This document shows, one piece after another, positions 1 through 64,000 of a stretch of DNA of 64,000 bases; position 1 is the first letter of the stretch, and the number at the start of each line of letters is the position of its first letter. Both the position numbers and the translations under genes were made by a program. The notes under the pieces are model-generated. The model had not been told where the DNA came from. It saw nothing but the letters and a program-made list of their open reading frames with translations, and ran no database searches. Source of the DNA: an uncultured Acidimicrobiia bacterium (GTDB lineage Bacteria > Acidobacteriota > Terriglobia > Versatilivoradales > Versatilivoraceae). The DNA is taken from positions 299,654 through 363,653 of the forward strand of contig CAWBAT010000003.1 of the NCBI GenBank assembly GCA_963786955.1. Reading direction: 5' to 3'.

Positions 1-1174
1 CTGTGTCCAATCAGACAGCTGGATTTACACCAGCGCCACCCAAGGCTCACAGCCCCCACCCAGCTTTAGCTGCTGAACAAGCGGGTCGGTTCAAACCGCA
101 CCTGATCTCGCAGCACATAATAACAGGCCCGCGCCAGCTTGTGAGCCAGGGCCTTAATTGCCAGCGTCCGATTGACGGCGGCTGTTTTCCGTTCCACAAA
201 TCGTCGGGCTGACCCATACGACCGGGCCGCGTGGGTCGCTGCCTCCACAAAGGCCCAGGCCAGATACCGGTTGCCGTTATGGCGGTTGTTCTCCCCTTTC
301 TTCTTCTGGTTGCTCAACCGGGTGCTGGCGACACAGCGGCAGTAAGAGGCGTAATCACCGACTTGAGGGAATCGCCCGATGTCGCCGGTCTCCAGCCAGA
401 TGGTCAGGGCGAGAATTGGTCCCACCCCATAGACACTTTGCAACAACTCAAAGGAGGCTTCCGGCTTGGCCTGGCTCTTGAGCTGTTTCTCAATGACCGC
501 AATCTGTTTGTCCAGAGCCTGGATCACCAGCAGCGAACTCTCCACCGCCAGCCTCCGTTCCCGGTCGGGAAACAACTCCCGAACCTCGGCGACACTCAGC
601 TGCCGAATCGGGGTGTCGGGACTGCGCCGTCCCTGGTGGCGACTCAACAGATTGTTGACGTGCAATAACTGACTGGTGCATTGCCTCACCAGAAAACTGC
701 GTTGTCGCAACAGATCTCTCAGTGGCCGCTGCCCAGCCGGGTAAATGTAGCCGGTTGGCAAAAGCTTCAGCCGCAGCATCTCCCCCAGCCAGCGCGCATC
801 TGACTTGTCGTCACTGTACTTGAGCCCCTGGTACTGCTGCATCGCATTCGGGTTGGCCAGCTTCACCGAGTAGCCCGCTTCCTTCAGTCCATCCACCAAC
901 CAGTACCAGTTGTAGGTCGACTCCACGGCCAGCTCCACAATCTGCTCTCGATACGGCTCTAGTTGCTCTAGCACCACCATCATCTCATTGGGCAACCGAC
1001 ACCGATGCACCACGATTCCTCCTTCGTCCAGCAGCACCAGATAACTGTTGTTGGCATGCAGATCGATTCCGCCATATAGTTTCATCAGAGGTCTCCTTTC
1101 GGGATTAAGTTCGGTACTTAACCCTGAGTCTATCCCATTCGGATAGACTCAGGAGGCCTTCTAGATGATTATCA
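1..1174 (-). mobile_element. IS110-family (IS1111-type) insertion sequence, copy A, truncated by the window edge
   Basis: Reverse complement of copy B (1799-2972). Left end CATGTC-TG|ATAATCATCTAGAAGGCCT, with the core at 1173-1174. Confidence 0.93.
66..1085 (-). CDS. IS110-family DEDD recombinase/transposase, 339 aa
   Basis: N-terminal GIDLH, VESTYNW and K-SDDKSDA DEDD motifs; C-terminal YGVG...ETGDIGRF and ALAHKLAR motifs. Identical to 1888-2907. Confidence 0.95.
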   Translation of the reverse strand: MKLYGGIDLHANNSYLVLLDEGGIVVHRCRLPNEMMVVLEQLEPYREQIVELAVESTYNWYWLVDGLKEAGYSVKLANPNAMQQYQGLKYSDDKSDARWLGEMLRLKLLPTGYIYPAGQRPLRDLLRQRSFLVRQCTSQLLHVNNLLSRHQGRRSPDTPIRQLSVAEVRELFPDRERRLAVESSLLVIQALDKQIAVIEKQLKSQAKPEASFELLQSVYGVGPILALTIWLETGDIGRFPQVGDYASYCRCVASTRLSNQKKKGENNRHNGNRYLAWAFVEAATHAARSYGSARRFVERKTAAVNRTLAIKALAHKLARACYYVLRDQVRFEPTRLFSS

Positions 1175-1199
1175 GACATGCGCAGTGTGCATGTCTGCG
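1173..1199. repeat. REP-like hairpin, target remnant of IS copy A
   Basis: CAGACATG-cgcagtgtg-CATGTCTGCG has the same stem as 1774-1800 with a different loop. Confidence 0.8.
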
Positions 1200-1367
1200 A
1201 GGAGAAAGAATGGTCATGGGTGCGCCACCCGGCGATTTCGGGAGTCATCTACTATTGTTTTCTGCTATTGCCTGCTCCGAGGTTCTGGGCCCACTGGCAA
1301 TTCTGGGGGGGCTTGTTATCTTTGTGCCTGTTGGAATATGTAAACTGCGTGGACGCAGACGTAGCAG

Positions 1368-1452
1368 GTAGCGCCGAGTTGATTTTCAACTCTGCGGCTA
1401 TTTGACACCGGAGAGGAGAAAAGCCGCGGACCCGAAAGTCGGGTCCGCGCTA
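1368..1452. repeat. Pair of GTAGCGC-type REP hairpins
   Basis: gtagcgccgagttgattttcaactctgcggct and aaagccgcggacccgaaagtcgggtccgcgctac; related hairpins occur at about 37100-37130 and 48518-48547. Confidence 0.6.
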
Positions 1453-1773
1453 CACTCGGGCAAAGCCGCGTCGCGGCGGCCTGTCTCTAGAATAGAGTGT
1501 TTGGCAAGGATCGCAGCTCCGTCAGGAGCGACCTGTTTGCAGCCATGCTCTGCGGGAAAATGGGGGGGCCGAGACCTGGAAAGCTGGTAGCCAAGATTGA
1601 CGCGCTTTTTGCGGCTATCGGGGGCTTGTACTCAGGTTATTCGCTGTCCACGATTGACCGGCATAACGTGCCGGTCAATCGTGGCTACCCATATTCTATG
1701 CCTCTACTAACTGTAAACCCGAGGACTCCTGCATCAGCTGAAGAGCCACTTTGTTGTTGAAACATTTATCTCA

Positions 1774-1800
1774 CGCAGACATGCGCAAACCACATGTCTG
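1774..1800 (+). repeat. REP-like hairpin, left half of the IS copy B target
   Basis: CGCAGACATG-cgcaaacca-CATGTC-TG. Rejoining it to 3475-3483 (CGCCACCCG) completes the stem CATGTCTGCG. Confidence 0.82.
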
Positions 1801-1819
1801 ATAATCATCTAGAAGGCCT

Positions 1820-1850
1820 CCTGAGTCTATCCGAATGGGATAGACTCAGG
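1820..1850 (+). promoter_or_regulatory. 13-bp perfect hairpin in the transposase leader
   Basis: CCTGAGTCTATCC-gaatg-GGATAGACTCAGG upstream of the AAGGAG RBS. Its function is inferred. Confidence 0.5.
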
Positions 1851-1887
1851 GTTAAGTACCGAACTTAATCCCGAAAGGAGACCTCTG

Positions 1888-2907
1888 ATGAAACTATATG
1901 GCGGAATCGATCTGCATGCCAACAACAGTTATCTGGTGCTGCTGGACGAAGGAGGAATCGTGGTGCATCGGTGTCGGTTGCCCAATGAGATGATGGTGGT
2001 GCTAGAGCAACTAGAGCCGTATCGAGAGCAGATTGTGGAGCTGGCCGTGGAGTCGACCTACAACTGGTACTGGTTGGTGGATGGACTGAAGGAAGCGGGC
2101 TACTCGGTGAAGCTGGCCAACCCGAATGCGATGCAGCAGTACCAGGGGCTCAAGTACAGTGACGACAAGTCAGATGCGCGCTGGCTGGGGGAGATGCTGC
2201 GGCTGAAGCTTTTGCCAACCGGCTACATTTACCCGGCTGGGCAGCGGCCACTGAGAGATCTGTTGCGACAACGCAGTTTTCTGGTGAGGCAATGCACCAG
2301 TCAGTTATTGCACGTCAACAATCTGTTGAGTCGCCACCAGGGACGGCGCAGTCCCGACACCCCGATTCGGCAGCTGAGTGTCGCCGAGGTTCGGGAGTTG
2401 TTTCCCGACCGGGAACGGAGGCTGGCGGTGGAGAGTTCGCTGCTGGTGATCCAGGCTCTGGACAAACAGATTGCGGTCATTGAGAAACAGCTCAAGAGCC
2501 AGGCCAAGCCGGAAGCCTCCTTTGAGTTGTTGCAAAGTGTCTATGGGGTGGGACCAATTCTCGCCCTGACCATCTGGCTGGAGACCGGCGACATCGGGCG
2601 ATTCCCTCAAGTCGGTGATTACGCCTCTTACTGCCGCTGTGTCGCCAGCACCCGGTTGAGCAACCAGAAGAAGAAAGGGGAGAACAACCGCCATAACGGC
2701 AACCGGTATCTGGCCTGGGCCTTTGTGGAGGCAGCGACCCACGCGGCCCGGTCGTATGGGTCAGCCCGACGATTTGTGGAACGGAAAACAGCCGCCGTCA
2801 ATCGGACGCTGGCAATTAAGGCCCTGGCTCACAAGCTGGCGCGGGCCTGTTATTATGTGCTGCGAGATCAGGTGCGGTTTGAACCGACCCGCTTGTTCAG
2901 CAGCTAA
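1888..2907 (+). CDS. IS110-family DEDD recombinase/transposase, 339 aa
   Basis: Same motifs as copy A; RBS AAGGAG upstream. Confidence 0.95.
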   Translation: MKLYGGIDLHANNSYLVLLDEGGIVVHRCRLPNEMMVVLEQLEPYREQIVELAVESTYNWYWLVDGLKEAGYSVKLANPNAMQQYQGLKYSDDKSDARWLGEMLRLKLLPTGYIYPAGQRPLRDLLRQRSFLVRQCTSQLLHVNNLLSRHQGRRSPDTPIRQLSVAEVRELFPDRERRLAVESSLLVIQALDKQIAVIEKQLKSQAKPEASFELLQSVYGVGPILALTIWLETGDIGRFPQVGDYASYCRCVASTRLSNQKKKGENNRHNGNRYLAWAFVEAATHAARSYGSARRFVERKTAAVNRTLAIKALAHKLARACYYVLRDQVRFEPTRLFSS

Positions 2908-2910
2908 AGC

Positions 2911-3200
2911 TGGGTGGGGGCTGTGAGCCTTGGGTGGCGCTGGTGTAAATCCAGCTGTCTGATTGGACACAGTCCCCGTCCCGATATAGGCTGATGTTTT
3001 CGAGCACGCCCAGACCGCGAGCCTGCCCGGCGCTGGTCCAAGCCGGTTGGCTTGGAGAACCACCGATTCTGTGACCCGGTCACGCCCATTGGACACGGTC
3101 TGGTACCAACGATTTTCTGGGGCGCCGCACGGCGCCAGGGGCTAATGAGGCCAATGGTCCTCGATAGCCTTGATCCTGATGGGTGCATGGACGGACTCGA
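2911..3200 (+). ncRNA. Predicted seekRNA/bridge RNA of the IS1111-type element
   Basis: GGGTGGCGC (2932-2940) is the bottom strand of the target right half and TGTCTG (2956-2961) the top strand of the target left half, both inside a stem-loop. ATGGGTG (3179-3185) matches the donor right end. RNA boundaries are approximate. Confidence 0.8.
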
Positions 3201-3450
3201 TACGAGCCGATCCTCAAGCAAGAAAACCCTGGGTGCGTGGTTCAAAAACTCGGCCGGGATCCTTCCGCCTTCTCCAGTTCGAATCATGGCTGGAGAAAGC
3301 TAAGGAATTTAGCCCGTAGACCCAGCTAAGGCCGCCGGTAGACAGCGTACGGTCCTCGATGAGCCGCTAGCTCTGAAGATCGAGAAAGGAATCTGGCAAG
3401 GGAGCCTTTGCAAAAAAGTCTACGTCGCACTCAAGGGGTAGTTTGTTCTA

Positions 3451-3474
3451 TTGACAAAGGCCTTCTAATGGGTG
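3451..3474 (+). promoter_or_regulatory. -35 half of the circle-junction promoter
   Basis: TTGACA at 3451-3456. Joining the right and left ends through the TG core gives TTGACA-17 bp-GATAAT. Confidence 0.8.
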
Positions 3475-3522
3475 CGCCACCCGAGATTTACGGGAACACC
3501 AATCTTCAAATATGATAAGGCT

Positions 3523-4098
3523 TCATTTTCGACCAGCAGCGTCAATGCTATTGGTTGGATCTGCTCCCTCCAAGTGAAACATCGGCGGTCGGTCCATAGG
3601 TCGAAGGGACATCCTTCTCCAGCAGCCGCAAGTAAACCGTGAGTTGCGTTCGATGATGGGCTGTATGCAGGACTCGCGCCAGAAGATCCAAATTCTTTCC
3701 CTTTCCACATCAAAAAAACAAACTTTCTCGAGCCACCAAGGTTCTTCCTTAGCGGCGAGAAAATTCAATCGTGGCACTGCCAACTCCACCAGGCGGGAAG
3801 CAAAATCTCCCGGCGTTTCCTGGGCGAGTAGGATCTGAGCGGGAGCAGGTTCTGGAGAGTCTAAAAACTCTCCAAAAAATCGCCGCTCTGAGAGGAGTTG
3901 ATGTTTCAGGATCTCGAGCACACTGCTGGATCGTGGATGTGGCTTAAAACTCAAATCATCTAAGGTGAACTTTCCCCAAACCGAGGCGACTTTATTTGTC
4001 TCACTGACATAGGTGTCCAGAAGATGCTGGAATTGCGGGGAAATGGCTGGGGGAATCTTCGAATCTGGAATTGAAATGGTGGAGTAACCCATAGACAT
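3523..4098 (-). CDS. DinB/YfiT-family protein, frameshifted near the C-terminus
   Basis: F(K)PHPRS...LKHQLLSERRFF and RERIWIFWR; the HTAHHRTQL motif continues in another frame. Confidence 0.75.
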   Translation of the reverse strand: MSMGYSTISIPDSKIPPAISPQFQHLLDTYVSETNKVASVWGKFTLDDLSFKPHPRSSSVLEILKHQLLSERRFFGEFLDSPEPAPAQILLAQETPGDFASRLVELAVPRLNFLAAKEEPWWLEKVCFFDVERERIWIFWRESCIQPIIERNSRFTCGCWRRMSLRPMDRPPMFHLEGADPTNSIDAAGRK

Positions 4099-4420
4099 TT
4101 ATTATACCCCTGTAAAGATGACCAGAATGGCCCGTATACTGCGAAGCAAAAACTTCTTCATGCTAGCAACCCATGGCGAAACGTCAACCAAGGTACTATT
4201 GTCCCACCGCACATTGCGGCAATATATGTCGTGATTGCGTGCTCTCTTTCTACCCTCCAAGAACCCAGTGGGATCATAGCCTTGGGGCCTGTTTCAGGGT
4301 AAACAGTGGCTTCTGAATGTCCCCCATTTTATTGGACACAAATGATGCGAGATTATAGGATGTCGGCCTAATAATGAACCGCTCACTTGGAACGATCCGT
4401 CTTCGCAATAGGAAAAGGGA

Positions 4421-5776
4421 ATGAGTTCGGGAAACAGCTCTACTGTCAGTAGCCAGCGGAATGCTTTCGCACGTTTCTTTAAGTCTGAAGCAACGAGCAG
4501 CATCCTTCTTCTGTTGTGTACGATTGTCGCCCTCCTGTGGGCGAACTCTTCAAGATCCGAGCTGTATAGTCATATTCTCCAAACTAAGGTTGGGCTTTCA
4601 TGGGGGGATTCGAAGTTTGCGTTGTCTCTGCACCACTGGATTAATGACGGCTTGATGACCTTGTTCTTCTTCATCGTCGGTTTGGAAATCAAGCGAGAAA
4701 TCGTGGTCGGCCAACTCTCATCTTTCAAGAAGGCCGTTCTCCCTGTCGCTGCGGCCGTAGGTGGCATGGTTGTGCCCGCGCTGATCTACCTGAGTCTCAA
4801 CGCTGGAAGCGAAGGGGCTCGCGGATGGGGCATTGCCATGGCGACGGATATTGCCTTTGCCATTGGAATTTTGTCCCTGCTGGGTTCGCGCGTCCCGGTG
4901 GGCCTCAAACTGTTTCTCACGGCTCTAGCCATTACGGACGACCTGGGAGCCGTTCTCGTGATCGCCGTGTTCTATACGGACCATATACGAGTAGGGGCAC
5001 TGTTCGCCGCGGCTGTCTTTCTCGCTCTGCTGGTTGTCGCGCAACGGTTGGGAATCCGGCTTGCCTCTGTTTATGCGGTCCTGGCTATTGGTGTCTGGGT
5101 GGCGATTGTGATGTCCGGTGTGCATGCCACCGTGGCAGGGATTCTCGTCGCCATGGTTGTGCCGGTACGCCCACGCATTGAGCCCAAGAAATTCCTCAGC
5201 ATTGCCCGTGACCGCATTGGAACCCTTGAAAACAATCTCGCATCTGAGAGCACGACTCTTGTTCGAGAGCAGATCGATGCCATCGAAACATTGCATATTG
5301 CCACGAAGGACGTGATCCCAGCTGGACTCTCATTTGAGCACTATCTCCATCCGGTGACGGCCTACGTCATCATCCCGTTATTCGCGCTCTTCAACGCCGG
5401 TGTAGCGGTCAACGCCGGTGTCGTCAGTGCGTTCGTCAATCCCGTCAGTCTCGGCGTTCTCATGGGTCTCTTCGTGGGTAAGCAGGTCGGGGTCACCCTT
5501 GCAAGTTGGATTGCGATTCGCCTTCGTGCAGCCGAAATGCCTCCGGGAGTCACTTGGGGACAGATCTATGGAGCGGCCATCTTGGCGGGAATTGGTTTTA
5601 CGATGTCGCTTTTTGTCGCGGATCTCGCTTTTCCGAGCGGGACTCTGATTGGCCCGGCCAAGCTGGGCATCCTGGCCGCTTCAACACTGGCTGGCGTTGC
5701 GGGATATGGAGTACTCCGCATCGCCTTACGGAAGGTGGCTAAGCCGGCCAATATGCCATCAAGCTCCCTTCACTAA
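4421..5776 (+). CDS. nhaA: Na+/H+ antiporter NhaA
   Basis: HWINDGLM, GLEIKRE, ATDIAFA, LAITDDLGA, SGVHAT and GIGFTMSLF motifs. Confidence 0.95.
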   Translation: MSSGNSSTVSSQRNAFARFFKSEATSSILLLLCTIVALLWANSSRSELYSHILQTKVGLSWGDSKFALSLHHWINDGLMTLFFFIVGLEIKREIVVGQLSSFKKAVLPVAAAVGGMVVPALIYLSLNAGSEGARGWGIAMATDIAFAIGILSLLGSRVPVGLKLFLTALAITDDLGAVLVIAVFYTDHIRVGALFAAAVFLALLVVAQRLGIRLASVYAVLAIGVWVAIVMSGVHATVAGILVAMVVPVRPRIEPKKFLSIARDRIGTLENNLASESTTLVREQIDAIETLHIATKDVIPAGLSFEHYLHPVTAYVIIPLFALFNAGVAVNAGVVSAFVNPVSLGVLMGLFVGKQVGVTLASWIAIRLRAAEMPPGVTWGQIYGAAILAGIGFTMSLFVADLAFPSGTLIGPAKLGILAASTLAGVAGYGVLRIALRKVAKPANMPSSSLH

Positions 5777-5780
5777 ACTC

Positions 5781-6455
5781 TCACTTGACCAAACCACGTT
5801 TTCCCATCTCCTTGTAAATCGCCTTGGCGATCCCCGCCACAGCGTCTTCGATAGATTTTGGATTCGTGGTTTGAGTCACGCTGGTCCAGAGCAGTTTGTC
5901 ATCCTTGATCGAGTAAATGGTTGTTTCCACTTGGTAAATCTTATCGGTGTAGACGTAACCCGGGTCATATAGGGACGACCAGGCCCAGCCATAATATCCC
6001 CAAAAAGTTCCATAATAGGGTGGATAGGCTCCGGGTACATAGGTGACCTTGTCCTGAGCTCGAAGCAGGCGCATGACGACCGCTCCATCAAATCCTAACT
6101 GCTGGATTTTCTGTTTGGCCTGATCTTTATTGAGGAAATCTGATTCATTAAGGACATTATAGGCTTGGAACGGATTGCCCTTTTTGATCTCAAAGGCCAT
6201 GTAGTTTTCTACTATTTGACGATTCCCCGGGTCCTTGGCAATGCAAATAGTCAAAATATGGTTAAAAGAATAATTTCCGATACCGGGAGCTGCCCAACTC
6301 TGAATCAGCTTGGTGCCAGCCCAAACTTCGGGGAGAACAGGGGTGGTCCCAAAAAGCATTAGAAACAAAACACACCGAACAAAGAACAGACGCACAGGAA
6401 ACCTCCTATTTAAATAATGAATATTTCTTATCTCTTCTTCTATTTTGGATGACAT
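5781..6455 (-). CDS. Hypothetical exported protein (DUF4136-like)
   Basis: Hydrophobic N-terminus, Y/G/W-rich segment, ETTIYS...KLLW motif. Start codon uncertain. Confidence 0.6.
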   Translation of the reverse strand: MSSKIEEEIRNIHYLNRRFPVRLFFVRCVLFLMLFGTTPVLPEVWAGTKLIQSWAAPGIGNYSFNHILTICIAKDPGNRQIVENYMAFEIKKGNPFQAYNVLNESDFLNKDQAKQKIQQLGFDGAVVMRLLRAQDKVTYVPGAYPPYYGTFWGYYGWAWSSLYDPGYVYTDKIYQVETTIYSIKDDKLLWTSVTQTTNPKSIEDAVAGIAKAIYKEMGKRGLVK

Positions 6456-6555
6456 TCGTGTCCACTCGTGAATTGGCTAGTTATTGTCGCAGAGTTGTCA
6501 AACACTGAAATGACCAGCCAGGATTTTAAGTATCCTGTTTTATGCAATTCATCTC

Positions 6556-6760
6556 AACCACAAAGAGCACAGAGAGAGAGAGGCGTCAAACCTTGTGCTC
6601 TGAACGGTCACCCAAGAGCTAGTCTAAGGATGTCTCTCTCCTGTAGTTTGTCAAACCATTTGCGAACATTCGCCGTGGCGGTAGAACGGTGCTGGCCACG
6701 CTTTCATATCCACCATCAGCTCCCAGAGGTCTATGCGCTCTTTGCGTTCTTTGTGGTCAA
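6556..6760. repeat. ~205-bp MITE-like repeat, copy 1
   Basis: Near-identical to 7342-7553. Ends aaccacaaagagcacagaga and tgcgctctttgcgttctttgtggt are imperfect inverted repeats. Confidence 0.88.
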
Positions 6761-6924
6761 ATCAACCCCTGGTTCCGTCAACAAATAGAGTTCACGTTTG
6801 ATCTCAGCTTTCAGCTCAGCCTCAGTGGGCAGATAGAGCTTGTAGCGGCTGGTAAAGATCTTCTGTCGTTGCGGTTTATGACATCACAACTACAAAGAAC
6901 GGAAAGGATTCCTTGCCCTGCGAT

Positions 6925-7323
6925 CTAGGCGTTCTTTGAGGCTACCTTCCCCTCCGTCCAGACAAACTTACGGATTTGAAACTTGTAAGAGCCAAAGTTG
7001 ATCAGGAGCCCGTGCTCTAGACGCGTCGACTTCAAATAGCCGAGAATCTGTGCCTCGTGTTCGGATGCCAAGGCCTTGGCTGTCTTGAGTTCGACAATCA
7101 AGGTCCCTTCCACGATCAAATCTGCCAGGTACTCTCCGATCAGGGTGCTGTCTTCATCATAAACTTTGATGGGGAATTGCTGTTTCACATCGAGACCCGT
7201 CTTGCGAAGCCGATGAGCAAGAGCATTCTCATAGACTTTCTCCAGATGCCCATGCCCGTGGTAGATATGAATGTCATAAGCCGTCTGCCGAACAAAATCG
7301 CACAATTGGTGAATGTCTTTCAA
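6925..7323 (-). CDS. GxxExxY protein (PD-(D/E)XK nuclease-like)
   Basis: GHLEKVY, ADLIVEG..IVELK, AQILGYLK and GLLINFG motifs. Likely TTG start at 7323 after an AAGAGGTG RBS. Confidence 0.9.
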   Translation of the reverse strand: MKDIHQLCDFVRQTAYDIHIYHGHGHLEKVYENALAHRLRKTGLDVKQQFPIKVYDEDSTLIGEYLADLIVEGTLIVELKTAKALASEHEAQILGYLKSTRLEHGLLINFGSYKFQIRKFVWTEGKVASKNA

Positions 7324-7341
7324 CCGACACCTCTTATTAAT

Positions 7342-7553
7342 AACCGCAAAGAACACAAAGAGCACAGAGAGAGAGGCGTCAAACCTTGTGCTCTGAACGG
7401 TCACCCAAGAGCTAGTCTAAGGATGTCTCTCTCCTGTAGTTTGTCAACCCATTTGCGAACATTCGCTGTGGCGGTAGAACGGTGCTGGCCACGCTTTCAT
7501 ATTCACCATCAGCTCCCAGAGGTCTATGTGCTCTTTGGGTTCTTTGCGGTCAA
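7342..7553. repeat. ~210-bp MITE-like repeat, copy 2
   Basis: Direct repeat of 6556-6760, with terminal inverted repeats accgcaaagaacacaaagagcac / gtgctctttgggttctttgcggt. Confidence 0.88.
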
Positions 7554-7609
7554 GTTCCCTCTGGTACGAATTCTCAAGATAAATTAATCACGAACAACCT
7601 ATGAAAGGA

Positions 7610-8747
7610 TCAACTCTTCGCCCGAAATCGGGCCGGTGCAAACTCATTGACCAGAGTGTGCTCCCGAGACTGTAAGATCATACTGGCTGCCAGCACTCCC
7701 ACCGAATAGCTGACGGTCACTCCATGCCCGCCCAACCCCGCAACCCAGAAGAACCCCTCAAGCTTTGGATCCCAACCAATGACGAATCGTCGATCCGGGG
7801 CGAAAGTTCTCAGGCCGCACCAGGAATTACGAATGGGCAAGTCGGCCAACTTGGGAAAGTATTGTATCGTCTTGTGTGCCAATAGTTCTAATACAGCGGG
7901 GTCCTGTGTGGGAAGACCTGGTTTCTGGAGTGACTCATCGCAAGGGCTGAGGAGTAATCCACCGGATTCAGGGCGGAAATAGATTTCATGGGAAACATCC
8001 CAGACAATGGGCCAATCGGAAGAGACCCAATCGAGAGCATCGGTGACGAATAGATGCCGTCGAAAAGGCGACAAGGAAATAGGAGTGGCACCAGCCAGAG
8101 TGCCGACCTCTCCGGCCCAGGCACCGGCTGCATCAACCAGTATGTCGGTTTCGAATTCGTGGGCTTCAGTTTGGACGGCGGCGACACGATTTCCCCGGGT
8201 AATGGATGGCCGTCTATTTTCTCGGAAAACCGCACCTCCGCCCCCAAGGCCATGGCTGCTCCGAGATACCCATGGATGAGAGCATGGATGTCAATGACTC
8301 CATCATTGGGACACCAGACTCCACCGACTGTGGGGGAGCCTTCCAGGACAGGCACTTTCGCGATAATCTGATCCAGCGGCAACCATTCCACTTCAATGCC
8401 CGAACGTTTAGCCAGGAGAGCATCATTTTGAAGCTGCTTCGCACCCTCTCTCGTCTGCGAGCAGGAAAGACCCGGTTTGTTGGAACGCAGGTTTCTATAG
8501 GCCACGAATCGGGCAAATGGCGCAGAAAAGCCGCTCCTCCTCGGGCCATTGCACTGGCGGGTTCCCCAGAGATGACTTGTCGAACCATGGCCGCATTCCG
8601 TCCGGAAGCATGCATTCCAGGAACGGCTTCCTGCTCCAAAACAATGACATTGTTCATGCCCATCTGGGTCAAGTGATAGGCCGTGGCCGCACCCGCGAAT
8701 CCTGCCCCACGATGACACAACGCTTTTGGGTCATCCCATGAACTCAT
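7610..8747 (-). CDS. FAD-dependent oxidoreductase (DAO/glycine oxidase family), frameshifted
   Basis: GAGFAGAATAY, ASGRNA, DGVID, GLRTFAPD and GLGGHG motifs spread over three frames. Confidence 0.8.
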
Positions 8748-8775
8748 ACAACCTTTACCTTTCAAGCCTCCAACT

Positions 8776-9613
8776 TCAAAGAATTCTCATGGAGGTCACC
8801 TTCGATTCAATGTTTCTTCTTGCCTTCTGACTTGCCTTGGGAACAAATCGATAACCGACCCCGCGCACGGTCAGAAGGAATTTGGGTTTAGCAGGAATAT
8901 CCTCAATATATCTGCGTAGCCTGACAATAAAGTTATCAATCGCGCGCGTATCCGTATCTTCATGCAATCCCCAGACCTCTTCAAGGATAGACTTGCGCGA
9001 GACCGTTTTCCCCAGGTGATGAACCAGGTGATGAAGCAAGCCTGCCTCCATTAAGGTTAACGGGATGATCCGGTTCCCCACTCGAATCTCCGGGATAGTA
9101 AAGTCAATCGTTTTTCCATCAAATTGAAACTGCTCCTGACCGGCTTCACGTCCATACATGGACAGATTTCGGGAGAACTTTTTCCGAAGGGAGCCCCGTG
9201 GCATTTTCCTGGGCGGTCCTATCTAGATGGCTGCGCAAAAACCAGTGCTGACGGCGCAAGAGACCTCCCAATCTGGCCAGCAGGATGGTTAATTCAAAAG
9301 GCTTCGGCAAGTAATCATCAGCCCCCGCGGCGAAGCCCTGGAGTACGTCTTCCGGCCGCCCTCGGGCAGTCATGATGAGCACAGGAATAAAAAGCCCCGT
9401 TTTCCGAAGTTCGGAAACAACGGTGAATCCATCAATCCCGGGGAGCATCACGTCGAGAAGAATCACATCAAAACGCTCGGGATTTGTCTTGATCGACTCT
9501 AGAGCTGTCTCGCCGTCTGCAGCGATTTCAACCTGATATCCTTCGGCTTCCAGGTTGAAACGCAATCCATTGGCAAGATGTTGTTCGTCTTCAACAATTA
9601 AAACCGCACTCAT
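8776..9613 (-). CDS. OmpR/PhoB-family response regulator, frameshifted
   Basis: Receiver domain (LIVEDE, LLDVMLP, GADDYLPKPF) and winged helix (RAIDNFIVRLR, TVRGVGYRF). Confidence 0.88.
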
Positions 9614-9754
9614 TGGATCTTATGTTTTTTCTCTCACGAACAAAAGGTCTGGAATAATTGGGTGGTACTTCGGGAACGGAAGTTGTTATGTTTCCAATTC
9701 GGCATTCCTTCCAACTCAGTGGGCGGGAAGGTAAAGTCCTGTCTCCCAGCTTGT

Positions 9755-10660
9755 TCATACTCTCGGTAGTTCGACTATAAAAGTACTTCCCATTCCAACG
9801 CCGGGGCTTTCAGCGAAAACCCGGCCTTTGTGTCGCTTGACAATGGAGCGGACGATGAAAAGACCTAAGCCAGTTCCTTTGATACGCTTCGATTCACGGC
9901 TGGTGACACGATGGAAGCGCTCTGAAGATACGCTTGAGTTGATCAGCTGGAATTCCAATGCCATTGTCGGTTAACTCGGATCACGGCATGGGTATTGTCG
10001 AGTGGGCCCGCCTCCACTGAGACTTGATTATTGTGCAGGGAATATTTGACGGCGTTATCTAACAGATTGGTGAGGACAGCTCGAAGTTCCTCGATGTCGC
10101 CCAGCACGACGGGGGGGTCTCCATCATCGGCCAATTCCTGATACACGAGAGATTTGTCATCGAGATGATATCGGGCTCGAGCCCAGTCGATACGCTCTTG
10201 AACCAGGGGGGCCGAGCGGGATTCGTTCTCGGTGGGCTGCCGTATTGCGATGAGTGAGCCTTCCGGCGCGCAACACCTGTTCGACAGTATGTAAGAGAAG
10301 GTCATTGTCGGCGAGCATGATATTGTAAAATTGTTGTCGCGTTTTCTCATCGACTTCGCGAGTCTTCAGGGTTTCCAGATAAAGGCGAATGGAGGTAATG
10401 GGTGTTTTCAGTTCATGGGTGACCGCGTTGATGAAACTGTCATGCTGCTCGTTGCGACGTATTTCCCTCACGAGGAATATCGTGTTGAGAATCAGACCGG
10501 CAATGATGGCGAAAAAAAAGATGATCCCCAGGACAAGAATCGCTACCTGCCGCCAATGCAGCACGGCCCACCCAACGTTAAGGGCGACCGCGAATGCGAC
10601 CAGGCATGCCCCGAGGGCAATAAAGAAAATAATCGAACTTTTGCGACTCGGCACTTGCAT
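9755..10660 (-). CDS. Sensor histidine kinase, frameshifted
   Basis: Two TM segments, H-box VTHELKTP, N-box NLLDNAVKYS, G-box GTGLGL. Confidence 0.88.
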
Positions 10661-10793
10661 CCCCTTAATTCTAGGGGAAAGGGGGCTGGTGATCCTAACC
10701 GTAATATCAGAATCGATTTGAAATACTTTCAGGATTTTGACTAAGCTTTCCAAGAAAGGACCGACTAATCAACTTTCTTGAGCTCACAAACGG

Positions 10794-12042
10794 ATGCCTT
10801 CTAAGCCTGAATTAACCCATCTAGGAGAACGGCTGGCTGACCTTGGCTCACGCTTTGAAGAGAAGGCCAGGCCACGACCGGGTGAGGATGCCTCTACCCG
10901 AGGGCATGGACTTTTCAGGACTATCTATTGGAACCTTAAAGATTTGTTTACTCAGGGCGTCAGCAAAGAAGCCGTCCGGGATATGGTTCGCCGGGACGTG
11001 CGAGACACCTTTCGATTTTTCGCTCGAGATGTGGACTTCGTAGCGTTACAGCGGTTGCCCTGGTATAAGAGATACTTTGTGACAGCCTGGAAATTTTTTC
11101 TGGTGCTCGCTTACCGTCTGAGTCCACCCCGCCGGATTGCTTTTGCTGATTGCGATGTTCGCTCTCCTGCTAGGCTGGGGTCCCGGCATAGGCGTCAACT
11201 CGGACGAGAATGGCACTCGCATTTCTCTGTTTGGTAATCCGGGCGGCGCCTATTGGCTGCTTTCCATTCTCATCTTCATTTCCTTGCTGTTTATGGAGCT
11301 GAAGGACAAACTGGACCTGAAGAGTGATCTCGAGATTGCCCGTGAAATTCAGTTCGGCCTCATTCCCTCGAAACCGTTTGAGCAGGATCAGATTTCGATT
11401 CACTGCAGCATGCGTCCCGCGAACACCGTGGGTGGAGATTACTGTGATATCGTTCATTTGGAAGAGCATCAAGTTGCTGTCGTACTAGGAGACGTTGCCG
11501 GGAAGGGCATGCCTGCTGCCCTTTTGATGGCTCTTCTTCAAGGGAGCTTGCGAACTCTGGTCACAGCTGGACTTCGCGGGAGCGAACTGATGACCAAGCT
11601 GAATCAGTATCTCTGCACGAGCATCCCGTCAAATAGCTTGATTACTCTCTTTTACGGGGAACTCAACACCGTGACCGGGGTCTTGCGTTTTGTCAACGCA
11701 GGCCACAACGCACCATTCGTGATTCGGAAACAGGGGGTGCTCGAACGGCTTCATTCCAATTCGGTCGTACTGGGAGTTCTGGAGAGTCCTGTATTTTTAG
11801 AATCTGAGACGACGATTGACTCCGGGGATCATTTATTACTATTTACCGATGGCATCACGGAAGCCTTCAATTTAGCTCAGGAAGAATATGGCGAAGCCAG
11901 ATTAGGAGCTTTTCTTCAGCTAAATTCCAGGTTTTCCCAAGAGCAGTTGATTCAAGGTGTGTTGCAGGATGTCTTGGCTTTCTGCAAAGAGGTCAAACCA
12001 ATTGACGATATGACAATGCTGTCAGCGAGACTAAAAGGTTAA
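10794..12042 (+). CDS. PP2C/SpoIIE (RsbU-like) phosphatase with membrane N-terminus, frameshifted
   Basis: VGGDY, GDVAGKG, NAGHN, FTDGITE and DDMT motifs. Confidence 0.88.
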
Positions 12043-12195
12043 GGTGGAGCCAGGTCTCCTCCGGCGGTAAAATAGCATCTCCCCTCATTGGAGGGTGAAT
12101 TGTGCGAAACCAAATTCCTTTGCAGTTAAGCTTAAAGTCCAACCAGCTGATGTCCGGGATCCAGTTGCGCGGGAGATACGATAAAATCCGAAAAG

Positions 12196-13648
12196 TTAGG
12201 CCAACATCTTGGGGACGACAGTGCCTTCCACATCGGTCAACCGGAAATCCCTTCCCATGTGCCGGTAGGTCAGGCGGGTATGATCGAACCCAAGACATTG
12301 CATCATCGTCGCCTGCAGGTCATGAACGTGAACGGGGTCTTCGACAATATTGAGACAGAATTCGTCGGTCTTCCCGACAACCTGCCCGCCTTTGACCCCA
12401 CCACCCGCCAACCACATGCTGTAGGCATTGGGGTGATGATCGCGTCCTGCATTTTCAGTATCATCGGGTTTCCGGATTTCCACCATCGGAGTTCTGCCGA
12501 ACTCTCCGCCCCATACAATCAACGTTTCATCCAGTAAACCTCTTTGCTTAAGGTCCTTGATGAGTGCAGCGGTTGGCTGATCGATCTTCTTGCAGCGCTT
12601 CGGAAGTTTCTTATTCAACTCCACATGGTCATCCCAACTGGCATCCATCATCAGGATAAATCGGACCCCGCGTTCGATCATCCGACGCGCCAGTAGACAA
12701 TTGGTGGCGTACTGTTTCAGATCATCATCAGGACTCGTCACGCCGTACATATCGAGAATGCTCTTGGGCTCGTTCGCGAAACTGAGCAGATCGGGGGCTT
12801 CCATCTGCATCCGGAAGGCGAGCTCATAGGCTGAAATGCGGGAGGCAATCTCCATGTCGCCGGTACTCAGATAGCGCTCATCATTAAGATCACGAATGGC
12901 GTTGAGAGCCAGCTTTTGGGAATCTGGATTGATCCCGGAAGGGTTGGACAAGTAAAGGATCGGGTCTCCGCTATTGCGGAAAACCGTGCCCTGATAGTGG
13001 GATGGGAGAAATCCACTGGAGAAATTGCTGGCGCCTCCGCTGGTTCCAACGCCTGAGGTCAACACGACGAACCCGGGCAGGTTTTGAGATTCGCTCCCCA
13101 GCCCATAGACCGTCCAGGCACCCATCGTCGGGCGCCCGAACTGGATGGACCCGGTGAACAAGAGCAGCTGTCCGGGATGATGATTAAAGGCTTCCGTGTG
13201 CATGGAACGGACCAGGCAAATATCGTCCGCGCAGGATCCGAGTTGGGGCAAGCAGCTCGGAGAGTTCCACGCCGGATTTGCCATGAGGCTGAAACTTATA
13301 ACGGCTGGCCATTACCGCAGCCGTCGGCTTGATGAAGGCCAGATTCAAGTCCTTGGTTAAGGAAGGGGGCAGGGATTGCCCATTGTATTTTTGCAAGGCG
13401 GGTTTCTCATCGAACAACTCGAACTGGCTCGGACCGCCCTTCCATGAACATGAAGATGACATGTTTGGCCTTGGGCTGGAAAGTGAGGGATCTTTGGAGC
13501 CAGCGGATTGACGTTTGGAAGGGTGCTTGCGGCTGTCAGACCCTCCGCAGTCAATAAATCCGCTAACGCGAAAGATGCCTACACCCCCTGCGCAGTTCTG
13601 CAAGAAATTTCTTCGAGATTGAATTCGTCGGAACTGTTCCAAGTTCAT
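12196..13648 (-). CDS. DUF1501 domain protein, frameshifted
   Basis: SRRNFL (Tat-like), GGPSQ, CLLARR.IERGVRF, WGGEFGRTP, GRDH and DFRLTDV motifs. Confidence 0.88.
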
Positions 13649-13653
13649 GGATA

Positions 13654-16275
13654 TTATTCCCTCGTTATAAATTCATCCAGATTCATGACAACGCGTCCTA
13701 AGCCCGCCCAGGCGGCGACTTCAACTTGCTCGGTTCCCGGGATGGGATTCGGGGCCAGAATTTTTACGGCAGCGGGATCTTTCTCAAAAAGCACTCGTTG
13801 ATCTTGATAAAAGCGAACTAGCCGATCATGCTCAGTCCTGCTTGGTTTTCGGTTCAGGCAGAATTCATAGACCGTGTCCAGGCGTCCCTCCCAGTTGTCC
13901 GGGCGCTTCCCTTAAGGTTCTTACTGCCAGCGATTGGGCGGCCTCGGTAAAGACGGGGTCATTCAGCAGATTCAGCGCCTGTAAGGGGGTATTGGAGCGG
14001 CGTCGTTCGAGTGGCGGCATTGTTAGCGTTCGGCTCATCAAAGTTGACCAATTGCGGGTAGGGGGAGGTCCGTTGAAAATGGATATAGAGTCCGCGGCGA
14101 TAACGATCTTTGCCTTGCGTCTCCTCCCACTTAGCATTTCCATAAGTGAGCTTGGTGACGCTTTCCGGCTGCGGAGGGCGGATGCTCGCGCCTCCGACCG
14201 TCGGATAGAGCAATCCACTGGCGGAGAGAGCGGCATCGCGGATGGCTTCCGCGCTGAGACGCAGGCGGTTTTGCCGGGCGAGCAGCGTGTTAGCGGGGTC
14301 CTTCTCTTTTAATTCCGGTCGGTCGTGGGATGATTGTCGATACGTTGCGGACATCACGATCAACTTGTGTGTCTGCTTTACACTCCAGCCACGGTCCATG
14401 AATTCGCTGGCCAGCCAGTCGAGCAACTCCGGGTGAGTCGGTTTGTCCCCTTGCAGGCCAAAATCATCCGATGTTCGAACAATTCCGCGACCGAAGAATT
14501 CCTGCCACATACGGTTTACGGCGACGCGTGCCGATAAAGGATTGTCGCGGGCTGACGATCCATTGCGACAATTTTAAACGCGGCGCTTGAGTCGATTTGG
14601 GAGGCGTGGGGAAAACTGCTGGAATTTCGGGCTGAACCTCAATCCCCGCTCTTCGGTAGTCTCCTCTGACGGCAATAAATGTCTTTGTGGACTCAGGATT
14701 CTGCGTGACAACATGAGCTTGGCTTAGTGAGGGGGATGTTTTTTCCAGATCCTGCAGCTTTTTCTGTAGATCCTTAAACTTTTCCCTCAACGGTTTGTCC
14801 TTGTCAGTCTCGGGTCCCGGGGACTGGACAAAGTAATCGGTTAGGTTATCGTTTTCCTTCAGAGAGCGTTCACCGAGAGTTACGCCGCAGGATCGAGTCG
14901 ACTGAGTCGATCATGGCTCGAATCGCAGTCACCTGGAAGTCCCAATCGAGATTCTTGCCAGGGGTGTCCATCGCCATGCGAAGTTTTTCTTCCCATCGCG
15001 CCTGAAGTTCAGGGGCACTAGAGTTCGGCGAGCAGCTCGTTCCTTTTCTTCCGGTATTCCGGTTGAGACTGGAGGTAGGGGCCCAATTCTCCGGCGACTG
15101 GGGCGTCAATCATCACGTCTTGGGTCTGATTCATGAACGCATACAGCTGGTAGAAGTCTTTCTGCGTGAGAGGATCATATTTGTGGTCATGGCACTGCGT
15201 GCAACCCACCGTCAGCCCAAGCCAAACAGTGCCAATGGTATTCGTGCGATCCACCAGCTCTTCGAATCGAGCCTCTTCACGCTTAACACCCGCTTCCCGG
15301 TTCTTTAACCCGTTGCGATTAAATCCGGTAGCCACTTTTTGCTCAAGCGTTGCATTAGGAAGTAAATCCCCCGCAATTTGTTCAACCGTAAACTGATTAA
15401 ATGGCATATCTCGATTAAAGGCGTCAATCACGTATTGCCGCCAGCGCCACGCGTAAGGTCGAGGAAGATCTTTCTCGAATCCATCACTATCAGCGTATCG
15501 TGCCAGATCAAGCCATTGCCTGGCCCAGCGTTCGCCATAATGGGGAGAATCGAGCAGGCGATTGACCAGCCGCTCATAAGCGCCCGGCCGATTATCTATC
15601 AAAAAGGCACTGACCTCTTCCATGGTTGGAGGAAGTCCGATCAAGTCAAAACTAACGCGACGAATCAAAGTGATTTTGTCGGCTTCCGGACGAGGGAGCG
15701 ATTCCTTCTGACTCTAACCTGGCCAATACAAATGAGTCGATGGGATTTCGTTATCCACGACTTGTCCCTTACCGTGGGTTCCTGCGGGCGGTGGACCGGC
15801 TGAAAGGACCAGTGCGATTTTCTTTCTGCCTGTGAAGGCTTTCGCGCAATCGCTCGGGTGGGGAGGTTCTCCGGCCAATGGTCCCCTGGTCGATCCAGGC
15901 TCTTAGAACGGCAATTTCGGAAGCTGTGAGCGAGTTCCCGGCTGGAGGCATCTTGAAACCCTCCTTGTCACTCGATACACGTTCGATTAACTTGCTCTGG
16001 GCGGCGTTGCCAGGCACTATAACAGGTCCTGAATAGCCGCCTTTGAGTGCATCTTCTTTCTTATCAAAGCGCAGCCCAACCATCTGGTTATCGGGACCAT
16101 GACATTGGTAGCATTTTGTGTGAAAGATCGGCTCAATGTCTCTGGCAAAATCTGTCGTGTTTTCAAGGTTGGCAGGAGTGACTACAACTCCGGCAACCGT
16201 CGGGACAGCCCTCCAGAACAGGACCGTCATGAGAAGCATAATAAGGAGGGGAATGCGTGAGTATTGATAATTCAT
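13654..16275 (-). CDS. Planctomycete cytochrome c / DUF1549 / DUF1553 protein, multiply frameshifted
   Basis: [46 protein letters not shown] and NTPLQAL motifs. Confidence 0.88.
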
Positions 16276-16541
16276 GTCCGGGTACCCTGAATGAAATCAA
16301 TCAAATAACACAAGATTTTATGATAAACCACGAGCGCTCCGCGGACAAGATATACCTTCTCCAGATTCAGTTCTTCTTATCGACCCCAACCCGATATATT
16401 CTGTGATTTCATGAGACGAATGAATCATACTAAATAATTTGGTTTTTATTGAGGCGGGAGAATATTCGGCTGAAAGCTGGGGGATCAATTCTTCCTCATT
16501 CAACTTTCGGTGATCTTCAAAATTGGGGAGAAAACAGAGAG

Positions 16542-17222
16542 ATGAACCGGAGCACCGTCTTATTCGACCTGGATGGGACGCTCATAGATACCACCGAGCT
16601 GATCCTTCATTGCTTTGAACTTTCATGGAAAAAGGTATACGGGAGAAAATTGGATCGTCAGCGTTATCTTGCTACGATAGGAATTCCTTTACGCGAAGCG
16701 ATGCGAATTCTCCTTAATGAGGAGCTTCAGGACCGAGGCAAATCGGAGTTCTGTTCCGACACACCTCTACTAGAAGCGTTGGTGCAGGAGTACCGAGCCT
16801 GCAATACAATCCATCACGACCACTTGGCAATGGCTTTTCCCGGAATCTCATCAACGGTATCCGAGCTCAAGAAGCGTGGTTACCAGATTGGGGTTGTTTC
16901 TTCAAAAACCAAAGAATTAGGGCTGAGGGGGATGAATCTTTTCGGACTGGAAGATCTGATTGACGACGCTGTCTTCCTTGAAGACAGTGTTCGACATAAA
17001 CCTCATCCGGAACCCTTGCTATTGGCACTCCAACGGTTCGGGATCTCTGAGAAACAGGCCGCCTACGTGGGAGACAGCCGGCATGATATGCAAGCTGGCA
17101 AGGCTGCCGGGATTTGGACCGTCGCGGCATTGTGGGGGCCCATCCCGCGAAAGGAACTTGAGCAGGAAAAACCCGATCAGTTGGCCGCAACTCCTTCCCA
17201 ATTACTTGAAATCTTTACGTAA
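16542..17222 (+). CDS. HAD-IA hydrolase (PpaX/phosphoglycolate phosphatase-like)
   Basis: FDLDGTL, KPHPEP and YVGDS motifs. Confidence 0.88.
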   Translation: MNRSTVLFDLDGTLIDTTELILHCFELSWKKVYGRKLDRQRYLATIGIPLREAMRILLNEELQDRGKSEFCSDTPLLEALVQEYRACNTIHHDHLAMAFPGISSTVSELKKRGYQIGVVSSKTKELGLRGMNLFGLEDLIDDAVFLEDSVRHKPHPEPLLLALQRFGISEKQAAYVGDSRHDMQAGKAAGIWTVAALWGPIPRKELEQEKPDQLAATPSQLLEIFT

Positions 17223-17696
17223 ACAGGAATCGCTCGCCGAGCTCGCCTCACGGTAGGAAGCTTTGGCGAAACGCTTAGCACTTCATTTCAAAAATGAACT
17301 AAGGCAACTTCGAGCTGCCCGCGGGGAGACATTCAATGCCAAGCTCAGGATGTACGATCGGATTTTCCAAAGTGGAGATAGCTTATCCCTTGCCCGTGTC
17401 TATCTGTTATCAGTTATAGGGATTAGTAACACGACTTCAAGATTGACTTTTCACATTTGCGTGAATAGTGTTTATCCGTTTCCGAACGGATATTATCCAA
17501 CCGGAAGGCCGACAATCCGCAGGCTCCTCACGGCGCAATTCCTGATCGAGGGCCATGCACTCAGATGGAGTTGGCATCATCCGGCGAAGATCAAAGGCAG
17601 TCCTTCAGAATGCCTGATACAGGTGGTCGCGCTCCTGATCAGGAATGCCACTCTTCAGGCAGAGAATCAACCAATTTAGTAAGGAGAGAGATCAAT

Positions 17697-18860
17697 ATGC
17701 CTATGCGATTGCGGGTGATCGTGCTCGGCGCCGGTTTCGGGGGACTCGAGCTGACGACGATTCTTTCAGAGGCCTTCGGCGATGCAATCGACATCGTGCT
17801 TATCGACCGGAGCGAAGCGTTTGTCTTCGGCTTCTCTAAACTCGACGTCATGTTCGGACGGCGGATGCCAGCCGACGTGCGTCATCCCTACCGTGACATT
17901 GTCAAACCGGGCGTGCGGTTTCTGCAGTCCACGGTGCGGTACATCGACCCAGCCGCGCGTCGTGTGGTGACTGACACTGGAACGTTTGAGGGGGACGTCC
18001 TGGTGGTGGCGCTCGGCGCCGACCTCGATCCGGCAGCCACTCCAGGGCTTGTGGAAGACGGCAACGAGTTCTACACGGTTGCGGGAGCGTTCGCATTGCG
18101 CGACGTGCTCCCGCGCTTCGAACGGGGCCCGGCCATCATCGGCGTGACAGGGAAGTCGTTCAAGTGCCCTCCCGCCCCAAGTGAGGCTGCCCTGCTGCTG
18201 CACGATTACCTCACCGCTCGCGGGCGACGTGAGGCGACCGAAATCTCGGTCGTGATGCCCTTCGGGACGCCCATTCCCCCTTCGCCTGACACCTCGAAAG
18301 CGATTCTCGCTGCGTTCGCGGAGCGCGGCATCAGGTTTGTGAAGGACAGCTTGGTGCAGGTGCTCGACCCGGGCAGGAAGGTGGCCGTGTTGAGCGACGG
18401 GACGGAGATGCCATACCAGTTGTTTCTCGGCGTGCCGGTGCATCGTGTGCCGCAGGTTGTCGTCGAGTCCAAGCTTGCCGCCGATGCCTATGGCTGGGTG
18501 CCGGTGAATAAGAAGACGCTGGAAACGAGCTTTCCCGGTGTCTACGCCATAGGCGACGTAAATGGCGTGGGCACACCCAAAGCGGGTGTGTTCGCTGAAG
18601 GCGCGGCGCGCGTCGTGGCAGCGGCGATCATCGCCCAGTCCCGCGGGGGCCCGTCACCCGGGCCCTACACCGGACAGGGCTCCTGCTATGTCGAGTTCGG
18701 ACACGATTTGGTCGGGAGAGTTGACGTAGACTTCCTGACCGGTCCCAAACCCACGGGGACCTTCCAGGAGCCATCGGACGCACTGGTGGCCGAGAAGGCT
18801 TTGTTCGGATCGAGCCGGCTTCAGCGCTGGTTTGGGCATCCGTCGGCCACGGGCTGCTGA
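17697..18860 (+). CDS. NAD(P)/FAD-dependent oxidoreductase, sulfide:quinone oxidoreductase-like
   Basis: GAGFGG, KCPPAP, YAIGDV, PKAGVFA and CYVEFG motifs; RBS AAGGAG. Confidence 0.85.
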   Translation: MPMRLRVIVLGAGFGGLELTTILSEAFGDAIDIVLIDRSEAFVFGFSKLDVMFGRRMPADVRHPYRDIVKPGVRFLQSTVRYIDPAARRVVTDTGTFEGDVLVVALGADLDPAATPGLVEDGNEFYTVAGAFALRDVLPRFERGPAIIGVTGKSFKCPPAPSEAALLLHDYLTARGRREATEISVVMPFGTPIPPSPDTSKAILAAFAERGIRFVKDSLVQVLDPGRKVAVLSDGTEMPYQLFLGVPVHRVPQVVVESKLAADAYGWVPVNKKTLETSFPGVYAIGDVNGVGTPKAGVFAEGAARVVAAAIIAQSRGGPSPGPYTGQGSCYVEFGHDLVGRVDVDFLTGPKPTGTFQEPSDALVAEKALFGSSRLQRWFGHPSATGC

Positions 18861-18938
18861 GCAGACGTTATCGAGGGGGTGGCTGGAGGCCTTCGTTCCG
18901 ACCGCCGGTATCAATGCCCCCTCCCAGGTTCGTCAGAC

Positions 18939-19824
18939 TCAAATCCGAGAAAGGGGTTCTTCTTTCCCCCCCGTAAATAGTGAACGAAGCGCCGAGCTTG
19001 CCATTCGCCCCGCCGCGCGCATTTTGTCTCCCAACGTGAAGCTTTGCGCGCGGCCGTTCGCGCGGACGATCAGCACCGTGACGTCATCGCCAGACAGATT
19101 CTCTGGATATCTCTCGGCGATTTCGCCAAGCAGCATGTCAATCAATTCTTCAGGCTTAACGTCACCTAGCAATTTCAGAATACGCAGCACACCCTCCTCG
19201 CCGAGCTTTTCTCCATCGGCGTCGCTCGATTCAATCAGCGCGTCAGTATACGTTAGTAAGCAATCGCCCGGCTCAAGTTCGACGTCGAAATGCTCGTATT
19301 CCGTGATGACTCAAGATTCCGAACGGCAAATTCGACGGCCCGGGCAAGCGAGGGGAATCTTCCTGACCCAGTAAGCTCCATTCTTGTTGGGAAGTCCGAT
19401 AGAGAATCGGGCGAGGATGTCCCGCGTTGCACAGAATCAGCCTTCGGCTGGGAGCAAAAAACGTGCTGATGATCGCCGTGGCGAACGTTCCCTTTTTTGA
19501 CAGGGCGGAGAATTGCTGATTCAACAAACGCACGAACTCCGCCTGATCCCAACGATTGACAAATCGCCGCATCAGCATTCGGAGATCGGCGGCAATCGAG
19601 GCAACCGACGTTCCGTGCCCGGAGACGTCGGCCAGCAGCAAGCGGCTGATCCGGCCTGCCGCGCAGCTCGAGGCGTAGTAAACGTCGCCGCCGCGCTGTG
19701 CCTGTCCATGCGGCTTGCTGTAGACCCAGGCGTCCAGCCCGCCGAAGACGACACCCCGGGTCGTCAGTTGGCTGCCGCCCCATACTTCCATGCATTTCAT
19801 TTGTTGCTCGGGTGAATCGCTCAT
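18939..19824 (-). CDS. PP2C/SpoIIE-family phosphatase, frameshifted
   Basis: MEVWGG, GGDVYY, LADVSGHG, NAGHP and DDVT motifs. Confidence 0.82.
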
Positions 19825-20202
19825 GGGGACATTATACGAGCCTTCGAGCCTCCAGCGCAATCCGCTGAGCGGCAAATAATCCGTCGAGAACGAACCCGGT
19901 GATTTCGCTGGAAATCCCACCGGTACTGTCTCCGCCGGAAGCAAATGAGACCGGTTCCTTTGGATTGGCCTGCATGGTCGGCCGTCCGGAAGCTACTTTT
20001 TTCTCGCAGATCATGCGGCTCGTAACTTCCGGTTACGCCGTGATCCGTCCAGTAGGTCAACATTCACCAACCCGATCTCGTATGCCAAGAAAATCGAAAG
20101 GACTGATACCGCCACAGCTTTTAGTCTCGCCTTCAGTGATGACCGCAATTGGGCTCGGTCAAATTCCGGCTACGTTACATCGGAACAAGACTCAGACCTG
20201 TT

Positions 20203-20340
20203 CAACAGGCGAGCCCAATCCATTCCGATCCTCCCCTCTTAAACGATGCAGTTGAGTCGAAATCTTAGGCCATATCAGAAGATGGGAAAAGGAAATTTGA
20301 GCGTGAAGGCGGGAAGCTGTAAGCGATGGCTTGTCAATTC
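20203..20340 (-). repeat. Relic of an IS 5' end plus transposase start (MDWARLL), copy 1
   Basis: Inverted, diverged copy of 24770-24906. Confidence 0.65.
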
Positions 20341-20853
20341 GTTCGAGTTTTTGACCAAACGGGGGAAGAGATAGGTTAGCGCAAGTGAGGAAGTTGCAGA
20401 GTTGAGAATTCACTGGGCGTTTACCAACCATTCGAACCGGGGAATTAGTCAGTAGTTAAGAAGAATGACCCGGTGCAGTGTTATCGGTTGACGGTCTGGA
20501 TTCCTGCCCCTCCTTTTAATAGTCGGCAACCTAATTTGGGGACCTAATACGCTCCCGAAAGTCGTAGCGTTCTGTGGGGATTTGATCTGACCCAAGAAGA
20601 GCTTGTGCATCAGGGGTACTGTCAACTTGGCGTCGTTGAAGTGAGGTTGGAACGGTTTGTGGCTGACCTCCGAATTCATCAGGGGCAGGTTACCTCTTGC
20701 CAAACAAGGAAGGAGCGAGATCGTAAGAGGCGCGGTTGGCTGCTCCCCGCAGGTTTGACTTGGCTCACCTGGGGAGCGCAGTCACCGTTAGAATCGGTCA
20801 AAATATCAATTCGCCATGGACACCTTAAGCGGGAGTACTATGAGGAAGTTTCT

Positions 20854-23800
20854 TCATTTCGGCTCTTTACCTGCAATTTTGGTTGTCACGCTGGCCTCCT
20901 CTGAAAACGTTCCCGGCTGTCCCGCTTTGTCCACACCGCAAACTCGGTAATAGTAAGTCGTCCCAGGGGAGACTGTCTCGTCTGCCACGACTTGCCGGTC
21001 GTATTCGCGCAACTGCCGGTCAACGGTTTTGAAACCGTGGGGAGTGACGTGCCGGAAGGTTTGCAGGGCATCGAGGGTCATCAGCAGATTTTTGTCGTCG
21101 GGCTTGAACCCAGGCAGTGTTCCGCGGTGAATGCGATACTGGACTATGTCAGATTCCGGATTCGTGTAGAACCACAGCGCGGACAAATTGCTTGTGCCGA
21201 CGGGAGAAACGCTAAAAGCATGCAATCCTTCAACTTTTACCGGAAGGCTATTTTTCACGCTGGAGCTCAAGGTCGTTACCTTTATGGCGTCCGAGGCCGA
21301 ACCCACATTGTTCCAGCGGTCAGCTGCGACAATTTTGTAGTAGTAGGGGGTATCCGGCTCCAGTCGGTTTAGAAAGAGTCCAAAACCGTAGCGTGGCATG
21401 TCGGTGAAGGTCGTGGAGGTGGTTTGACCGACAAAGAAACGCGGGGAAGGCGTGTAATCCGGCATAGAGCTCCGATAGATGTCATAGCGGACGATATTGT
21501 CGCCCCCATCCTTCCACGTCAGTTCCACCCGCATGTCTGCAGCAGCGCGTACCGTAACTCCCTGCACAGTTTGGGGTGCACCGTCGCATACGATGCGCAG
21601 GGTCTTAACCCCGTACCGACCGATGGAAAAAATAATGCGGTTACCATTCTGAACCGAAAGCGGAACCGGACGGTCCACTTCCAAGAGGGACGTCTCTATG
21701 GCAGACTTAATTGTCTTGAGGAATGGCAGGGTGATCGTGACTTCGCTTTTTTTGCCTGCCAGTTCATTAAAGCGGAAGATCAGCCCCTTTCCGTTTGCCT
21801 CGGCCGGTTTGATGGTTGAGACGGCGATGTTAGGCTGATCAATCTCCAGGAAGGAAGCCTCGCCGGCTGGAAGTGTCCCCTTGCGCTTAGCGGAGAGCAA
21901 GCGTGCCGTCAAAGGGTGCGAAACGTCATCACCGAATAGAAACGCACCACCTTGCTGCCAGTCTCCTTCGTGGCTCTGCACTGACCACGACAACCTGTAA
22001 GGTCCGCCGCGCTGATCAACCGGTATGTTTGTCCCGAACCAATTGTTCATCGGGTAGAGGAAGACATGGCTGTTCTCCACCTTTTTAAGGATGGATTCGT
22101 TGCGCCACGTTTCGCTGTGGCGCGGAGCCCCGTATTCGACCAGGCCGCATTCTCGTGTCCCCACCGTTACGCCAAAACGCCCGTTGGAAAGGTCCGTGAA
22201 ATGCTGAATGCCATAGAAGCTAGTGGTAGAACCACCACTCTGGTCCGAAATTGGTTCCACCACCGCTCCCGCAAGCTCATGCTGGATCTGAAATTGGGGA
22301 ACGTTTAGAGGGATGGCGAAAAAGACCGATTCCTTCCCCACGTTATTGCCTTTCTTATAATCCTGGAAGGTTCGGCCTGAGGGTGATTTCTGCAGGTCGT
22401 TAATAATGTCAATGCGCTTGAGAGCCTTGTAGAGGATCACCTGTTGGCGGATGCCTGTAATGCCGTTTCCTTTCACGTTTGACGTCATGACCGCTGCGAT
22501 GGGACCGGAGGCCCGAGAAAGCTCCGCTGATTCGATGCGGTACCAGCCAGTGGCCTTATCGGAATTGCCCTCGTAGTGATACAGGTACTCATTCAACTGC
22601 CAGGTTGCCTTCGGGTCAACCAGTTCCACACGAAGCTGCTTCTCCCAGATACTGGCGATGGCGCCATTTTTGGGGTTGAAGGAGACCTTGTAATATTCGT
22701 TCTCCAGTGTTGTATCAGTAGTGGTCAAGTCCTCTGAAACGCCTGTCTGCTCGACCTCTCCTTTTATGACGCGGAAGGTCTTATAGCCGAGAGACGGAAC
22801 ATCTTTCGCAATAAATAAGATACGCCCGTCAGGCATCCGCTGGCAGGGCGCCCTCTCGCCGCTGATGTTGTCCACAACATGGAAAGGCCAGACCAATCCC
22901 ACGGGGTCCACTTCGACAATATCTGTTCGCTTTCGGGTAAGAGAGTTATACACAATAAGCGTTGTGCCCTGTGGGGTGGGTATCATCTGGTCCAAGCCTG
23001 CGAACACCGCCAACGATGCCCGCTCGGAGACGGCTCGGGCTTCTTCGACAAGGGCTCGGTGCATGGAGCGTTCAGTTTCGTAATAGCATTCCAGTGCGGA
23101 CTTTTCATTCTTCAACGTGGGAGGAGCTTGCACACTTCCTTCGGAATATGCCTCCATCGTGTGTTCGGCGTAGACCAGCAGGAGATGATATGCCTGCGAT
23201 AGTTCCAGGCTGCTGGTGACCTTCGCACCTAAAGCTGCCGCAAGCGCACCGAACTTTTCTGTGTCTGGAACTGCGCTTCCGATGATTCGCGACAATGAAG
23301 TCGCCTCAAAATCTGCATAGTGCTGGTCAGACCATGAGTTCGGAGCGTCTTTGTCGAATACGTATATCTTTTCCTTGTCCAGTTGGGATGCAAGATCATT
23401 GACATACATTGTCATTGTTGCACTGATCACCCTCGGATAACTCCATTTCTGATTCCAGGCGCGGATAAGTGGTGAATTGTCGAATACGGGGAGGCTGAAA
23501 TCCCAGCATTCCCGCGAAAGAAGGGAACTGCTGGACCACTTTGCCTGCTCTATTCCTCCCAACCAATCGGGAATTTTAAGTAAACCGTTTCGGATGTCGG
23601 TCAACCATGTTGACTGCTCCATGCTCTGCAGCCAGCCCGCAATGTATGGTTCCGTGAGACCCCTCAGGTCACCGCGGTGCTCGGAACAATGGTAATGTTG
23701 CGTGAGAAAGAGCGGCATATGCCCTTTGTCGCCGTCAGGCGACATCCAGTAATAGGCCGGATTCGCTGATGCAGGACGCATCTGATCTTCCAGGTTATTA

Positions 23801-24681
23801 CGGCCGTGGTAGAAATAAGGGATGCCTGCTTCCTTCAGATAGGTTGGCAGGGAACGCGGAAAACCTTCAACGTCGTTTAACAAAGCTGTTGATTGAGGTG
23901 GGATGCCCAACATGTCGACGATGGTACGATTGGGAGTGTAGAACAGACGGGCCATCAACTCTCGATTCAGCATCTCGGCGGAAACGGAGGAATGTAAAGC
24001 ACCTAACTCAATACGTCCTTCCCGGATACGCCGAGTCAGTTCCTCTACCTTTTCGCGGCTGTTACTTCGGATCCATTGCGCCAGCGGCTCGGAGGTCTCC
24101 ACCGTCCAACGGAACTGGCTGTCTTTCTCCCAATCGTCTGTCTTGCTGCAATATTCCAATGCTAAGTCGATCCCCATCTCGCGCACGTCACGCCGCATCA
24201 GATGGAAATAGTCGGCATACCCCATGTCGTGATGGGAATAGGCCACATTATAGATCTTCCATTTCTTCTGCGGCTGCAGGGTTAGCATTGTAGAGGCGAC
24301 AACCTGATTAGCACTTTTCTCGACGACCTCGATGGTCGTTTCCGTCGGTTGGAAGATATCCGGCACTAGCACTGACTTCACTGATTTCCCCGGCTTGACC
24401 TTCCCGAGTGGTTGTTTGAGTGCAGCTTGATTCCTAAAGATGATACGTGCCTCTGCTTCGAACGGGACTGCGCCGGTATTTTCCAACTCGAGGTCCACCT
24501 GCTGCTGCAGTGGCTCACCTTCTTTCACCTTAGGGAAAAAGGGCGTCGGGTTGACCTGCACAAGCCTGACTCCCTCGTCCGCGAGAACTATTGCAACCAC
24601 GAAGAATAATAAGGGTGACAAGCACGACGTACGCCCTAACAGACGGAGTAGGAAGCGGAATAGGTTCGATGAGTTCTTCAT
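20854..24681 (-). CDS. Secreted GH38 (alpha-mannosidase)-like glycoside hydrolase with C-terminal FN3-like domains, 1275 aa
   Basis: Signal peptide; SHHDMGY, FRWTVE, VYNSL..KRTD, VPSLGYKTF and LENEY motifs; YYYKIVA and YYYRVCG FN3-like strands. Confidence 0.8.
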   Translation of the reverse strand: MKNSSNLFRFLLRLLGRTSCLSPLLFFVVAIVLADEGVRLVQVNPTPFFPKVKEGEPLQQQVDLELENTGAVPFEAEARIIFRNQAALKQPLGKVKPGKSVKSVLVPDIFQPTETTIEVVEKSANQVVASTMLTLQPQKKWKIYNVAYSHHDMGYADYFHLMRRDVREMGIDLALEYCSKTDDWEKDSQFRWTVETSEPLAQWIRSNSREKVEELTRRIREGRIELGALHSSVSAEMLNRELMARLFYTPNRTIVDMLGIPPQSTALLNDVEGFPRSLPTYLKEAGIPYFYHGRNNLEDQMRPASANPAYYWMSPDGDKGHMPLFLTQHYHCSEHRGDLRGLTEPYIAGWLQSMEQSTWLTDIRNGLLKIPDWLGGIEQAKWSSSSLLSRECWDFSLPVFDNSPLIRAWNQKWSYPRVISATMTMYVNDLASQLDKEKIYVFDKDAPNSWSDQHYADFEATSLSRIIGSAVPDTEKFGALAAALGAKVTSSLELSQAYHLLLVYAEHTMEAYSEGSVQAPPTLKNEKSALECYYETERSMHRALVEEARAVSERASLAVFAGLDQMIPTPQGTTLIVYNSLTRKRTDIVEVDPVGLVWPFHVVDNISGERAPCQRMPDGRILFIAKDVPSLGYKTFRVIKGEVEQTGVSEDLTTTDTTLENEYYKVSFNPKNGAIASIWEKQLRVELVDPKATWQLNEYLYHYEGNSDKATGWYRIESAELSRASGPIAAVMTSNVKGNGITGIRQQVILYKALKRIDIINDLQKSPSGRTFQDYKKGNNVGKESVFFAIPLNVPQFQIQHELAGAVVEPISDQSGGSTTSFYGIQHFTDLSNGRFGVTVGTRECGLVEYGAPRHSETWRNESILKKVENSHVFLYPMNNWFGTNIPVDQRGGPYRLSWSVQSHEGDWQQGGAFLFGDDVSHPLTARLLSAKRKGTLPAGEASFLEIDQPNIAVSTIKPAEANGKGLIFRFNELAGKKSEVTITLPFLKTIKSAIETSLLEVDRPVPLSVQNGNRIIFSIGRYGVKTLRIVCDGAPQTVQGVTVRAAADMRVELTWKDGGDNIVRYDIYRSSMPDYTPSPRFFVGQTTSTTFTDMPRYGFGLFLNRLEPDTPYYYKIVAADRWNNVGSASDAIKVTTLSSSVKNSLPVKVEGLHAFSVSPVGTSNLSALWFYTNPESDIVQYRIHRGTLPGFKPDDKNLLMTLDALQTFRHVTPHGFKTVDRQLREYDRQVVADETVSPGTTYYYRVCGVDKAGQPGTFSEEASVTTKIAGKEPK

Positions 24682-24769
24682 TTTTTCTCCTTGTTTTCCG
24701 GTTAGCCTCGGTTAATCGTAAGTTTCCGGTGGGCGTGCGTGCGTCTTTCGAAAGCGGGAGCAAGCAATA

Positions 24770-24925
24770 TTGACTTGCATAGCTTACACTCCGCCCTCTT
24801 CTCACTCAATTGACCTTTTCTCATCTTCTGATACGGCCCAAGAATTTCACCGCAACTGCATCGTTTGAGAGTGGGAGGATCGGAATGGATTGGGCTCGCC
24901 TGTTGGCTTACATCACTGGAACGCG
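24770..24925 (+). repeat. Relic of an IS 5' end plus transposase start (MDWARLLAYITGT), copy 2
   Basis: The peptide resembles the N-terminus of an integrase-core (rve) transposase family (recalled, not searched). Similarity stops after about 13 codons. Confidence 0.65.
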
Positions 24926-24986
24926 ATCTGGGCCTCGAGTGAGTTTTTTGGCCACTCGCCGCACCCGGTCTAGCTCGCAGCCTTTC

Positions 24987-26117
24987 TTATTCGGAGGTGG
25001 GTTTGCTTGTTCTTGTCGGCTTTGGTTGGGGTTCGTAAGAGCAGAAGGGGTCCGAGGCAAGCGGGTTGCCGGTGGCTTCAAAGGCCCGCGCGCGTGATCC
25101 GCCGCACAGGGCGGTGTACTCGCAAACTCCGCAACGCCCCTCAAAATGGGCTGGATCGTGCAGCGACCGGAAGAGAGGCGCATTCCGATAGATCTCGGCA
25201 ACACGGTCCTTGCGAACGTTTCCGGCAACCAAGGGCAAAAAGCCAGCCGGGCAAATGTCACCGGTATTAGAAACAAACATGATCCCGTGCCCGTCGCGGA
25301 TTCCGAAGCCGCGGTTGGCTCCACTACGCTTGATTTGCTCGCCGGTCAGACCCTCCGCGCGGAGCCGCTCGAGCGCCACCCGGCGGTAGGACGGAGCTTC
25401 CGTGGTGGCGACAATGAAGGCAGCGGCGCGCGACGTTTCGTAAATCCAGCCCATGAGCTTCTCGCCTTCCTCTGGTGTGAGCGGTTGCAGCACTTTTCCG
25501 CGACCGATCGAAATCAGGAAAAACAGGCTCCAGCGGGCGACGCCAAAAGGTTTGAGGAGTTCGTAAATGGCGGGCACGTCGCCCGCGGTTTCCGCTGCCG
25601 CCAGGGTGTTCACCTGCAGCGGTATTTCAAGTTCCTGGGCCCATTGCATCGCCTCTACTGTGCGGTCGAAGGTACCGAGGACGCCGCGGATCGAGTCGTG
25701 ACGTTCAGCCGTGGAGCCATCCAGACTGAGACCCAGGCCTTCTACGGAATGCTCCTTCAGCCGCACGAGCACGTTGCGGGTGAGTGCCGGCGTGGCAGCT
25801 GGTGTGATAGAAACCCCGATCCCGAGTCTGTGCGCTTCGTCGATCAATTCAAAAAGGTCGGCCCGAGCGAGCGGATCTCCTCCGGTGAGGATTAACTGCG
25901 GCAGCGGGTCGCCAAACTCCAAAATTTGACGCAGAAACTCGATGCCCTCTTCGAAGGTGAGTTCCATGGGGTGCGGTTCCGGCACTGCCTCAGCACGACA
26001 GTGGCGGCACGCCAGCGCACAAGCCTGAGTCATTTCCCAATAGATGTTCAAGGGCGTCTGCGCGTAATCCCGCGGCGCCTGGTGTGAAGATTTTCCGGAG
26101 TGGAGTAGTTGTGACAT
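24987..26117 (-). CDS. Radical SAM/SPASM protein (TIGR04053/Ahb-NirJ-like)
   Basis: CALACRHC motif, LTGGDPL, and SPASM cysteines CGVCEY..LCGGSRARA...DPFC. Confidence 0.88.
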   Translation of the reverse strand: MSQLLHSGKSSHQAPRDYAQTPLNIYWEMTQACALACRHCRAEAVPEPHPMELTFEEGIEFLRQILEFGDPLPQLILTGGDPLARADLFELIDEAHRLGIGVSITPAATPALTRNVLVRLKEHSVEGLGLSLDGSTAERHDSIRGVLGTFDRTVEAMQWAQELEIPLQVNTLAAAETAGDVPAIYELLKPFGVARWSLFFLISIGRGKVLQPLTPEEGEKLMGWIYETSRAAAFIVATTEAPSYRRVALERLRAEGLTGEQIKRSGANRGFGIRDGHGIMFVSNTGDICPAGFLPLVAGNVRKDRVAEIYRNAPLFRSLHDPAHFEGRCGVCEYTALCGGSRARAFEATGNPLASDPFCSYEPQPKPTRTSKPTSE

Positions 26118-26559
26118 AGACTAAACGGCAACTGACCCGCGACCCGCGCAAACTTCCAGCGGAATAGAGTCCAAGCCTGAGATAGCCACTTCAAGCCTTG
26201 TTCGTCTTTCGCTAGAACCCCAATGTGAGGCGAACCCTTTGGATATCAGAATAGCTATCGCGATGGATTGAAAGTTCTTCATCCCGCTGGAGCAGTCGAC
26301 TCGGCAATCTTTGCAACCGGCAACACAACCCTTCCTTTGTTCTGCTTCTTAAGGCGGTCTCTGTGTTCTCTTTCATGGAACAACACCTGTATAGCCAAAA
26401 AACTCGAACAAATTGACATGCCCCAGCGGTATTGTCAAGTTGAAGGAACCCGAGCAGCCTGGGTAGATGAAAAGCAACCCGCCCATTTATCACGGATACC
26501 GATTTTCCCCTGATATTATCAGCCATGCCGTTTGATTTTGCCACCGATTTTGCCTAGGC

Positions 26560-26950
26560 TTCCGAGATGTTGAGGATCTTCTGGTCGGGCGTGGGGTCAT
26601 CGTCAGCTACGAAACCATCTGCCAGTTGTGTTGCAAGTTCGGTGCCAAATACGCTCGGAAACTCAGACAACAACAGGGTTGCTTGGGCGATACGTAGCAC
26701 CTGGACAAACTGTTCGCGAAGATCCAGGGTCAGCGACAGTATCTGTGGCGGGCTGTCGACCAGGATGGCGACGTGATCGATATTTTCGTCCAACCCCATC
26801 CTGATCAGCCTGCCGCCCAACGATTCTTTCGTAAGCTATTGAAAGGTCAGGAAAGGGAACCCTGGCGACTGGTCACTGATAAGCTGAGGAGCTATGAGGC
26901 AGCGCACCGCGCTATCAAGCCTTCTGTCGAGCACGACACCGAACGCTGGG
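26560..26950 (+). pseudogene. IS6-family transposase fragment
   Basis: YLWRAVDQDGDVIDI, AAQRFFRKLLK and VTDKLRSY motifs; in-frame stop upstream; truncated at both ends. Confidence 0.85.
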
Positions 26951-27256
26951 CCGTCAGTCGGCTTCCGCCCCATACTTCTACCCTTCCGCGATTCATTGAG
27001 CACCAGCCAGTAGTGCCGCAGCGCCTCACCGACGGAACCGCTGTATTCAGTGAGGTCTTTGCTGAGCACGAATTGTACACACTCCCTGGCACGGCTAAAT
27101 TCTACGTTGAGCCGCTGGGCTTTGATTCTGTCCTCCTCTTCGAGGCCGACTTCCTTCAAGACCTTGATGAATACGCCCCACAGTCAGTCATCCTCCTTCG
27201 TTGCGACCATCGAGGTGGATCCTGCCCCCACAACGCACATTTGGTGGTCGACGCAA

Positions 27257-29548
27257 TCACTCGACACGCAGTCTGACGAGAGCGCAACCACGCCGAAGCG
27301 CAACTTTCATCCGAATGACGTTGCCTTTCGTGCTGAACTCGCCAGGACTCCATGCCGTCTCCCCGGGATAAATGAGTTCGCAACGAAGCTTCTTCCCGGC
27401 CGATATCTCCGGAATCCCGCGCACCGTCACTACGGCACTCGGCGTTGTACCCGCCAAGGTTACGGGAACCAGGTATCCACCCGGAACCTGAAAGAGATTC
27501 ACTTTGGCGCTATCGCCCGCGACGCTGACGGCATGCGGAAGTAGGATCCATTTCCTGCCGCGCATCGCCTCAAACATGGGCCCGTAGTCGAGGTAGAAGC
27601 GATCTGCGATGGGGCTGGGCATGATGGCATGGTCACTTTGAGGAAACGGGGCCATGGGAAACAGGCCCAGGTAGACATACTTCTGCAGGAATGCGTCGGC
27701 TTCCGGATTGGGATTGTCCTTCCCGAAAACCCAGAAGGTTCCGCTCCCTTTCCCTGCCGCGGCGCGCTGCTCGGCCAGTTGTTTGAGAGTGTACTCACCG
27801 AACACCCAGGCAATCGCCGGCTTCGAGACGCCCAACATTGCCGTGGTATTCAGGTTGCCGCCATAGTGCGCGAGCTCGGAGAAAAGTCCGTCCACATGGC
27901 GAAGAATGTCGAGGCGAGCAACGATGGGATTGACGAAGATTGCCTGCCCGGCCTCATGCTCAATCGGGTCGAGTTTTCCCATGAAGTCATTCCATGAGAC
28001 ATACAGCGAGCGCGCCGGGCCGTTGTACCACGTCACTCCGTCATCCCGCCGATAATTGTAAAGTCGCATCCAGTCCAACCGGTCAAAACAGAGGCCCGCG
28101 GAGTCTGGGACTTTTTGAATCAGCTTTCGAGCTTGATCCAGCAGAAAATCCTGCCAGGAGGGTTCGCCCCAGTCAAGGACTACGTTGCCGTACGCCGCCC
28201 GGCAATAAGGATCCGATTGTTGTGGCCCTCCGGGCGTCGGCACCTCGTTCTCGGGACGGTAGATCAGTGAGTCTGCGAACTTGGCGTGGAGCAGATCATT
28301 GGGGTCCTTCCACAGGGCCGCATCCGACTGCGCCTTGCGCGGCGCCGGCGGATAAACGATGTTTTTGCCGAATTCAGCTGCGTTGAAGTAGTTCAGGACG
28401 TCGAAGCCCATTTCCCGCATGCGGCGCGAATAGCCGGCCATCTGCGGGATCGACGCGGTGGGACCCAGATCGATGGGAGGAGACTCCGACTTCGGGTACC
28501 CACGGGGCCATGGCTCGTCATCGGCCACCGGCGGGATGAACACTCCCTGATAGGGAAAATCGAAGCTTGCTTTCCAATTCACGGTAAAGGCCATCCGCTT
28601 GAACTTGGCGACGTCGAGGGGGCCTTCGTAACTGGCGTAGGCTGCGGTTCCCCCCAGCCGGTGCGCGCTCTCGAGCGGCGGATTGAAGTATTGCGGATAA
28701 CGCGTCGTCATCCAGCGCATTCCACCGCGCCAGTCGCCTTCGTGGGACAGGAAGTCCATGGCAATTCGCACCGGCTTGCCTTCCGAGATGCGCCGGAACA
28801 AGCGCGAGAATTTGAGGTCCCCGCTTGCGGAAGTCTTAAGCGTCATCTCGATCGTGACATCCTCGGGTGAAAGGGCCAGAGTCAATCCGATGTCACGTTT
28901 GGGGTCGATGACAGTCGCCAGGGGAATACAAAACACATCACGGAAAGGCTCTGGGACCCCTAGCCTCGGTCTTTCGGGCCTGTAATATGCAGCGCCATAC
29001 CAGAATTTTCTGTTCGGGAAATCCGTCGGCACGAAGGGATCTTGCCAGCTCAAGTCCGAGACCCAGGCCGGCTCGACGTCCTCGTCTGGCCGCGTGTCGC
29101 CCCAAGTGGTCCAAAACTTCCTCGTGTTCGAGTTGGGAAACTGGAGTCGAGTCTCGATGGCCGTGCTCCAGGAGTCTCCCTGGCCTTCAATCTCGATTTC
29201 CCAGCGTATCGAGTCCGGGGTGGGAGCGACGCGTTCAACCAGACGGATTTCGCGTTGCTTTCCCCCGGAATCACAGAGCAGTCGCTTCGTAAACCGTACT
29301 GCTCCGTCCCTGTCGCGCGAGCTTTCCACTTTGCCCCCAACCCGGCATCCGGCAAGCGCCGTCTCGCCGAGGACGTTCCACTTGGTCTTTTTCATTCCCA
29401 GAACAGCGCCAACAATCTTGCCGTCTTGCGACAGTTCCAATGTGAGGCCCGAAGAATGGAGGACATAATCCGACGACGCCATGAGGGGGAATGTCGCGCC
29501 ACTCAATGTCAGAGCGATGATGGCAATAACAAGGCAAAGGGTCTTCAT
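27257..29548 (-). CDS. Secreted hypothetical protein, possibly a glycoside hydrolase, ~763 aa
   Basis: RBS AGGAGGAG, signal peptide MKTLCLV..., aromatic-rich TIM-barrel-like segment (GFDVLNYFN, GLCFDRLDW). Confidence 0.65.
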   Translation of the reverse strand: MKTLCLVIAIIALTLSGATFPLMASSDYVLHSSGLTLELSQDGKIVGAVLGMKKTKWNVLGETALAGCRVGGKVESSRDRDGAVRFTKRLLCDSGGKQREIRLVERVAPTPDSIRWEIEIEGQGDSWSTAIETRLQFPNSNTRKFWTTWGDTRPDEDVEPAWVSDLSWQDPFVPTDFPNRKFWYGAAYYRPERPRLGVPEPFRDVFCIPLATVIDPKRDIGLTLALSPEDVTIEMTLKTSASGDLKFSRLFRRISEGKPVRIAMDFLSHEGDWRGGMRWMTTRYPQYFNPPLESAHRLGGTAAYASYEGPLDVAKFKRMAFTVNWKASFDFPYQGVFIPPVADDEPWPRGYPKSESPPIDLGPTASIPQMAGYSRRMREMGFDVLNYFNAAEFGKNIVYPPAPRKAQSDAALWKDPNDLLHAKFADSLIYRPENEVPTPGGPQQSDPYCRAAYGNVVLDWGEPSWQDFLLDQARKLIQKVPDSAGLCFDRLDWMRLYNYRRDDGVTWYNGPARSLYVSWNDFMGKLDPIEHEAGQAIFVNPIVARLDILRHVDGLFSELAHYGGNLNTTAMLGVSKPAIAWVFGEYTLKQLAEQRAAAGKGSGTFWVFGKDNPNPEADAFLQKYVYLGLFPMAPFPQSDHAIMPSPIADRFYLDYGPMFEAMRGRKWILLPHAVSVAGDSAKVNLFQVPGGYLVPVTLAGTTPSAVVTVRGIPEISAGKKLRCELIYPGETAWSPGEFSTKGNVIRMKVALRRGCALVRLRVE

Positions 29549-29859
29549 AGGCTCCTCCTTGTCAATGAAAGGTAAACTTATTTGTATCACTGATAAACTG
29601 ATAACTGATAAGAAATCGCTTTTCAGGCGGCACGGGCACACGCCCGTTCAGACCGGCTGAAACAGCGCTTTCATTGAGAAGAGAGTGCCATGGGGTGGGT
29701 GACGAAGGCAAGGATGAAGGCAAACGTCCTCTGCGGGTGAGCCGGGTCCTCTCGCAGGGGACGTGATCGAGTCTGAAACTGGCGGCAAGAGACAAACCGG
29801 TCCCGTGCGCCTTCTCCACCTGGTGATGCTCAAGTAACGCCCGAATTTAGGATTAAGGG

Positions 29860-30767
29860 ATCTCAAGAAGATTTTCTTGGGGGGACTTTTCTTTCCGCAG
29901 TCCAAAACAAGGCATTGGTCAGTAATCGACGGAAGGAGAGGATTGTCAAAATCCTCTGGTGAGCCGAGCGATGTGTAAAAGATGCGGTCTCCTTTGTAGA
30001 CCCTCGTCCAGGCAGAAGGCTGGCTGCTTTGAGGTGTGGAACCGACCATGAGTAAATTGGTATCGGAAGCGAGCGGGGCTGTCCTGTACAAACTTGAGCC
30101 GGAGATAATTTTCGTGACTCCTTCCAGGGCAGGATGATTTTGGAGAGCCTTCGACCGGGCTTACCGTTTGCTTGAATTCCAATCCAAAGTGTCCCTGATA
30201 GTTGCCGCCTAAGACCATCTTATCAAACTCTGGCCACCCCTGTAGCCCATGGCTTGCTGTTCTCACGGCAACTAAGGGTTTTCCTGAATCGAGGCATTGT
30301 TTGATTTGAGCCAGTTGGTCTTCTGGAATGGTTACTCTACGTGTAAAGAGGAGAATCACGTCTGCATGGTCAATAGAGTCTAATCCTGGCAGGTCGCTAA
30401 ATTCTCCGAATTGATTTAACTGACCCCGAGCCTGAATCAGAACACATTGAACATTGTATTGAGATTCCAAAAAATGTTTAAAGGCACTCAGGGATAGGTC
30501 GGAATGATACTCGTTCGAACCGGATATCAAACAAACTCGAAGAGGCGTCTCGCCTGCGTTTGGATCAGCGTAAGACGAAAAAAGAGCGGATAAGCCAATG
30601 AATAGGCATAGTGGCAACTCAATCAAGAATGCAGCGAAGAAGGAGCGGAAAGCTCTTTGAATCTTGTGCAGGGCAAAATCTCCTTTGGATGGGAATAGCC
30701 CTATCAATTCCGAAGGTGTGCAGGAATTTGAGTTCGGTATTGCTCTACGAATGTCCCCCTTGGTCAA
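29860..30767 (-). CDS. ThuA-like (trehalose utilisation/GATase-like) domain protein, frameshifted
   Basis: SGSNEY, LFTRR, RTASHG, LGGNYQGH, AWTR and RIFYTSLG motifs. Ends approximate. Confidence 0.75.
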
Positions 30768-30787
30768 GGGAGACTTTAGGGGGTAAG

Positions 30788-30892
30788 GTAGGGCGGTCTC
30801 GCTGAGACCGCCGACTCCAGTTTGGGCATGGCGGCGCGCGCGGCGTGCGCGCCCTACCAGAGCCCCCTTGCCCCCTCCTTACCAAGGAGGGG
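30788..30892. repeat. Cluster of three REP-like hairpins
   Basis: gtagggcggtctcgctgagaccgcc; ggcgcgcgcggcgtgcgcgccctac; cccctccttaccaaggagggg. Confidence 0.7.
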
Positions 30893-30927
30893 AACAAAAA
30901 TCGAATTTTTTCATGGCTTATCCTCCG

Positions 30928-32250
30928 TCAAGGGGGAGAAGAACGTTTTAAAGCAAAGGTCAAGCTACCGGCCACTGCGTAACACGAGGCGATGAGAAAA
31001 ATCACCCCCGTGAACGAGATTCCGAAACTCAACATGTTTCCGATCAACGTAGGTCCCAAGAATCCACCAAGTGCGGTGAAACAATTGATGAAGCCGACGG
31101 CTGCTGCTGCGGCACTTTCACTCAGACTCATTGTGGTCAAGACCCAATAAGAAGGGATGAACCCATAGATAAAGAAACTGGTCATACAAAGTAAGATCAA
31201 CAGCCAGCCAAAAGACAAGGAAGGGATTGCGGTTAGAATAAAAAAACAGCCGCCGAGAATCAATGGGAGTGCCGTGTGCCAGTATCGTTCCTGCAATCTG
31301 TCGGAAGACCAGCTGAACAGGAGCAATGAAACGATTCCCATGGCAAAAGGAAGCCCTGACACGATCGAGGCCATTTGCGCTGAATAGCCGGAAGCTTTCT
31401 GCACTGTGCTGGGAAGCCATAAATAGAATCCTTGGCCGCCTATGTTAATGAAGAAAGTCATGAGCGAAAGCACAATGACGGGGCGCTGGCGAAAGGCCTG
31501 AAAAACGGTTAATTTTGCCAAGGCCCGCTTCTTCTTTTTTTCTTCTTCCAGTTCTCGATTGACCCACCCTATTTCCTCAGGAGTAAGCCAGTTGGCCTGA
31601 TGCGGACGATCCGTCAAGTAGTATAAAGTCATAACGCCGAGAACCATCGCTGGGATTCCTTCCAGGAGAAATACCCAACGCCAACCCGGAAGTCCAAACC
31701 AACTCAGCTTGAGGATGAGCCCCGAAATGGGGCCCCCAAAGGCGAGGGAAACGGGAATGGCCATGACGAATCGAGCCATGGCGCGCCCCCGATACTTGCT
31801 GGGAAACCATTGATTTAAGTAAACGATGACCCCGGGGAAAAAACCGGCCTCGGCAACCCCCAACACAAAACGGGCCACGTAAAAATGCGTCGCGGTATGG
31901 ATGAAGCCGGTCAACGTCGTGCACAAACCCCAACTCAATAGGATTCGAGCAAACCATCGTCTGGCGCCCCATTTCTGAACGATCAGGCCTCCCGGGATCT
32001 CCAGCAATAAGTACCCAGCAAAGAACAGGCCAGCGCCAAAACCGTAAACGGCTTCGGAAAACCCCAGCTGCTTCGACATCTCCAACTTAGCGTAGGCTAC
32101 ATTGGCTCGATCCAGGAAGGCGACAACATAAAGAATGAAGACGAATGGGAGAATACGCCTCCGGATCTTTCGCATCGCGGTCGATTCAACCGAGCCGGAT
32201 GCTTGGAAAGAATTCAGGTTTGAGGGACTCGCACTTTTTTCATGAGTCAT
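30928..32250 (-). CDS. MFS transporter, ACS family (tartrate/sugar-acid-like)
   Basis: AFLDRAN, EIPG, AEAGFFPG, WRWVFLLEGIP and SSDRLQER motifs. Confidence 0.9.
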   Translation of the reverse strand: MTHEKSASPSNLNSFQASGSVESTAMRKIRRRILPFVFILYVVAFLDRANVAYAKLEMSKQLGFSEAVYGFGAGLFFAGYLLLEIPGGLIVQKWGARRWFARILLSWGLCTTLTGFIHTATHFYVARFVLGVAEAGFFPGVIVYLNQWFPSKYRGRAMARFVMAIPVSLAFGGPISGLILKLSWFGLPGWRWVFLLEGIPAMVLGVMTLYYLTDRPHQANWLTPEEIGWVNRELEEEKKKKRALAKLTVFQAFRQRPVIVLSLMTFFINIGGQGFYLWLPSTVQKASGYSAQMASIVSGLPFAMGIVSLLLFSWSSDRLQERYWHTALPLILGGCFFILTAIPSLSFGWLLILLCMTSFFIYGFIPSYWVLTTMSLSESAAAAAVGFINCFTALGGFLGPTLIGNMLSFGISFTGVIFLIASCYAVAGSLTFALKRSSPP

Positions 32251-32417
32251 AGGGTCAGGGATCTGCAGTTCTCCAGGAGCGTTTCGAAAGGCTGTCCTGC
32301 ATTTTAAATAGATTCGTTCTCTTGAAAGGCCTGATCCTATACCGAATGGAAATCGAAATGAAGAACTGTTTCTGTCAGAAAAGAGGAGGTTTTTGTCAGT
32401 TTGGGCCTAGAGTTCTT

Positions 32418-33221
32418 CTACTGTGAATTCATATTCCAAATCTCCTCGTCGGTATAGAGCGGGATTGGGCGGAGCGAAAGCCCTCCGTCCACCACGATGT
32501 CGGAGCCGGTTGTATAACTGCTCAGACGATCTGAAAGCAGCAATACCGCCGCGGCCCCAATTTCTCTTGTGTCACCAAAACGGCGGAGAGGGATTTGAGA
32601 TTTCAGAGTGGCCTCAATGTGAGGGGCGATGCCCGAAGTCAACCGAGTCGGGTAATGACCCGGAGTGATCTGATTGACCCGGATTCCAAACGGGGCGAGC
32701 TCAATCGCGAGAGTTTCCATATACATCTTTAGGCCCATTTTTGAGATTCGATAAATGGACTCCCGGTAGCTTGGACAAAATCTTACCGTGGAATTGACGA
32801 TCAGGATGCTTCCAGACCGTCTCGGAATTAAGTGACGACTGACTTCTCGGCAAGCCCACACACAGGAAGCCAAATTGGTATTGATCGTCAGATAAAAGGC
32901 TTCTTCCGTAATCTCAGTTGCGGGCTGGTGTCGTGCTATGGCCGCATTGTTTACGAACAAGTCCAGTTCCCCCAGCAACTCGATCGCCTGGCGCACCATC
33001 TCCACAGCCTGGGATGGGTCACTGACATCGGCCTGAATAAAAACTGCCTTGCCGCTCAACTTCTGGAGCTCTGCCATCGCGTCAGGCGCCGGATCGAGTG
33101 CTGCTACCGCCAACTGGACTCCTTCTTCCGCAAGCGCTCTGGCAATACCCAATCCAATTCCCATGTTGCCACCTGTGATCAAACATTTCTTGCCTCTCAA
33201 TTCGGGGTCCATATTTTCCAC
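32418..33221 (-). CDS. SDR-family oxidoreductase
   Basis: TGGNMGIG, NNAAI, YRISK and GSDIVVDGG motifs. Confidence 0.92.
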   Translation of the reverse strand: MENMDPELRGKKCLITGGNMGIGLGIARALAEEGVQLAVAALDPAPDAMAELQKLSGKAVFIQADVSDPSQAVEMVRQAIELLGELDLFVNNAAIARHQPATEITEEAFYLTINTNLASCVWACREVSRHLIPRRSGSILIVNSTVRFCPSYRESIYRISKMGLKMYMETLAIELAPFGIRVNQITPGHYPTRLTSGIAPHIEATLKSQIPLRRFGDTREIGAAAVLLLSDRLSSYTTGSDIVVDGGLSLRPIPLYTDEEIWNMNSQ

Positions 33222-33315
33222 CCTTCGTTCAATTCGGCAACGCGGATCTGGTAGAGAGAATCAACCGGTGCGGCGATTTCTTGCGACGACTCTAGTATTA
33301 AGTTGAGGAAGTCGG

Positions 33316-33369
33316 TGTTGTAGCTGGCCCCGCTGGGGCCGGCCGGGGTCAACGTCCCCGGCTACAGCA
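33316..33369. repeat. GTAGC-type REP hairpin
   Basis: Inverted relative of 35806-35863 (ccggggtcaacgtccccggctacagc). Confidence 0.65.
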
Positions 33370-33468
33370 ATTACCGCAAATTTGTGCAACTCAGCACCAA
33401 AGCAAAAGTAAAATAGTAGTTAATCTGGCATAACAAGCAAAAGGCGTCAAGCGCATGGACAGTCTGTG

Positions 33469-33638
33469 CGTAATGCGTTAGTTACGGGGGGAAATCTGTA
33501 AGGGCAAGGCATTCGGTGACGATTTGAGATTGTCGCTTCTGTAGAGGCTGAGTGGGTAGGGACGGACCGCCGGGCCGTCCGCGGCGCGCTCGGCGAGCGC
33601 GCCCTACCAGAAATTCCCCCGATAACTAACGCATTACG
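33469..33638. mobile_element. 170-bp MITE-like element carrying a REP doublet
   Basis: Terminal inverted repeats CGTAATGCGTTAGTTA(c)GGGGG and CCCCCGATAACTAACGCATTACG. Confidence 0.7.
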
Positions 33639-33720
33639 TCTCTGTTGGGCTCAAGTTTGCCAGTGGTCGAGTCGCCCTTCGGGCTGTGTCTATTGAAACG
33701 CGGCCGTTCCAGTTAAACGC

Positions 33721-33749
33721 TTGACCGGGATTTTGTCGCTGGATACAAT
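33721..33749 (+). promoter_or_regulatory. Sigma70-like promoter
   Basis: TTGACC-17 bp-TACAAT, ~80 bp upstream of the dehydrogenase gene. Confidence 0.6.
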
Positions 33750-33826
33750 TGCCGACATTGAAAGAGAGCACCCGATCCCCACGCTCGACTTGATTACCAA
33801 AGAGCTGAATTCAGAGGTTTGAGGGC

Positions 33827-34853
33827 ATGAAGGCCGCAGTAATGCATTCTGTGAAAGCTCCTTTGGTCATCGAGGACGTTCCTGTGCCTAAAATTGGCCC
33901 CAGGGAAGTCTTGGTGGAAACCCGCACCAGCGGGATTTGTGGAACCGACCTGCATATTCTGGAAGGACACGGTTACGTCCCCCAGTTGCCTCATATCCTC
34001 GGGCATGAGCCCGCAGGAGTGGTCGCCGAAATCGGCAGCGAAGTCAGTGGATTTCAACTTGGCGATCGCGTTGTCCCCCATCTTTTCTTCAGTTGTGATC
34101 GTTGTTACTTCTGCCGGGTTGGCCGTCACCAGCAGTGTGTCGAACTGAAAGGGATTCTGGGTGTGCTCTGTAATGGAGCGTTTGCCGAGTTTTTTAAAGT
34201 GCCCGCCGCAAATCTGTTTCATCTTCCAGCGGAAGTGCCTTTCGATGCGGGTGGGTTAGCGGCGGATGCTGTGGTGACTGGACTTCATGCCGTGAAGCGA
34301 GCGAATCCCTTGGTTGGGACGTCCGCACTGGTCTACGGCGCAGGAGGCGTCGGGCAAATCTTAATTCAACTCCTTGGCGCCGGAGGAGTCCGGGTGGTGG
34401 CCATAGACCGGTCTCTCGAAAAACTGCAGCTAGCCAAAGATATGGGGGCGGCTCTCGCTCTGGATGTTCATGATGAAAAAACGGGCCTGACGATTCAGGA
34501 GTTCAGTGGCAGCTCCGGGGTGCAGTGTGCTTTTGATTGTGTAGGGACTGCTCAATCGATGAGAGATTGCGCTCGCTCATGTCATGAAGGGGGGACGCAT
34601 CGTAGTTATCGGCGAAGAGCCAGAATTTCCAGGCATTGAAACAACGGAGATTGCTCAGCGCGAACTGGAAATCATTGGCTCGCGAAACGGGACCAGGCAA
34701 GACATGGTTGAAGTCCTTGCGTTGCTGAAATCCGGTATCATCAAACCCTATGTGGCTGCTCGATTTCGTTTGCAGGAGATCAACACGGCGTTTGAATTTA
34801 TGCGGTACCCAATCCTTGGGTCGAGTGGTGGTTGTTGTAAAAGAGTAATTTGA
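33827..34853 (+). CDS. Zinc-dependent alcohol/sugar dehydrogenase (MDR), frameshifted
   Basis: GICGTDLH, GHEPAG, CDRCYFC...C and GAGGVG motifs. Confidence 0.9.
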
Positions 34854-34895
34854 AGCGTTATGCCATTGTGATGAATTTAATGAGGTGAACAAGAG

Positions 34896-35768
34896 ATGGA
34901 AAAGTTAGTCATTACCATAACCTGCGATTCCACCATGTCATATCCGCGGAATCCGTATAACCCGAATGGAGTGGAGGCTCTGGCCGAAGAATACGTTCGA
35001 TCCGTCAATGTCGGAGCTGCAATCTGCCATCTCCACGGCCCTTATTTCCTGGATGAAAAGATTCGCCCGGATGGAACCAAATTGTCAGATCTCGACTTGC
35101 CGGGGTGGCAGCGCTTAAAGGATCTGATTACGAACCGGTGCAAGCCGGTGATTCAGTATGGAATCGCGAATGGACGCTTCCCCCAACGTGTCGAGCTGAT
35201 GAAGCAGAGACCCGACATGATGTCGATTTGTTTCAACGCTCATGACGAATGTTTTCAGCCGGATCCTAAATATCCTCCCGTGGAGCTTTACGGAATCCAT
35301 GACCGCGAAGAGCTTGAGAAGTATTGCCGGTTTACCCGGGAAAATGGTGTGAAGCCGGAAGTTGAATCGTTTCATTACGGCGGGATTTGGAACGCACGCC
35401 GCTTTATCGACATGGGCCTTTTGGATACACCAGTTTGGACCACTTTTTTCCTGGGTTGGCCGGGAGGTTGCTGGACGCCCCCAACGGTTGAGGCCATGCA
35501 GTATATGCATCATCACAAGCCGGCGGACTTTAACTACAGCGTGAGTGTCATGGATCCTCCGACGCAGTGGCAGGTGCTGACCCAGTCCATTCTGCTAGGC
35601 GGACATGTCCGCGTGGGAATGGAAGACAACCCTTATTTGGACCTCAAGGGGACTCTGGCAAAAAGCAATGCCGAGCTAGTTGAGAAGATCGTACGGATCT
35701 CCAGGGAATTGGGCCGCGACATCGCTTCACCGGAGGAAGCGCGAAAGATTACAGGTTTGACCGTTTAG
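34896..35768 (+). CDS. Beta-keto acid cleavage enzyme (DUF849/Kce family)
   Basis: GAAICHLH, KPEVE, GGHVRVGMEDN, SNAELV and ASPEEAR motifs. Confidence 0.9.
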   Translation: MEKLVITITCDSTMSYPRNPYNPNGVEALAEEYVRSVNVGAAICHLHGPYFLDEKIRPDGTKLSDLDLPGWQRLKDLITNRCKPVIQYGIANGRFPQRVELMKQRPDMMSICFNAHDECFQPDPKYPPVELYGIHDREELEKYCRFTRENGVKPEVESFHYGGIWNARRFIDMGLLDTPVWTTFFLGWPGGCWTPPTVEAMQYMHHHKPADFNYSVSVMDPPTQWQVLTQSILLGGHVRVGMEDNPYLDLKGTLAKSNAELVEKIVRISRELGRDIASPEEARKITGLTV

Positions 35769-35805
35769 TCCGCGCTGGTGTTAAGTGTCACAAATTCGTA
35801 GTAAT

Positions 35806-35980
35806 TGTTGTAGCCGGGGTCGTTGACCCCGGCCAGGGCCGGCCTCATCGAGGCCGGCTACAGCTAAGAATGATTCTCGAGGTTTCACAGCACATGGTAG
35901 GGCGGTCTCGTTGAGACCGCCGCAAACGTTCGTTGTAGCCGGGGTCGTTGACCCCGGCCAGGGACGGCCTCATCGAGGCC
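35806..35980. repeat. REP cluster
   Basis: gttgtagccggggtcgttgaccccggccaggg occurs twice, plus gtagggcggtctcgttgagaccgcc. Confidence 0.78.
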
Positions 35981-36185
35981 GTGGTTGGACGGGAGAAGGC
36001 GGGCACCTTGGTAGATCGCCTTCTTGGCGTCCTTGGCGTTTCGTTCTTCCGTTCACCGGGGAAGCGAGAAAGTTAGCGCTTATAGGTCAACGGCCCCGGC
36101 CGACCCCAGTGGCGCATAACAAAAATCCCTTACTAACTATGCAGTTTCTGAACCAGCAATGGTCTTGATGTGACAAGGAGATTCA

Positions 36186-36959
36186 ATGCAGCGGAACACG
36201 GTAAAGGAAAATTTAAAGAAAGGTTTATCTGTTTTTGGGACGTCCCTGACAGACTGCAGGGATCCAGAGTTTGCGACGTTACTGCATGCCGCCGGATTGG
36301 ATTTCTTCTTTGTGGATATGGAACATTCTCCAACCACCTACAGTGAGATCCAGGGACTCTGCCGGGCTGGGCGGGCTGCGGGCATTCTTCCCATGGTGCG
36401 TGTTCCGCAAAACGAGTCTTTCTTGATCACTCGAGCGCTGGATGTAGGCGCCATGGGTTTGGTGGTGCCACGAGTTCACTCTCCCGCGGAGGCTCGCTCG
36501 GCAGTTGGATACATGAAGTACATGCCCGTGGGCAGGCGTGGTTTCGGGATGCGCAGCATCATAACCGATTACCAGTGGACCAATGCTCGTGAGGAAATGG
36601 ATTCAGCCAACCAGGAGACCATGGCTGTACTGCAAATCGAAAGCAAAGAAGGCTTGGAATCCGTTGAAGAGATCGCCGCGATTCCAGGGGTGGATGCACT
36701 GATGATCGGGCCCTATGACCTGACCATCTCGATGGGCATCGCTGAGGAGTTCCGCAACCCGGTTTTTTGGAAGGCGGTAGATCGCGTCATTCAAGCGTGT
36801 AACCAAGCTGGCATAGCGGCCGGTGTTCAATTTGGAAGTATGGAGTTCTTACGCGAATGTCAAAAGCGCGGCGTCCGGTTCTTGCTCTATTCCAATGACG
36901 TGACGGTGTTGCTCGAAGGTTACAGGCAAGCCATGGCTTTGTTGAGACAGGGATTTTGA
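36186..36959 (+). CDS. HpcH/HpaI aldolase family protein
   Basis: VDMEH, VRVP, ALDVGA, G.RGFG, QIES and GPYDL motifs. Confidence 0.9.
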   Translation: MQRNTVKENLKKGLSVFGTSLTDCRDPEFATLLHAAGLDFFFVDMEHSPTTYSEIQGLCRAGRAAGILPMVRVPQNESFLITRALDVGAMGLVVPRVHSPAEARSAVGYMKYMPVGRRGFGMRSIITDYQWTNAREEMDSANQETMAVLQIESKEGLESVEEIAAIPGVDALMIGPYDLTISMGIAEEFRNPVFWKAVDRVIQACNQAGIAAGVQFGSMEFLRECQKRGVRFLLYSNDVTVLLEGYRQAMALLRQGF

Positions 36960-37009
36960 TCTTTTGAGGTTTTCATCAAGAAACCCGTTGTAGTCGATAG
37001 TGATTTTTA

Positions 37010-37197
37010 AGTAGCGGACCTGAGTCCCCCTTTGAAGGGATTCCGCTCGGGCGGGGATGTAAAGGGTCTGCGGCTTTTTGTGGTGGCCGGAAACGAACTG
37101 CCGCAGAGGCGGAAAGCGCCTCTGCGCTACCGCACAGTCCCCCTTTGAAGGGGGTGCCGCATTGCGGCAGGGGATGTAAAGGATCTGCGGCTTTTAG
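37010..37197. repeat. REP cluster (CCCCCTTTGAAGGGGG family)
   Basis: Two related units; 37134-37196 is a near-exact reverse complement of 60410-60472. Confidence 0.75.
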
Positions 37198-37200
37198 CTT

Positions 37201-37998
37201 GTGGTCGGGAGAACGCCGAAACTATTGAGCACTGAGCGCAGTATCCTATTTAGCTTTGCGCATCCAGACGACGAGAGTTTTCTCGTTGCAGGAATAGCTT
37301 GCAAATACGCTAGCCAGGGAGCGCGCCTGTCTCTATCTATGGCCACTCTAGGCCAGGCTGGCAAAACCGGCAATCCTCCCGTCTGCGCCGCAGCTGAACT
37401 GCCCAGAGTCAGAGAGGCAGAGCTGCATAAGGCAGTTAGTATCCTTGGCATCTCGCATCTGCGCTTGTTGGGTTATCAAGACAAAGAATTGGCTGCAGCG
37501 CACCCCGAAGAAATCCGCCGTAAGTTGGTGCACGAGATCCGGCTGCATCAGCCTCAAATTGTCATAACCTTTGATCCGAACGGGGCGAACCTGCATCCGG
37601 ACCACATCGCCGTCAGTCGTTTTACGATGGATGCCTGCTCGGCGGCCGCTGACCCGCGCTGGTTCCCGGAAGAAGGGAATGCACACCAGGTAGCGCGGGT
37701 TCTCTGGACTCCCCCCGTTTATTTCTGGGAGGTTCTGCGGTCTGGCAAGGCGGCTGAGAAACCTGGCATCGACTTTTTGATTGACATCCAACCCTGGACG
37801 CAACGTAAAACAGAGGCGCTGCGAGCCCACCGCAGTCAGCATCTGTCTATCAATCGAATCTTCTTTAACTCCACAGACACCAACCTGTTGCTGAGTGCGG
37901 AAATCTTTCGGCAAGCCTGGGGGCCGCCACTTTCCCAGAGACCATTGGATGACCTGTTTGCTGGTATCGAGACGAACCAGTCGATACACGCCGTCTGA
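37201..37998 (+). CDS. PIG-L family deacetylase
   Basis: FAHPDDE, REAEL, HPDH and ALRAHRSQ motifs. Confidence 0.9.
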   Translation: MVGRTPKLLSTERSILFSFAHPDDESFLVAGIACKYASQGARLSLSMATLGQAGKTGNPPVCAAAELPRVREAELHKAVSILGISHLRLLGYQDKELAAAHPEEIRRKLVHEIRLHQPQIVITFDPNGANLHPDHIAVSRFTMDACSAAADPRWFPEEGNAHQVARVLWTPPVYFWEVLRSGKAAEKPGIDFLIDIQPWTQRKTEALRAHRSQHLSINRIFFNSTDTNLLLSAEIFRQAWGPPLSQRPLDDLFAGIETNQSIHAV

Positions 37999-38093
37999 GC
38001 CCACAATCATTGAGCTGCATTCGGCATGGAGAAATTGAGTCCTAGCCGCTCGATCTTCGGTTTTCCTCGCAAATAATTCGGGATCGTCGGATC

Positions 38094-38471
38094 TTATTTG
38101 TTCAAGCTGCTGCCCGTCAGGGTTTTGAGAAAGGCACGCAGGGCATTCTTTTCCTCTGCTATAAGGGAGAGGGGACCGATGTCGGGGTCGAGTTCAGGAT
38201 TAGAATTTTCGCCGCCATCATAGAAATTCAGCACCTCTTCCAGACTCTTGAAGCTGCCGTCGTGCATGTAGGGCGCTGTCAGTTTGATATCGCGCAGCGC
38301 GCCGTTCCGCGGCTGATGGCAATCCGAACAGGCCAGGCTTTTGTCGGACGAAAGCCGTTTGTCGAAATAGAGCTTCCGCCCCAGCGCGACCTTTTCTTCT
38401 GTCAAAGGATTCTCCGTTGGAGCCAGCAAACCGCAGTCGAGGCCGAGAGGGATTTGGATCACGAGAAACAA
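38094..38471 (-). pseudogene. Internally deleted di-heme cytochrome c peroxidase (MauG/CcpA-like)
   Basis: N-terminal LGRKLYFDKRLS...CSDCH is joined in frame to C-terminal LRDIKLTAPYMHDG...FLKTLTG. Confidence 0.75.
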
Positions 38472-38760
38472 GACGATCGCATCTATTTATGGATAGCTTC
38501 GCCTTGCGCCAGCGTCTTCTGTCACGACGAGCCCAGGTAGTCACGATCACGAGTTTTTTCCGTGATCGTGGGCTTTTTGGCTCGAGTAGAGGAACCTTGT
38601 GAAGCTCAAAACGGCAGTTGAAACCCAGACACAGAGAGAGAGCGGCCGGCATGCCCCAATCTGTTGACTTGCTCTCTCATTATTTATTTTTTAAGGGATG
38701 ACACTTTTCCCCTGTGTCAAGCGTTCTTGGCTTGGTCCCCTTGAGAATTTTATTGCTTTG

Positions 38761-39111
38761 TTACCGCTTGCGCACACCGCGGTCTGAGACCACGAACAGG
38801 TGCCCGGATAAGTCGCTCTCTAAGAGCAGTGGCAAATGCTGGAGAACAAATGAGAGTACAATGTTTCTGCCACTGCTGGGAGGTCGAAATAGAATGATCC
38901 CAGAATACCGGGCTGGGGGGAAAGACTGGATGTTTGCAACACCTTTATCCAGGGTCAGAAAGGTCCGCTTTTCTTTCAGTGCTTCTGCCAGGACAGTCGA
39001 ATCAGGTGCTCCAGTAAGCCCTTCATCCTGAACCGTGTCAGCTTCGTAGCCTAAAGAACGAAGCTGTGATGCAATTTCCGAGGGCAGATTCTCATCAATC
39101 TTGAACTTCAT
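38761..39111 (-). CDS. DUF5615 PIN-like protein (putative toxin)
   Basis: MKFKIDENLP, G..D..V and LTLDK motifs; overlaps the DUF433 stop codon. Confidence 0.85.
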   Translation of the reverse strand: MKFKIDENLPSEIASQLRSLGYEADTVQDEGLTGAPDSTVLAEALKEKRTFLTLDKGVANIQSFPPARYSGIILFRPPSSGRNIVLSFVLQHLPLLLESDLSGHLFVVSDRGVRKR

Positions 39112-39344
39112 TCGGCACGCAGAGGGAGCAGACTTTCTTCATGGGCCAGTTCAGCCGCATAGGCAATGGCCGCGTCAATGTGCTCTGGCCGAAGGGAAGG
39201 GTAGCTCTTAAGAATTTCCTCGCGCGTTGCCCCTTCAGCCATGCTATCGAGGATGTTCGTGACCAGCACCCGAGTGCCCCTGGCACAAAGCTGTCCGCTG
39301 CAAATAACCGGATTACTCACGAGGTAATCTCGCCATTGAATCAT
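39108..39344 (-). CDS. DUF433 protein (putative antitoxin)
   Basis: P.IC.G..C.RGTRV.V, EEILKSYPSL and I.AAIAYA motifs. Confidence 0.9.
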   Translation of the reverse strand: MIQWRDYLVSNPVICSGQLCARGTRVLVTNILDSMAEGATREEILKSYPSLRPEHIDAAIAYAAELAHEESLLPLRAE

Positions 39345-39794
39345 GCGAACCCTCCGATTTCTTCGCCTTTCTTCGTTTCCCGCCGATTAAACCCCACAAA
39401 TATAAACTCGAAAAACTCCAATCGTCGTACTACTCAAACCTGTATCATATCTCGATGCTCCTTAAGCCGCATCAACATTTCTTTCTAGTCCCGCCCCATA
39501 GTTTCTCGCTCGTGCTCAGGCGGTTCAGACGAAGGCCTATCAGGCCTTGTACTGGATGGTGGGGTTGATGGTGTATCCAGAGCAGCGCCCGTTGAGTGGC
39601 GTACCGAATTAAACGATCTATCGTCATAGTCACTCAATGAATAGATATTACTTTTTCCCGTGGTTTTCTAAGGAGTTGCATAGTCCCGTAGCGAAGAGGC
39701 AGATTGCGCCTCTCTGGCATTTGTGAAAACCGCGGCTGTAGCCGGCCTCGGTGAGGCTCTGGCTTGCAGGCAAATACATCGAGAAGTTTGGTTG

Positions 39795-40046
39795 AGCCTA
39801 CAGGTCGCTCCTCTGGAGCTTTCAAGACCGATGGCCCCTGCTTACTTACTATATACCGGAGGCTCCTAACGGAGCCAACGGCTTGTTGAAAGGTTGAAGG
39901 TGGCGAAAATTTCGTCGATGATAAAGCCGCGGAGCGGCGATCTGTGTATAGAACCTGATGTTCGTTAAAGAACAGAGCTCCGTCAGGAGCGACCTGTATG
40001 TAGTATCCGGCGACGATCGGTCCCGAGAGCTCCAGAGGAGCGACCC
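39795..40046. repeat. REP cluster (GCTCC..AGGAGCGACC family)
   Basis: Copies at about 39800-39819 (minus), 39976-40003 and 40028-40046; another copy at about 1515-1536. Confidence 0.7.
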
Positions 40047-40151
40047 GTGAGTACGGATCCCGCTTTTCGATGCATATCGGGCAAACTAGAATCTTGGAAG
40101 CCACGATCAATGCGCTTTTGGCATTGGTCGTAGTTTTTTTCAAGTGCCGCC

Positions 40152-40186
40152 AAAAGCCCCCGGTCAGCGTCTATCGCTGACCGGGG
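40152..40186 (-). terminator. Rho-independent terminator downstream of the LRR gene
   Basis: 12-bp stem CCCCGGTCAGCG/CGCTGACCGGGG followed by GCTTTT on the minus strand. Confidence 0.7.
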
Positions 40187-40431
40187 ATAATTGAATGGGG
40201 GTCATGACTACTTCGTCTTGTGAATCACGATGCTCCCTCCAGAGATAGCTTGCGGCTCTGCCGTGTTGAGGTCAGTGGACTGGCCGCGCTGGTTGTCGTA
40301 AACGACCTTGCCGTAGTTAGGAGAAGAGGGATCGATGTCGGAAATCTTGATACGGAACAAGGAATTGGTTCTGCAAACATCGGCTTCGCCACTGAAATCT
40401 TAAGCGTTATATGCATTTGTGTTACCAATCT

Positions 40432-43400
40432 CTACTTGGTCGTTCCACTCAAGTCTACGGTTTGCGGGCTCCCGCCCCCGTCATCTTCAAATGCTAAGGT
40501 AGCGCTCTTGGCCCCAGTGGATGTGGGAAGAAGCGTCAAGGTCACGATACAACCTGATCCTGGAACCAGCGTTGCAGGGCAGTTGTTCGACTGCGAGAAC
40601 TCGGCCGCATTGATCCCAGTAATTGATATATTTGCCAGGTTAACCGGGACACTGCCGCTCACATTGGTGACGGTGAGGATTTTCTGTTTGCTATTGCCAA
40701 TTGAAACACTTCCGAAGTTGAGCTTGCTGTTGGACAGCTGGACAATCGTGCCGGTACCGGTCAATGAAACGGTCTGTGTTCCCACATTGTCGATGATAAC
40801 CAGTGAACCGGTTCGCGTGTTTGGTGCGGTCGGGCTGAAGACAACATTTGCCACACAACTGGCGCTTACGGCAAGGGTGGTGCCACAGTTATGACTCACG
40901 GCAAAGTCACCGGTCGTTGTGATGCTTAGGGTGTCTGGGATGCTTCCTTTGTTCTGGAGCGTGACTTTCTGGAGGGCACTGGTAGTTCCAACAACCTGCG
41001 CGGTAGTGAAGTCCAGACTCAGCGGAGAGACACTGAGTTGCTGGCCAACCCCGCTCAAGCCGATCGTGTGAGGACTACCAAACGCACTGTCCACAATGCT
41101 GATTACGGCCGTGCGGGGCCCGGTAGCTGCAGGACGGAAGGTGACCGTGAAGGTACAACTGGCGGTGGGTGATAATGATGCGCTACAAGTGGTGGATTGT
41201 GCAAAATCCGAGGCGTTGGTTCCCCCCAGCGTGATGCTGCTGAAGGTGAGCGTAGCCGTACCGGAGTTGGTCAGCGTCAAGGTCTGAGCGACGCTGGTCT
41301 TGGTCACGAGTTGATATCCAAAATCTAGGCTATTAGCGGAAAGGCTGACGAGGGGAGCAATGCCGTTCCCTGACAAAGAGACGTTGTGCGGGCTTCCGGC
41401 AGCGTTACTGATGATAGCTAGCGCCCCAGCCCGCGTCCCCATGGCTGTCGGAGTAAACGTGACATTGATGCTGCAATTGGCCCCCGCTGCCAGTGTGGCT
41501 GGACTTATTGGGCAATTGCTAGTACGGGCAAAGTCGCCGCTGGGGGTGATGCCCATAATGCTCAGTGGAGCGTTGCCTGTGTTGGATAATGTCACCACCT
41601 GAGCGCCACTCGAAATCCGACTAACTGATCTGCAAATGTGATCGCACCGGGTGAAAGGCCAACAACAGGAGCTGAAGCCGCTTGAGTCGTGGCGGAGATT
41701 TCAGCGGAATATTCGCTGATCACCGTGTTTTGGTTGTTGCTATTCGGATCGGTGATGGTTCGAACCAGAAAGTAATAGACGGTGCCATCGTTGAGCCCAT
41801 TGACGGTCAGTCCGCTGGCCGATTTGTTCGAGGTCGATCCCGCGGTGGTGTATGGCCCGCTGCTGGTGGTACTTTTTAGCACCTCATAACGACCGGCATC
41901 GCCGATGTAGATGATAGGGGTCCAGGATGAGCGACCAATGAGGTCGTGGGCGATCCGGCCGCAACTTCTGCCGGCGCGACGGTCTGGGTGCTCTGCCAGT
42001 CGCCACCGCTCTGCTTCGAGTCCAAAAATGCCGACAGCCCAGCGTCATTGCTGTACAGCGCGTTCCAACGAAACTCGAGACCGCTCAAAGCCGTTAGATT
42101 ACTGAGCGACGCCGGGATGTTACCGCTGAGTTGGTTGGAATTGAGGTAGAGGATCTCAAGGCTGGCCAGGTTGCCGATTTGGGATGGGATATTCCCTGTG
42201 AGTTGGTTATGGGTGAGTCCCAAATGTTTGAGATGCGACAGATTGCCCAAACTGGCCGGAATGGCGCCGCTCAGATGGTTGCCGCTGAGAAAGAGGCTCT
42301 GCAGCTGGGCCAAGCCGCCTAATTGCGAGGGAATTGTCCCGGTCAACTGGTTAGTCGACAGGTTTAAGAGCGTGAGGCTCGAAAGATTGCCCACGCTTGT
42401 AGGTATATTGCCGTTGAGCTGGTTTTGCCGGAGTTCAAGGATCTGCAAGCTGCCAAGGCTGCCGAGTTCAGAAGGAATCGTCCCTGTGAGCTGGTTGTTA
42501 GACAGATCCAACCTTGTAACATTCAACAGATTTCAATCCACAACAGGAACGGTGCCACTCAGCTGGTTGCTTTCGAGCCAGAGGATTCGCAGTTGTGCAA
42601 GATTGCTGAGTTGAGATGGAATTGTTCCGCCAAGTGGGTTGTTTAAGAGGAGAAGGCTCTGCAATTGGGCAAGATTCCCAAGTTCTCCGGGGATATTGCC
42701 GGTGAGTTGGTTAAGGGACAAATTCAGGCTTGTCAGATTCGACAGACTACCGAGGCTGGCTGGAATGCTTCCGCTCAACTGGTTCCCGTTTAAGGAAAGA
42801 GACTGCAGGCTGCCAAGAGTACCAACAGACGGAGGGATTGATCCGTTCAACCCAGGTTCCCCAAGCTCAGCCGAGTTACGGCTGTCTGACCGGCGTTGCA
42901 CACAACTCCAAACCACGTGCATTCGGTTCCTGGCACTCCCAGCCAGTTAGTCTTGTTAGTCCAGTTCGCTCCACTGGTGCTGTTGTAAAGGTCGATGAGG
43001 GCTTGGCGTTCCGGTGAAGAGATGACAATGATGCCATTGCCGCTTAAGCCAACCGTGTGCGGGCTGCCTGAGGCGTTACTGCTGATGGTTAGAGTTCCCG
43101 TGCGTGCGCCGATGACCGTGGGGCTGAACGTAACATCAATCGTGCAACTGGTCTCGGCAGCAAGAGTGGCCGGGCTGATCGGGCAGTTCGTCGTCCGGGC
43201 GAAATCTCCGCTGGTCGCTATGCTCGCAATAGGCAACGGCGCTGTGCTTGTGTTTGACAGCGTCACCGTTTGCCCAGGGCTGGCGAGCCAACCGGCAGGT
43301 CCAGAAATGTCAGGCTCGTGGGTGAAACACTCGCCGTGGGCAGAAGTCCTGTGCCTGTGAGGGGAATCGTGTGTGGACTGTCAAAGACGTTATTGTAGAG

Positions 43401-46400
43401 AATCAAGGTAGCCGTTCGGCCACCATCTGCGCTGGGCGTGAATGCCACACTCATCACACAACTGTCGCCTGGGAGCACCGCCGTGCCCCAGCAGGTGTTT
43501 GTTTCAATGGAAAAGTCATTCGAGTTTGAGCCACTCAGCAGCGTCGCGCCCATAACAAAAGGACCAGGCCCAGTGTTGATGATCGTGAAGGATTGGGCCG
43601 TACTCGTGGTCCCAACAAATTGGCTCCCAAAGGTTAAACTTTGGTTGCCGAGGCTTGGGCTCAAGATCGGAGAAATCGAGACGGCCAGACTGTAATCAAC
43701 TCCGGCTGCGATGATGGTTGCGCCGCTTAGGCCAGGGATCTCGAGTGGAATGGAACTGTTGGCATTGCCATTATTGCCCAACTGGCCAAACGTATTTCGA
43801 CCCCAGGCCCAGCCTGAACCATCTGCTTTCAGTGCCACACTGTGGCTCCCGCCTGCGGCGATGGCCACTGCACTGGTTAGGCCGCTCACTTGAACTGGTG
43901 TGGTGCGGTTTGTCAGCGTGCCGTCGCCCAACTTGCCGTTGCCATTGTTGCCCCAGGCCCATACCGTTCCATCGGACTTCAAGGCCATACTGTGGAATGA
44001 ACCTGCGGCAATGGTAAGCACGCCGGTCAAACCGCTCACCTGCACCGGCACGCTGCTGCTGGCAGTCGTTCCGTTGCCCAGCTGGCCCGAGTATAAAGCC
44101 CCCAGGCCCATACCGTACCGTCGGACATCAGAGCAAGGCTGTGAGAACTTCCACCGGCCACCTCCACCACGCCCGCTAAACTGGTGACTTGCACCGGCAC
44201 AGTGCTAAAGGTGGTTGTTCCGTTGCCCAACTGGCCGCTGCCGTTTTGTCCAAAAGACCACAGGGTCCCGTCCGCTTTCACCGCAAGGCTATGGAAGTCT
44301 CCCGCAGCCACGGCAATCACTTGGCTCAAACTGCTGACCTGGAGAGGAGTGGTGGTGTATTGCAGGTTTCCCAGGCCGAGCTGCCCAATGGCATTGCTGC
44401 CCCAAGCCCAGAGTGTGCCGTCGCTCCTGGCAGCCAAACTATGGTTGTGGCCCGCAGCGATTCGGCTCGCGTTCGTAAGCGTCGATACCTGGACAGGAAC
44501 CGTGCGAGTTGCGAGTGTGCCGTCCCCAACTCTCCATTTCCGCTTTTTCCCCAAGACCAGACCGTGCCATCAACCTTCAGTGCCAGGCTATGCGTGGTCT
44601 TGCCTGCAAGCGCCAGCACCTGATGCAGACCACTCACCTGCACCGGGGTGCGGCTTAGGGCCGTTGTGCCGTTGCCCAACTGGCCGTTGCCGTTCTCTCC
44701 CCAAGCCAGCAGCGAAGCAGTCGCGCCGATTCCGTTCAGGCTCACACTGTGCGGGCTGCCTGCTGCGTTATCGGTGATCGTCAAGCTCGCGCTCCGGCTA
44801 CCCGCATCCGGGGTGCAAACTGAACCACGATGGTGGTGTAGTTCCCCTGCGGCACGGTGATGGGCAGCGGCAGTGAGCCAAAGCGAAAGTCTGCCGGGTC
44901 GGCGCCCGCCAGCGCCAGGCTCGAAATTACCAGTGACCCGTTGCCGCTGTTAGCAATAGTGAGCGTTTGTGTAGCGCCTGCAGGACCCACCGGCTGCATG
45001 CCGAAGTCAAAGCCAGCCGCACTCAGGCTGGCCACTGGGAAAACAACCCCGTTGCCACTCAGGCTCACCGTGTGTGGGCTGCCCGGCGCATTGCTCGCAA
45101 TGCTGACCGTGCCGGAGCGGGAGCCTGACGCGACAGGATGAACGTGACATTGACGCTGCAACTGGCCGTGGCGGCCAGGCTCGCACCGCAGTTGTTGGTC
45201 TGGAAGTCCCCGCTTGCAGATATGCTTGTAATATTCAGGGCCACATTGCCCGTGTTGGTAAGCGTGAAGGTTCGGGCGGTGGAAGTCGACCCACAGGAGT
45301 GTCGGGAAAGATGAGCGCTGCCGGCGACAAACTCACGGCTGGAGCTGGCGCTACCTGCGTTGTGGCCGAGACTTCGGCGGAAGGTTCGCTGGTCACCATG
45401 TTCGGGTTGTTGCCGTGCGAATCGGTGACGGTCCGCACCACAAGATAGTAGGGCGTGGAGGGATTCAGGCCATTCAGAAGGAGACTGGAAGCGAACTTGT
45501 CCGTGGTGAAACCTGCCAGCGTATAGGGCCCACCGCTTGTCAGGCTAGTCCACACTTGATACCGGCCGGTATTCTGAGTATAGGCAATGCGAGCCCAGGA
45601 AACCAGAATTGAAGTGCTGGATTGTGCCGCCGCCTGAATGCTTGTAGGCGCAACGGTCTGGTAGCTTTGCCAGTTTCCGCCACTCTGCTTTGAGTTGAGA
45701 AAGGAAATCAGCGAGCCGTCAGTGGAATAGAGGGCGTTCCAGCGGAAGTCTGCTCCGTTCAGCGAAACCAGACCGGCCAAGCTGCTGGGGATGGGGCCAC
45801 CAAGTTGATTACCACTCAAGCTAAGGTATTGCAGGCTCGTTAAGCTAGCGAGTTCGGCCGGAATCGCGCCGGTGAGCCGGTTGCTCCCGAGATACAGAGA
45901 CCTTAAGTTCGCCAAATTGCCCAGGCCGGCGGAATGCTCCCGCTTAGGGGATTGTTCACCAAGTAAAGAGTTTGCAGGTTTGTTAAATTACCCAATTCAC
46001 CCGGAATGGCGCCGGTAATCTGGCTGTTGTAGAGGTACAGATACCTTAGGTTCGCCAAACTGCCCAGGGTGGTGGGAATGCTCCCGCTGAGTGGATTGCT
46101 CCCTAACTCAAGGTACTGCAGGTTTGCTAAATTACCCAGTTCGGCTGGTATAGGGCCTGTGAGCTGGTTGCTATTGAGAACCAGATTGACCAACTTCGAT
46201 AAACCGCCCAGGCTGGTGGGAATATTCCCACTGAGTTGATTGTTCGGTAAGTAAAGGGTTTGCAGGTTCGTCAAATTGGCCAGTTCAGGCGGAAGCGTGC
46301 CCGTGAGCTGGTTGTTGTAGAGGTTGAGTTGCCTCAGTTCGTCATGCTGCCCAAGCTGCTGGGAATGGCTCCGCCCAGCGGATTATTTCCCAAGTCAACG

Positions 46401-47638
46401 TATTGCAGGTTCGTCAGACTACTCAGTACGGCCGGAATTCCGCCGCTGAGTTGATTGCCCGATAAGTAAAGGGTTTGCAGGTTCGTCAGACTACTCAGTA
46501 CGGCGGGAATGCCGCCGCTGAGTTGATTGCCCGATAAGTAAAGGTATTGCAGGTTCGTCAAATTAGCCAGTTCGGGCGGAAGGGTGCCCGTGAGCTGATT
46601 ATTGTAGAGGTAGAGATACCTCAAGTTCGCCATGCTGCCCAGGCTGCTGGGAATGGTTCCCCCCAGTGGATTACTACCCAAGTCAAGGTATTGCAGGTTC
46701 GTCAGACTACTCAGTACGGCCGGAATGCCGCCGCTGAGTTGATTGCCCGATAAGTGAAGGGTTTGCAGGTTGGTCAAATTAGCCAGTTCGGGCGGAAGGG
46801 TGCCCGTGAGCTGGTTATTGTAGAGGTAGAGATACCTCAAGTTCGTCATGCTGCCCAAGCTGCTGGGAATGGCTCCGCCCAGCGGATTACTACCCAAGTC
46901 AAGGGTTTGCAGGTTCGTCAGACTACTCAGTACGGCCGGAATGCCGCCGCTGAGTTGATTGCCCGATAAGTAAAGGTATTGCAGGTTCGTCAAATTAGCC
47001 AGTTCGGGCGGAAGGGTGCCCGTGAGCTGGTTATTGTAGAGGTAGAGATACCTCAAGTTCGTCATGCTGCCCAGGCTGCTGGGAATGGTTCCCCCCAGCC
47101 GATTACTACCCAAGTCAAGGTATTGCAGGTTCGTCAGACTACTCAGTACGGCCGGAATGCCGCCGCTGAGTTGATTGCCCCATAAGTGAAGGGTTTGCAG
47201 GTTGGTCAAACTAGTCAGCACGGCCGCCGGAATGCCGCCAGTGAGTTGATTGCTCCTTAAGTAAAGGTATTGCAGATTCGTTAAATTACCCAGGCTAGTG
47301 GGAATTGAACCTGCAAGACGGTTCCCTGACAGGTTCAACTGCACGACAGCAGTCTGGGTTCCGTTGCACGATACACCATACCAGGTGCACTCCGTTCCGG
47401 CCGCGCCGAGCCAATTGGTCTTGTAGTTCCAATTGGCGCCGCTCGTTCCGTTGTAAATGTCGATCAAGGCTTGCCGCTCGAGCGCTGAGACTGCACCCCG
47501 CAGAGCCGGTGGAGAAGCCAGACTGATCAACAGAGGGAGCAGTAGAAATAGAAAACGAGAACCCATTTTAAATTGGCTGGTGAGTCTTCGTTGGTTTACA
47601 AGAGAGCTCTCTTGGTAAATACTCGGATGTCTTTTCAT
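40432..47638 (-). CDS. Giant surface protein with two LRR-FN3 modules, RCC1 repeats and multiple ASH/choice-of-anchor-D Ig-like domains (~2,400 aa), split by frameshifts
   Basis: About ten abutting minus-strand ORFs. 24-aa LRRs (LxxLxLxxNQLSGxIP), RCC1 repeats (AAGxxHSLAxxxDGTxWAWGxNxxGQLG) and Ig-like units (L.N.G...L...I...CTxxVTFxP...RTGTL...GSPHTVxLSG). AGGAG RBS before the ATG at 47638. Confidence 0.85.
46260..47280 (-). repeat. Intragenic tandem repeat of 72-bp LRR units arranged in 216-bp triplets
   Basis: Near-identical blocks begin at 46547, 46763 and 46979. Confidence 0.9.
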
Positions 47639-48574
47639 CTCACTGTTCTCCTGGTGATCTCTCCAAATGGCTTCCCAATATTTGAAACTTGCTTGATAAC
47701 GACCCGCTCGGCTGATGAATTCCTTATGGAGTCTGGGATTCAAGGGTCTGGTCGTGGCTCCCCTTCAAACCATCGTCATCCTCATATGGGGGTGTCTCCC
47801 ACTCTTTCTCAGAAATACTTCATTTTTCTTCTTCTACTCACTAATGCGAGAAAAGCGAAGTCAGGGGGCCCAAAGAAAACAATTTTTTTTGCTTGATACA
47901 TCCATTAAAATTCTTGATTCGCGCAACGTCGTATACAGATAAAGAGTCGAATCCGAGGTTTTTGTGACATCGTTCCGTCGTTTTTCTTTTAGGGCCTCTA
48001 GATTTCGCATCGTCGAGCTCGAATACTCAGTGCTCAGTTTCACGGATACCGTCACATATGTTCGCCAGTGAGCGCGCGCTCCCGCCTGCGTTTAAGCGTG
48101 CTTCGGAGCGCCCGCTCCACCCCACTCCGTTGGCAGCTCGAAGCTGTGTTACCTTATTTCTGAAATGGAGAACCATGTTGCAGAAGTTCGTCCTGTAGCC
48201 GGACACGCGTCAGTTGGCGGAAGACTGGCCGGGGGTCAGCGATCCCGGGTAAGACATTTGGGCATAATTTGGGAGTCGGCCCTTGGCTACTTAGATCAAG
48301 CTTGTTCATGGTTTATCCCTCCATGCGATCAGAGTGGGCAACCTATGTCTGCAGCGAATCACGGAATTGTCATGATTCTGTGATATTGTCTGAAGGCTGC
48401 GTGGTCATATCTCATCCATCGAATCCGAGATCAGCGATTCTCGGCCACAACTAGCTTCTCCTTCGCGGTTAGTGTTATTACACGGACATCTTGTTCACTT
48501 TTCCTAAATGGACTTTGGTAGCGCAGACCTGATTTCTAGGTCTGCGGTATCTAATCTTAATGACTCCTAATGTG

Positions 48575-48850
48575 ATTTTCCTTTTCGATCCCACTGTAAT
48601 TGGAATGGTTGTGAAGTGCTTGAAGGAGAGGTCAAGAATGTGTGGGGTTCTCGTGGAGTTTGTATCCTACGCTGCGAAAGGTGAGGATTCATTGGGGGTG
48701 ATCCGGTACCGTCTCGATTTACTTGCGTGACGTGGTCACGTGCGAATTGACGATGGAAGCGCTTTTCTGGGCGATTGCTGTCCCCCGATGTGGCTACATG
48801 CTTGCTGAGTGTGGAAAGGCAGCTAACCGTTGGGAGCGTGGAGGTTCCCC
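48575..48850 (-). repeat. Degenerate copy of the response-regulator 3' end plus promoter, copy 3
   Basis: Homologous to 55845-56118 and 58800-58985. Confidence 0.85.
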
Positions 48851-49034
48851 TCACCTGGTCCTGACGGATCACCCTTATAGTCGGTACAACAGGGTTGCCC
48901 GAGGATGAGTATATGAATAGCCGTCGTAGCGTTTCTTCTTTTTTGCCTCTTTTTTCTTTCTTTGTGGAAGCTGTGGATTTTGTGCAAAAGCCATGAAGGC
49001 CAACAGAACCATACCCCTCGTTGAGGGAATTGGG

Positions 49035-49200
49035 ATTAAATGGAGGGGTTGTCACCCGCCATCCTCCCGTTACGAACAAACCACCCGATCGTGCGACGAT
49101 CAGGGAGAGACTTTCGAACGGGAGGGGGCTGGAGCTGAAACGCATTCTCAGAGGCTGCCCCGAGAGGACTCCCCTATAAGGGTTGCGCGGGCCCCAGCTG
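49035..49200 (+). ncRNA. Predicted bridge RNA
   Basis: Target loop CCACCC (49081-49086) / GGGAGAG (49103-49109). Donor loop CTCAGAGG (49147-49154) / CTATAAG (49174-49180). Each pair lies within stems. Confidence 0.85.
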
Positions 49201-49239
49201 GCGAGGTTCCTTCTCTTTATCCTAGAACGGGAGGAGATC

Positions 49240-50516
49240 ATGAGTTCTGATTCTGAAATTGCTGCCTTCATTGGTTTAGATTGGGCCGACCAACAACATG
49301 TCATTTGTCTGCGGGCGGCCGGCTCTGGTCAGGTCGAATCTCTAGTGGTGGACCAAAAACCGGAAAGCCTGCAAGCTTGGATCCAGCAATTGCGACTGCG
49401 ATTTGGGGGCCGCCCGGTAGCCATCATCCTGGAGCAATCGCGGGGCGCCTTGTTGTATGCCTTGATGGACGTGGACTTCTTGCGGCTCTATCCAGTCAAC
49501 CCTCTAACCTTGGCCAAGTTTCGCAAAGCCCTCTATCCCAGTGGCGCCAAGGATGATCCCACCGATGCCGCGCTCTTGCTGGAACTGCTGGAGAAGCATC
49601 GGGAGCGCCTCCGCGTTTGGGTTCCCGACGACCCCGACACCCGCTGCCTGCGCCTGCTCAGCGAAGCGCGACGCAAGCTGGTCAACCAGAAGACCGCTCT
49701 GACCAACGAGGTCACCAGCCTGTTGAAAGGCTATTTCCCTCAAGCCTTGTCCTGGGCGGGAGATCCCGACACCTTGCGGGCTTGTGATTTTCTGCAAAAG
49801 TGGTCCAGTCTGGATCAGCTGCGCCGGAGTTCCAGGACCACTCTGGAGAAATTTTACCGCCATCACGGTTGCCCCTCGGGCCGGTCGATCGACTCACTGC
49901 TGGAAGAAATTCGCCAGGCTCAACCCCTGACGCGAGACCCCGCCGTCACCCGGGCCTCAGCCCTGATGGTGCAGGCCTTGATGCGCCAGGTTCGGGACCT
50001 GATCGAATCGATCTCCCAATTTAACCAACAAATCAAAGAGCTGTTTGAAAAGCATCCCGACTACGATGTGTTCCACAGTTTCCCCGGGGCCGGGCCGGCT
50101 TTGGGCCCCCGCCTCCTGACTTTGTTCGGATCGGATCGGAACCGTTTTCACTTGGCCTGCGAAGTACAGCTCTTGTGGGCATCGCCCCAGTCACCGAAAA
50201 AAGCGGCAAGTCCCATCGGGTCCATTGGCGGTGGGCTTGTCCGAAATTCTTGCGCCAAAGCGTCCAGGAATTCTCGGAACAGTCGATTCGCCGTTCCCTG
50301 TGGGCGCGGACCTGCTATGACCGCCTCCGCGCGGCCGGCAAGTCTCATCACGCGGCCCTGCGCGCCCTGGGCTACAAATGGCTTCGGATCATGTTCCGCT
50401 GTTGGAAGGAGCATACACCATACGACGAACAATATTACCTGGCTACCTTGCGGCATCGTGGGTCTCCCCTGGGAGAAGCATTGTCCCTCACAACCACGGA
50501 GACCATTTGTGAATAA
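49240..50516 (+). CDS. IS110-family recombinase/transposase, one frameshift near 50170
   Basis: FIGLDWA, AKDDPTDA, SFPGAG, GIAPVTEKSGK and ALRALGYKW motifs; RBS GGAGGAG. Confidence 0.92.
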
Positions 50517-50619
50517 ATTGTCATTTTCCTGTGCAAATAATAGTTGACTTATCACCTCAGAGGTCTCTCCCGCGTTTGGGAGAGGGAAGCCGAAAAGTTG
50601 AAAAAGTGTGGTTTAGGTC

Positions 50620-50920
50620 GCTGGGAAATCAGCGAGCGGTGAGATCGGTTTTGATCTTGGGCAGAAAGTGTTCCACCACCCAGATGCATGCGGCATCGAA
50701 CCCCCTGTTTGGAAGGCGATGTGTTGAGCGTCGAAACTGGCATATTGGACACGAAAATCTTTGGCATCCTCCAAGAAGACCTCTTCCTCCGCGGTCTCGA
50801 TGGAACACCGGTAAACCCATTGCTCGTGTCTTCCTTTCTTGTAGAAGAAGTGCCGGGAATCATTGTCCAGGGCCAAACTTGGTGTTATTTCCTTCCTAAT
50901 CACTCTTTCGTTTCCTTTTT
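50620..50920 (-). pseudogene. C-terminal remnant of a paralogue of the TPR/PD40 protein
   Basis: DSRHFFYKK...YRCSIET.EEEVFLEDAK...ASFDAQHIAFQT matches the C-terminus of 56689-58794. Confidence 0.85.
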
Positions 50921-50989
50921 TCACACCTTTGCTAAAGAAGTGGGGGAGATTAGCTTTCACCAAAACTACTGGAGGATGACAATTCTACT

Positions 50990-53900
50990 TCAAAAACTAT
51001 ACTTCAACCCAAACTGAATCTGACGCGCTGGATTGGATCCGTAAATGCGACCAAAATTCGGCGAGTCGAAATTGGTGTCTGGGTCGTAGAGGTTGACATT
51101 GTTGAACGCGTTAAAGAACTCCGCTCGAAACTGGATACGATGGCGCTCCTTGATGGTGAAGTTCTTAAAAAGCCCTAGCGTCCAGTACTGGTATCCAGGA
51201 CCGATGATGATGTTCCTCCCGGCATTCCCGAAAGTATAAGGAGCTGGCTCGGAAAAAACTGATGTGTCAAACCAGCGATCCGCCGTGGGATTACTAATAT
51301 TGGGATTCCCATTCACATTCGGCCGCTGGGTGACATTACGTGCGCCGATGTTGGCGATATCCCGGTAGGTGAATACCCCAACCGGCGCCCCGGAACCGGC
51401 TGTCACGATTCCGTTGAACTGCCAGCCGCCCAGGATTTGGTTGGTACCTGCTTTCATGTCTGTGCCGAATTTCTTGCCCTTTCCGACTGGAAGTTCGTAG
51501 ACGAAGCTCATGGCAAAGATGTTCTTGTGGTGGAAATACGATAGCGCTCGGTCGCACTCGATACAGGCAGGATCCTGTGGCGAGCTGCTCAGCGAGAACC
51601 CGTCTCCTCCCGTATCGATATTGCGGCTGAAGGTGTAGGTGCCCATGAAAGCCAACCCATCCGAAAAGCGCTTTTCCGCCTTCAACTGCAATCCGTTGTA
51701 AATGGAGCTGGCAATGTCTGTCATCAAGCTGGTCGCTCCCAGATTGGTAAACGGCCGGCGTGACTGGACATCTCCCGGTCCCGGAGGCGCCGTGTTGGCA
51801 TTGGCAAAAACCGAGGCTTTGGAACCCTTGGTGCCGACATATCCGGCTTCCAAAATGATATTCCCGGCAACCTGTCTCTGCACATGGACGTTCCACTGCT
51901 GCATATAACTCACCCGGCGATTGCGGTCCGCAATGTGCTGGGCATCCGGTGGGACATTTGTGCCAGGGCCCGTCGAGATGTCCGATGAGAAGGTTGTCTT
52001 CAAAGGGGAATTGATGACTGTTTGATTTAAGTTAGTCAGGGCCTCACTGATGGCGAACGGCCAGTTCCCGCGAATCCCCTGAGCTTCCCACAGGAAGTTG
52101 GTGTTGTAAAACTTTCCGTAGCCGGCTCGAATCGTCGTCTTGGGGTTCAAGAGATAAGATACCCCGAAGCGAGGAGCCCAGTTGTTCTTATCCGGAGAAA
52201 TGACCGTGGGGAAAGTGTTCGGTGGCTCTGCGGTGATGGGGTTGGTAGCTGCCCAGATGTAGTTTCCGGTATCGAGGTCGAAAGAACCCAACCGGTTGTC
52301 CCGATCTCGAGGCCACTGGGTATAGTCATAGCGCAACCCCACGTTCAACGTCAGCTTGGAATTCAGATGGATGTCATCTTGGACGTAAAAGTAATATCCA
52401 CTCCAGCGCATTCGAGCGACTGTGTTCCCGACGTTTCGGTCAGCAAAACCAGGCAGTCCCAGCAGATAGGCAGCCAGGGCCTGTCCAGTCCCAGCTGCAT
52501 TCTGTGGGTCCGTCGTAGGCTCTTTAGTGAAAAGCATACCGGCCGCGAACAAGTTGTCATCCATGTTGCGGCGGTTCTGATAGTCCATCCCGAATTTCAA
52601 AAAGTGCTTACCCTTCGCTTTGCTCATGTTGGCCAGAATCTGGTAGGTATCGTCAGAAAACGCGCCACCGCTTTGGGCAGGAGGCGTATACCCGTCTATG
52701 TTGAAGTATGGGTAAAGCGGGACATTGGCGTCCTTAACAGGAATGCCTTGAATTCCTGTTGACTGCAACCAACCTTCCAGGGTGGCCAGATCGCTTGGAC
52801 ACGTGGTGAAAGAAGGCGTGTTATTCCGGTGATAAGCCAGCTTCACGTCAAGAATCGTGGTTGGATTGAACAGGTAAGTGTCACTGATCATGAAGTTTCT
52901 AAAGCCGTTGGTCAGCTTGTTGGTTGGTACGAGCGCTGTTGGTTGCGACTGGTCAGATTGAGAATAGGAGAAGCGGCTAAAGAAGTTGTTTTTGTCGCTG
53001 AACTTGTGGTCAATGCGAACCGTGAACTGATTAGTATCCAGCGAAATAGAGCGTGTGTTGATGAGGTTAAATGCCTGGCCAGGAAGATTAGGCGCCGGAT
53101 AGAAGAGGGGGTAATAAGACTTGATGATCGGATCAATCCGGTTGGCCGGAATGATGTTTCCAGGAAAAGGATCCCTGATGAAGCCACCTTTCCCATCAGG
53201 GCGGGTTGTGGCGGGGTCGAATATCGGCACCGCCGGCTTCCCGGTGTGGTCAAAAGCCAGATTTCCGCTAAACATTTCGGGGGTTGGGATGACTCCGAAC
53301 AGAGTGGACGCTCTTCGGTAGCGGAATCCCTCGTAGTTCACGAAATAAAAGGTCCTATTCTTGATTACAGGGCCGCCAACCTGCCCTCCAAACTGGTTCT
53401 GCCTGAAAGTCGGTTTTGTGGGTGCGAAGGCATCCCGAGCGTCAAACACGTTATTGCGCAGAAATTCAAAAATCCCACCGTGGATCGCATTGGTTCCAGA
53501 CTTCGTCGCCACATTGATGTTGGCGCCGGCAGCCGAACCGAATTCAGCCGAAGTGATGTTGGTTTGGATCTTGATTTCTTGAATGGCGTCAATTGAGGGC
53601 TGAACCGCAAAGGCTTTGAAAAAGGTCTCGTTGTTGTTGACACCATCGAGGGTATAGTTGTTATCTTCGGCACGGGCGCCGCTGATGGCTACACGGCTGC
53701 CGCTGGTCTGCAAGATCGCACCGGGTTGGCGAACGGCGCCAGGAATAAGATAAGTCAGATCCGTGAAACTCCGGCCATTAAGGGGCAATTCCACCACCTG
53801 CTTGTTCTCAACGACCGTAGCTACGGTTGAAGTCTCGCTCTGGAGTAAAGGGGCTCCCGCCTGAACTTCAACTGTCTGACTTAACTCTCCAATTTCCAGA

Positions 53901-54226
53901 GTCATGTCAACCCGGCACGTCTGGTTGACATTGAGTTTATTTGCCGCACTCACGGCCTTTTTGAATCCTTCGAGTTCAGCGGTGATCGTGTATGGTCCGG
54001 GCAGAAGCGATGGAACAAAGTAATTTCCGTTCGCACCCGTGTTGACTTTCCGGCTTAGGCCGGTATTGTCATTCGTCACAGTGATGGTTGCGCCCGGCAC
54101 AGTTGCTCCGGAAGGATCCTTCAGAACACCCGTGATGGTTCCGAAGGACGTCTGGGCAACCAGCAGCGCCGCAGCCAGTAGGATAAGCACAAGGGCTAAT
54201 GCTATCTTGCTACTTACCTTCTTCAT
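50990..54226 (-). CDS. TonB-dependent receptor with carboxypeptidase-regulatory-like N-terminal domain (Oar-like), 1078 aa
   Basis: Signal peptide; G...DPSGA.VPGA, LPLNGR, NQFGG..GGP, NNWAPRFG and FRAEFFN motifs; ends RQIQFGLKYSF. Confidence 0.93.
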   Translation of the reverse strand: MKKVSSKIALALVLILLAAALLVAQTSFGTITGVLKDPSGATVPGATITVTNDNTGLSRKVNTGANGNYFVPSLLPGPYTITAELEGFKKAVSAANKLNVNQTCRVDMTLEIGELSQTVEVQAGAPLLQSETSTVATVVENKQVVELPLNGRSFTDLTYLIPGAVRQPGAILQTSGSRVAISGARAEDNNYTLDGVNNNETFFKAFAVQPSIDAIQEIKIQTNITSAEFGSAAGANINVATKSGTNAIHGGIFEFLRNNVFDARDAFAPTKPTFRQNQFGGQVGGPVIKNRTFYFVNYEGFRYRRASTLFGVIPTPEMFSGNLAFDHTGKPAVPIFDPATTRPDGKGGFIRDPFPGNIIPANRIDPIIKSYYPLFYPAPNLPGQAFNLINTRSISLDTNQFTVRIDHKFSDKNNFFSRFSYSQSDQSQPTALVPTNKLTNGFRNFMISDTYLFNPTTILDVKLAYHRNNTPSFTTCPSDLATLEGWLQSTGIQGIPVKDANVPLYPYFNIDGYTPPAQSGGAFSDDTYQILANMSKAKGKHFLKFGMDYQNRRNMDDNLFAAGMLFTKEPTTDPQNAAGTGQALAAYLLGLPGFADRNVGNTVARMRWSGYYFYVQDDIHLNSKLTLNVGLRYDYTQWPRDRDNRLGSFDLDTGNYIWAATNPITAEPPNTFPTVISPDKNNWAPRFGVSYLLNPKTTIRAGYGKFYNTNFLWEAQGIRGNWPFAISEALTNLNQTVINSPLKTTFSSDISTGPGTNVPPDAQHIADRNRRVSYMQQWNVHVQRQVAGNIILEAGYVGTKGSKASVFANANTAPPGPGDVQSRRPFTNLGATSLMTDIASSIYNGLQLKAEKRFSDGLAFMGTYTFSRNIDTGGDGFSLSSSPQDPACIECDRALSYFHHKNIFAMSFVYELPVGKGKKFGTDMKAGTNQILGGWQFNGIVTAGSGAPVGVFTYRDIANIGARNVTQRPNVNGNPNISNPTADRWFDTSVFSEPAPYTFGNAGRNIIIGPGYQYWTLGLFKNFTIKERHRIQFRAEFFNAFNNVNLYDPDTNFDSPNFGRIYGSNPARQIQFGLKYSF

Positions 54227-54354
54227 TCCGTCTTTTTCTCTTATTCATTTATCCCGAATTTTGAAGCTCGGCCGGGGTGATTTCCAATAATTTGTCGATT
54301 CCCTTATAGATTCAGCTTCCTGGCGACGATTCCGAGTCAAAATCAATCCCATTG

Positions 54355-54550
54355 GCCTCTCGATGAATCGAGGGGGTAGTGGGTAAAAAAAGAGGTGGTA
54401 ACCGTTTTAACGGTTTCATCTCAATGGAGTCCTGATCCCAGCAGCGTGAGAACGAACGGACGGATAGTGGAAAGCCCTCCTTCAGACAAAACCGTTAAAA
54501 CGGTTAGTCTTCAATAAAGGGTTTAAGTTGCCCCTCGATGAATCGAGGGG
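54355..54550. repeat. BIME-like palindrome set upstream of the receptor gene
   Basis: CTCGATGAATCGAGGGG twice, enclosing two AACCGTT..AACGGTT palindromes. Confidence 0.7.
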
Positions 54551-54885
54551 TCAACGAAAGAGCGGGCGCGTGGGATCACTGTCCCCCGGCACACGCTTGC
54601 AAGGCCGTGCCCCAACTTGACTGGAGTGTCTTTGCAGAGCTCAGCCCCCCATAAGACTTTGCAAAGCGAGAACAAATGTCTCAATTCACCCCACAAAACT
54701 CCCCAACATCTAACCGGGAGAGAATGGCAAACGGTCCGTCAGTCCAGTGATTTTGGCCGGATCAATTTGGAGACAACTATAACACCACGCGGAGGAATTA
54801 GACAGCCATGTTTGTTTATTCAGGGCGTGGGCATTTACTTTGCAGAAAGCCCGCGGCCAACACAACCGGCCCGATGGTCGTGCCA

Positions 54886-54952
54886 TCCCAAAGTCCAATG
54901 GATGACCTGTTTGCCGGTATCGAGACGAGCGAGTCGACCGACGCCATCCGAG
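54886..54952 (+). repeat. Diverged copy of the PIG-L gene 3' end
   Basis: TGGATGACCTGTTTGC.GGTATCGAGACGA is shared with about 37946-37975 (peptide DDLFAGIET). Confidence 0.8.
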
Positions 54953-54984
54953 GCCGGTTACAACTTAGCAACAGGCCGCAAGAT

Positions 54985-55698
54985 TTATGGATTAGTAACG
55001 TGCATGAAGAAATTGAAATTATAGTAACCTAATACTGTCCAGGGTCTTTGTACACTAACTACGCCAGTTGTCATCAGCCTGCCGACACCCGAACCACTAG
55101 GCACGATTGTCCAGTCATAACACACGCCGCTGTTGTTGAAAAGGTTGCAGGTGATATTTGCACCATCCGTTGGGGGCATATCGCCACCAGCATTATCCAT
55201 CCAAATTCGATAATTGATGCCGTTGGAGTCTTTGAAACCTAAATATAGTCCACAGTTGATAATCGATGGTGGATTTGTTGGTATGGTCAACAGGTTAGGA
55301 GTGTTAGGATCGCCATCATCGCAAAGGGTCCAGACTAAACCCGAAAAAACTCCTTTTCCGCCAGTAAGACCAGGAATGGTAGGGATTGAACTCCCTGACA
55401 CAGGGTGGTTAAAATCAAAGCCTAACTTTCTCGGATTTTTCGAAGGGGCGTAATCGGTAATTAAGTGCCAATCACCCCCTGGCGAGATCAAGAGGGATTG
55501 CAGGGATTTGGAGTTATTGTACACCTTACTACCACTACTACTAATATCGCTCTGTATTTGGTAACTAGGATCCGTGAAAATTCCCCCGCCTTCTATTACC
55601 GCTGTAACCGGTATGGTTTGAGTCTTTTGTGCTGCAGCTGTCATGAGCATAGCTGTGCACAGCAATAAGCCAGCCAGCACTATTTTTGTTTTAGACAT
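54985..55698 (-). CDS. Secreted hypothetical protein, 237 aa
   Basis: AAGGAG RBS, signal peptide, four Cys in the mature part, more AT-rich than its neighbours. Confidence 0.75.
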   Translation of the reverse strand: MSKTKIVLAGLLLCTAMLMTAAAQKTQTIPVTAVIEGGGIFTDPSYQIQSDISSSGSKVYNNSKSLQSLLISPGGDWHLITDYAPSKNPRKLGFDFNHPVSGSSIPTIPGLTGGKGVFSGLVWTLCDDGDPNTPNLLTIPTNPPSIINCGLYLGFKDSNGINYRIWMDNAGGDMPPTDGANITCNLFNNSGVCYDWTIVPSGSGVGRLMTTGVVSVQRPWTVLGYYNFNFFMHVTNP

Positions 55699-55844
55699 GT
55701 GGGTTTCTCCTTAATGTATATCAAGTGGGATGTGCGAATCTGGGCTACGATTCGATTTTCTTAAAAACACTGAACAATTTGATTTTCAAGCGGGGCTACC
55801 GCTTACTCGTTATTCAAAGACTTGTATGCTTGTTCGACGCTATG

Positions 55845-56118
55845 TTTCTTTTTTCGATCCCACTGTAGTTGGAATGGATGTGAAGTGCTTGAAGGAGAGG
55901 TTAAGAATATGTGGGGTTTATGTGGAGTTTGTATCCTACGCCGCCAACGGTGAGGATGTATTGAGGGAGATCCGGTTCCGTCTTGATCTTCTTGCGTAGA
56001 ATGGGCACGTGCGGATAGACGGTGGAAGCGCTTTTCTGCGTAAACGCTGTCACTCATCGTGGCTAAATGCTTGCTGGGTGTAGAAAGGTAGCTAACTGTT
56101 CGCAGCGTAGAGGTCCCC
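55845..56118 (-). repeat. Degenerate copy of the response-regulator 3' end plus promoter, copy 2
   Basis: Homologous to 58800-58985; lies ~150 bp upstream of the 237-aa gene. Confidence 0.85.
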
Positions 56119-56224
56119 CTGAAGCATTCTCAATGCTTCAGCCTCTCCCCCGTTGGGGCGAGGGGAGCCGAAAAGGCTTGCTGGCGCCAGATATGTGCTA
56201 GACATTTGGGATCTAAGAACTCGA

Positions 56225-56386
56225 TGGAGGGCGGAGCTCTGCGACGCCGTGACGGCAGAGGGCACAAAGAATTCGGTCTCGCAGGAGCTCGACCCTCCAT
56301 CAAAATGAGCATGCCTGGAGGGCGGAGTTCCACGACGCCGTGACGCCTAGATGACACAAAGCCCGGCCTCGCGGAGCTCGTCACTC
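56225..56386. repeat. Two tandem REP units
   Basis: tggagggcggag.tc..cgacgccgtgac...ctcgc..gagctcg occurs twice. Confidence 0.7.
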
Positions 56387-56688
56387 AAATATAAGTGAGA
56401 CGGAATATCAAAGGCGGAGCCCGGAAGAAACCCTCAGCTTGTCAGAATAGTTAGTGACAGCCTGCTCCATGAGTAATGCCTCAGTTACGGATGGTGGAAC
56501 TAGCGCTCCGTCGCGCGTTCATCGAGCGTGCGTGGGAGCGCCTCCGCTCCACCCTGGGCTAAGAATTCTCCGCCCCCGTCCGGGGGCTACATTCAAGCTA
56601 TCTTGTCTCGGGTAGGCGACGAAAATGAAGCAGAAAATGTACAAACTCCAGAGAGCGGAGCCAGGGCGCCGCTCTCCAAAGGTCAAAA

Positions 56689-58794
56689 CTATCGCCCGGC
56701 AAGCTCGGTTTTGGCCTTAGGCAGAAAATGTTCCATCACCCAGATACGAGCATCACCGGAACTTGTTTGGAAGGCGATGTGTTGAGCGTCGAAACTGGCA
56801 AATGGGATAGCCAAGGCTTTGGCATCTTCCAAGAATACCTCCTCTGCCCCGGTTTCAATAGAGCACCGGTAAAGCCGTTGGTCGTTTCCTCCTTTCTTAT
56901 AGAAGATGTGCCGGGAATCATAGTCCCATGTGATGTGAAAAAAACTAACTGCCGTTTTAATCACTCTCTCGTTTTCATCACTCAACACGCGGAGCACAAG
57001 ATCGTATGTAAAGTCTTCTCCTGGTGCAGAGTTAGTTTGCACTGGAATAATCAAATATTTGCCATCAGGTGACACCTTGGAAGGAGCTACCTTCATTGGA
57101 ACCGGCATGAAATCTATTTTTTCAGTTTCAACGTTAACTTTCGCTAAAGAGATCGCTTGTGTTTCCTTATAGCTTATCGAAGCATAGACGTACTGGCCAT
57201 CGGCGGACCAACCAGCAACGACAATAAAACCCTGCCCAGTCAAGGGGGTTAAGCTCTTGAGGACCGTACCCGTTTCAGCCGAAATGATAAGAATCTTGAG
57301 CTGGAACTTGGGATTTCGGACGGTAAGTGCTATTTTGCTTCCATCGGGAGAGAAAGCAGGGATCGACAGACCTACTGTCCGGAATTCCGGGGTCAAGGAG
57401 ACTTCCTTCAGGACCTTGCCCTCAAGGCTCGCGATGCGTAGCATCACCCGCTGGTCATTATATCTTCCAGCGACATAGGCCAGACTCTTTCCATTAGGAG
57501 CGAAACTCGGAGATGCATTGGATCTAGTCTTTATCCTGGTAAGGATTCTGGCACCTCTGACACTCTTTTTGTCATCCCTCTCTCGGATTGCAATATCCTG
57601 TCCCCCGGTTTCCTCACCATAGAAGAGCTTTCCGTCATCGGTGATGCCTCGCAGAGACGTGGTCTCGCCGATGTTAGGCTTAATGAGGATCGGATCGCCA
57701 GCCGGCTGGACTCCTTTGATGGGTAGAGCGAGCAAGTCCCAATCTCCTGATCGATTACTTCGGAACAAGAGAAAACGGCCATCGCGAGTCCACAAAGGTG
57801 AGTCATTCTCGCCCGGTGAGTCCACGAAAACTCTTTCCTGGAGTCCGTCAGATGACATCAGGTAAATTCTTCGGTCGCCATCCTTGGTCGAGTCGTAGGC
57901 AATAAATCGCCCATCCGGAGAATACTGTGCTCGCCGCGGGACCTCCCAGTTCAGCGTAGCCAGCCGCTGCATCTTTTTGTCTCTTGTGTCGACCGTGACC
58001 AGGGAGACGGAACGGTCCTCAGCTCCCAGCGCGGCAAGGATCTTGTCTCCATCTGGACTCCAGTCAAAAAGGTAAAGATTTGTTTTGCATTCATAAAGGA
58101 CTTCTCGGTTCCCTCCCAGGAGCGAATCAACACCGATTCGCGCTACAGTTTGACCATTGGCCCAGGAGTCGTTTACGTAAGCCACTCTTTTTTCGTCAGG
58201 GGAGAGCACAGGGCCGTTAAATCCCTCCTCTGATTTGGACGAATGAAAGGCGCTGTACAAAGCTTGAGTTTTCCCGGTCGAAAAGTTTTTCACGACCAGA
58301 TCGCCTATCATCCAGTCCGTGTAGACGAAGGTCTGCCCGTCGCGTGTGGTGACGAATCCGTTGGGGTCTATCGTTGGATCGGAGATCTTATCAGCATGGA
58401 ACTCACTACTGCGCGAAATCTCGCGAACCGTGACGATTTGCCCCGCCTGATGGCCCGGGTCCAAGGAAGCTAAGCGTTGTCGCGCGACGCGCACCGCCTC
58501 TTGTTGGGACGGATATTTGTCGACCACGGTTTGATAAGCTTTTCGGGCTTCCTGATTCGCCAGCTTCTCATAGCACATTCCCACATGCAGTTGAGCTTGA
58601 GCAGCCAATGCCTCGTCACTCGCTGCTTCTGTTACTACCTTTTGGTAAAGTGCAACGGCTTCCTTTAGTTTCCCGTTGGCCTCTTCCAGAAGCAGTGCCT
58701 TCTCGAAATCGAGTTTGGCGTTGGAGGAACCGGCGTGCAGGCAGAGAACTGTCAACAGCAACACAGCGCCTGTGATCAAAAGTCTTGTTTTCAT
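56689..58794 (-). CDS. Secreted TPR plus TolB-like/PD40 beta-propeller protein
   Basis: Signal peptide, TPR-like helices (AQAQLHVGMCYEKL), repeated WSPDG/YSPDG/FSPDG motifs. Confidence 0.88.
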   Translation of the reverse strand: MKTRLLITGAVLLLTVLCLHAGSSNAKLDFEKALLLEEANGKLKEAVALYQKVVTEAASDEALAAQAQLHVGMCYEKLANQEARKAYQTVVDKYPSQQEAVRVARQRLASLDPGHQAGQIVTVREISRSSEFHADKISDPTIDPNGFVTTRDGQTFVYTDWMIGDLVVKNFSTGKTQALYSAFHSSKSEEGFNGPVLSPDEKRVAYVNDSWANGQTVARIGVDSLLGGNREVLYECKTNLYLFDWSPDGDKILAALGAEDRSVSLVTVDTRDKKMQRLATLNWEVPRRAQYSPDGRFIAYDSTKDGDRRIYLMSSDGLQERVFVDSPGENDSPLWTRDGRFLLFRSNRSGDWDLLALPIKGVQPAGDPILIKPNIGETTSLRGITDDGKLFYGEETGGQDIAIRERDDKKSVRGARILTRIKTRSNASPSFAPNGKSLAYVAGRYNDQRVMLRIASLEGKVLKEVSLTPEFRTVGLSIPAFSPDGSKIALTVRNPKFQLKILIISAETGTVLKSLTPLTGQGFIVVAGWSADGQYVYASISYKETQAISLAKVNVETEKIDFMPVPMKVAPSKVSPDGKYLIIPVQTNSAPGEDFTYDLVLRVLSDENERVIKTAVSFFHITWDYDSRHIFYKKGGNDQRLYRCSIETGAEEVFLEDAKALAIPFASFDAQHIAFQTSSGDARIWVMEHFLPKAKTELAGR

Positions 58795-58816
58795 GATGTG
58801 ATTCCTCTTACTCAAC

Positions 58817-58866
58817 CCCACTGTAGTCATAGTCGCTGTGAAGTGCATGAAGGAGAGGTTAAGAAT
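58817..58866 (-). promoter_or_regulatory. Putative OmpR-family-regulated promoter, copy 1
   Basis: TTAAC-N6-TTCAT-gcac-TTCACA-N11-TACAGT, conserved in three copies. Confidence 0.55.
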
Positions 58867-59569
58867 GCGTGGGATTCTCGTTAAGCTTATACCCCACCCC
58901 CCGGACAGTAAGGATGTATTGAGGGCGATCTGGTTCCGTCTCGATCTTCTTGCGTAACGTAGCTACATGCGAATCGACTGTGCGATGAGTGACGTAAACC
59001 TCCTCTCCCCAGACGCTATTCAGAATTTGGTCACGGGAGATCACTTCGCCAGGGTGCTTGAACAGCAGTTCCAGGAGCTGAAATTCTTTGTGTGTCAGCT
59101 CGACCCGTTCTTTTCCTTTCAATACTTCATGCTTCTTTAGGTCGACCCGCAGTTCGCCAAGCCGGAGACAATCTGAGCTTCCTTCCTCGGCAAGATTTGC
59201 CTTTTCAGAGCGGCGTAAGACCGCACGGATACGGGCCGTAAGCTCGGCCAGGCTGAACGGCTTCATCACATAGTCGTCCGCTCCGAGATCCAGACCCTTC
59301 ACTTTATCTGCCTCCTGAGTGCGTGCCGTCAGCATGATGATAGGCGTAGTAACTCCTCTTCTTCGAACCTCGCTACAAATTTCAAACCCGTTCTTGCCAG
59401 GCAGCATCAGGTCCAAAACCACTAAGTCGGGTTGGTCGTGAAGGATTGATTCCAGCCCCGTCACACCGTTTTCAACCAGCTTGACCTCATAGCCTTCGAA
59501 CTCCAGCTCATCTTTCACAGCCATGCTGATGCCGGGTTCATCCTCAATGAGAAGTATTTTCATTTTCAT
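58859..59569 (-). CDS. OmpR/PhoB-family response regulator
   Basis: LLIEDE, VLDLMLP, GADDYVMKPF, RTVDSHVATLRKK and TVRGVGYK motifs. Confidence 0.94.
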   Translation of the reverse strand: MKMKILLIEDEPGISMAVKDELEFEGYEVKLVENGVTGLESILHDQPDLVVLDLMLPGKNGFEICSEVRRRGVTTPIIMLTARTQEADKVKGLDLGADDYVMKPFSLAELTARIRAVLRRSEKANLAEEGSSDCLRLGELRVDLKKHEVLKGKERVELTHKEFQLLELLFKHPGEVISRDQILNSVWGEEVYVTHRTVDSHVATLRKKIETEPDRPQYILTVRGVGYKLNENPTHS

Positions 59570-59605
59570 GGGTTTTTTTAATAGCAAAGGAGAAGGGGTG
59601 AAATG

Positions 59606-60366
59606 AGAGAACTGCCCACGATTACCGCACAAGACGCGTTAATAGTGGTGACCAAACTACCAAACCGGGACATCCCCCTGCACCCCCTTCAAAGGGGGAA
59701 TTTTGAAACCAGCCACTAGAGAACTGCCCACGATTACCGCACAAGAGGCGTTAATCGTGGTGACCGAACTACCAAACCGGGACATCCCCCTGCACCCCCT
59801 TCAAAGGGGGAATTTTGAAACCAGCCACTAGAGAACTGCCCACGATTACCGCACGAGACGCGTTAATCGTGGTGACCAAACTACCAAACCGGGACATCCC
59901 CCTGCACCCCCTTCAAAGGGGGAATTTTGAAGCCAGCCACTAGAGAACTGCCCACGATTACCGCACAAGACGCGTTAATCGTGGCTACCACACTACGAAA
60001 CCGGGACATCCCCCTGCACCCCCTTCAAAGGGGGAATTTTGAAGCCAGCCACTAGAGAACTGCCCACGATTACCGCACAAGACGCGTTAATCGTGGCTAC
60101 CATACTATGAAACAGGGACATCCCCCTGCACCCCCTTCAAAGGGGGAGAGAGTGGAGCATTGTTCATGAACCGCCCACGTACCGCACTAGACGCGTTACG
60201 TGCTGACCGACTACGACATCCCCCGCACCCCCTCAAAGGCGGGAATTATTGAATCGCCACTAGCGAGCCTGGATTACCGCACAAGCTACGCGTTAATTGT
60301 GGTACCGATCCAACCGGGACATCCCCCTGCACCCCCTTCAAAGGGGGAATTTTGAAGCCAGCCACT
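59606..60366. repeat. Tandem array of 112-bp units (four complete, a partial fifth, about two degenerate)
   Basis: Units start at 59606, 59718, 59830, 59942 and 60054; each contains the palindrome CCCCCTTCAAAGGGGG. Confidence 0.93.
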
Positions 60367-60524
60367 TTGGAACGCACCTAAGCCCACTAGTCTCCGATTG
60401 ACCAACTATTAAAGCCGCAGACCTTTTACATCCCCTACCGCAATGCGGCACCCCCTTCAAAGGGGGACTGCGGGTCTGTGCCAGCAATTTTTTACGTTCA
60501 TTCGCGTTTATTCGCGGCTAGAGT

Positions 60525-62549
60525 TCAATTCCTCTGTGTTTCTGCCTCTTTGTGGTTGATTTGAGCAGGCGGAAAGACCAACCGGAATTTACTGCCCTCC
60601 CCAGGCTGGCTTTCCACGGTCACCCGGCCATTGTGCTTTTCCATCAGGCGTTTGACCAAAGCCAACCCCATCCCCGCTCCTTTGACATAGTGAACCTCAA
60701 TGTGTTTGGCCCGATAAAACTGCTCGAAAATCTTGGGTTGCTCAGAGATCGGGATGCCCAGCCCACGGTCACTCACTTCGAGAAATACCTCGCCATTCTC
60801 TCTCCCGGTTTGGACCAGCACCGGGGTTCCTGTAGGTGAATATTTAAGAGCGTTATCGATGAGGTTCTGGATGCATTGGGCAATGGCGATTCGATCCGCG
60901 GCCACTACGGGAGGGTCGGGCATTTCCGGCTCGACAAGATTTACGCGATCGGCATGCCCCAGGTTGTGAAAGGAGTTGACGTTCTCTCGGGCCAGTTCGA
61001 AGAGATCGGAGGGCTCCAGAGAGAACTCCTTTTTCCCATCCTCAAGTCTGGCAAAATCCAGCAGGCCATTAATCAGCAAGCTGAGCCGGTGGAGTTCTTG
61101 ACGAATCACGCGGTGATATTTCTTGAGCATTTCTTCGTCGCGGACTTTACCCCCATCTAAACGTTCCAGCAGGGTTGACATGGATGTCAAAGGGCTGCGG
61201 AATTCGTGGGAAACTGCCGCTATAAAGTCGGATTTCAGCCGGGTCACTTCTACTTCGCGGGAAACCGCGCGATAGGTGAACACGATACCAAGCAAGGCCA
61301 CAAACAGCAGGAGAATCATGGAGTACAAGAAAGAATGCTTGTGAAAATTGAGTGGACCACCGGAAGCTTGCCGCTCGACGAAGGCGACTTGAAAGGGCGG
61401 AAAAGAGTTCAGCCGCATCATTTCCATATCAGCTGGGTTTGGCTGGCTATGTTTGTCTGTTTTGACCAGATTGCCTCTGAAATCTTCTGTCGCGGTTAAA
61501 TCATTCAATCGCGTTTCTGCCAGCTCTACCATCCTTTGAGCCCCTACTACGTAGCCAAAAGTCGGTTCGACGTTGTGAAATACTACGATGAAAGCTTCAA
61601 GCTCGGGGAAGTACTTCTTCTCCAATGGAGTGATTCCAGCATGATCTTTAGCAAGAAACAGAACCTCCGGATATGCATCGAGAAGAGGGTGAATGAGCTT
61701 TCTGATCCGTTGCGTTTGTGCAGTCGAGTCCGCCTGAGGCTGTCTCGCGCATCCCTCGAGAGCTGCGGAAACCTCGTCAGCATAAAGGACCCATTGAGCT
61801 CCGGTTAGACTCCATTGACCCTTGACAAGGCAGCTTAAGGTATCGTTCATGTATTCAGAGTTGAGGGAAGAACTCCCCTCAACTGTCTGACAACCGTGCA
61901 TGTGCGCAGCTAAAAGGAGCGCGCTGGCTACAAAAATGGGGATTCCAGACTCGGTAATGGCCCGACGATCGTTGGCGCGGATGGCGTTCAGCCAACGAGT
62001 GGCATCGTTGAAATCTTTTTCCTCTAATGCTAGCCGAAGCAGCGCCAGTCGAGCCAATGGCGCTATCGGGGGTTGTTGATTAACGAGATGCAAATAAGCA
62101 GGCCGAGCTTTGCCGAGAGTCGCATTGACTCGGCTCTGCATTTCCGTTTTCTGTGCCTCCTGCCAGAGCCGGACCTCTTCGGTGGAGAGTGACAACACCG
62201 GCTGTCTGGAGCGATAGGAAGAGATCGTAATGTTCAGTTCCGGGAAAAGGATCTGGTCATCGTCGATTTCAAATCTGAAGAGCGTCTCAGAAGCCTTGGA
62301 ATGGCTCTGCAGAGAAAAGAGCCAATTATTCAGATCTGTTTCAAGAAAACGGACAATCTGCTGTTGGCGCTCTTTTCGCTGAAACTGCTGCCGACTCTCC
62401 TCGCCTTTAAACGTCCTGAGAGCAAGCAGCCCGATAAAAAGTGACGGCAGGAGGACAGTGAGCCCGAAAATGAGAACCCATTTACGGCCACTTCTCAGAT
62501 ATTGGGGAAAAGTACGCACTGCACGAGTATATACCCCCTGGATTATCAA
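60525..62549 (-). CDS. Sensor histidine kinase with a large extracytoplasmic domain
   Basis: Two TM segments; VSHEFRSPL, NLIDNALKYS, DRGLGI and GAGMGL motifs. Start codon uncertain. Confidence 0.92.
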   Translation of the reverse strand: MIIQGVYTRAVRTFPQYLRSGRKWVLIFGLTVLLPSLFIGLLALRTFKGEESRQQFQRKERQQQIVRFLETDLNNWLFSLQSHSKASETLFRFEIDDDQILFPELNITISSYRSRQPVLSLSTEEVRLWQEAQKTEMQSRVNATLGKARPAYLHLVNQQPPIAPLARLALLRLALEEKDFNDATRWLNAIRANDRRAITESGIPIFVASALLLAAHMHGCQTVEGSSSLNSEYMNDTLSCLVKGQWSLTGAQWVLYADEVSAALEGCARQPQADSTAQTQRIRKLIHPLLDAYPEVLFLAKDHAGITPLEKKYFPELEAFIVVFHNVEPTFGYVVGAQRMVELAETRLNDLTATEDFRGNLVKTDKHSQPNPADMEMMRLNSFPPFQVAFVERQASGGPLNFHKHSFLYSMILLLFVALLGIVFTYRAVSREVEVTRLKSDFIAAVSHEFRSPLTSMSTLLERLDGGKVRDEEMLKKYHRVIRQELHRLSLLINGLLDFARLEDGKKEFSLEPSDLFELARENVNSFHNLGHADRVNLVEPEMPDPPVVAADRIAIAQCIQNLIDNALKYSPTGTPVLVQTGRENGEVFLEVSDRGLGIPISEQPKIFEQFYRAKHIEVHYVKGAGMGLALVKRLMEKHNGRVTVESQPGEGSKFRLVFPPAQINHKEAETQRN

Positions 62550-62613
62550 ATGTTGTGTTTAGGTAAAATCCAGGTGAAGTTCTTGTCAAATTCATCGCAA
62601 GCGCTCGGCCACC

Positions 62614-64000
62614 TGTCACGCAATTTAAGAATGTAACTTTGAGAGTAGTCATAGAGCAAAATAAAATGTAACCCGAGATCGTAGTAGCAGTCCTTCATTC
62701 TTTCTTTTTTGGTTCTTTTTTCTTTCTGTGAATGATTGTGGAAAACTGTGAAAATTGTGGATCACCGACGTCTTTAGAAACTGTTTGAGAGCGGCTGAGT
62801 TGAAAGATCCGCTCCAGTTTTTGTTCAATCTGCTGAGAGAGCTCGAAAGGATCCAGCGTATTCCGCCAATGTTGGAGCTGAGCGACTTTAGCGGGGATGG
62901 CCTGTTTGGAGGCACACACACGTTGGAAGGGAGTCTGAGGCGAATCATAGATCCGTTTTAGATTCGAGCCGACTCGAATCTTGCGTCGCAATTTCACCGA
63001 GGGGAGGAACAAGTTTTGAAACAACCGCAGGGGGTGGGAGTAGAGATCGTTGAGGGCCTCCAAGGCGGTGGGAGAATCATAACGCTCGTAGCCTAACAGG
63101 CGACGCACGTGAGTCCAGTTCTTTTGCTCGATGTGAGCATTGTCATCTTTCTTGTAAGGACGGCCACGAGTGAATTGGATCTCGAGGGCCTGACAATAGC
63201 GATAGAGATGAGCATTGATAAATTCCGAGCCGTTGTCGGAGTCAATGCCCAGCAGTTTAAACGGTAACGCTTGACGGATGGTTTCCATGGCGCAACGAAC
63301 TCCTTCTTGCCCTTTGCCTAGCACGGCACGCGTCTCGACCCAGGTGGTGTGGATGTCGGTGAGGTTCAGCGAATGACAGCAGTCGCCGGAGGCAGAGCTG
63401 CCGGCATGCGAGACCAGATCGACTTCGGTGAAGCCGGGTTGGTGAACGTCCCAGTTGTCGGTCTTGATGGGAATGTGATGCTTTAACAACGTGCCCGGTT
63501 TGGTCCGGCCGTAGATCCTTTTTTTGAGTTGGCGCTTTTTGGGGCGGAGCCGATAATCGATGGTGCGGGGACTGAGGCAGAGCAGTTGCTGTTCCAGCCG
63601 GGGCGTCAAGTGAAAACGCTTCCGAGCCCAGGGCATCCACACCGGCAGCAGCGCCTTTAGACGGACCGACCAGGGATAGCCGGCCGCTTCCCAGATGGCA
63701 CTGAGCACCGAGATTACCTGAGGCCCATAGCTCGCACGCCGTTTGCGGCGCCGCGGTGGCGACGGCCTGGGCGGAGGACCGTTGAGCAAGCGAATGGCGT
63801 ATTTGCGATGGTACCCACAATTGAGGCAGAACTCGTCGAGGATTGATTGCTTCGATCTCGACGACGCGGTGGAATATCTGTGATGAATCTTTCTCAAGTA
63901 TTCCCATCTTGACTGTCGACTCATGATGTAACCCCTTTCAATTAGGGTTACATCTTAATTTGCGCGACGATCATCCTCAGAGTTACATTTTAGCTTGCGC
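62614..64000 (-). mobile_element. Insertion sequence with a TGT end and repeated ATGTAAC sites (ISNCY/IS481-like); far end at or just beyond the window edge
   Basis: TGTCACGCAATTTAAGAATGTAACTTTGAG (62614) is an imperfect inverted match to CTCAGAGTTACATTTTAGCTTGCGC (63976-64000). Confidence 0.75.
62695..63924 (-). CDS. DDE integrase-core transposase, 409 aa
   Basis: ILDEFC...GYHRKYAIRLL, EVDLVSH, DSDNGSEF and RPYKKDDNAHIEQKN motifs. Confidence 0.92.
   Translation of the reverse strand: MSRQSRWEYLRKIHHRYSTASSRSKQSILDEFCLNCGYHRKYAIRLLNGPPPRPSPPRRRKRRASYGPQVISVLSAIWEAAGYPWSVRLKALLPVWMPWARKRFHLTPRLEQQLLCLSPRTIDYRLRPKKRQLKKRIYGRTKPGTLLKHHIPIKTDNWDVHQPGFTEVDLVSHAGSSASGDCCHSLNLTDIHTTWVETRAVLGKGQEGVRCAMETIRQALPFKLLGIDSDNGSEFINAHLYRYCQALEIQFTRGRPYKKDDNAHIEQKNWTHVRRLLGYERYDSPTALEALNDLYSHPLRLFQNLFLPSVKLRRKIRVGSNLKRIYDSPQTPFQRVCASKQAIPAKVAQLQHWRNTLDPFELSQQIEQKLERIFQLSRSQTVSKDVGDPQFSQFSTIIHRKKKEPKKKE

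Follow-up and report, generated by a model that had tools for sequence, protein, structure and literature searches.

A target-loop-like third module in the bridge/seek RNA encoded by an IS1111-type insertion sequence and its relatives

The element and its insertion site

Positions 1801-3474 on the + strand of the window (the whole stretch of DNA that was analysed, 64,000 nucleotides) are an insertion sequence of the IS1111 type. The bridge/seek RNA encoded by its 3' non-coding region is made up of three modules, called here loop 1, loop 2 and loop 3. An earlier reading of the sequence alone (the sequence-only reading) had already assigned the element to this type, and the assignment was borne out by the Pfam domains of the protein, by the 3' non-coding region and by the finding that 3/3 copies lie in one site. 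The transposase/recombinase gene (1888-2907, + strand) codes for a protein of 339 aa with a DEDD (RuvC-like) N-terminal domain (PF01548, DEDD_Tnp_IS110, E 1.4e-13) and a Transposase_20 C-terminal domain (PF02371, E 1.5e-13). Its length falls within the 330-350 aa given for IS1111-group transposases in the available text of PMC11187229. The non-coding DNA of the element is unevenly divided, with 87 nt upstream of the gene versus 567 nt downstream, after the stop codon. When positions 1-6000 of the window were compared with Rfam 15, there were 0 matches at E<=1.

Three identical full copies of the element exist in its own genome, two of them within the window. The second of these runs in the opposite orientation (1-1172, - strand), and its 3' part is cut off by the window start. 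The ends of the element were fixed by alignment of the three genomic copies together with their flanks. The left end (1801-1887, + strand) comprises ATAATCATC, the subterminal inverted repeat TAGAAGGCCT (1810-1819), a 5' leader and a ribosome-binding site, and GATAATCATCTAG is kept in the left ends of relatives. The right end (3451-3474, + strand) comprises a -35-like TTGACA (3451-3456), the subterminal inverted repeat AGGCCTTCTA (3458-3467) and the terminal ATGGG plus the core TG (3468-3474). In the relatives, TTGAC is found at an equal distance from the element end. A circle joining both ends would give TTGACA, 17 nt and GATAAT, which is a predicted junction promoter. Beyond the inverted repeats the element extends by 9 nt on the left (after the core) and by 5 nt plus the core on the right, the usual values in the available text of PMC11187229 being 7 and 3. 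Between the RNA modules and the right end lies a non-coding tail (3193-3450, + strand), which is longer than in most relatives and carries a conserved motif, GAAAACCCTGGGTGCG, at about 3221-3243.

All three genomic copies are inserted in CATGTC-TG-CGCCACCC, a 16-bp site, with the core TG at both junctions, and the insertion is orientation- and site-specific in 3/3. The left junction reads CATGTC-TG-ATAATCATC and the right junction reads CTAATGGG-TG-CGCCACCC, without any target duplication. The left target half CATGTC plus the core TG (1793-1800, + strand) forms the 3' arm of a hairpin (CAGACATG...CATGTCTG), and this flank is alike in 3/3 copies (CAC/CGC ATGTCTG); the right target half CGCCACCC (3475-3482, + strand) is identical in 3/3. 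The target is a member of a family of 110 hairpins in the genome (AGACATG...CATGTCT). There is no empty copy of the exact 16-mer in the genome; 35 copies were counted at one mismatch and 34 at two.

The target and donor loops

The motif matches, the fold and the covariation with the flanks identify loop 1 (2916-2977, + strand) as the predicted target-binding loop. It is closed by the stem GGGGGCTGTG / CACAG(T)CCCC at 2916-2925 / 2968-2977 and contains a hairpin at 2940-2954. Its 5' strand GGGTGGCG (2932-2939) and the right flank CGCCACCC (3475-3482) are exact reverse complements of each other (8/8 bases), and its 3' strand TGTCTG (2956-2961, or 2955-2961 with the preceding C) is identical to the left flank plus core (1795-1800) at 6/6 bases. 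The predicted partners are the top strand of the right flank for the 5' strand and, for the 3' strand, the bottom strand of the left flank and core. That loop 1 matches both strands of the insertion target was claimed before, and besides these matches in the window the relatives now provide covariation.

The covariation set consisted of 105 non-redundant elements, 86 of them with a left flank and 92 with a right flank. Strands were taken beside conserved anchors and flanks from conserved ends, and each position was compared with permuted pairings, giving z-scores that ignore the relatedness of the elements. For the loop 1 3' strand against the left flank, the z-scores at -2 to -7 were 9.2, 9.0, 7.1, 7.1, 7.0 and 5.5 (n=86). 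For the 5' strand against the right flank, those at +1 to +8 were 5.4, 1.6, 8.6, 8.1, 5.8, 3.9, 3.4 and 4.5 (n=92). The observed score of loop 1 with the flanks was reached in 0/5000 permutations. Loop 1 thus reads about 7 bases of the insertion site on the left and 8 on the right. When 34 reconstructed empty sites were scanned over offsets of +-80 nt, the two strands of loop 1 gave sharp peaks (z 6.9 and 8.1).

Loop 3 (3104-3192, + strand) is a multi-branch loop with two hairpins (3121-3136 and 3140-3169), and its strands identify it as the donor loop, predicted to read the element's own two ends. The 5' strand ACGATTTTC (3109-3117) and the reverse-complemented left end GATAATCAT agree at 7/9 positions, and the 3' strand ATGGGTG (3179-3185) is identical at 7/7 to the right end with its core (3468-3474). 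Both matches had been pointed out before and are joined here by covariation with the element ends, where the 3' strand follows the right end with z up to 11.3 (n=92) and the 5' strand follows the left end with z up to 8.5 (n=86). Examples of this covariation are GGG, GTG, GAG and GCG.

Architecture and fold of loop 2

Loop 2 (3010-3103, + strand), a paralogue of the target loop, lies between the other two modules and immediately 5' of the donor strands. It is closed by the stem CCAGACCG / CGGTCTGG at 3010-3017 / 3096-3103. On the 5' side follow GAGCC (3019-3023), the 5' strand GCCCGGCG (3025-3032), CTGG and a hairpin within 3033-3062. On the 3' side there are the 3' strand CCGATTCTG (3063-3071), a spacer (3072-3087) holding a small hairpin (3072-3082), and TTGGAC (3089-3094). 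Loop 2 retains the scaffold of the target loop: after GAGCC and (C/T)TGG come a hairpin and CCA, then a strand whose last bases are the core TG, and TTGGAC, all within a covarying closing stem. The stem, the repeated scaffold and the different guide had all been described in the sequence-only reading, and every motif named there was found in its place. Its further claim, that two hairpins had been inserted into loop 2, holds in part. The first is not an insertion, as the same hairpin is present in loop 1 in a shorter form (median 14 nt in loop 1 versus 24 nt in loop 2). The spacer after CTG is specific to loop 2, with a median of 14 nt and a range of 7-99. Together, loop 1 and loop 2 cover 165-286 nt, the median being 189.5 nt.

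The minimum-free-energy fold of 2905-3210 contains the stems of both loop 1 and loop 2, with a z-score of -2.42, and 1/100 shuffles were as good. In the predicted minimum-free-energy folds of 52 elements, the loop 2 stem is present in 52/52 and the first hairpin in 47/52 (48 distinct sequences). Over 20 diverse sequences the closing stem of loop 2 is 96.5% paired, compared with 78.3% in shuffles (0/500) and 17.5-41.5% in slid controls. In the same 20 sequences, compensatory changes on both sides were found at 7/8 pairs of the stem.

Conservation, origin and transcription

Relatives were collected as the best 80 of 538 confirmed relatives in genome contigs and the best 80 of 572 in metagenome contigs. 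This gave 164 loci with the C-terminus of the transposase, 152 of which have at least 330 nt downstream of the gene. Among these 152 loci from the best-ranking relatives, an nhmmer profile match (E<=1e-8) was obtained in 131, and all six anchor columns of the three modules were aligned in 109, at 48-100% aa identity of the transposase. In seven further loci outside the six-anchor alignment, some of them without a profile match, the three modules are visible by eye. A relative from the same genus group has kept the entire non-coding region at 78% identity, and a more distant one (63% aa) has all three modules, with compensatory changes in the stem and hairpins of loop 2. By these comparisons, loop 2 is a real, structured and fixed part of the predicted RNA throughout the clade, and it is not peculiar to the window copy. 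The sequence-only reading would have been weakened by a loop 2 that was unconserved or unstructured in homologues; what was found is a module aligned in 109/152 loci with a compensated stem. In one relative, L054, the interior of loop 2 has been lost by a clean deletion. The L054 genome holds 1 full copy of the element and otherwise fragments only, so that this copy may itself be dead; it has no bearing on whether loop 2 is dispensable.

Profile comparison shows where the module came from. A profile of loop 1 matches 10/52 loop 2 segments at E<=0.01 (best 2e-8), and a profile of loop 2 matches 11/52 loop 1 segments at the same threshold. Neither profile matches any loop 3 segment (0/52) or any shuffled segment (0/52). 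Since the loop 1 and loop 2 profiles match each other and never loop 3 or the shuffles, loop 2 arose by an ancient duplication of the target loop, as had been proposed. The broader proposal of one scaffold occurring three times stands for loops 1 and 2 and fails for loop 3, which has only short motifs in common with them.

RNA-library contigs (Logan) from close relatives, in three libraries of different studies, span the 3' end of the transposase gene, loop 1 and loop 2. Their spans are 2862-3123, 2557-3116 and 2782-3078, and such contigs give no ends, strand or level. They offer only a hint that the region is transcribed together with the gene, DNA carry-over being possible. Several RNA-library contigs end at 3116-3123, within the most conserved stretch common to different elements, and these ends are read as assembly breaks.

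What the strands of loop 2 follow

A target loop is recognised here by two strands that are both complementary to the target over about 6-8 bases and covary with it. Loop 2 falls short of this. In the window copy, pairing is possible between 5'-GCCCGGCG and CGCC in the right flank, and ...TCTG of the 3' strand matches TCTG of the left flank, amounting to 4 plus 4-5 bases. Across the covariation set, the 3' strand of loop 2 follows the left flank at -3 (z 7.3; observed 0.90, expected 0.65) and at -4 (z 4.3), and the 5' strand follows the right flank at +3 (z 7.0) and +4 (z 4.9). The distal positions do not follow. For the 3' strand against -5 to -8 of the left flank the summed score has z 1.0, with 859/5000 permutations as high, and for the 5' strand against +5 to +8 of the right flank it has z 2.6, with 34/5000 as high. 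No covariation diagonal was seen between loop 2 and either donor end. The check suggested earlier, whether the loop 2 guide covaries with any flank or end, thus has a divided outcome: it does so at core-adjacent flank positions, and does not in the distal flank or with the element ends.

Relatedness was taken into account with independent contrasts on the transposase tree. At left -3, among 12 contrasts, loop 2 changed concordantly with the target in 6.5 and in the opposite sense in 0.2 (median p 0.03), and loop 1 was concordant in 9.5 and opposite in 0. The other positions gave no loop 2 signal in this test, which is a weak one: even for loop 1, p falls below 0.05 only at left -3 to -5 and at no right-hand position. 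In the offset scan of the 34 reconstructed empty sites over +-80 nt, both strands of loop 2 fit best at the junction, weakly (z 2.6 each), and no signal was found at any other offset.

In close sister pairs, the 5' strand of loop 2 is often unchanged, or changed elsewhere, while the 5' strand of loop 1 has been retargeted, for example in L055/L061, L074/L078 and L072/L086. Where a position was changed in both loops, the change was concordant in 10/20 cases on the 3' side and in 2/34 on the 5' side; only these concordance counts were used, as the 2x2 tables are confounded by overall divergence. The comparisons show the guide-like strands of loop 2 following the putative target only at the core and one or two adjacent bases (at most about four). 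Nevertheless, the guide columns of loop 2 are as variable as those of loop 1 (1.2-2.0 bits) and stand between invariant scaffold motifs.

Other partners for these strands were sought. The best matches to a loop 2-predicted site inside the element had no consistent place in 12 elements. When the loop 2 guide columns were compared with all 346 profile columns for an RNA-RNA partner, only scattered cells and no diagonal appeared. Loops 1 and 2 could not be told apart by the thermodynamic openness of their guides. As a site for loop 2, the opposite arm of the target hairpin was considered and set aside, the three left arms being CGTGAGAT, CGCCAGTC and CGAGGAGA compared with the predicted CGCCGGGC.

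Possible functions of loop 2

The reading that we favour, though tentatively, is that loop 2 is an accessory docking module derived from the target loop and placed beside the donor loop, with a core-proximal reading and no address of its own. Loop 2 would bind a recombinase dimer in the manner of a target loop, adjoining the donor loop, and its hold on target-type DNA would be limited to core-proximal bases. The likeliest such DNA would be the element's own flanks at the two junctions, so that loop 2 and loop 3 together might grip the donor junctions (flank halves plus ends) while loop 1 seeks a new site. A grip on the junctions of the resident copy fits the need of the donor for flanking target sequence, the position of loop 2 in the RNA and the cooperation reported between a target-loop RNA and a full RNA. 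The core-adjacent agreement itself could date from the duplication, or be maintained by exchange between loops 1 and 2, rather than arise from pairing with DNA. A stronger form, in which IS1111-type guide RNAs are three-site RNAs with loop 1 for the new target, loop 3 for the element ends and loop 2, as a short-range loop of target type fused to the donor multi-loop, for the element's own flanks at the two junctions, we consider unlikely.

A purely architectural role, akin to the structural domain mentioned in the sequence-only reading, is possible, if somewhat unlikely by itself, and we regard it as nearly as likely as the accessory docking reading. Loop 2 would then form a folded branch in the donor multi-loop, or serve as a platform for proteins, and never be paired with DNA, and its agreement at the core would be a leftover of the duplication together with shared scaffold constraints. 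The distal guide positions, which ignore the flanks (859/5000 and 34/5000), are what such a role would predict, and so are the sister pairs in which the 5' strand of loop 1 is retargeted and that of loop 2 stays the same or changes elsewhere (2/34 concordant); the multi-loop at the donor site of IS1111 RNAs (noted in the available text of PMC11208160) and the sufficiency of the short seekRNA for ISEc11 (available text of PMC11187229) point the same way. It accounts less well for guide columns as variable as those of loop 1 between invariant motifs, which is the layout of displayed strands, for the 12 independent contrasts at left -3, with 6.5 in line with the target and 0.2 opposed to it, for the concordance of 10/20 doubly changed positions on the 3' side, and for the retention of the full target-loop scaffold, including a strand that ends in the core TG. 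Closure of the loop in cis we hold to be improbable. Here the guide-like strands would be paired with the spacer, and the resulting self-occupied pseudo-target loop, a mimic of a target-bound one, would act as a regulator or as a DNA-free, recombinase-binding mimic in assembly. The 3' strand does pair better with its own spacer than with the spacers of others (mean longest pairing 4.35 versus 3.79; z 5.0, 1/5000, a permutation score inflated by related elements), a pairing of at least 5 bp is present in 24/52 elements against 11.3 expected, the 5' strand with its own spacer reaches z 3.5 (5/5000), and GGATC...GATCC recurs in several clades. However, the recurring GGAT/ATCC pair hardly varies and so yields no compensatory evidence, the median pairing probability of the guide bases is no higher in loop 2 (0.51-0.53) than in loop 1 (0.59-0.60), most of the guide pairing is on the spacer side in only 11-13/52 elements, and in the window copy the small hairpin at 3072-3082 forms inside the spacer itself.

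The two remaining explanations had been raised in the sequence-only reading, and both are unlikely. An insertion specificity distinct from that of loop 1, about GATTCTG-CGCCGGGC in the window copy, would suit a module with the layout of a target loop, strand sequences of its own and hypervariable guide columns, but is very improbable: in the genome, the 15-mer predicted from loop 2 occurs 0 times at <=1 mismatch and 12 times at 2, no more than the 5-18 of eight shuffled controls, all 3 copies lie in the loop 1 site, and no second site was found within +-80 nt of the 34 empty sites nor a consistent one inside the element. The distal strands ignore the flanks, and in closely related pairs the 5' strand of loop 2 stays fixed while the targets change; the second target TG-CGCCGGGC finds no support. 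Even less credible is a functionless, decaying relic of a former guide loop. The distal strands without a target match and the clean deletion of the loop 2 interior in L054 could be cited for it, but the module is kept in 109/152 loci (among the best 80 of 538 and best 80 of 572 relatives) at 48-100% transposase identity, its scaffold motifs are invariant, its stem is maintained by compensatory changes, and the L054 copy, with 1 full copy and fragments in its genome, may be dead.

Programmable recombinases are being built from bridge and seek RNAs under design rules that presuppose two loops. The natural RNA of a large IS1111 clade contains a third module, derived from the target loop, with a scaffold as strictly conserved as those of the working loops. 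If loop 2 holds the donor flanks or an extra recombinase dimer, as in the docking reading, it would bear on the excision of IS1111 elements, on the need of the donor for target-like flanks, on the long seekRNA, and on how IS1111-type systems can be minimised or reprogrammed. If the three-site reading were true, one RNA could be enough to synapse the resident copy with a new site or to carry out excision, and this would explain both the need for a target-flanked donor and the purpose of the 'long seekRNA'. If loop 2 is only architectural, it still defines a fold that any covariance model or engineered scaffold of the clade must respect.

Comparison with known systems

That characterised RNAs of this kind have one target loop and one donor loop, as the sequence-only reading stated, agrees with the published texts available, with the qualification that PMC11208160 notes a multi-loop in IS1111. 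The RNA in the window and in 109/152 loci departs from this two-loop description by its third, target-loop-like module. The available text of PMC11187229, PMC11208160, PMC13626964, PMC13604230, PMC12288879 and the preprint 10.1101/2025.10.25.684509 contains no description of a third loop or a second target-type loop, although their figures or supplements may show one, and in the literature on seekRNA, IS1111 and bridge RNA no paper describing a third loop was found. The characterised elements could not be placed beside ours by sequence search, as tblastn of plasmids gave 775 records, all named 'IS110 family transposase' and none tied to ISEc11, IS5075 or ISKpn4, and the non-coding region had no blastn match in E. 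coli genomes.

Among the closest counterparts in the literature are the IS1111 seekRNA elements (Siddiquee et al. 2024, PMC11187229, in the text available). The window element resembles them in its 339-aa DEDD transposase, its long downstream non-coding region, its subterminal inverted repeats and the absence of a duplication, and the resemblance extends to the top-strand match lying 5' of the bottom-strand match in loop 1 and to the predicted junction promoter. It is unlike them in its extensions, which are 9/5 nt rather than 7/3, and in its non-coding region of 567 nt, and that text gives only one pair of target matches. The seekRNAs of ISEc11, ISPa11, ISKpn4 and ISPst6 are reported there in short (82-96 nt) and long (148-172 nt) forms, the 'long seekRNA' (also given as 145-170 nt, next to a median of 189.5 nt for loop 1 plus loop 2 here) being left without an assigned role, and an IS1111 donor must be flanked by target sequence. 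Movement of ISEc11 was better with the short RNA alone, the equivalent of loop 1, than with the long RNA (42% versus 15%); since the short RNA alone supported movement, the extra loop is not needed in that assay.

The bridge RNA of IS621 (PMC11208160; PMC13626964, in the text available) and the window RNA both have internal loops in which two strands pair with opposite DNA strands around a core dinucleotide, and both combine in one RNA a target loop and a donor loop with the core common to the two. In IS621, however, the RNA lies 5' of the gene, has two loops only and has the opposite strand order, whereas in the window RNA the donor strands are in a multi-branch loop and a target-loop-like third module stands between the other two. 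According to Durrant et al. (PMC11208160, in the text available), the donor-binding bases lie within a multi-loop in many IS1111 RNAs, and loop 2 may be a branch of it.

A further parallel is with the IS110 element CazIS110-1, in whose direct transfer a target-loop-only RNA and a full bridge RNA cooperate, as described in the available text of the preprint 10.1101/2025.10.25.684509. There, two target-type loops, for the flank of the resident copy and for the new site, are required at once together with a donor loop. The second target loop of CazIS110-1 belongs to a separate truncated RNA of identical sequence, whereas here a diverged loop is built into the same RNA. By analogy with this system, we infer that loop 2 may serve a direct-transfer reaction.

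Target hairpins and the two copies in the window

The insertion site of the element corresponds to the 3' arm and tail of a hairpin family that is repeated in its own genome, in which 110 hairpins of the form AGACAT[GC]-N5-10-[GC]ATGTCT were counted over all contigs. Most of these hairpins carry the tail TCGCCACCC, and therefore have a T at the position occupied by the core G in the used sites. Sites with the exact TG core are all occupied (3/3 on all contigs of this genome).

Within positions 1-3474 of the window there are two identical copies of the element in opposite orientation, separated by about 630 bp (1173-1800), and each of them sits in one of the target-family hairpins. Judging from this arrangement, the DNA between the two copies could be open to inversion or deletion. 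The opposite arm of the same target hairpin is found at 1190-1230 (+), where it adjoins the minus-strand copy on its left-end side. This arm is interrupted: CATGTCTG is followed by an insert of 25 nt (1198-1222) with ATGGGTG at its end, after which comes CGCCACCC. The arrangement resembles an occupied target in which the right end of an element is represented by its last bases only, and the insert is perhaps the leftover of an earlier plus-strand copy.

Comparison with related elements

The closest relative, L008 (G002:C11), occupies the same site CGCCACCC. When the 5' strand of its loop 1, the target-binding loop, (GGTGTAGCG) is compared with the right-junction flank CGCCACCC, 2 of the 9 positions are mismatched; by sequence, L008 may have inserted at an off-consensus site, or this copy may be drifting. 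A few elements (the related loci L048, L068 and L094) have a left flank that is matched better by the 3' strand of loop 2, the paralogue of the target loop, than by loop 1. For L048 this strand is AATACTTG, with an 8/8 match, and for L094 it is AGGTTTG, with a 7/7 match.

The interior of loop 2 is cleanly absent from the relative in Methylomicrobium sp. wino1 (CP024202.1; L054:3011-3260), where both strands of the closing stem directly adjoin. That genome has one full copy of the element, and a separate fragment 3.5 kb away extends from about the loop 2 deletion point through the right end.

The non-coding tail 3' of loop 3, the donor-binding loop, is about 260 nt long (3193-3450), whereas most relatives have a tail of roughly 100-150 nt. 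The motif GAAAAC..GGGTGCG (about 3221-3243) lies within the tail of the window copy and recurs in many relatives at an equal relative position, irrespective of the element end sequence.

Follow-up and report, generated by a model that had tools for sequence, protein, structure and literature searches.

Our analysis suggested that positions 48876-50566 of the window (the whole 64,000-nucleotide stretch of DNA that was analysed) are very probably one copy of an insertion sequence from the IS110 family (IS110 group), which uses a bridge RNA to guide the recombination by which it moves. The element is genuine yet ordinary, and its kind is already well described. The sequence-only reading of this DNA had placed an IS110 element at 48860..50586. 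This observation was confirmed, all of the sequence features listed for it were found at or near the positions given, and the interpretation of the element and its guides was supported. The features are as follows.

48866..48873, + strand: left half of the target (LT), GGATCACC, within a REP-like repeat, from the reconstructed empty site compared with an uninterrupted paralogue
48874..48875, + strand: left core dinucleotide CT, the only sequence common to both junctions in 3/3 copies
48876..50566, + strand: insertion sequence of the IS110 group, 1691 bp with the right-hand CT counted, from three-copy alignment, genome search and empty-site reconstruction
48876..48881, + strand: TATAGT, -10 half of a predicted promoter formed only at the circle junction, from sequence
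48932..48989, + strand: leader with a polypyrimidine tract and then TGTGG repeats, including TGTGCAAAA; 87% identity to the paralogous element L005/L006
49056..49200, + strand: bridge RNA core of ~145 nt, target-binding loop and then donor-binding loop; covariance-model match of 126.7 bits, E 6e-26
49063-49076 and 49113-49125, + strand: outer stem of the target loop, CCUCCCGUU.CGAA pairing with UUCGAACGGGAGG
49081..49086, + strand: left target guide (LTG) CCACCC, which reads in the sense of LT extended by the first core base
49087..49101, + strand: hairpin GAUCGU-GCG-ACGAUC inside the target-binding loop, from sequence and the MFE fold
49103..49109, + strand: right target guide (RTG) GGGAGAG; in 3/3 copies it is the exact reverse complement of CT+CTCCC
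49147..49154, + strand: left donor guide (LDG) CUCAGAGG (DNA CTCAGAGG), equal to the right-end sequence CTCAGAGG(T)
49174..49180, + strand: right donor guide (RDG) CUAUAAG (DNA CTATAAG), reverse complement of CT+TATAG at the start of the left end
49230-49236, + strand: GGAGGAG, RBS of the recombinase gene
49240..50175, + strand: recombinase part 1, 312 codons, DEDD RuvC-like domain and linker (PF01548, NF033542)
50173..50177, + strand: frameshift site, with a C missing after 50176 and a T at 50173 where the other copies have C
50175..50516, + strand: recombinase part 2, 113 codons and a stop, read in the -1 frame; carries the Tnp domain and its conserved SG serine (PF02371, NF033542)
50544..50549, + strand: TTGACT, -35 half of the predicted circle-junction promoter, 17 nt from TATAGT after joining through a single CT
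50556..50566, + strand: left donor CTCAGAGGT (50556-50564) and right-hand core CT (50565-50566)
50567..50584, + strand: right target half (CTCCC at 50567-50571), forming with the core the REP-like hairpin CTCTCCC-GCGTTT-GGGAGAG

The ends, the core and the target rule were read directly from three copies of the element. Besides the window copy, two further copies (L002 and L003, both on C4) were found in the same genome, which were 98-99% identical and had exactly the same ends. All copies were inserted at C-CT-CTCCC. The window copy sits exactly in a REP-like hairpin (GGATCACC-CT-[IS]-CTCCC GCGTTT GGGAGAG), and the other two likewise lie in the 5' arm of REP-like hairpins. A comparison with other genomic copies had been proposed in the sequence-only reading as a test of its own claim, and identical ends at C-CT-CTCCC were what it returned. 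When the empty sites were reconstructed, they aligned across the junction with uninterrupted paralogues in the genome (97.5% over 122 nt, 93.5% over 123 nt and 87.7% over 57 nt), the last being the window's own site with its paralogue at G000:C8:441784-441840. The three-copy alignment and the empty sites showed that a short CT core was common to target and donor, that duplication beyond CT was absent, and that the insertion was sequence-specific. The CT core was also present in 9/9 hand-parsed lineages. The element has a long left end (48876-49239, 364 nt) and a short right one (50517-50566, 50 nt).

REP elements proper are short palindromic units dispersed in many copies and associated with a RAYT transposase. 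A search of the genome for the hairpin pattern, CTCTCCC-N(3-40)-GGGAGAG, returned 84 matches counted by strand, or about 42 loci by halving, and the matches had flanking motifs in common. The genome also contained 21 matches to Y1_Tnp (PF01797). On a contig of run X2, the right end of the element was followed by CTCCC-ACAAGGGGAGAG, which is another insertion.

Protein domains were detected directly in both parts of the recombinase. Part 1 matched the full PF01548 model (positions 1-155, E 3.5e-27, 95.5 bits against a cut-off of 29), and NF033542 ('IS110 family RNA-guided transposase') was matched at model positions 1-248 by part 1 and 257-343 by part 2. The PF02371 match of part 2 (E 0.0084, 16.9 bits) was below the cut-off of 21.3 because the frameshift splits the domain. 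D19, E70, D111, D114 and the SG serine were conserved in an alignment with eight relatives, and part 2 aligned with relatives from GIAPVTxxSG onward; in the paralogue L005 this motif could also be aligned with 8wt6, a chain of IS621. The conserved serine of the Tnp domain is presumably the catalytic one.

A frameshift had been noticed near 50170, and we located the frame change at about 50176, where the other two genomic copies, as well as contigs of runs X1 and X3, carry an extra C. Due to this missing base, the window copy as assembled is unable to make full-length recombinase. Programmed frameshifting was considered and dismissed on the ground that a single frame runs through the site in relatives and in the other copies. 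The size of ~425 aa given earlier for the recombinase held in the majority consensus of the three copies, which is an open 425-aa frame, but a single open frame was absent in 3/3 assembled copies. Their first stops came after 435 aa (out of frame), 105 aa and 154 aa, and the lesions were private to each copy. If the lesions are not assembly errors, the element family seems to have been active until recently in this genome and to be decaying now.

The bridge RNA was searched with a covariance model built from relatives. Within the window the model gave a single match, in the left end. It also found the RNA in 70 of another 73 loci, most of them from Acidobacteriota MAGs; in every case the match was directly upstream of the recombinase gene and on its strand. 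The stems were backed by covariation: 96.6% of the cells were paired and 27/31 pairs changed on both sides, compared with 27-44% paired in slid controls. One point counts against the structure, namely a C-A mismatch of the window family in the donor-loop hairpin, where 8/9 lineages have U-A (columns 113/126). The target-loop stem and the inner hairpin also appeared in the MFE fold, in which the outer stem encloses CCACCC, the GATCGT-GCG-ACGATC hairpin and GGGAGAG. According to the printed sequences, most lineages have a hairpin of differing sequence at the same position of the target loop. Locus G201 (L019) was excluded from alignment A2 and from the model, since a long hairpin insertion in its target loop misaligned it; it was nonetheless matched by the model with 59.1 bits. 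L035 and L040-L044 were kept out of the model search, since their records are those of loci that had already been used (G231, G393). In an Rfam 15 scan of 48500-50900 at E <=1, no curated family covered the bridge-RNA region, and the only match was a chance lncRNA match (16.9 bits against a gathering score of 40).

The four guides assigned earlier (CCACCC, GGGAGAG, CUCAGAGG and CUAUAAG) fell into place in this structure, the target guides in one internal loop and the donor guides in the other, and in relatives they covaried with targets and donors. On the target side, the LTG matched 5 bases in the window, 6 in L003 and 5/6 in L002. Its fit is imperfect, with a contiguous match of only 5-6 bases versus 7 for the RTG. 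The base following the LTG is G, which makes pairing with the second core base impossible; from the loop table, the LTG extends only to the first core base in most of the clade. Across the clade, LTGs had on average 6.34 contiguous matches with their own targets versus 3.33 with those of other elements, and RTGs had 6.17 contiguous pairs versus 2.52. In nine lineages, only 2 of 362,880 permutations of the guide-target pairing reached the true score, one of which was the true pairing itself. An unanchored cross-pairing by longest common substring in the same nine lineages was noisy, as several targets share CCACC-like words, and the permutation tests were used instead. The guide-target table omits 23/73 model matches, in which one or both ends were missed by the end motifs, and two more families whose flanks were cut by a contig end.

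On the donor side, the LDG followed its own right end. Where the right end of relatives reads CTCAGATG or CTCGAATG, the LDG reads CUCAGAUG or CUCGAAUG, and L084, with the right end CTCAGAGGT, has the LDG CUCAGAGG. LDG variants followed right-end variants in L005, G345 and L084. L005 is an intact paralogue in the same genome with another target, CACTCTGCC-CT-GGGCTATT; its target guides are AGCCCAG (RTG) and UGCCCU (LTG), and its LDG CUCAGAUG matches its own right end CTCAGATGT. The cross-pairing control for the RDG gave a mean of 7.33 with own donors versus 7.62 with those of other elements, but across the clade the donor guides vary too little for this control to discriminate.

The older view of IS110 non-coding ends would have the left-end structure only regulate transposase expression, with coincidental target matches, and the leader and structured RNA do lie directly upstream of the RBS. 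However, all four guide words occurred in the correct order in 0/200,000 mononucleotide shuffles of the left end, the loops tracked their own target and donor over 29 distinct target loops (0/200,000 random permutations as good), and the stems kept pairing through compensatory changes. We consider regulation alone extremely improbable. It is also very unlikely that the three broken copies are non-autonomous elements mobilised in trans by the recombinase of L005 (G000:C4). The frame of L005 is open (433 aa), and its bridge-RNA architecture is the same, with nearly the same donor ends; its protein, however, is only 53-54% identical, and the donors differ at a position read by the guide (CTCAGAGGT versus CTCAGATGT), each RNA fitting its own end.

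A more serious, though still doubtful, explanation accepts the same element and takes the frameshift at ~50176 and a missing T after 48935 as assembly errors, so that the window copy would be intact and autonomous in the living cell. Neither of these single-base deletions, which are specific to the window copy, occurs in the other two copies, and in the public runs the extra T was seen in 4/4 and the C in 2/2 covering runs. Single-base indel errors are common in long-read assemblies, and the presence of only 9 contigs leads us to guess that this assembly is of that type. Yet the deletion at 50176 lies outside any homopolymer and 3 nt from a substitution (T for C at 50173), and the other copies are broken by lesions of their own, among them a CAG-to-TAG substitution rather than an indel-type error. 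The contigs of the runs may come from other copies or from related strains and therefore cannot settle the state of the window copy. The reading that we prefer, a bridge-RNA-guided IS110-group element, is common to this explanation and to ours.

The ends of the element also carry the halves of a candidate promoter. The predicted circle junction is CTCAGAGGT-CT-TATAGTCGG. As the sequence-only reading had it, TTGACT-N17-TATAGT spans this junction; the halves are present at that spacing and are conserved in the lineages examined. The left terminus begins with TATAGT (48876-48881), TATAGN opens the left end in 9/9 lineages whose locus included that end, and TTGA[CT]N with a spacer of 17-18 nt to the -10 half was found in 10/10 lineages. 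In the linear sequence from 48700 to 50700, no sigma-70-like site was detected (0.8 expected in shuffles), and an internal promoter for the bridge RNA was unsupported by this simple scan of the linear copy. No terminator-like site was found on the + strand of the leader. Among the contigs of 4 public runs there was no circle-junction joint, although contigs cannot show rare forms and stretches lacking coverage carry no information. In public RNA runs, only 5-8% of the sampled words were present.

A leader of ~170 nt separates the predicted junction promoter from the bridge RNA. Its polypyrimidine/TGTGG block recurs in one subclade. TGTGCAAAA (48981-48989) is the reverse complement of the DnaA-box consensus, and DnaA-box-like motifs were enriched in the leaders (14 observed versus 0.36 expected). 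The conserved leader of this subclade might couple the expression of bridge RNA or recombinase, or the handling of the circle, to DnaA or replication status, a suggestion that we regard as speculative and improbable. If true, a DnaA-linked leader would be a layer of host input undescribed for IS110 elements.

By homology with IS621, the element would be excised as a circle, in which the right and left ends would be joined through a single CT to form the promoter TTGACT-17-TATAGT. This promoter may transcribe the left end carrying the ~145-nt bridge RNA (49056-49200). The target-binding loop would pair with a REP-like hairpin site, and the donor-binding loop with the junction, the LDG CUCAGAGG reading the right end and the RDG CUAUAAG reading CT-TATAG of the left end. 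The DEDD/serine recombinase would then exchange strands at the CT core and insert the element, with duplication limited to CT. In this scheme we infer transcription from the junction, binding of the RNA by the protein, and catalysis; the recombinase would likewise be programmable, as its family membership leads one to expect.

The best described relative is IS621 of Escherichia coli, an IS110-group element for which, in the passages of Durrant et al. 2024 (PMC11208160) that concern it, a bridge RNA is described; structures (8wt6 and related) are available. As those passages describe IS621, both elements have a DEDD RuvC-like domain and a Tnp domain with a conserved serine, a CT core with a long left and a short right end, and a left-end bridge RNA in which the target loop comes 5' to the donor loop (PMC11208160). 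The same passages give an LTG in the sense of the left target, an RTG that is the reverse complement of core and right target, a REP target (here a REP-like hairpin), and a right-end -35 and left-end -10 united only in the circle (PMC11208160). The differences are considerable. The protein of IS621 has 326-328 aa versus 425 aa here, about 100 aa longer; its left end has 191 nt versus 364 nt, and unlike IS621 the window element has the leader before its bridge RNA. Unlike in IS621, the LTG in most of the window element's clade stops at the first core base, and the insertion point of the window element is at the 5' foot of the hairpin. In the L005 paralogue, only the Tnp domain matched 8wt6 (IS621 chain, E 5.3e-8), and the N-terminal recombinase piece of the window had no match in the PDB at E 0.001 or better. 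Related stretches numbered 530 in species-representative genomes, and the best 79 of the 530 were mostly Acidobacteriota MAGs by their record titles. The window element belongs to a large, uncharacterised bridge-recombinase clade that is only remotely similar to IS621.

ISPpu9 of Pseudomonas putida is reportedly an IS110-family element that inserts into REP sequences. This element and ISPpu10 come from a host phylum other than that of the window element, and the likeness is one of description. ISPpu10 of P. putida, in the part of a preprint that describes it (bioRxiv 10.64898/2026.03.19.712850), is an IS110-family element inserting into intergenic REP, with a target stem-loop that adjoins the base-paired site as in the window element. 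The 'dual-match' idea in the same part of that preprint gives the target hairpin a structural role in recognition (bioRxiv 10.64898/2026.03.19.712850). Elements of the IS1111 group have a long right end that contains the guide RNA, as well as sub-terminal inverted repeats of 7-17 bp. Membership in this group was rejected: the right end here has 50 nt, and the only model match lies in the left end. The two-domain recombinase type and the RNA-guided logic are shared with the IS1111 group, in the relevant passages of PMC11208160.

The finding leaves the understanding of how such elements work unchanged. For annotation, it accounts for a group of transposase pseudogenes in this genome and for three insertions associated with repeats. 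It adds one more case of such elements homing to hairpin-forming repeats, and a computationally validated natural example of a bridge RNA whose ends, core, target, four guides and structure are defined. The source is a poorly studied phylum, and the recombinase clade is distant from the enzymes of IS621, IS622 and ISCro4, which are characterised. This clade offers 29 natural 'reprogrammings' of its target loop, which could inform rules of guide design, for example on an LTG that stops at the first core base.

Direct reading of the sequence agreed with the features that the sequence-only reading had described at 48860-50586, and the IS110-group element was delimited to 48876-50566 (1691 bp). 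A search of its genome (G000, 5.65 Mb, 9 contigs) detected two further copies with 99% and 98% identity, both on contig C4 (L002 and L003). In the three-way alignment, the limits of identity fell exactly between CT and TATAGT at the left end and between AGAGGT and CT at the right end.

Features of the window element and flanks of the three copies
48866-48873, 48874-48875, 48876-48881: left boundary, GGATCACC, core CT, TATAGT
50556-50564, 50565-50566, 50567-50571: right boundary, CTCAGAGGT, CT, CTCCC
50565-50584: hairpin CTCTCCC-GCGTTT-GGGAGAG, whose 5' arm is the right-hand CT plus CTCCC
49240: recombinase start ATG, with GGAGGAG just before it; PF01548 (DEDD_Tnp_IS110) in frame, E 3.5e-27
Window copy: left flank GGATCACC, core CT, right flank CTCCCGCGTTTGGGAGAG
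L002: left flank CTCCCATC, core CT, right flank CTCCCCCCGAAT...ATTCGGGGGGAGAG
L003: left flank TGGCCACC, core CT, right flank CTCCCCAAGGGAGAG

From these flanks, all three copies are located at C-CT-CTCCC, the 5' foot of a hairpin with CTCTCCC/GGGAGAG arms. The hairpin pattern gave 84 strand-wise matches in G000 (about 42 loci), which have flanking motifs in common. The empty site of each copy was reconstructed by a script joining flank, CT and flank, and the reconstructed sites matched uninterrupted paralogous repeats in alignments that cross the junction (97.5% over 122 nt on C7, 93.5% over 123 nt on C6 and 87.7% over 57 nt on C8). Because the joined flanks match these repeats across the junction, the insertion is precise, with the CT core as the sole duplication. 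An extra insertion was found in a contig of the public sequencing run X2, where the right end is followed by CTCCC-ACAAGGGGAGAG. Different ends or unrelated targets in the other copies would count against the sequence-only reading; it withstood this comparison, since the copies have identical ends, the same target in 3/3 cases and empty paralogues.

The REP-like repeat family of G000 comprises several subfamilies sharing the CTCTCCC/GGGAGAG hairpin and CCCCCTCACC-type flanks, and the genome has 21 matches to Y1_Tnp (PF01797). Six unoccupied CACCCTCTCCC sites are left in G000, and two of them (C1:22088 and C6:776145) carry a full GCCACC match to the left target guide (LTG). The window also contains an unlike IS110-type gene at about 639-1070 (minus strand) and 1903-2334 (plus strand), which is found again at G000:C4:440759-441190. 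It has a 360-aa open frame (PF01548, 53.5 bits); the three copies score identically, and two, close to the window start, are arranged as an inverted pair.

The bridge RNA lies in the 364 nt that separate the gene from the left boundary. In the minimum free energy fold of 49040-49215, CCUCCCGUU.CGAA pairs with UUCGAACGGGAGG. Within this stem is an internal loop whose 5' side carries CAAACCACCC and whose 3' side carries AGGGAGAGACU, with the hairpin GAUCGU-GCG-ACGAUC between them. RNAalifold was applied to nine related sequences (G201 was excluded because it was misaligned) and returned the target-loop stem, two donor-loop stems and the donor-loop hairpin, with compensatory changes in 15 of 31 pairs. 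A covariance model built from this alignment had a single match in the window (49056-49200, 126.7 bits) and matched 70 of 73 further loci; the three misses were loci truncated near the gene by a contig end. The gene strand carried all matches, and these lay immediately upstream of the gene except for second matches in three loci. In the model-derived alignment of 43 distinct rows, which somewhat favours the structure because it was fitted to the model, 96.6% of cells were paired and both sides changed in 27/31 pairs, versus 27-44% of cells and 11-14 pairs in the slid-partner control. The donor-loop hairpin at 49157-49172 has C-A in the window family, common to all three copies, where 8/9 lineages have a U-A pair (columns 113/126); this could weaken the RNA.

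For IS621 (PMC11208160), the LTG has the left-target sense and pairs with the bottom strand, and the right target guide (RTG) is the reverse complement of the core plus right target. The guide assignment of the sequence-only reading is supported. GGGAGAG is a perfect 7-nt RTG for 3/3 copies. The LTG CCACCC has 5 contiguous matches in the window copy and 6 in L003, and matches 5 of 6 bases in L002. Both donor guides lie downstream of the target guides: CUCAGAGG is identical to the right end, and reverse-complementing CT-TATAG gives CUAUAAG. The four guide words in the correct order were obtained in 0/200,000 shuffles of the left end.

The correspondence was also quantified among relatives. For nine lineages, the true sum of LTG and RTG matches was equalled by 2/362,880 target permutations, one of them the true pairing itself. 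A larger set of 29 distinct target loops was assembled from the 50 of 73 model matches with both ends found and the nine hand-parsed lineages, after removing duplicates and cut flanks. Contiguous RTG pairs averaged 6.17 for an element's own target versus 2.52 for those of other elements, and contiguous LTG matches 6.34 versus 3.33; the true sum was attained by 0/200,000 random permutations. These permutation figures are not exact probabilities because the elements share kinship, but the effect is very large all the same. The donor guides were too conserved to discriminate in the same way (right donor guide, own mean 7.33 versus 7.62 for other donors), and left donor guide (LDG) variants match right-end variants in L005, G345 and L084.

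An 11-copy family carries GUGUCGCC and GUCGAAG and has the target GTGTCGC-CT-TCGAC. A 12-copy family carries UCGUGCCC and GCGAAAG; judged by the left half, 11 of its 12 copies are at TCGTGCC-CT-TTCGC, three of these with TTCTC or TTCAC as right half. One copy of the latter family (L064) lies at CGCCCACC-CT-CTCCCC, which mismatches its own guides and resembles the target of the window element.

Relatives at E 1e-40 or better were present in 10 of 401 genomes of the phylum searched, G000 included. Species-representative genomes yielded 530 related stretches, and the best 79 were mostly from Acidobacteriota MAGs by record title; Verrucomicrobiota and other phyla contributed a few. In 9/9 hand-parsed lineages the core is CT, the left end starts with TATAG and the right end finishes with CTC(A/G)(A/G)ATG(T/G). 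TTGA(C/T)N is found in the right end of 10/10 lineages, with 17 or 18 nt separating it from the end of the CT core, and TATAGN directly follows the core in 9/9 lineages with the left end in the locus. The paralogue L005 in G000 is intact (433 aa, 53-54% identity to the two ORF pieces of the window) and its target, CACTCTGCC-CT-GGGCTATT, is unlike that of the window element; its loops carry UGCCCU and AGCCCAG, and its right end CTCAGATGT is matched by the LDG CUCAGAUG.

Several related loci have unusual arrangements. L004 (G000:C8:261342-262262, minus strand) is a fragment with 67% nucleotide identity that retains only the donor-binding loop (model positions 92-134) and about 310 recombinase codons, is directly flanked on both sides by REP-like repeat halves, and may be the product of aberrant recombination or deletion. 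The left end of L014 (G084:C77) has a tandem duplication with two target-binding loops of slightly different guides (UUUCCCACCC and AGCGAGG versus UUUCCCGCCCC and AGCAAGG) and a second, partial covariance-model match; this may represent either a naturally occurring bridge RNA with two specificities or a duplicate in decay. L037 and L079 each have two bridge-RNA-like sequences on either side of the recombinase gene, one upstream and the other directly downstream. For the downstream RNA, the RTG matches the right flank (AGCUGAG versus CT-CAGCT in L037), the TATAG boundary is absent within 330 nt for the upstream RNA, and the region further upstream looks conserved between both genomes; these may be larger or rearranged elements.

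The frameshift that the sequence-only reading had noted near 50170 was found: at about 50176, sense passes into the -1 frame, where it continues over 50175-50516. Both pieces match NCBIfam NF033542 ('IS110 family RNA-guided transposase'), the first over model positions 1-248 and the second over 257-343, and sense in the window frame ends at codon 312. By three-copy comparison, one C after 50176 and one T after 48935 are missing from the window copy, which has T for C at 50173. In L002, a G is inserted near 49494 and CAG has become TAG near 49915, and L003 has 6 private indels and 20 substitutions; their first stops come after 105 and 154 aa, respectively. The three-copy majority consensus is open for 425 aa, as the sequence-only reading had estimated, and includes the C-terminal piece of the window. 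Programmed frameshifting is unsupported and was rejected, because relatives keep a single open frame through this point. The window lesion may be either real or an assembly error. Contigs of runs X1 and X3 contain the C, and those of 4/4 runs the extra T, therefore the undamaged version exists in public data at both sites, but these contigs may come from other copies or related strains. In this assembly, the element appears to be decaying.

A conserved leader (48932-48989), in which TGTGGAA-type repeats come after a polypyrimidine tract (TTTCTTTTTTGC.CTTTTTTCTTTCTTT), lies before the bridge RNA and is also present in L005, L016, L014, L015, L038, L056, L058, L060, L084, L099 and L036. Counting TGTGNAWAA together with its complement TTWTNCACA, there are 14 occurrences, spread over 12 of the 41 distinct leaders, versus 0.36 expected in shuffles, an enrichment overstated because the leaders are related. 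TGTGNAWAA is the reverse complement of TTWTNCACA, the DnaA-box consensus; among the papers listed by a literature search (10 of 61), no DnaA box is mentioned.

The window element has the sequence-level IS110-group features described in PMC11208160. It shares with IS621 both recombinase domains, the CT core, a left end that is long and a right end that is short, the guide polarity and a left-end RNA with two loops, of which the target loop comes first. As described for IS621, the two promoter halves would be united at the circle junction, and the target is REP-like. The element departs from the IS1111 arrangement, which places the RNA in a long right end. What separates it from IS621 is a matter of degree. 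The recombinases are remotely similar (L005 matches the IS621 chain 8wt6 at E 5.3e-8, in the Tnp domain only, and a PDB search with the N-terminal piece of the window returned no entry at E 0.001 or better), the window protein is about 100 residues longer, the LTG of most clade members ends at the first core base by our reading of the loop table, and the bridge RNA is preceded by a leader of about 170 nt. Stem-loop repeat targeting by IS110 elements is already documented for IS621 (PMC11208160) and ISPpu10 (bioRxiv 10.64898/2026.03.19.712850).

In conclusion, the observation of a bridge-RNA IS110 element is confirmed, and its interpretation is supported at the sequence level. The element is well-resolved and new, and its kind is already known. 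Its programmability is predicted, and whether it is of practical use as a 'new programmable orthologue' would hinge on a recombination assay.
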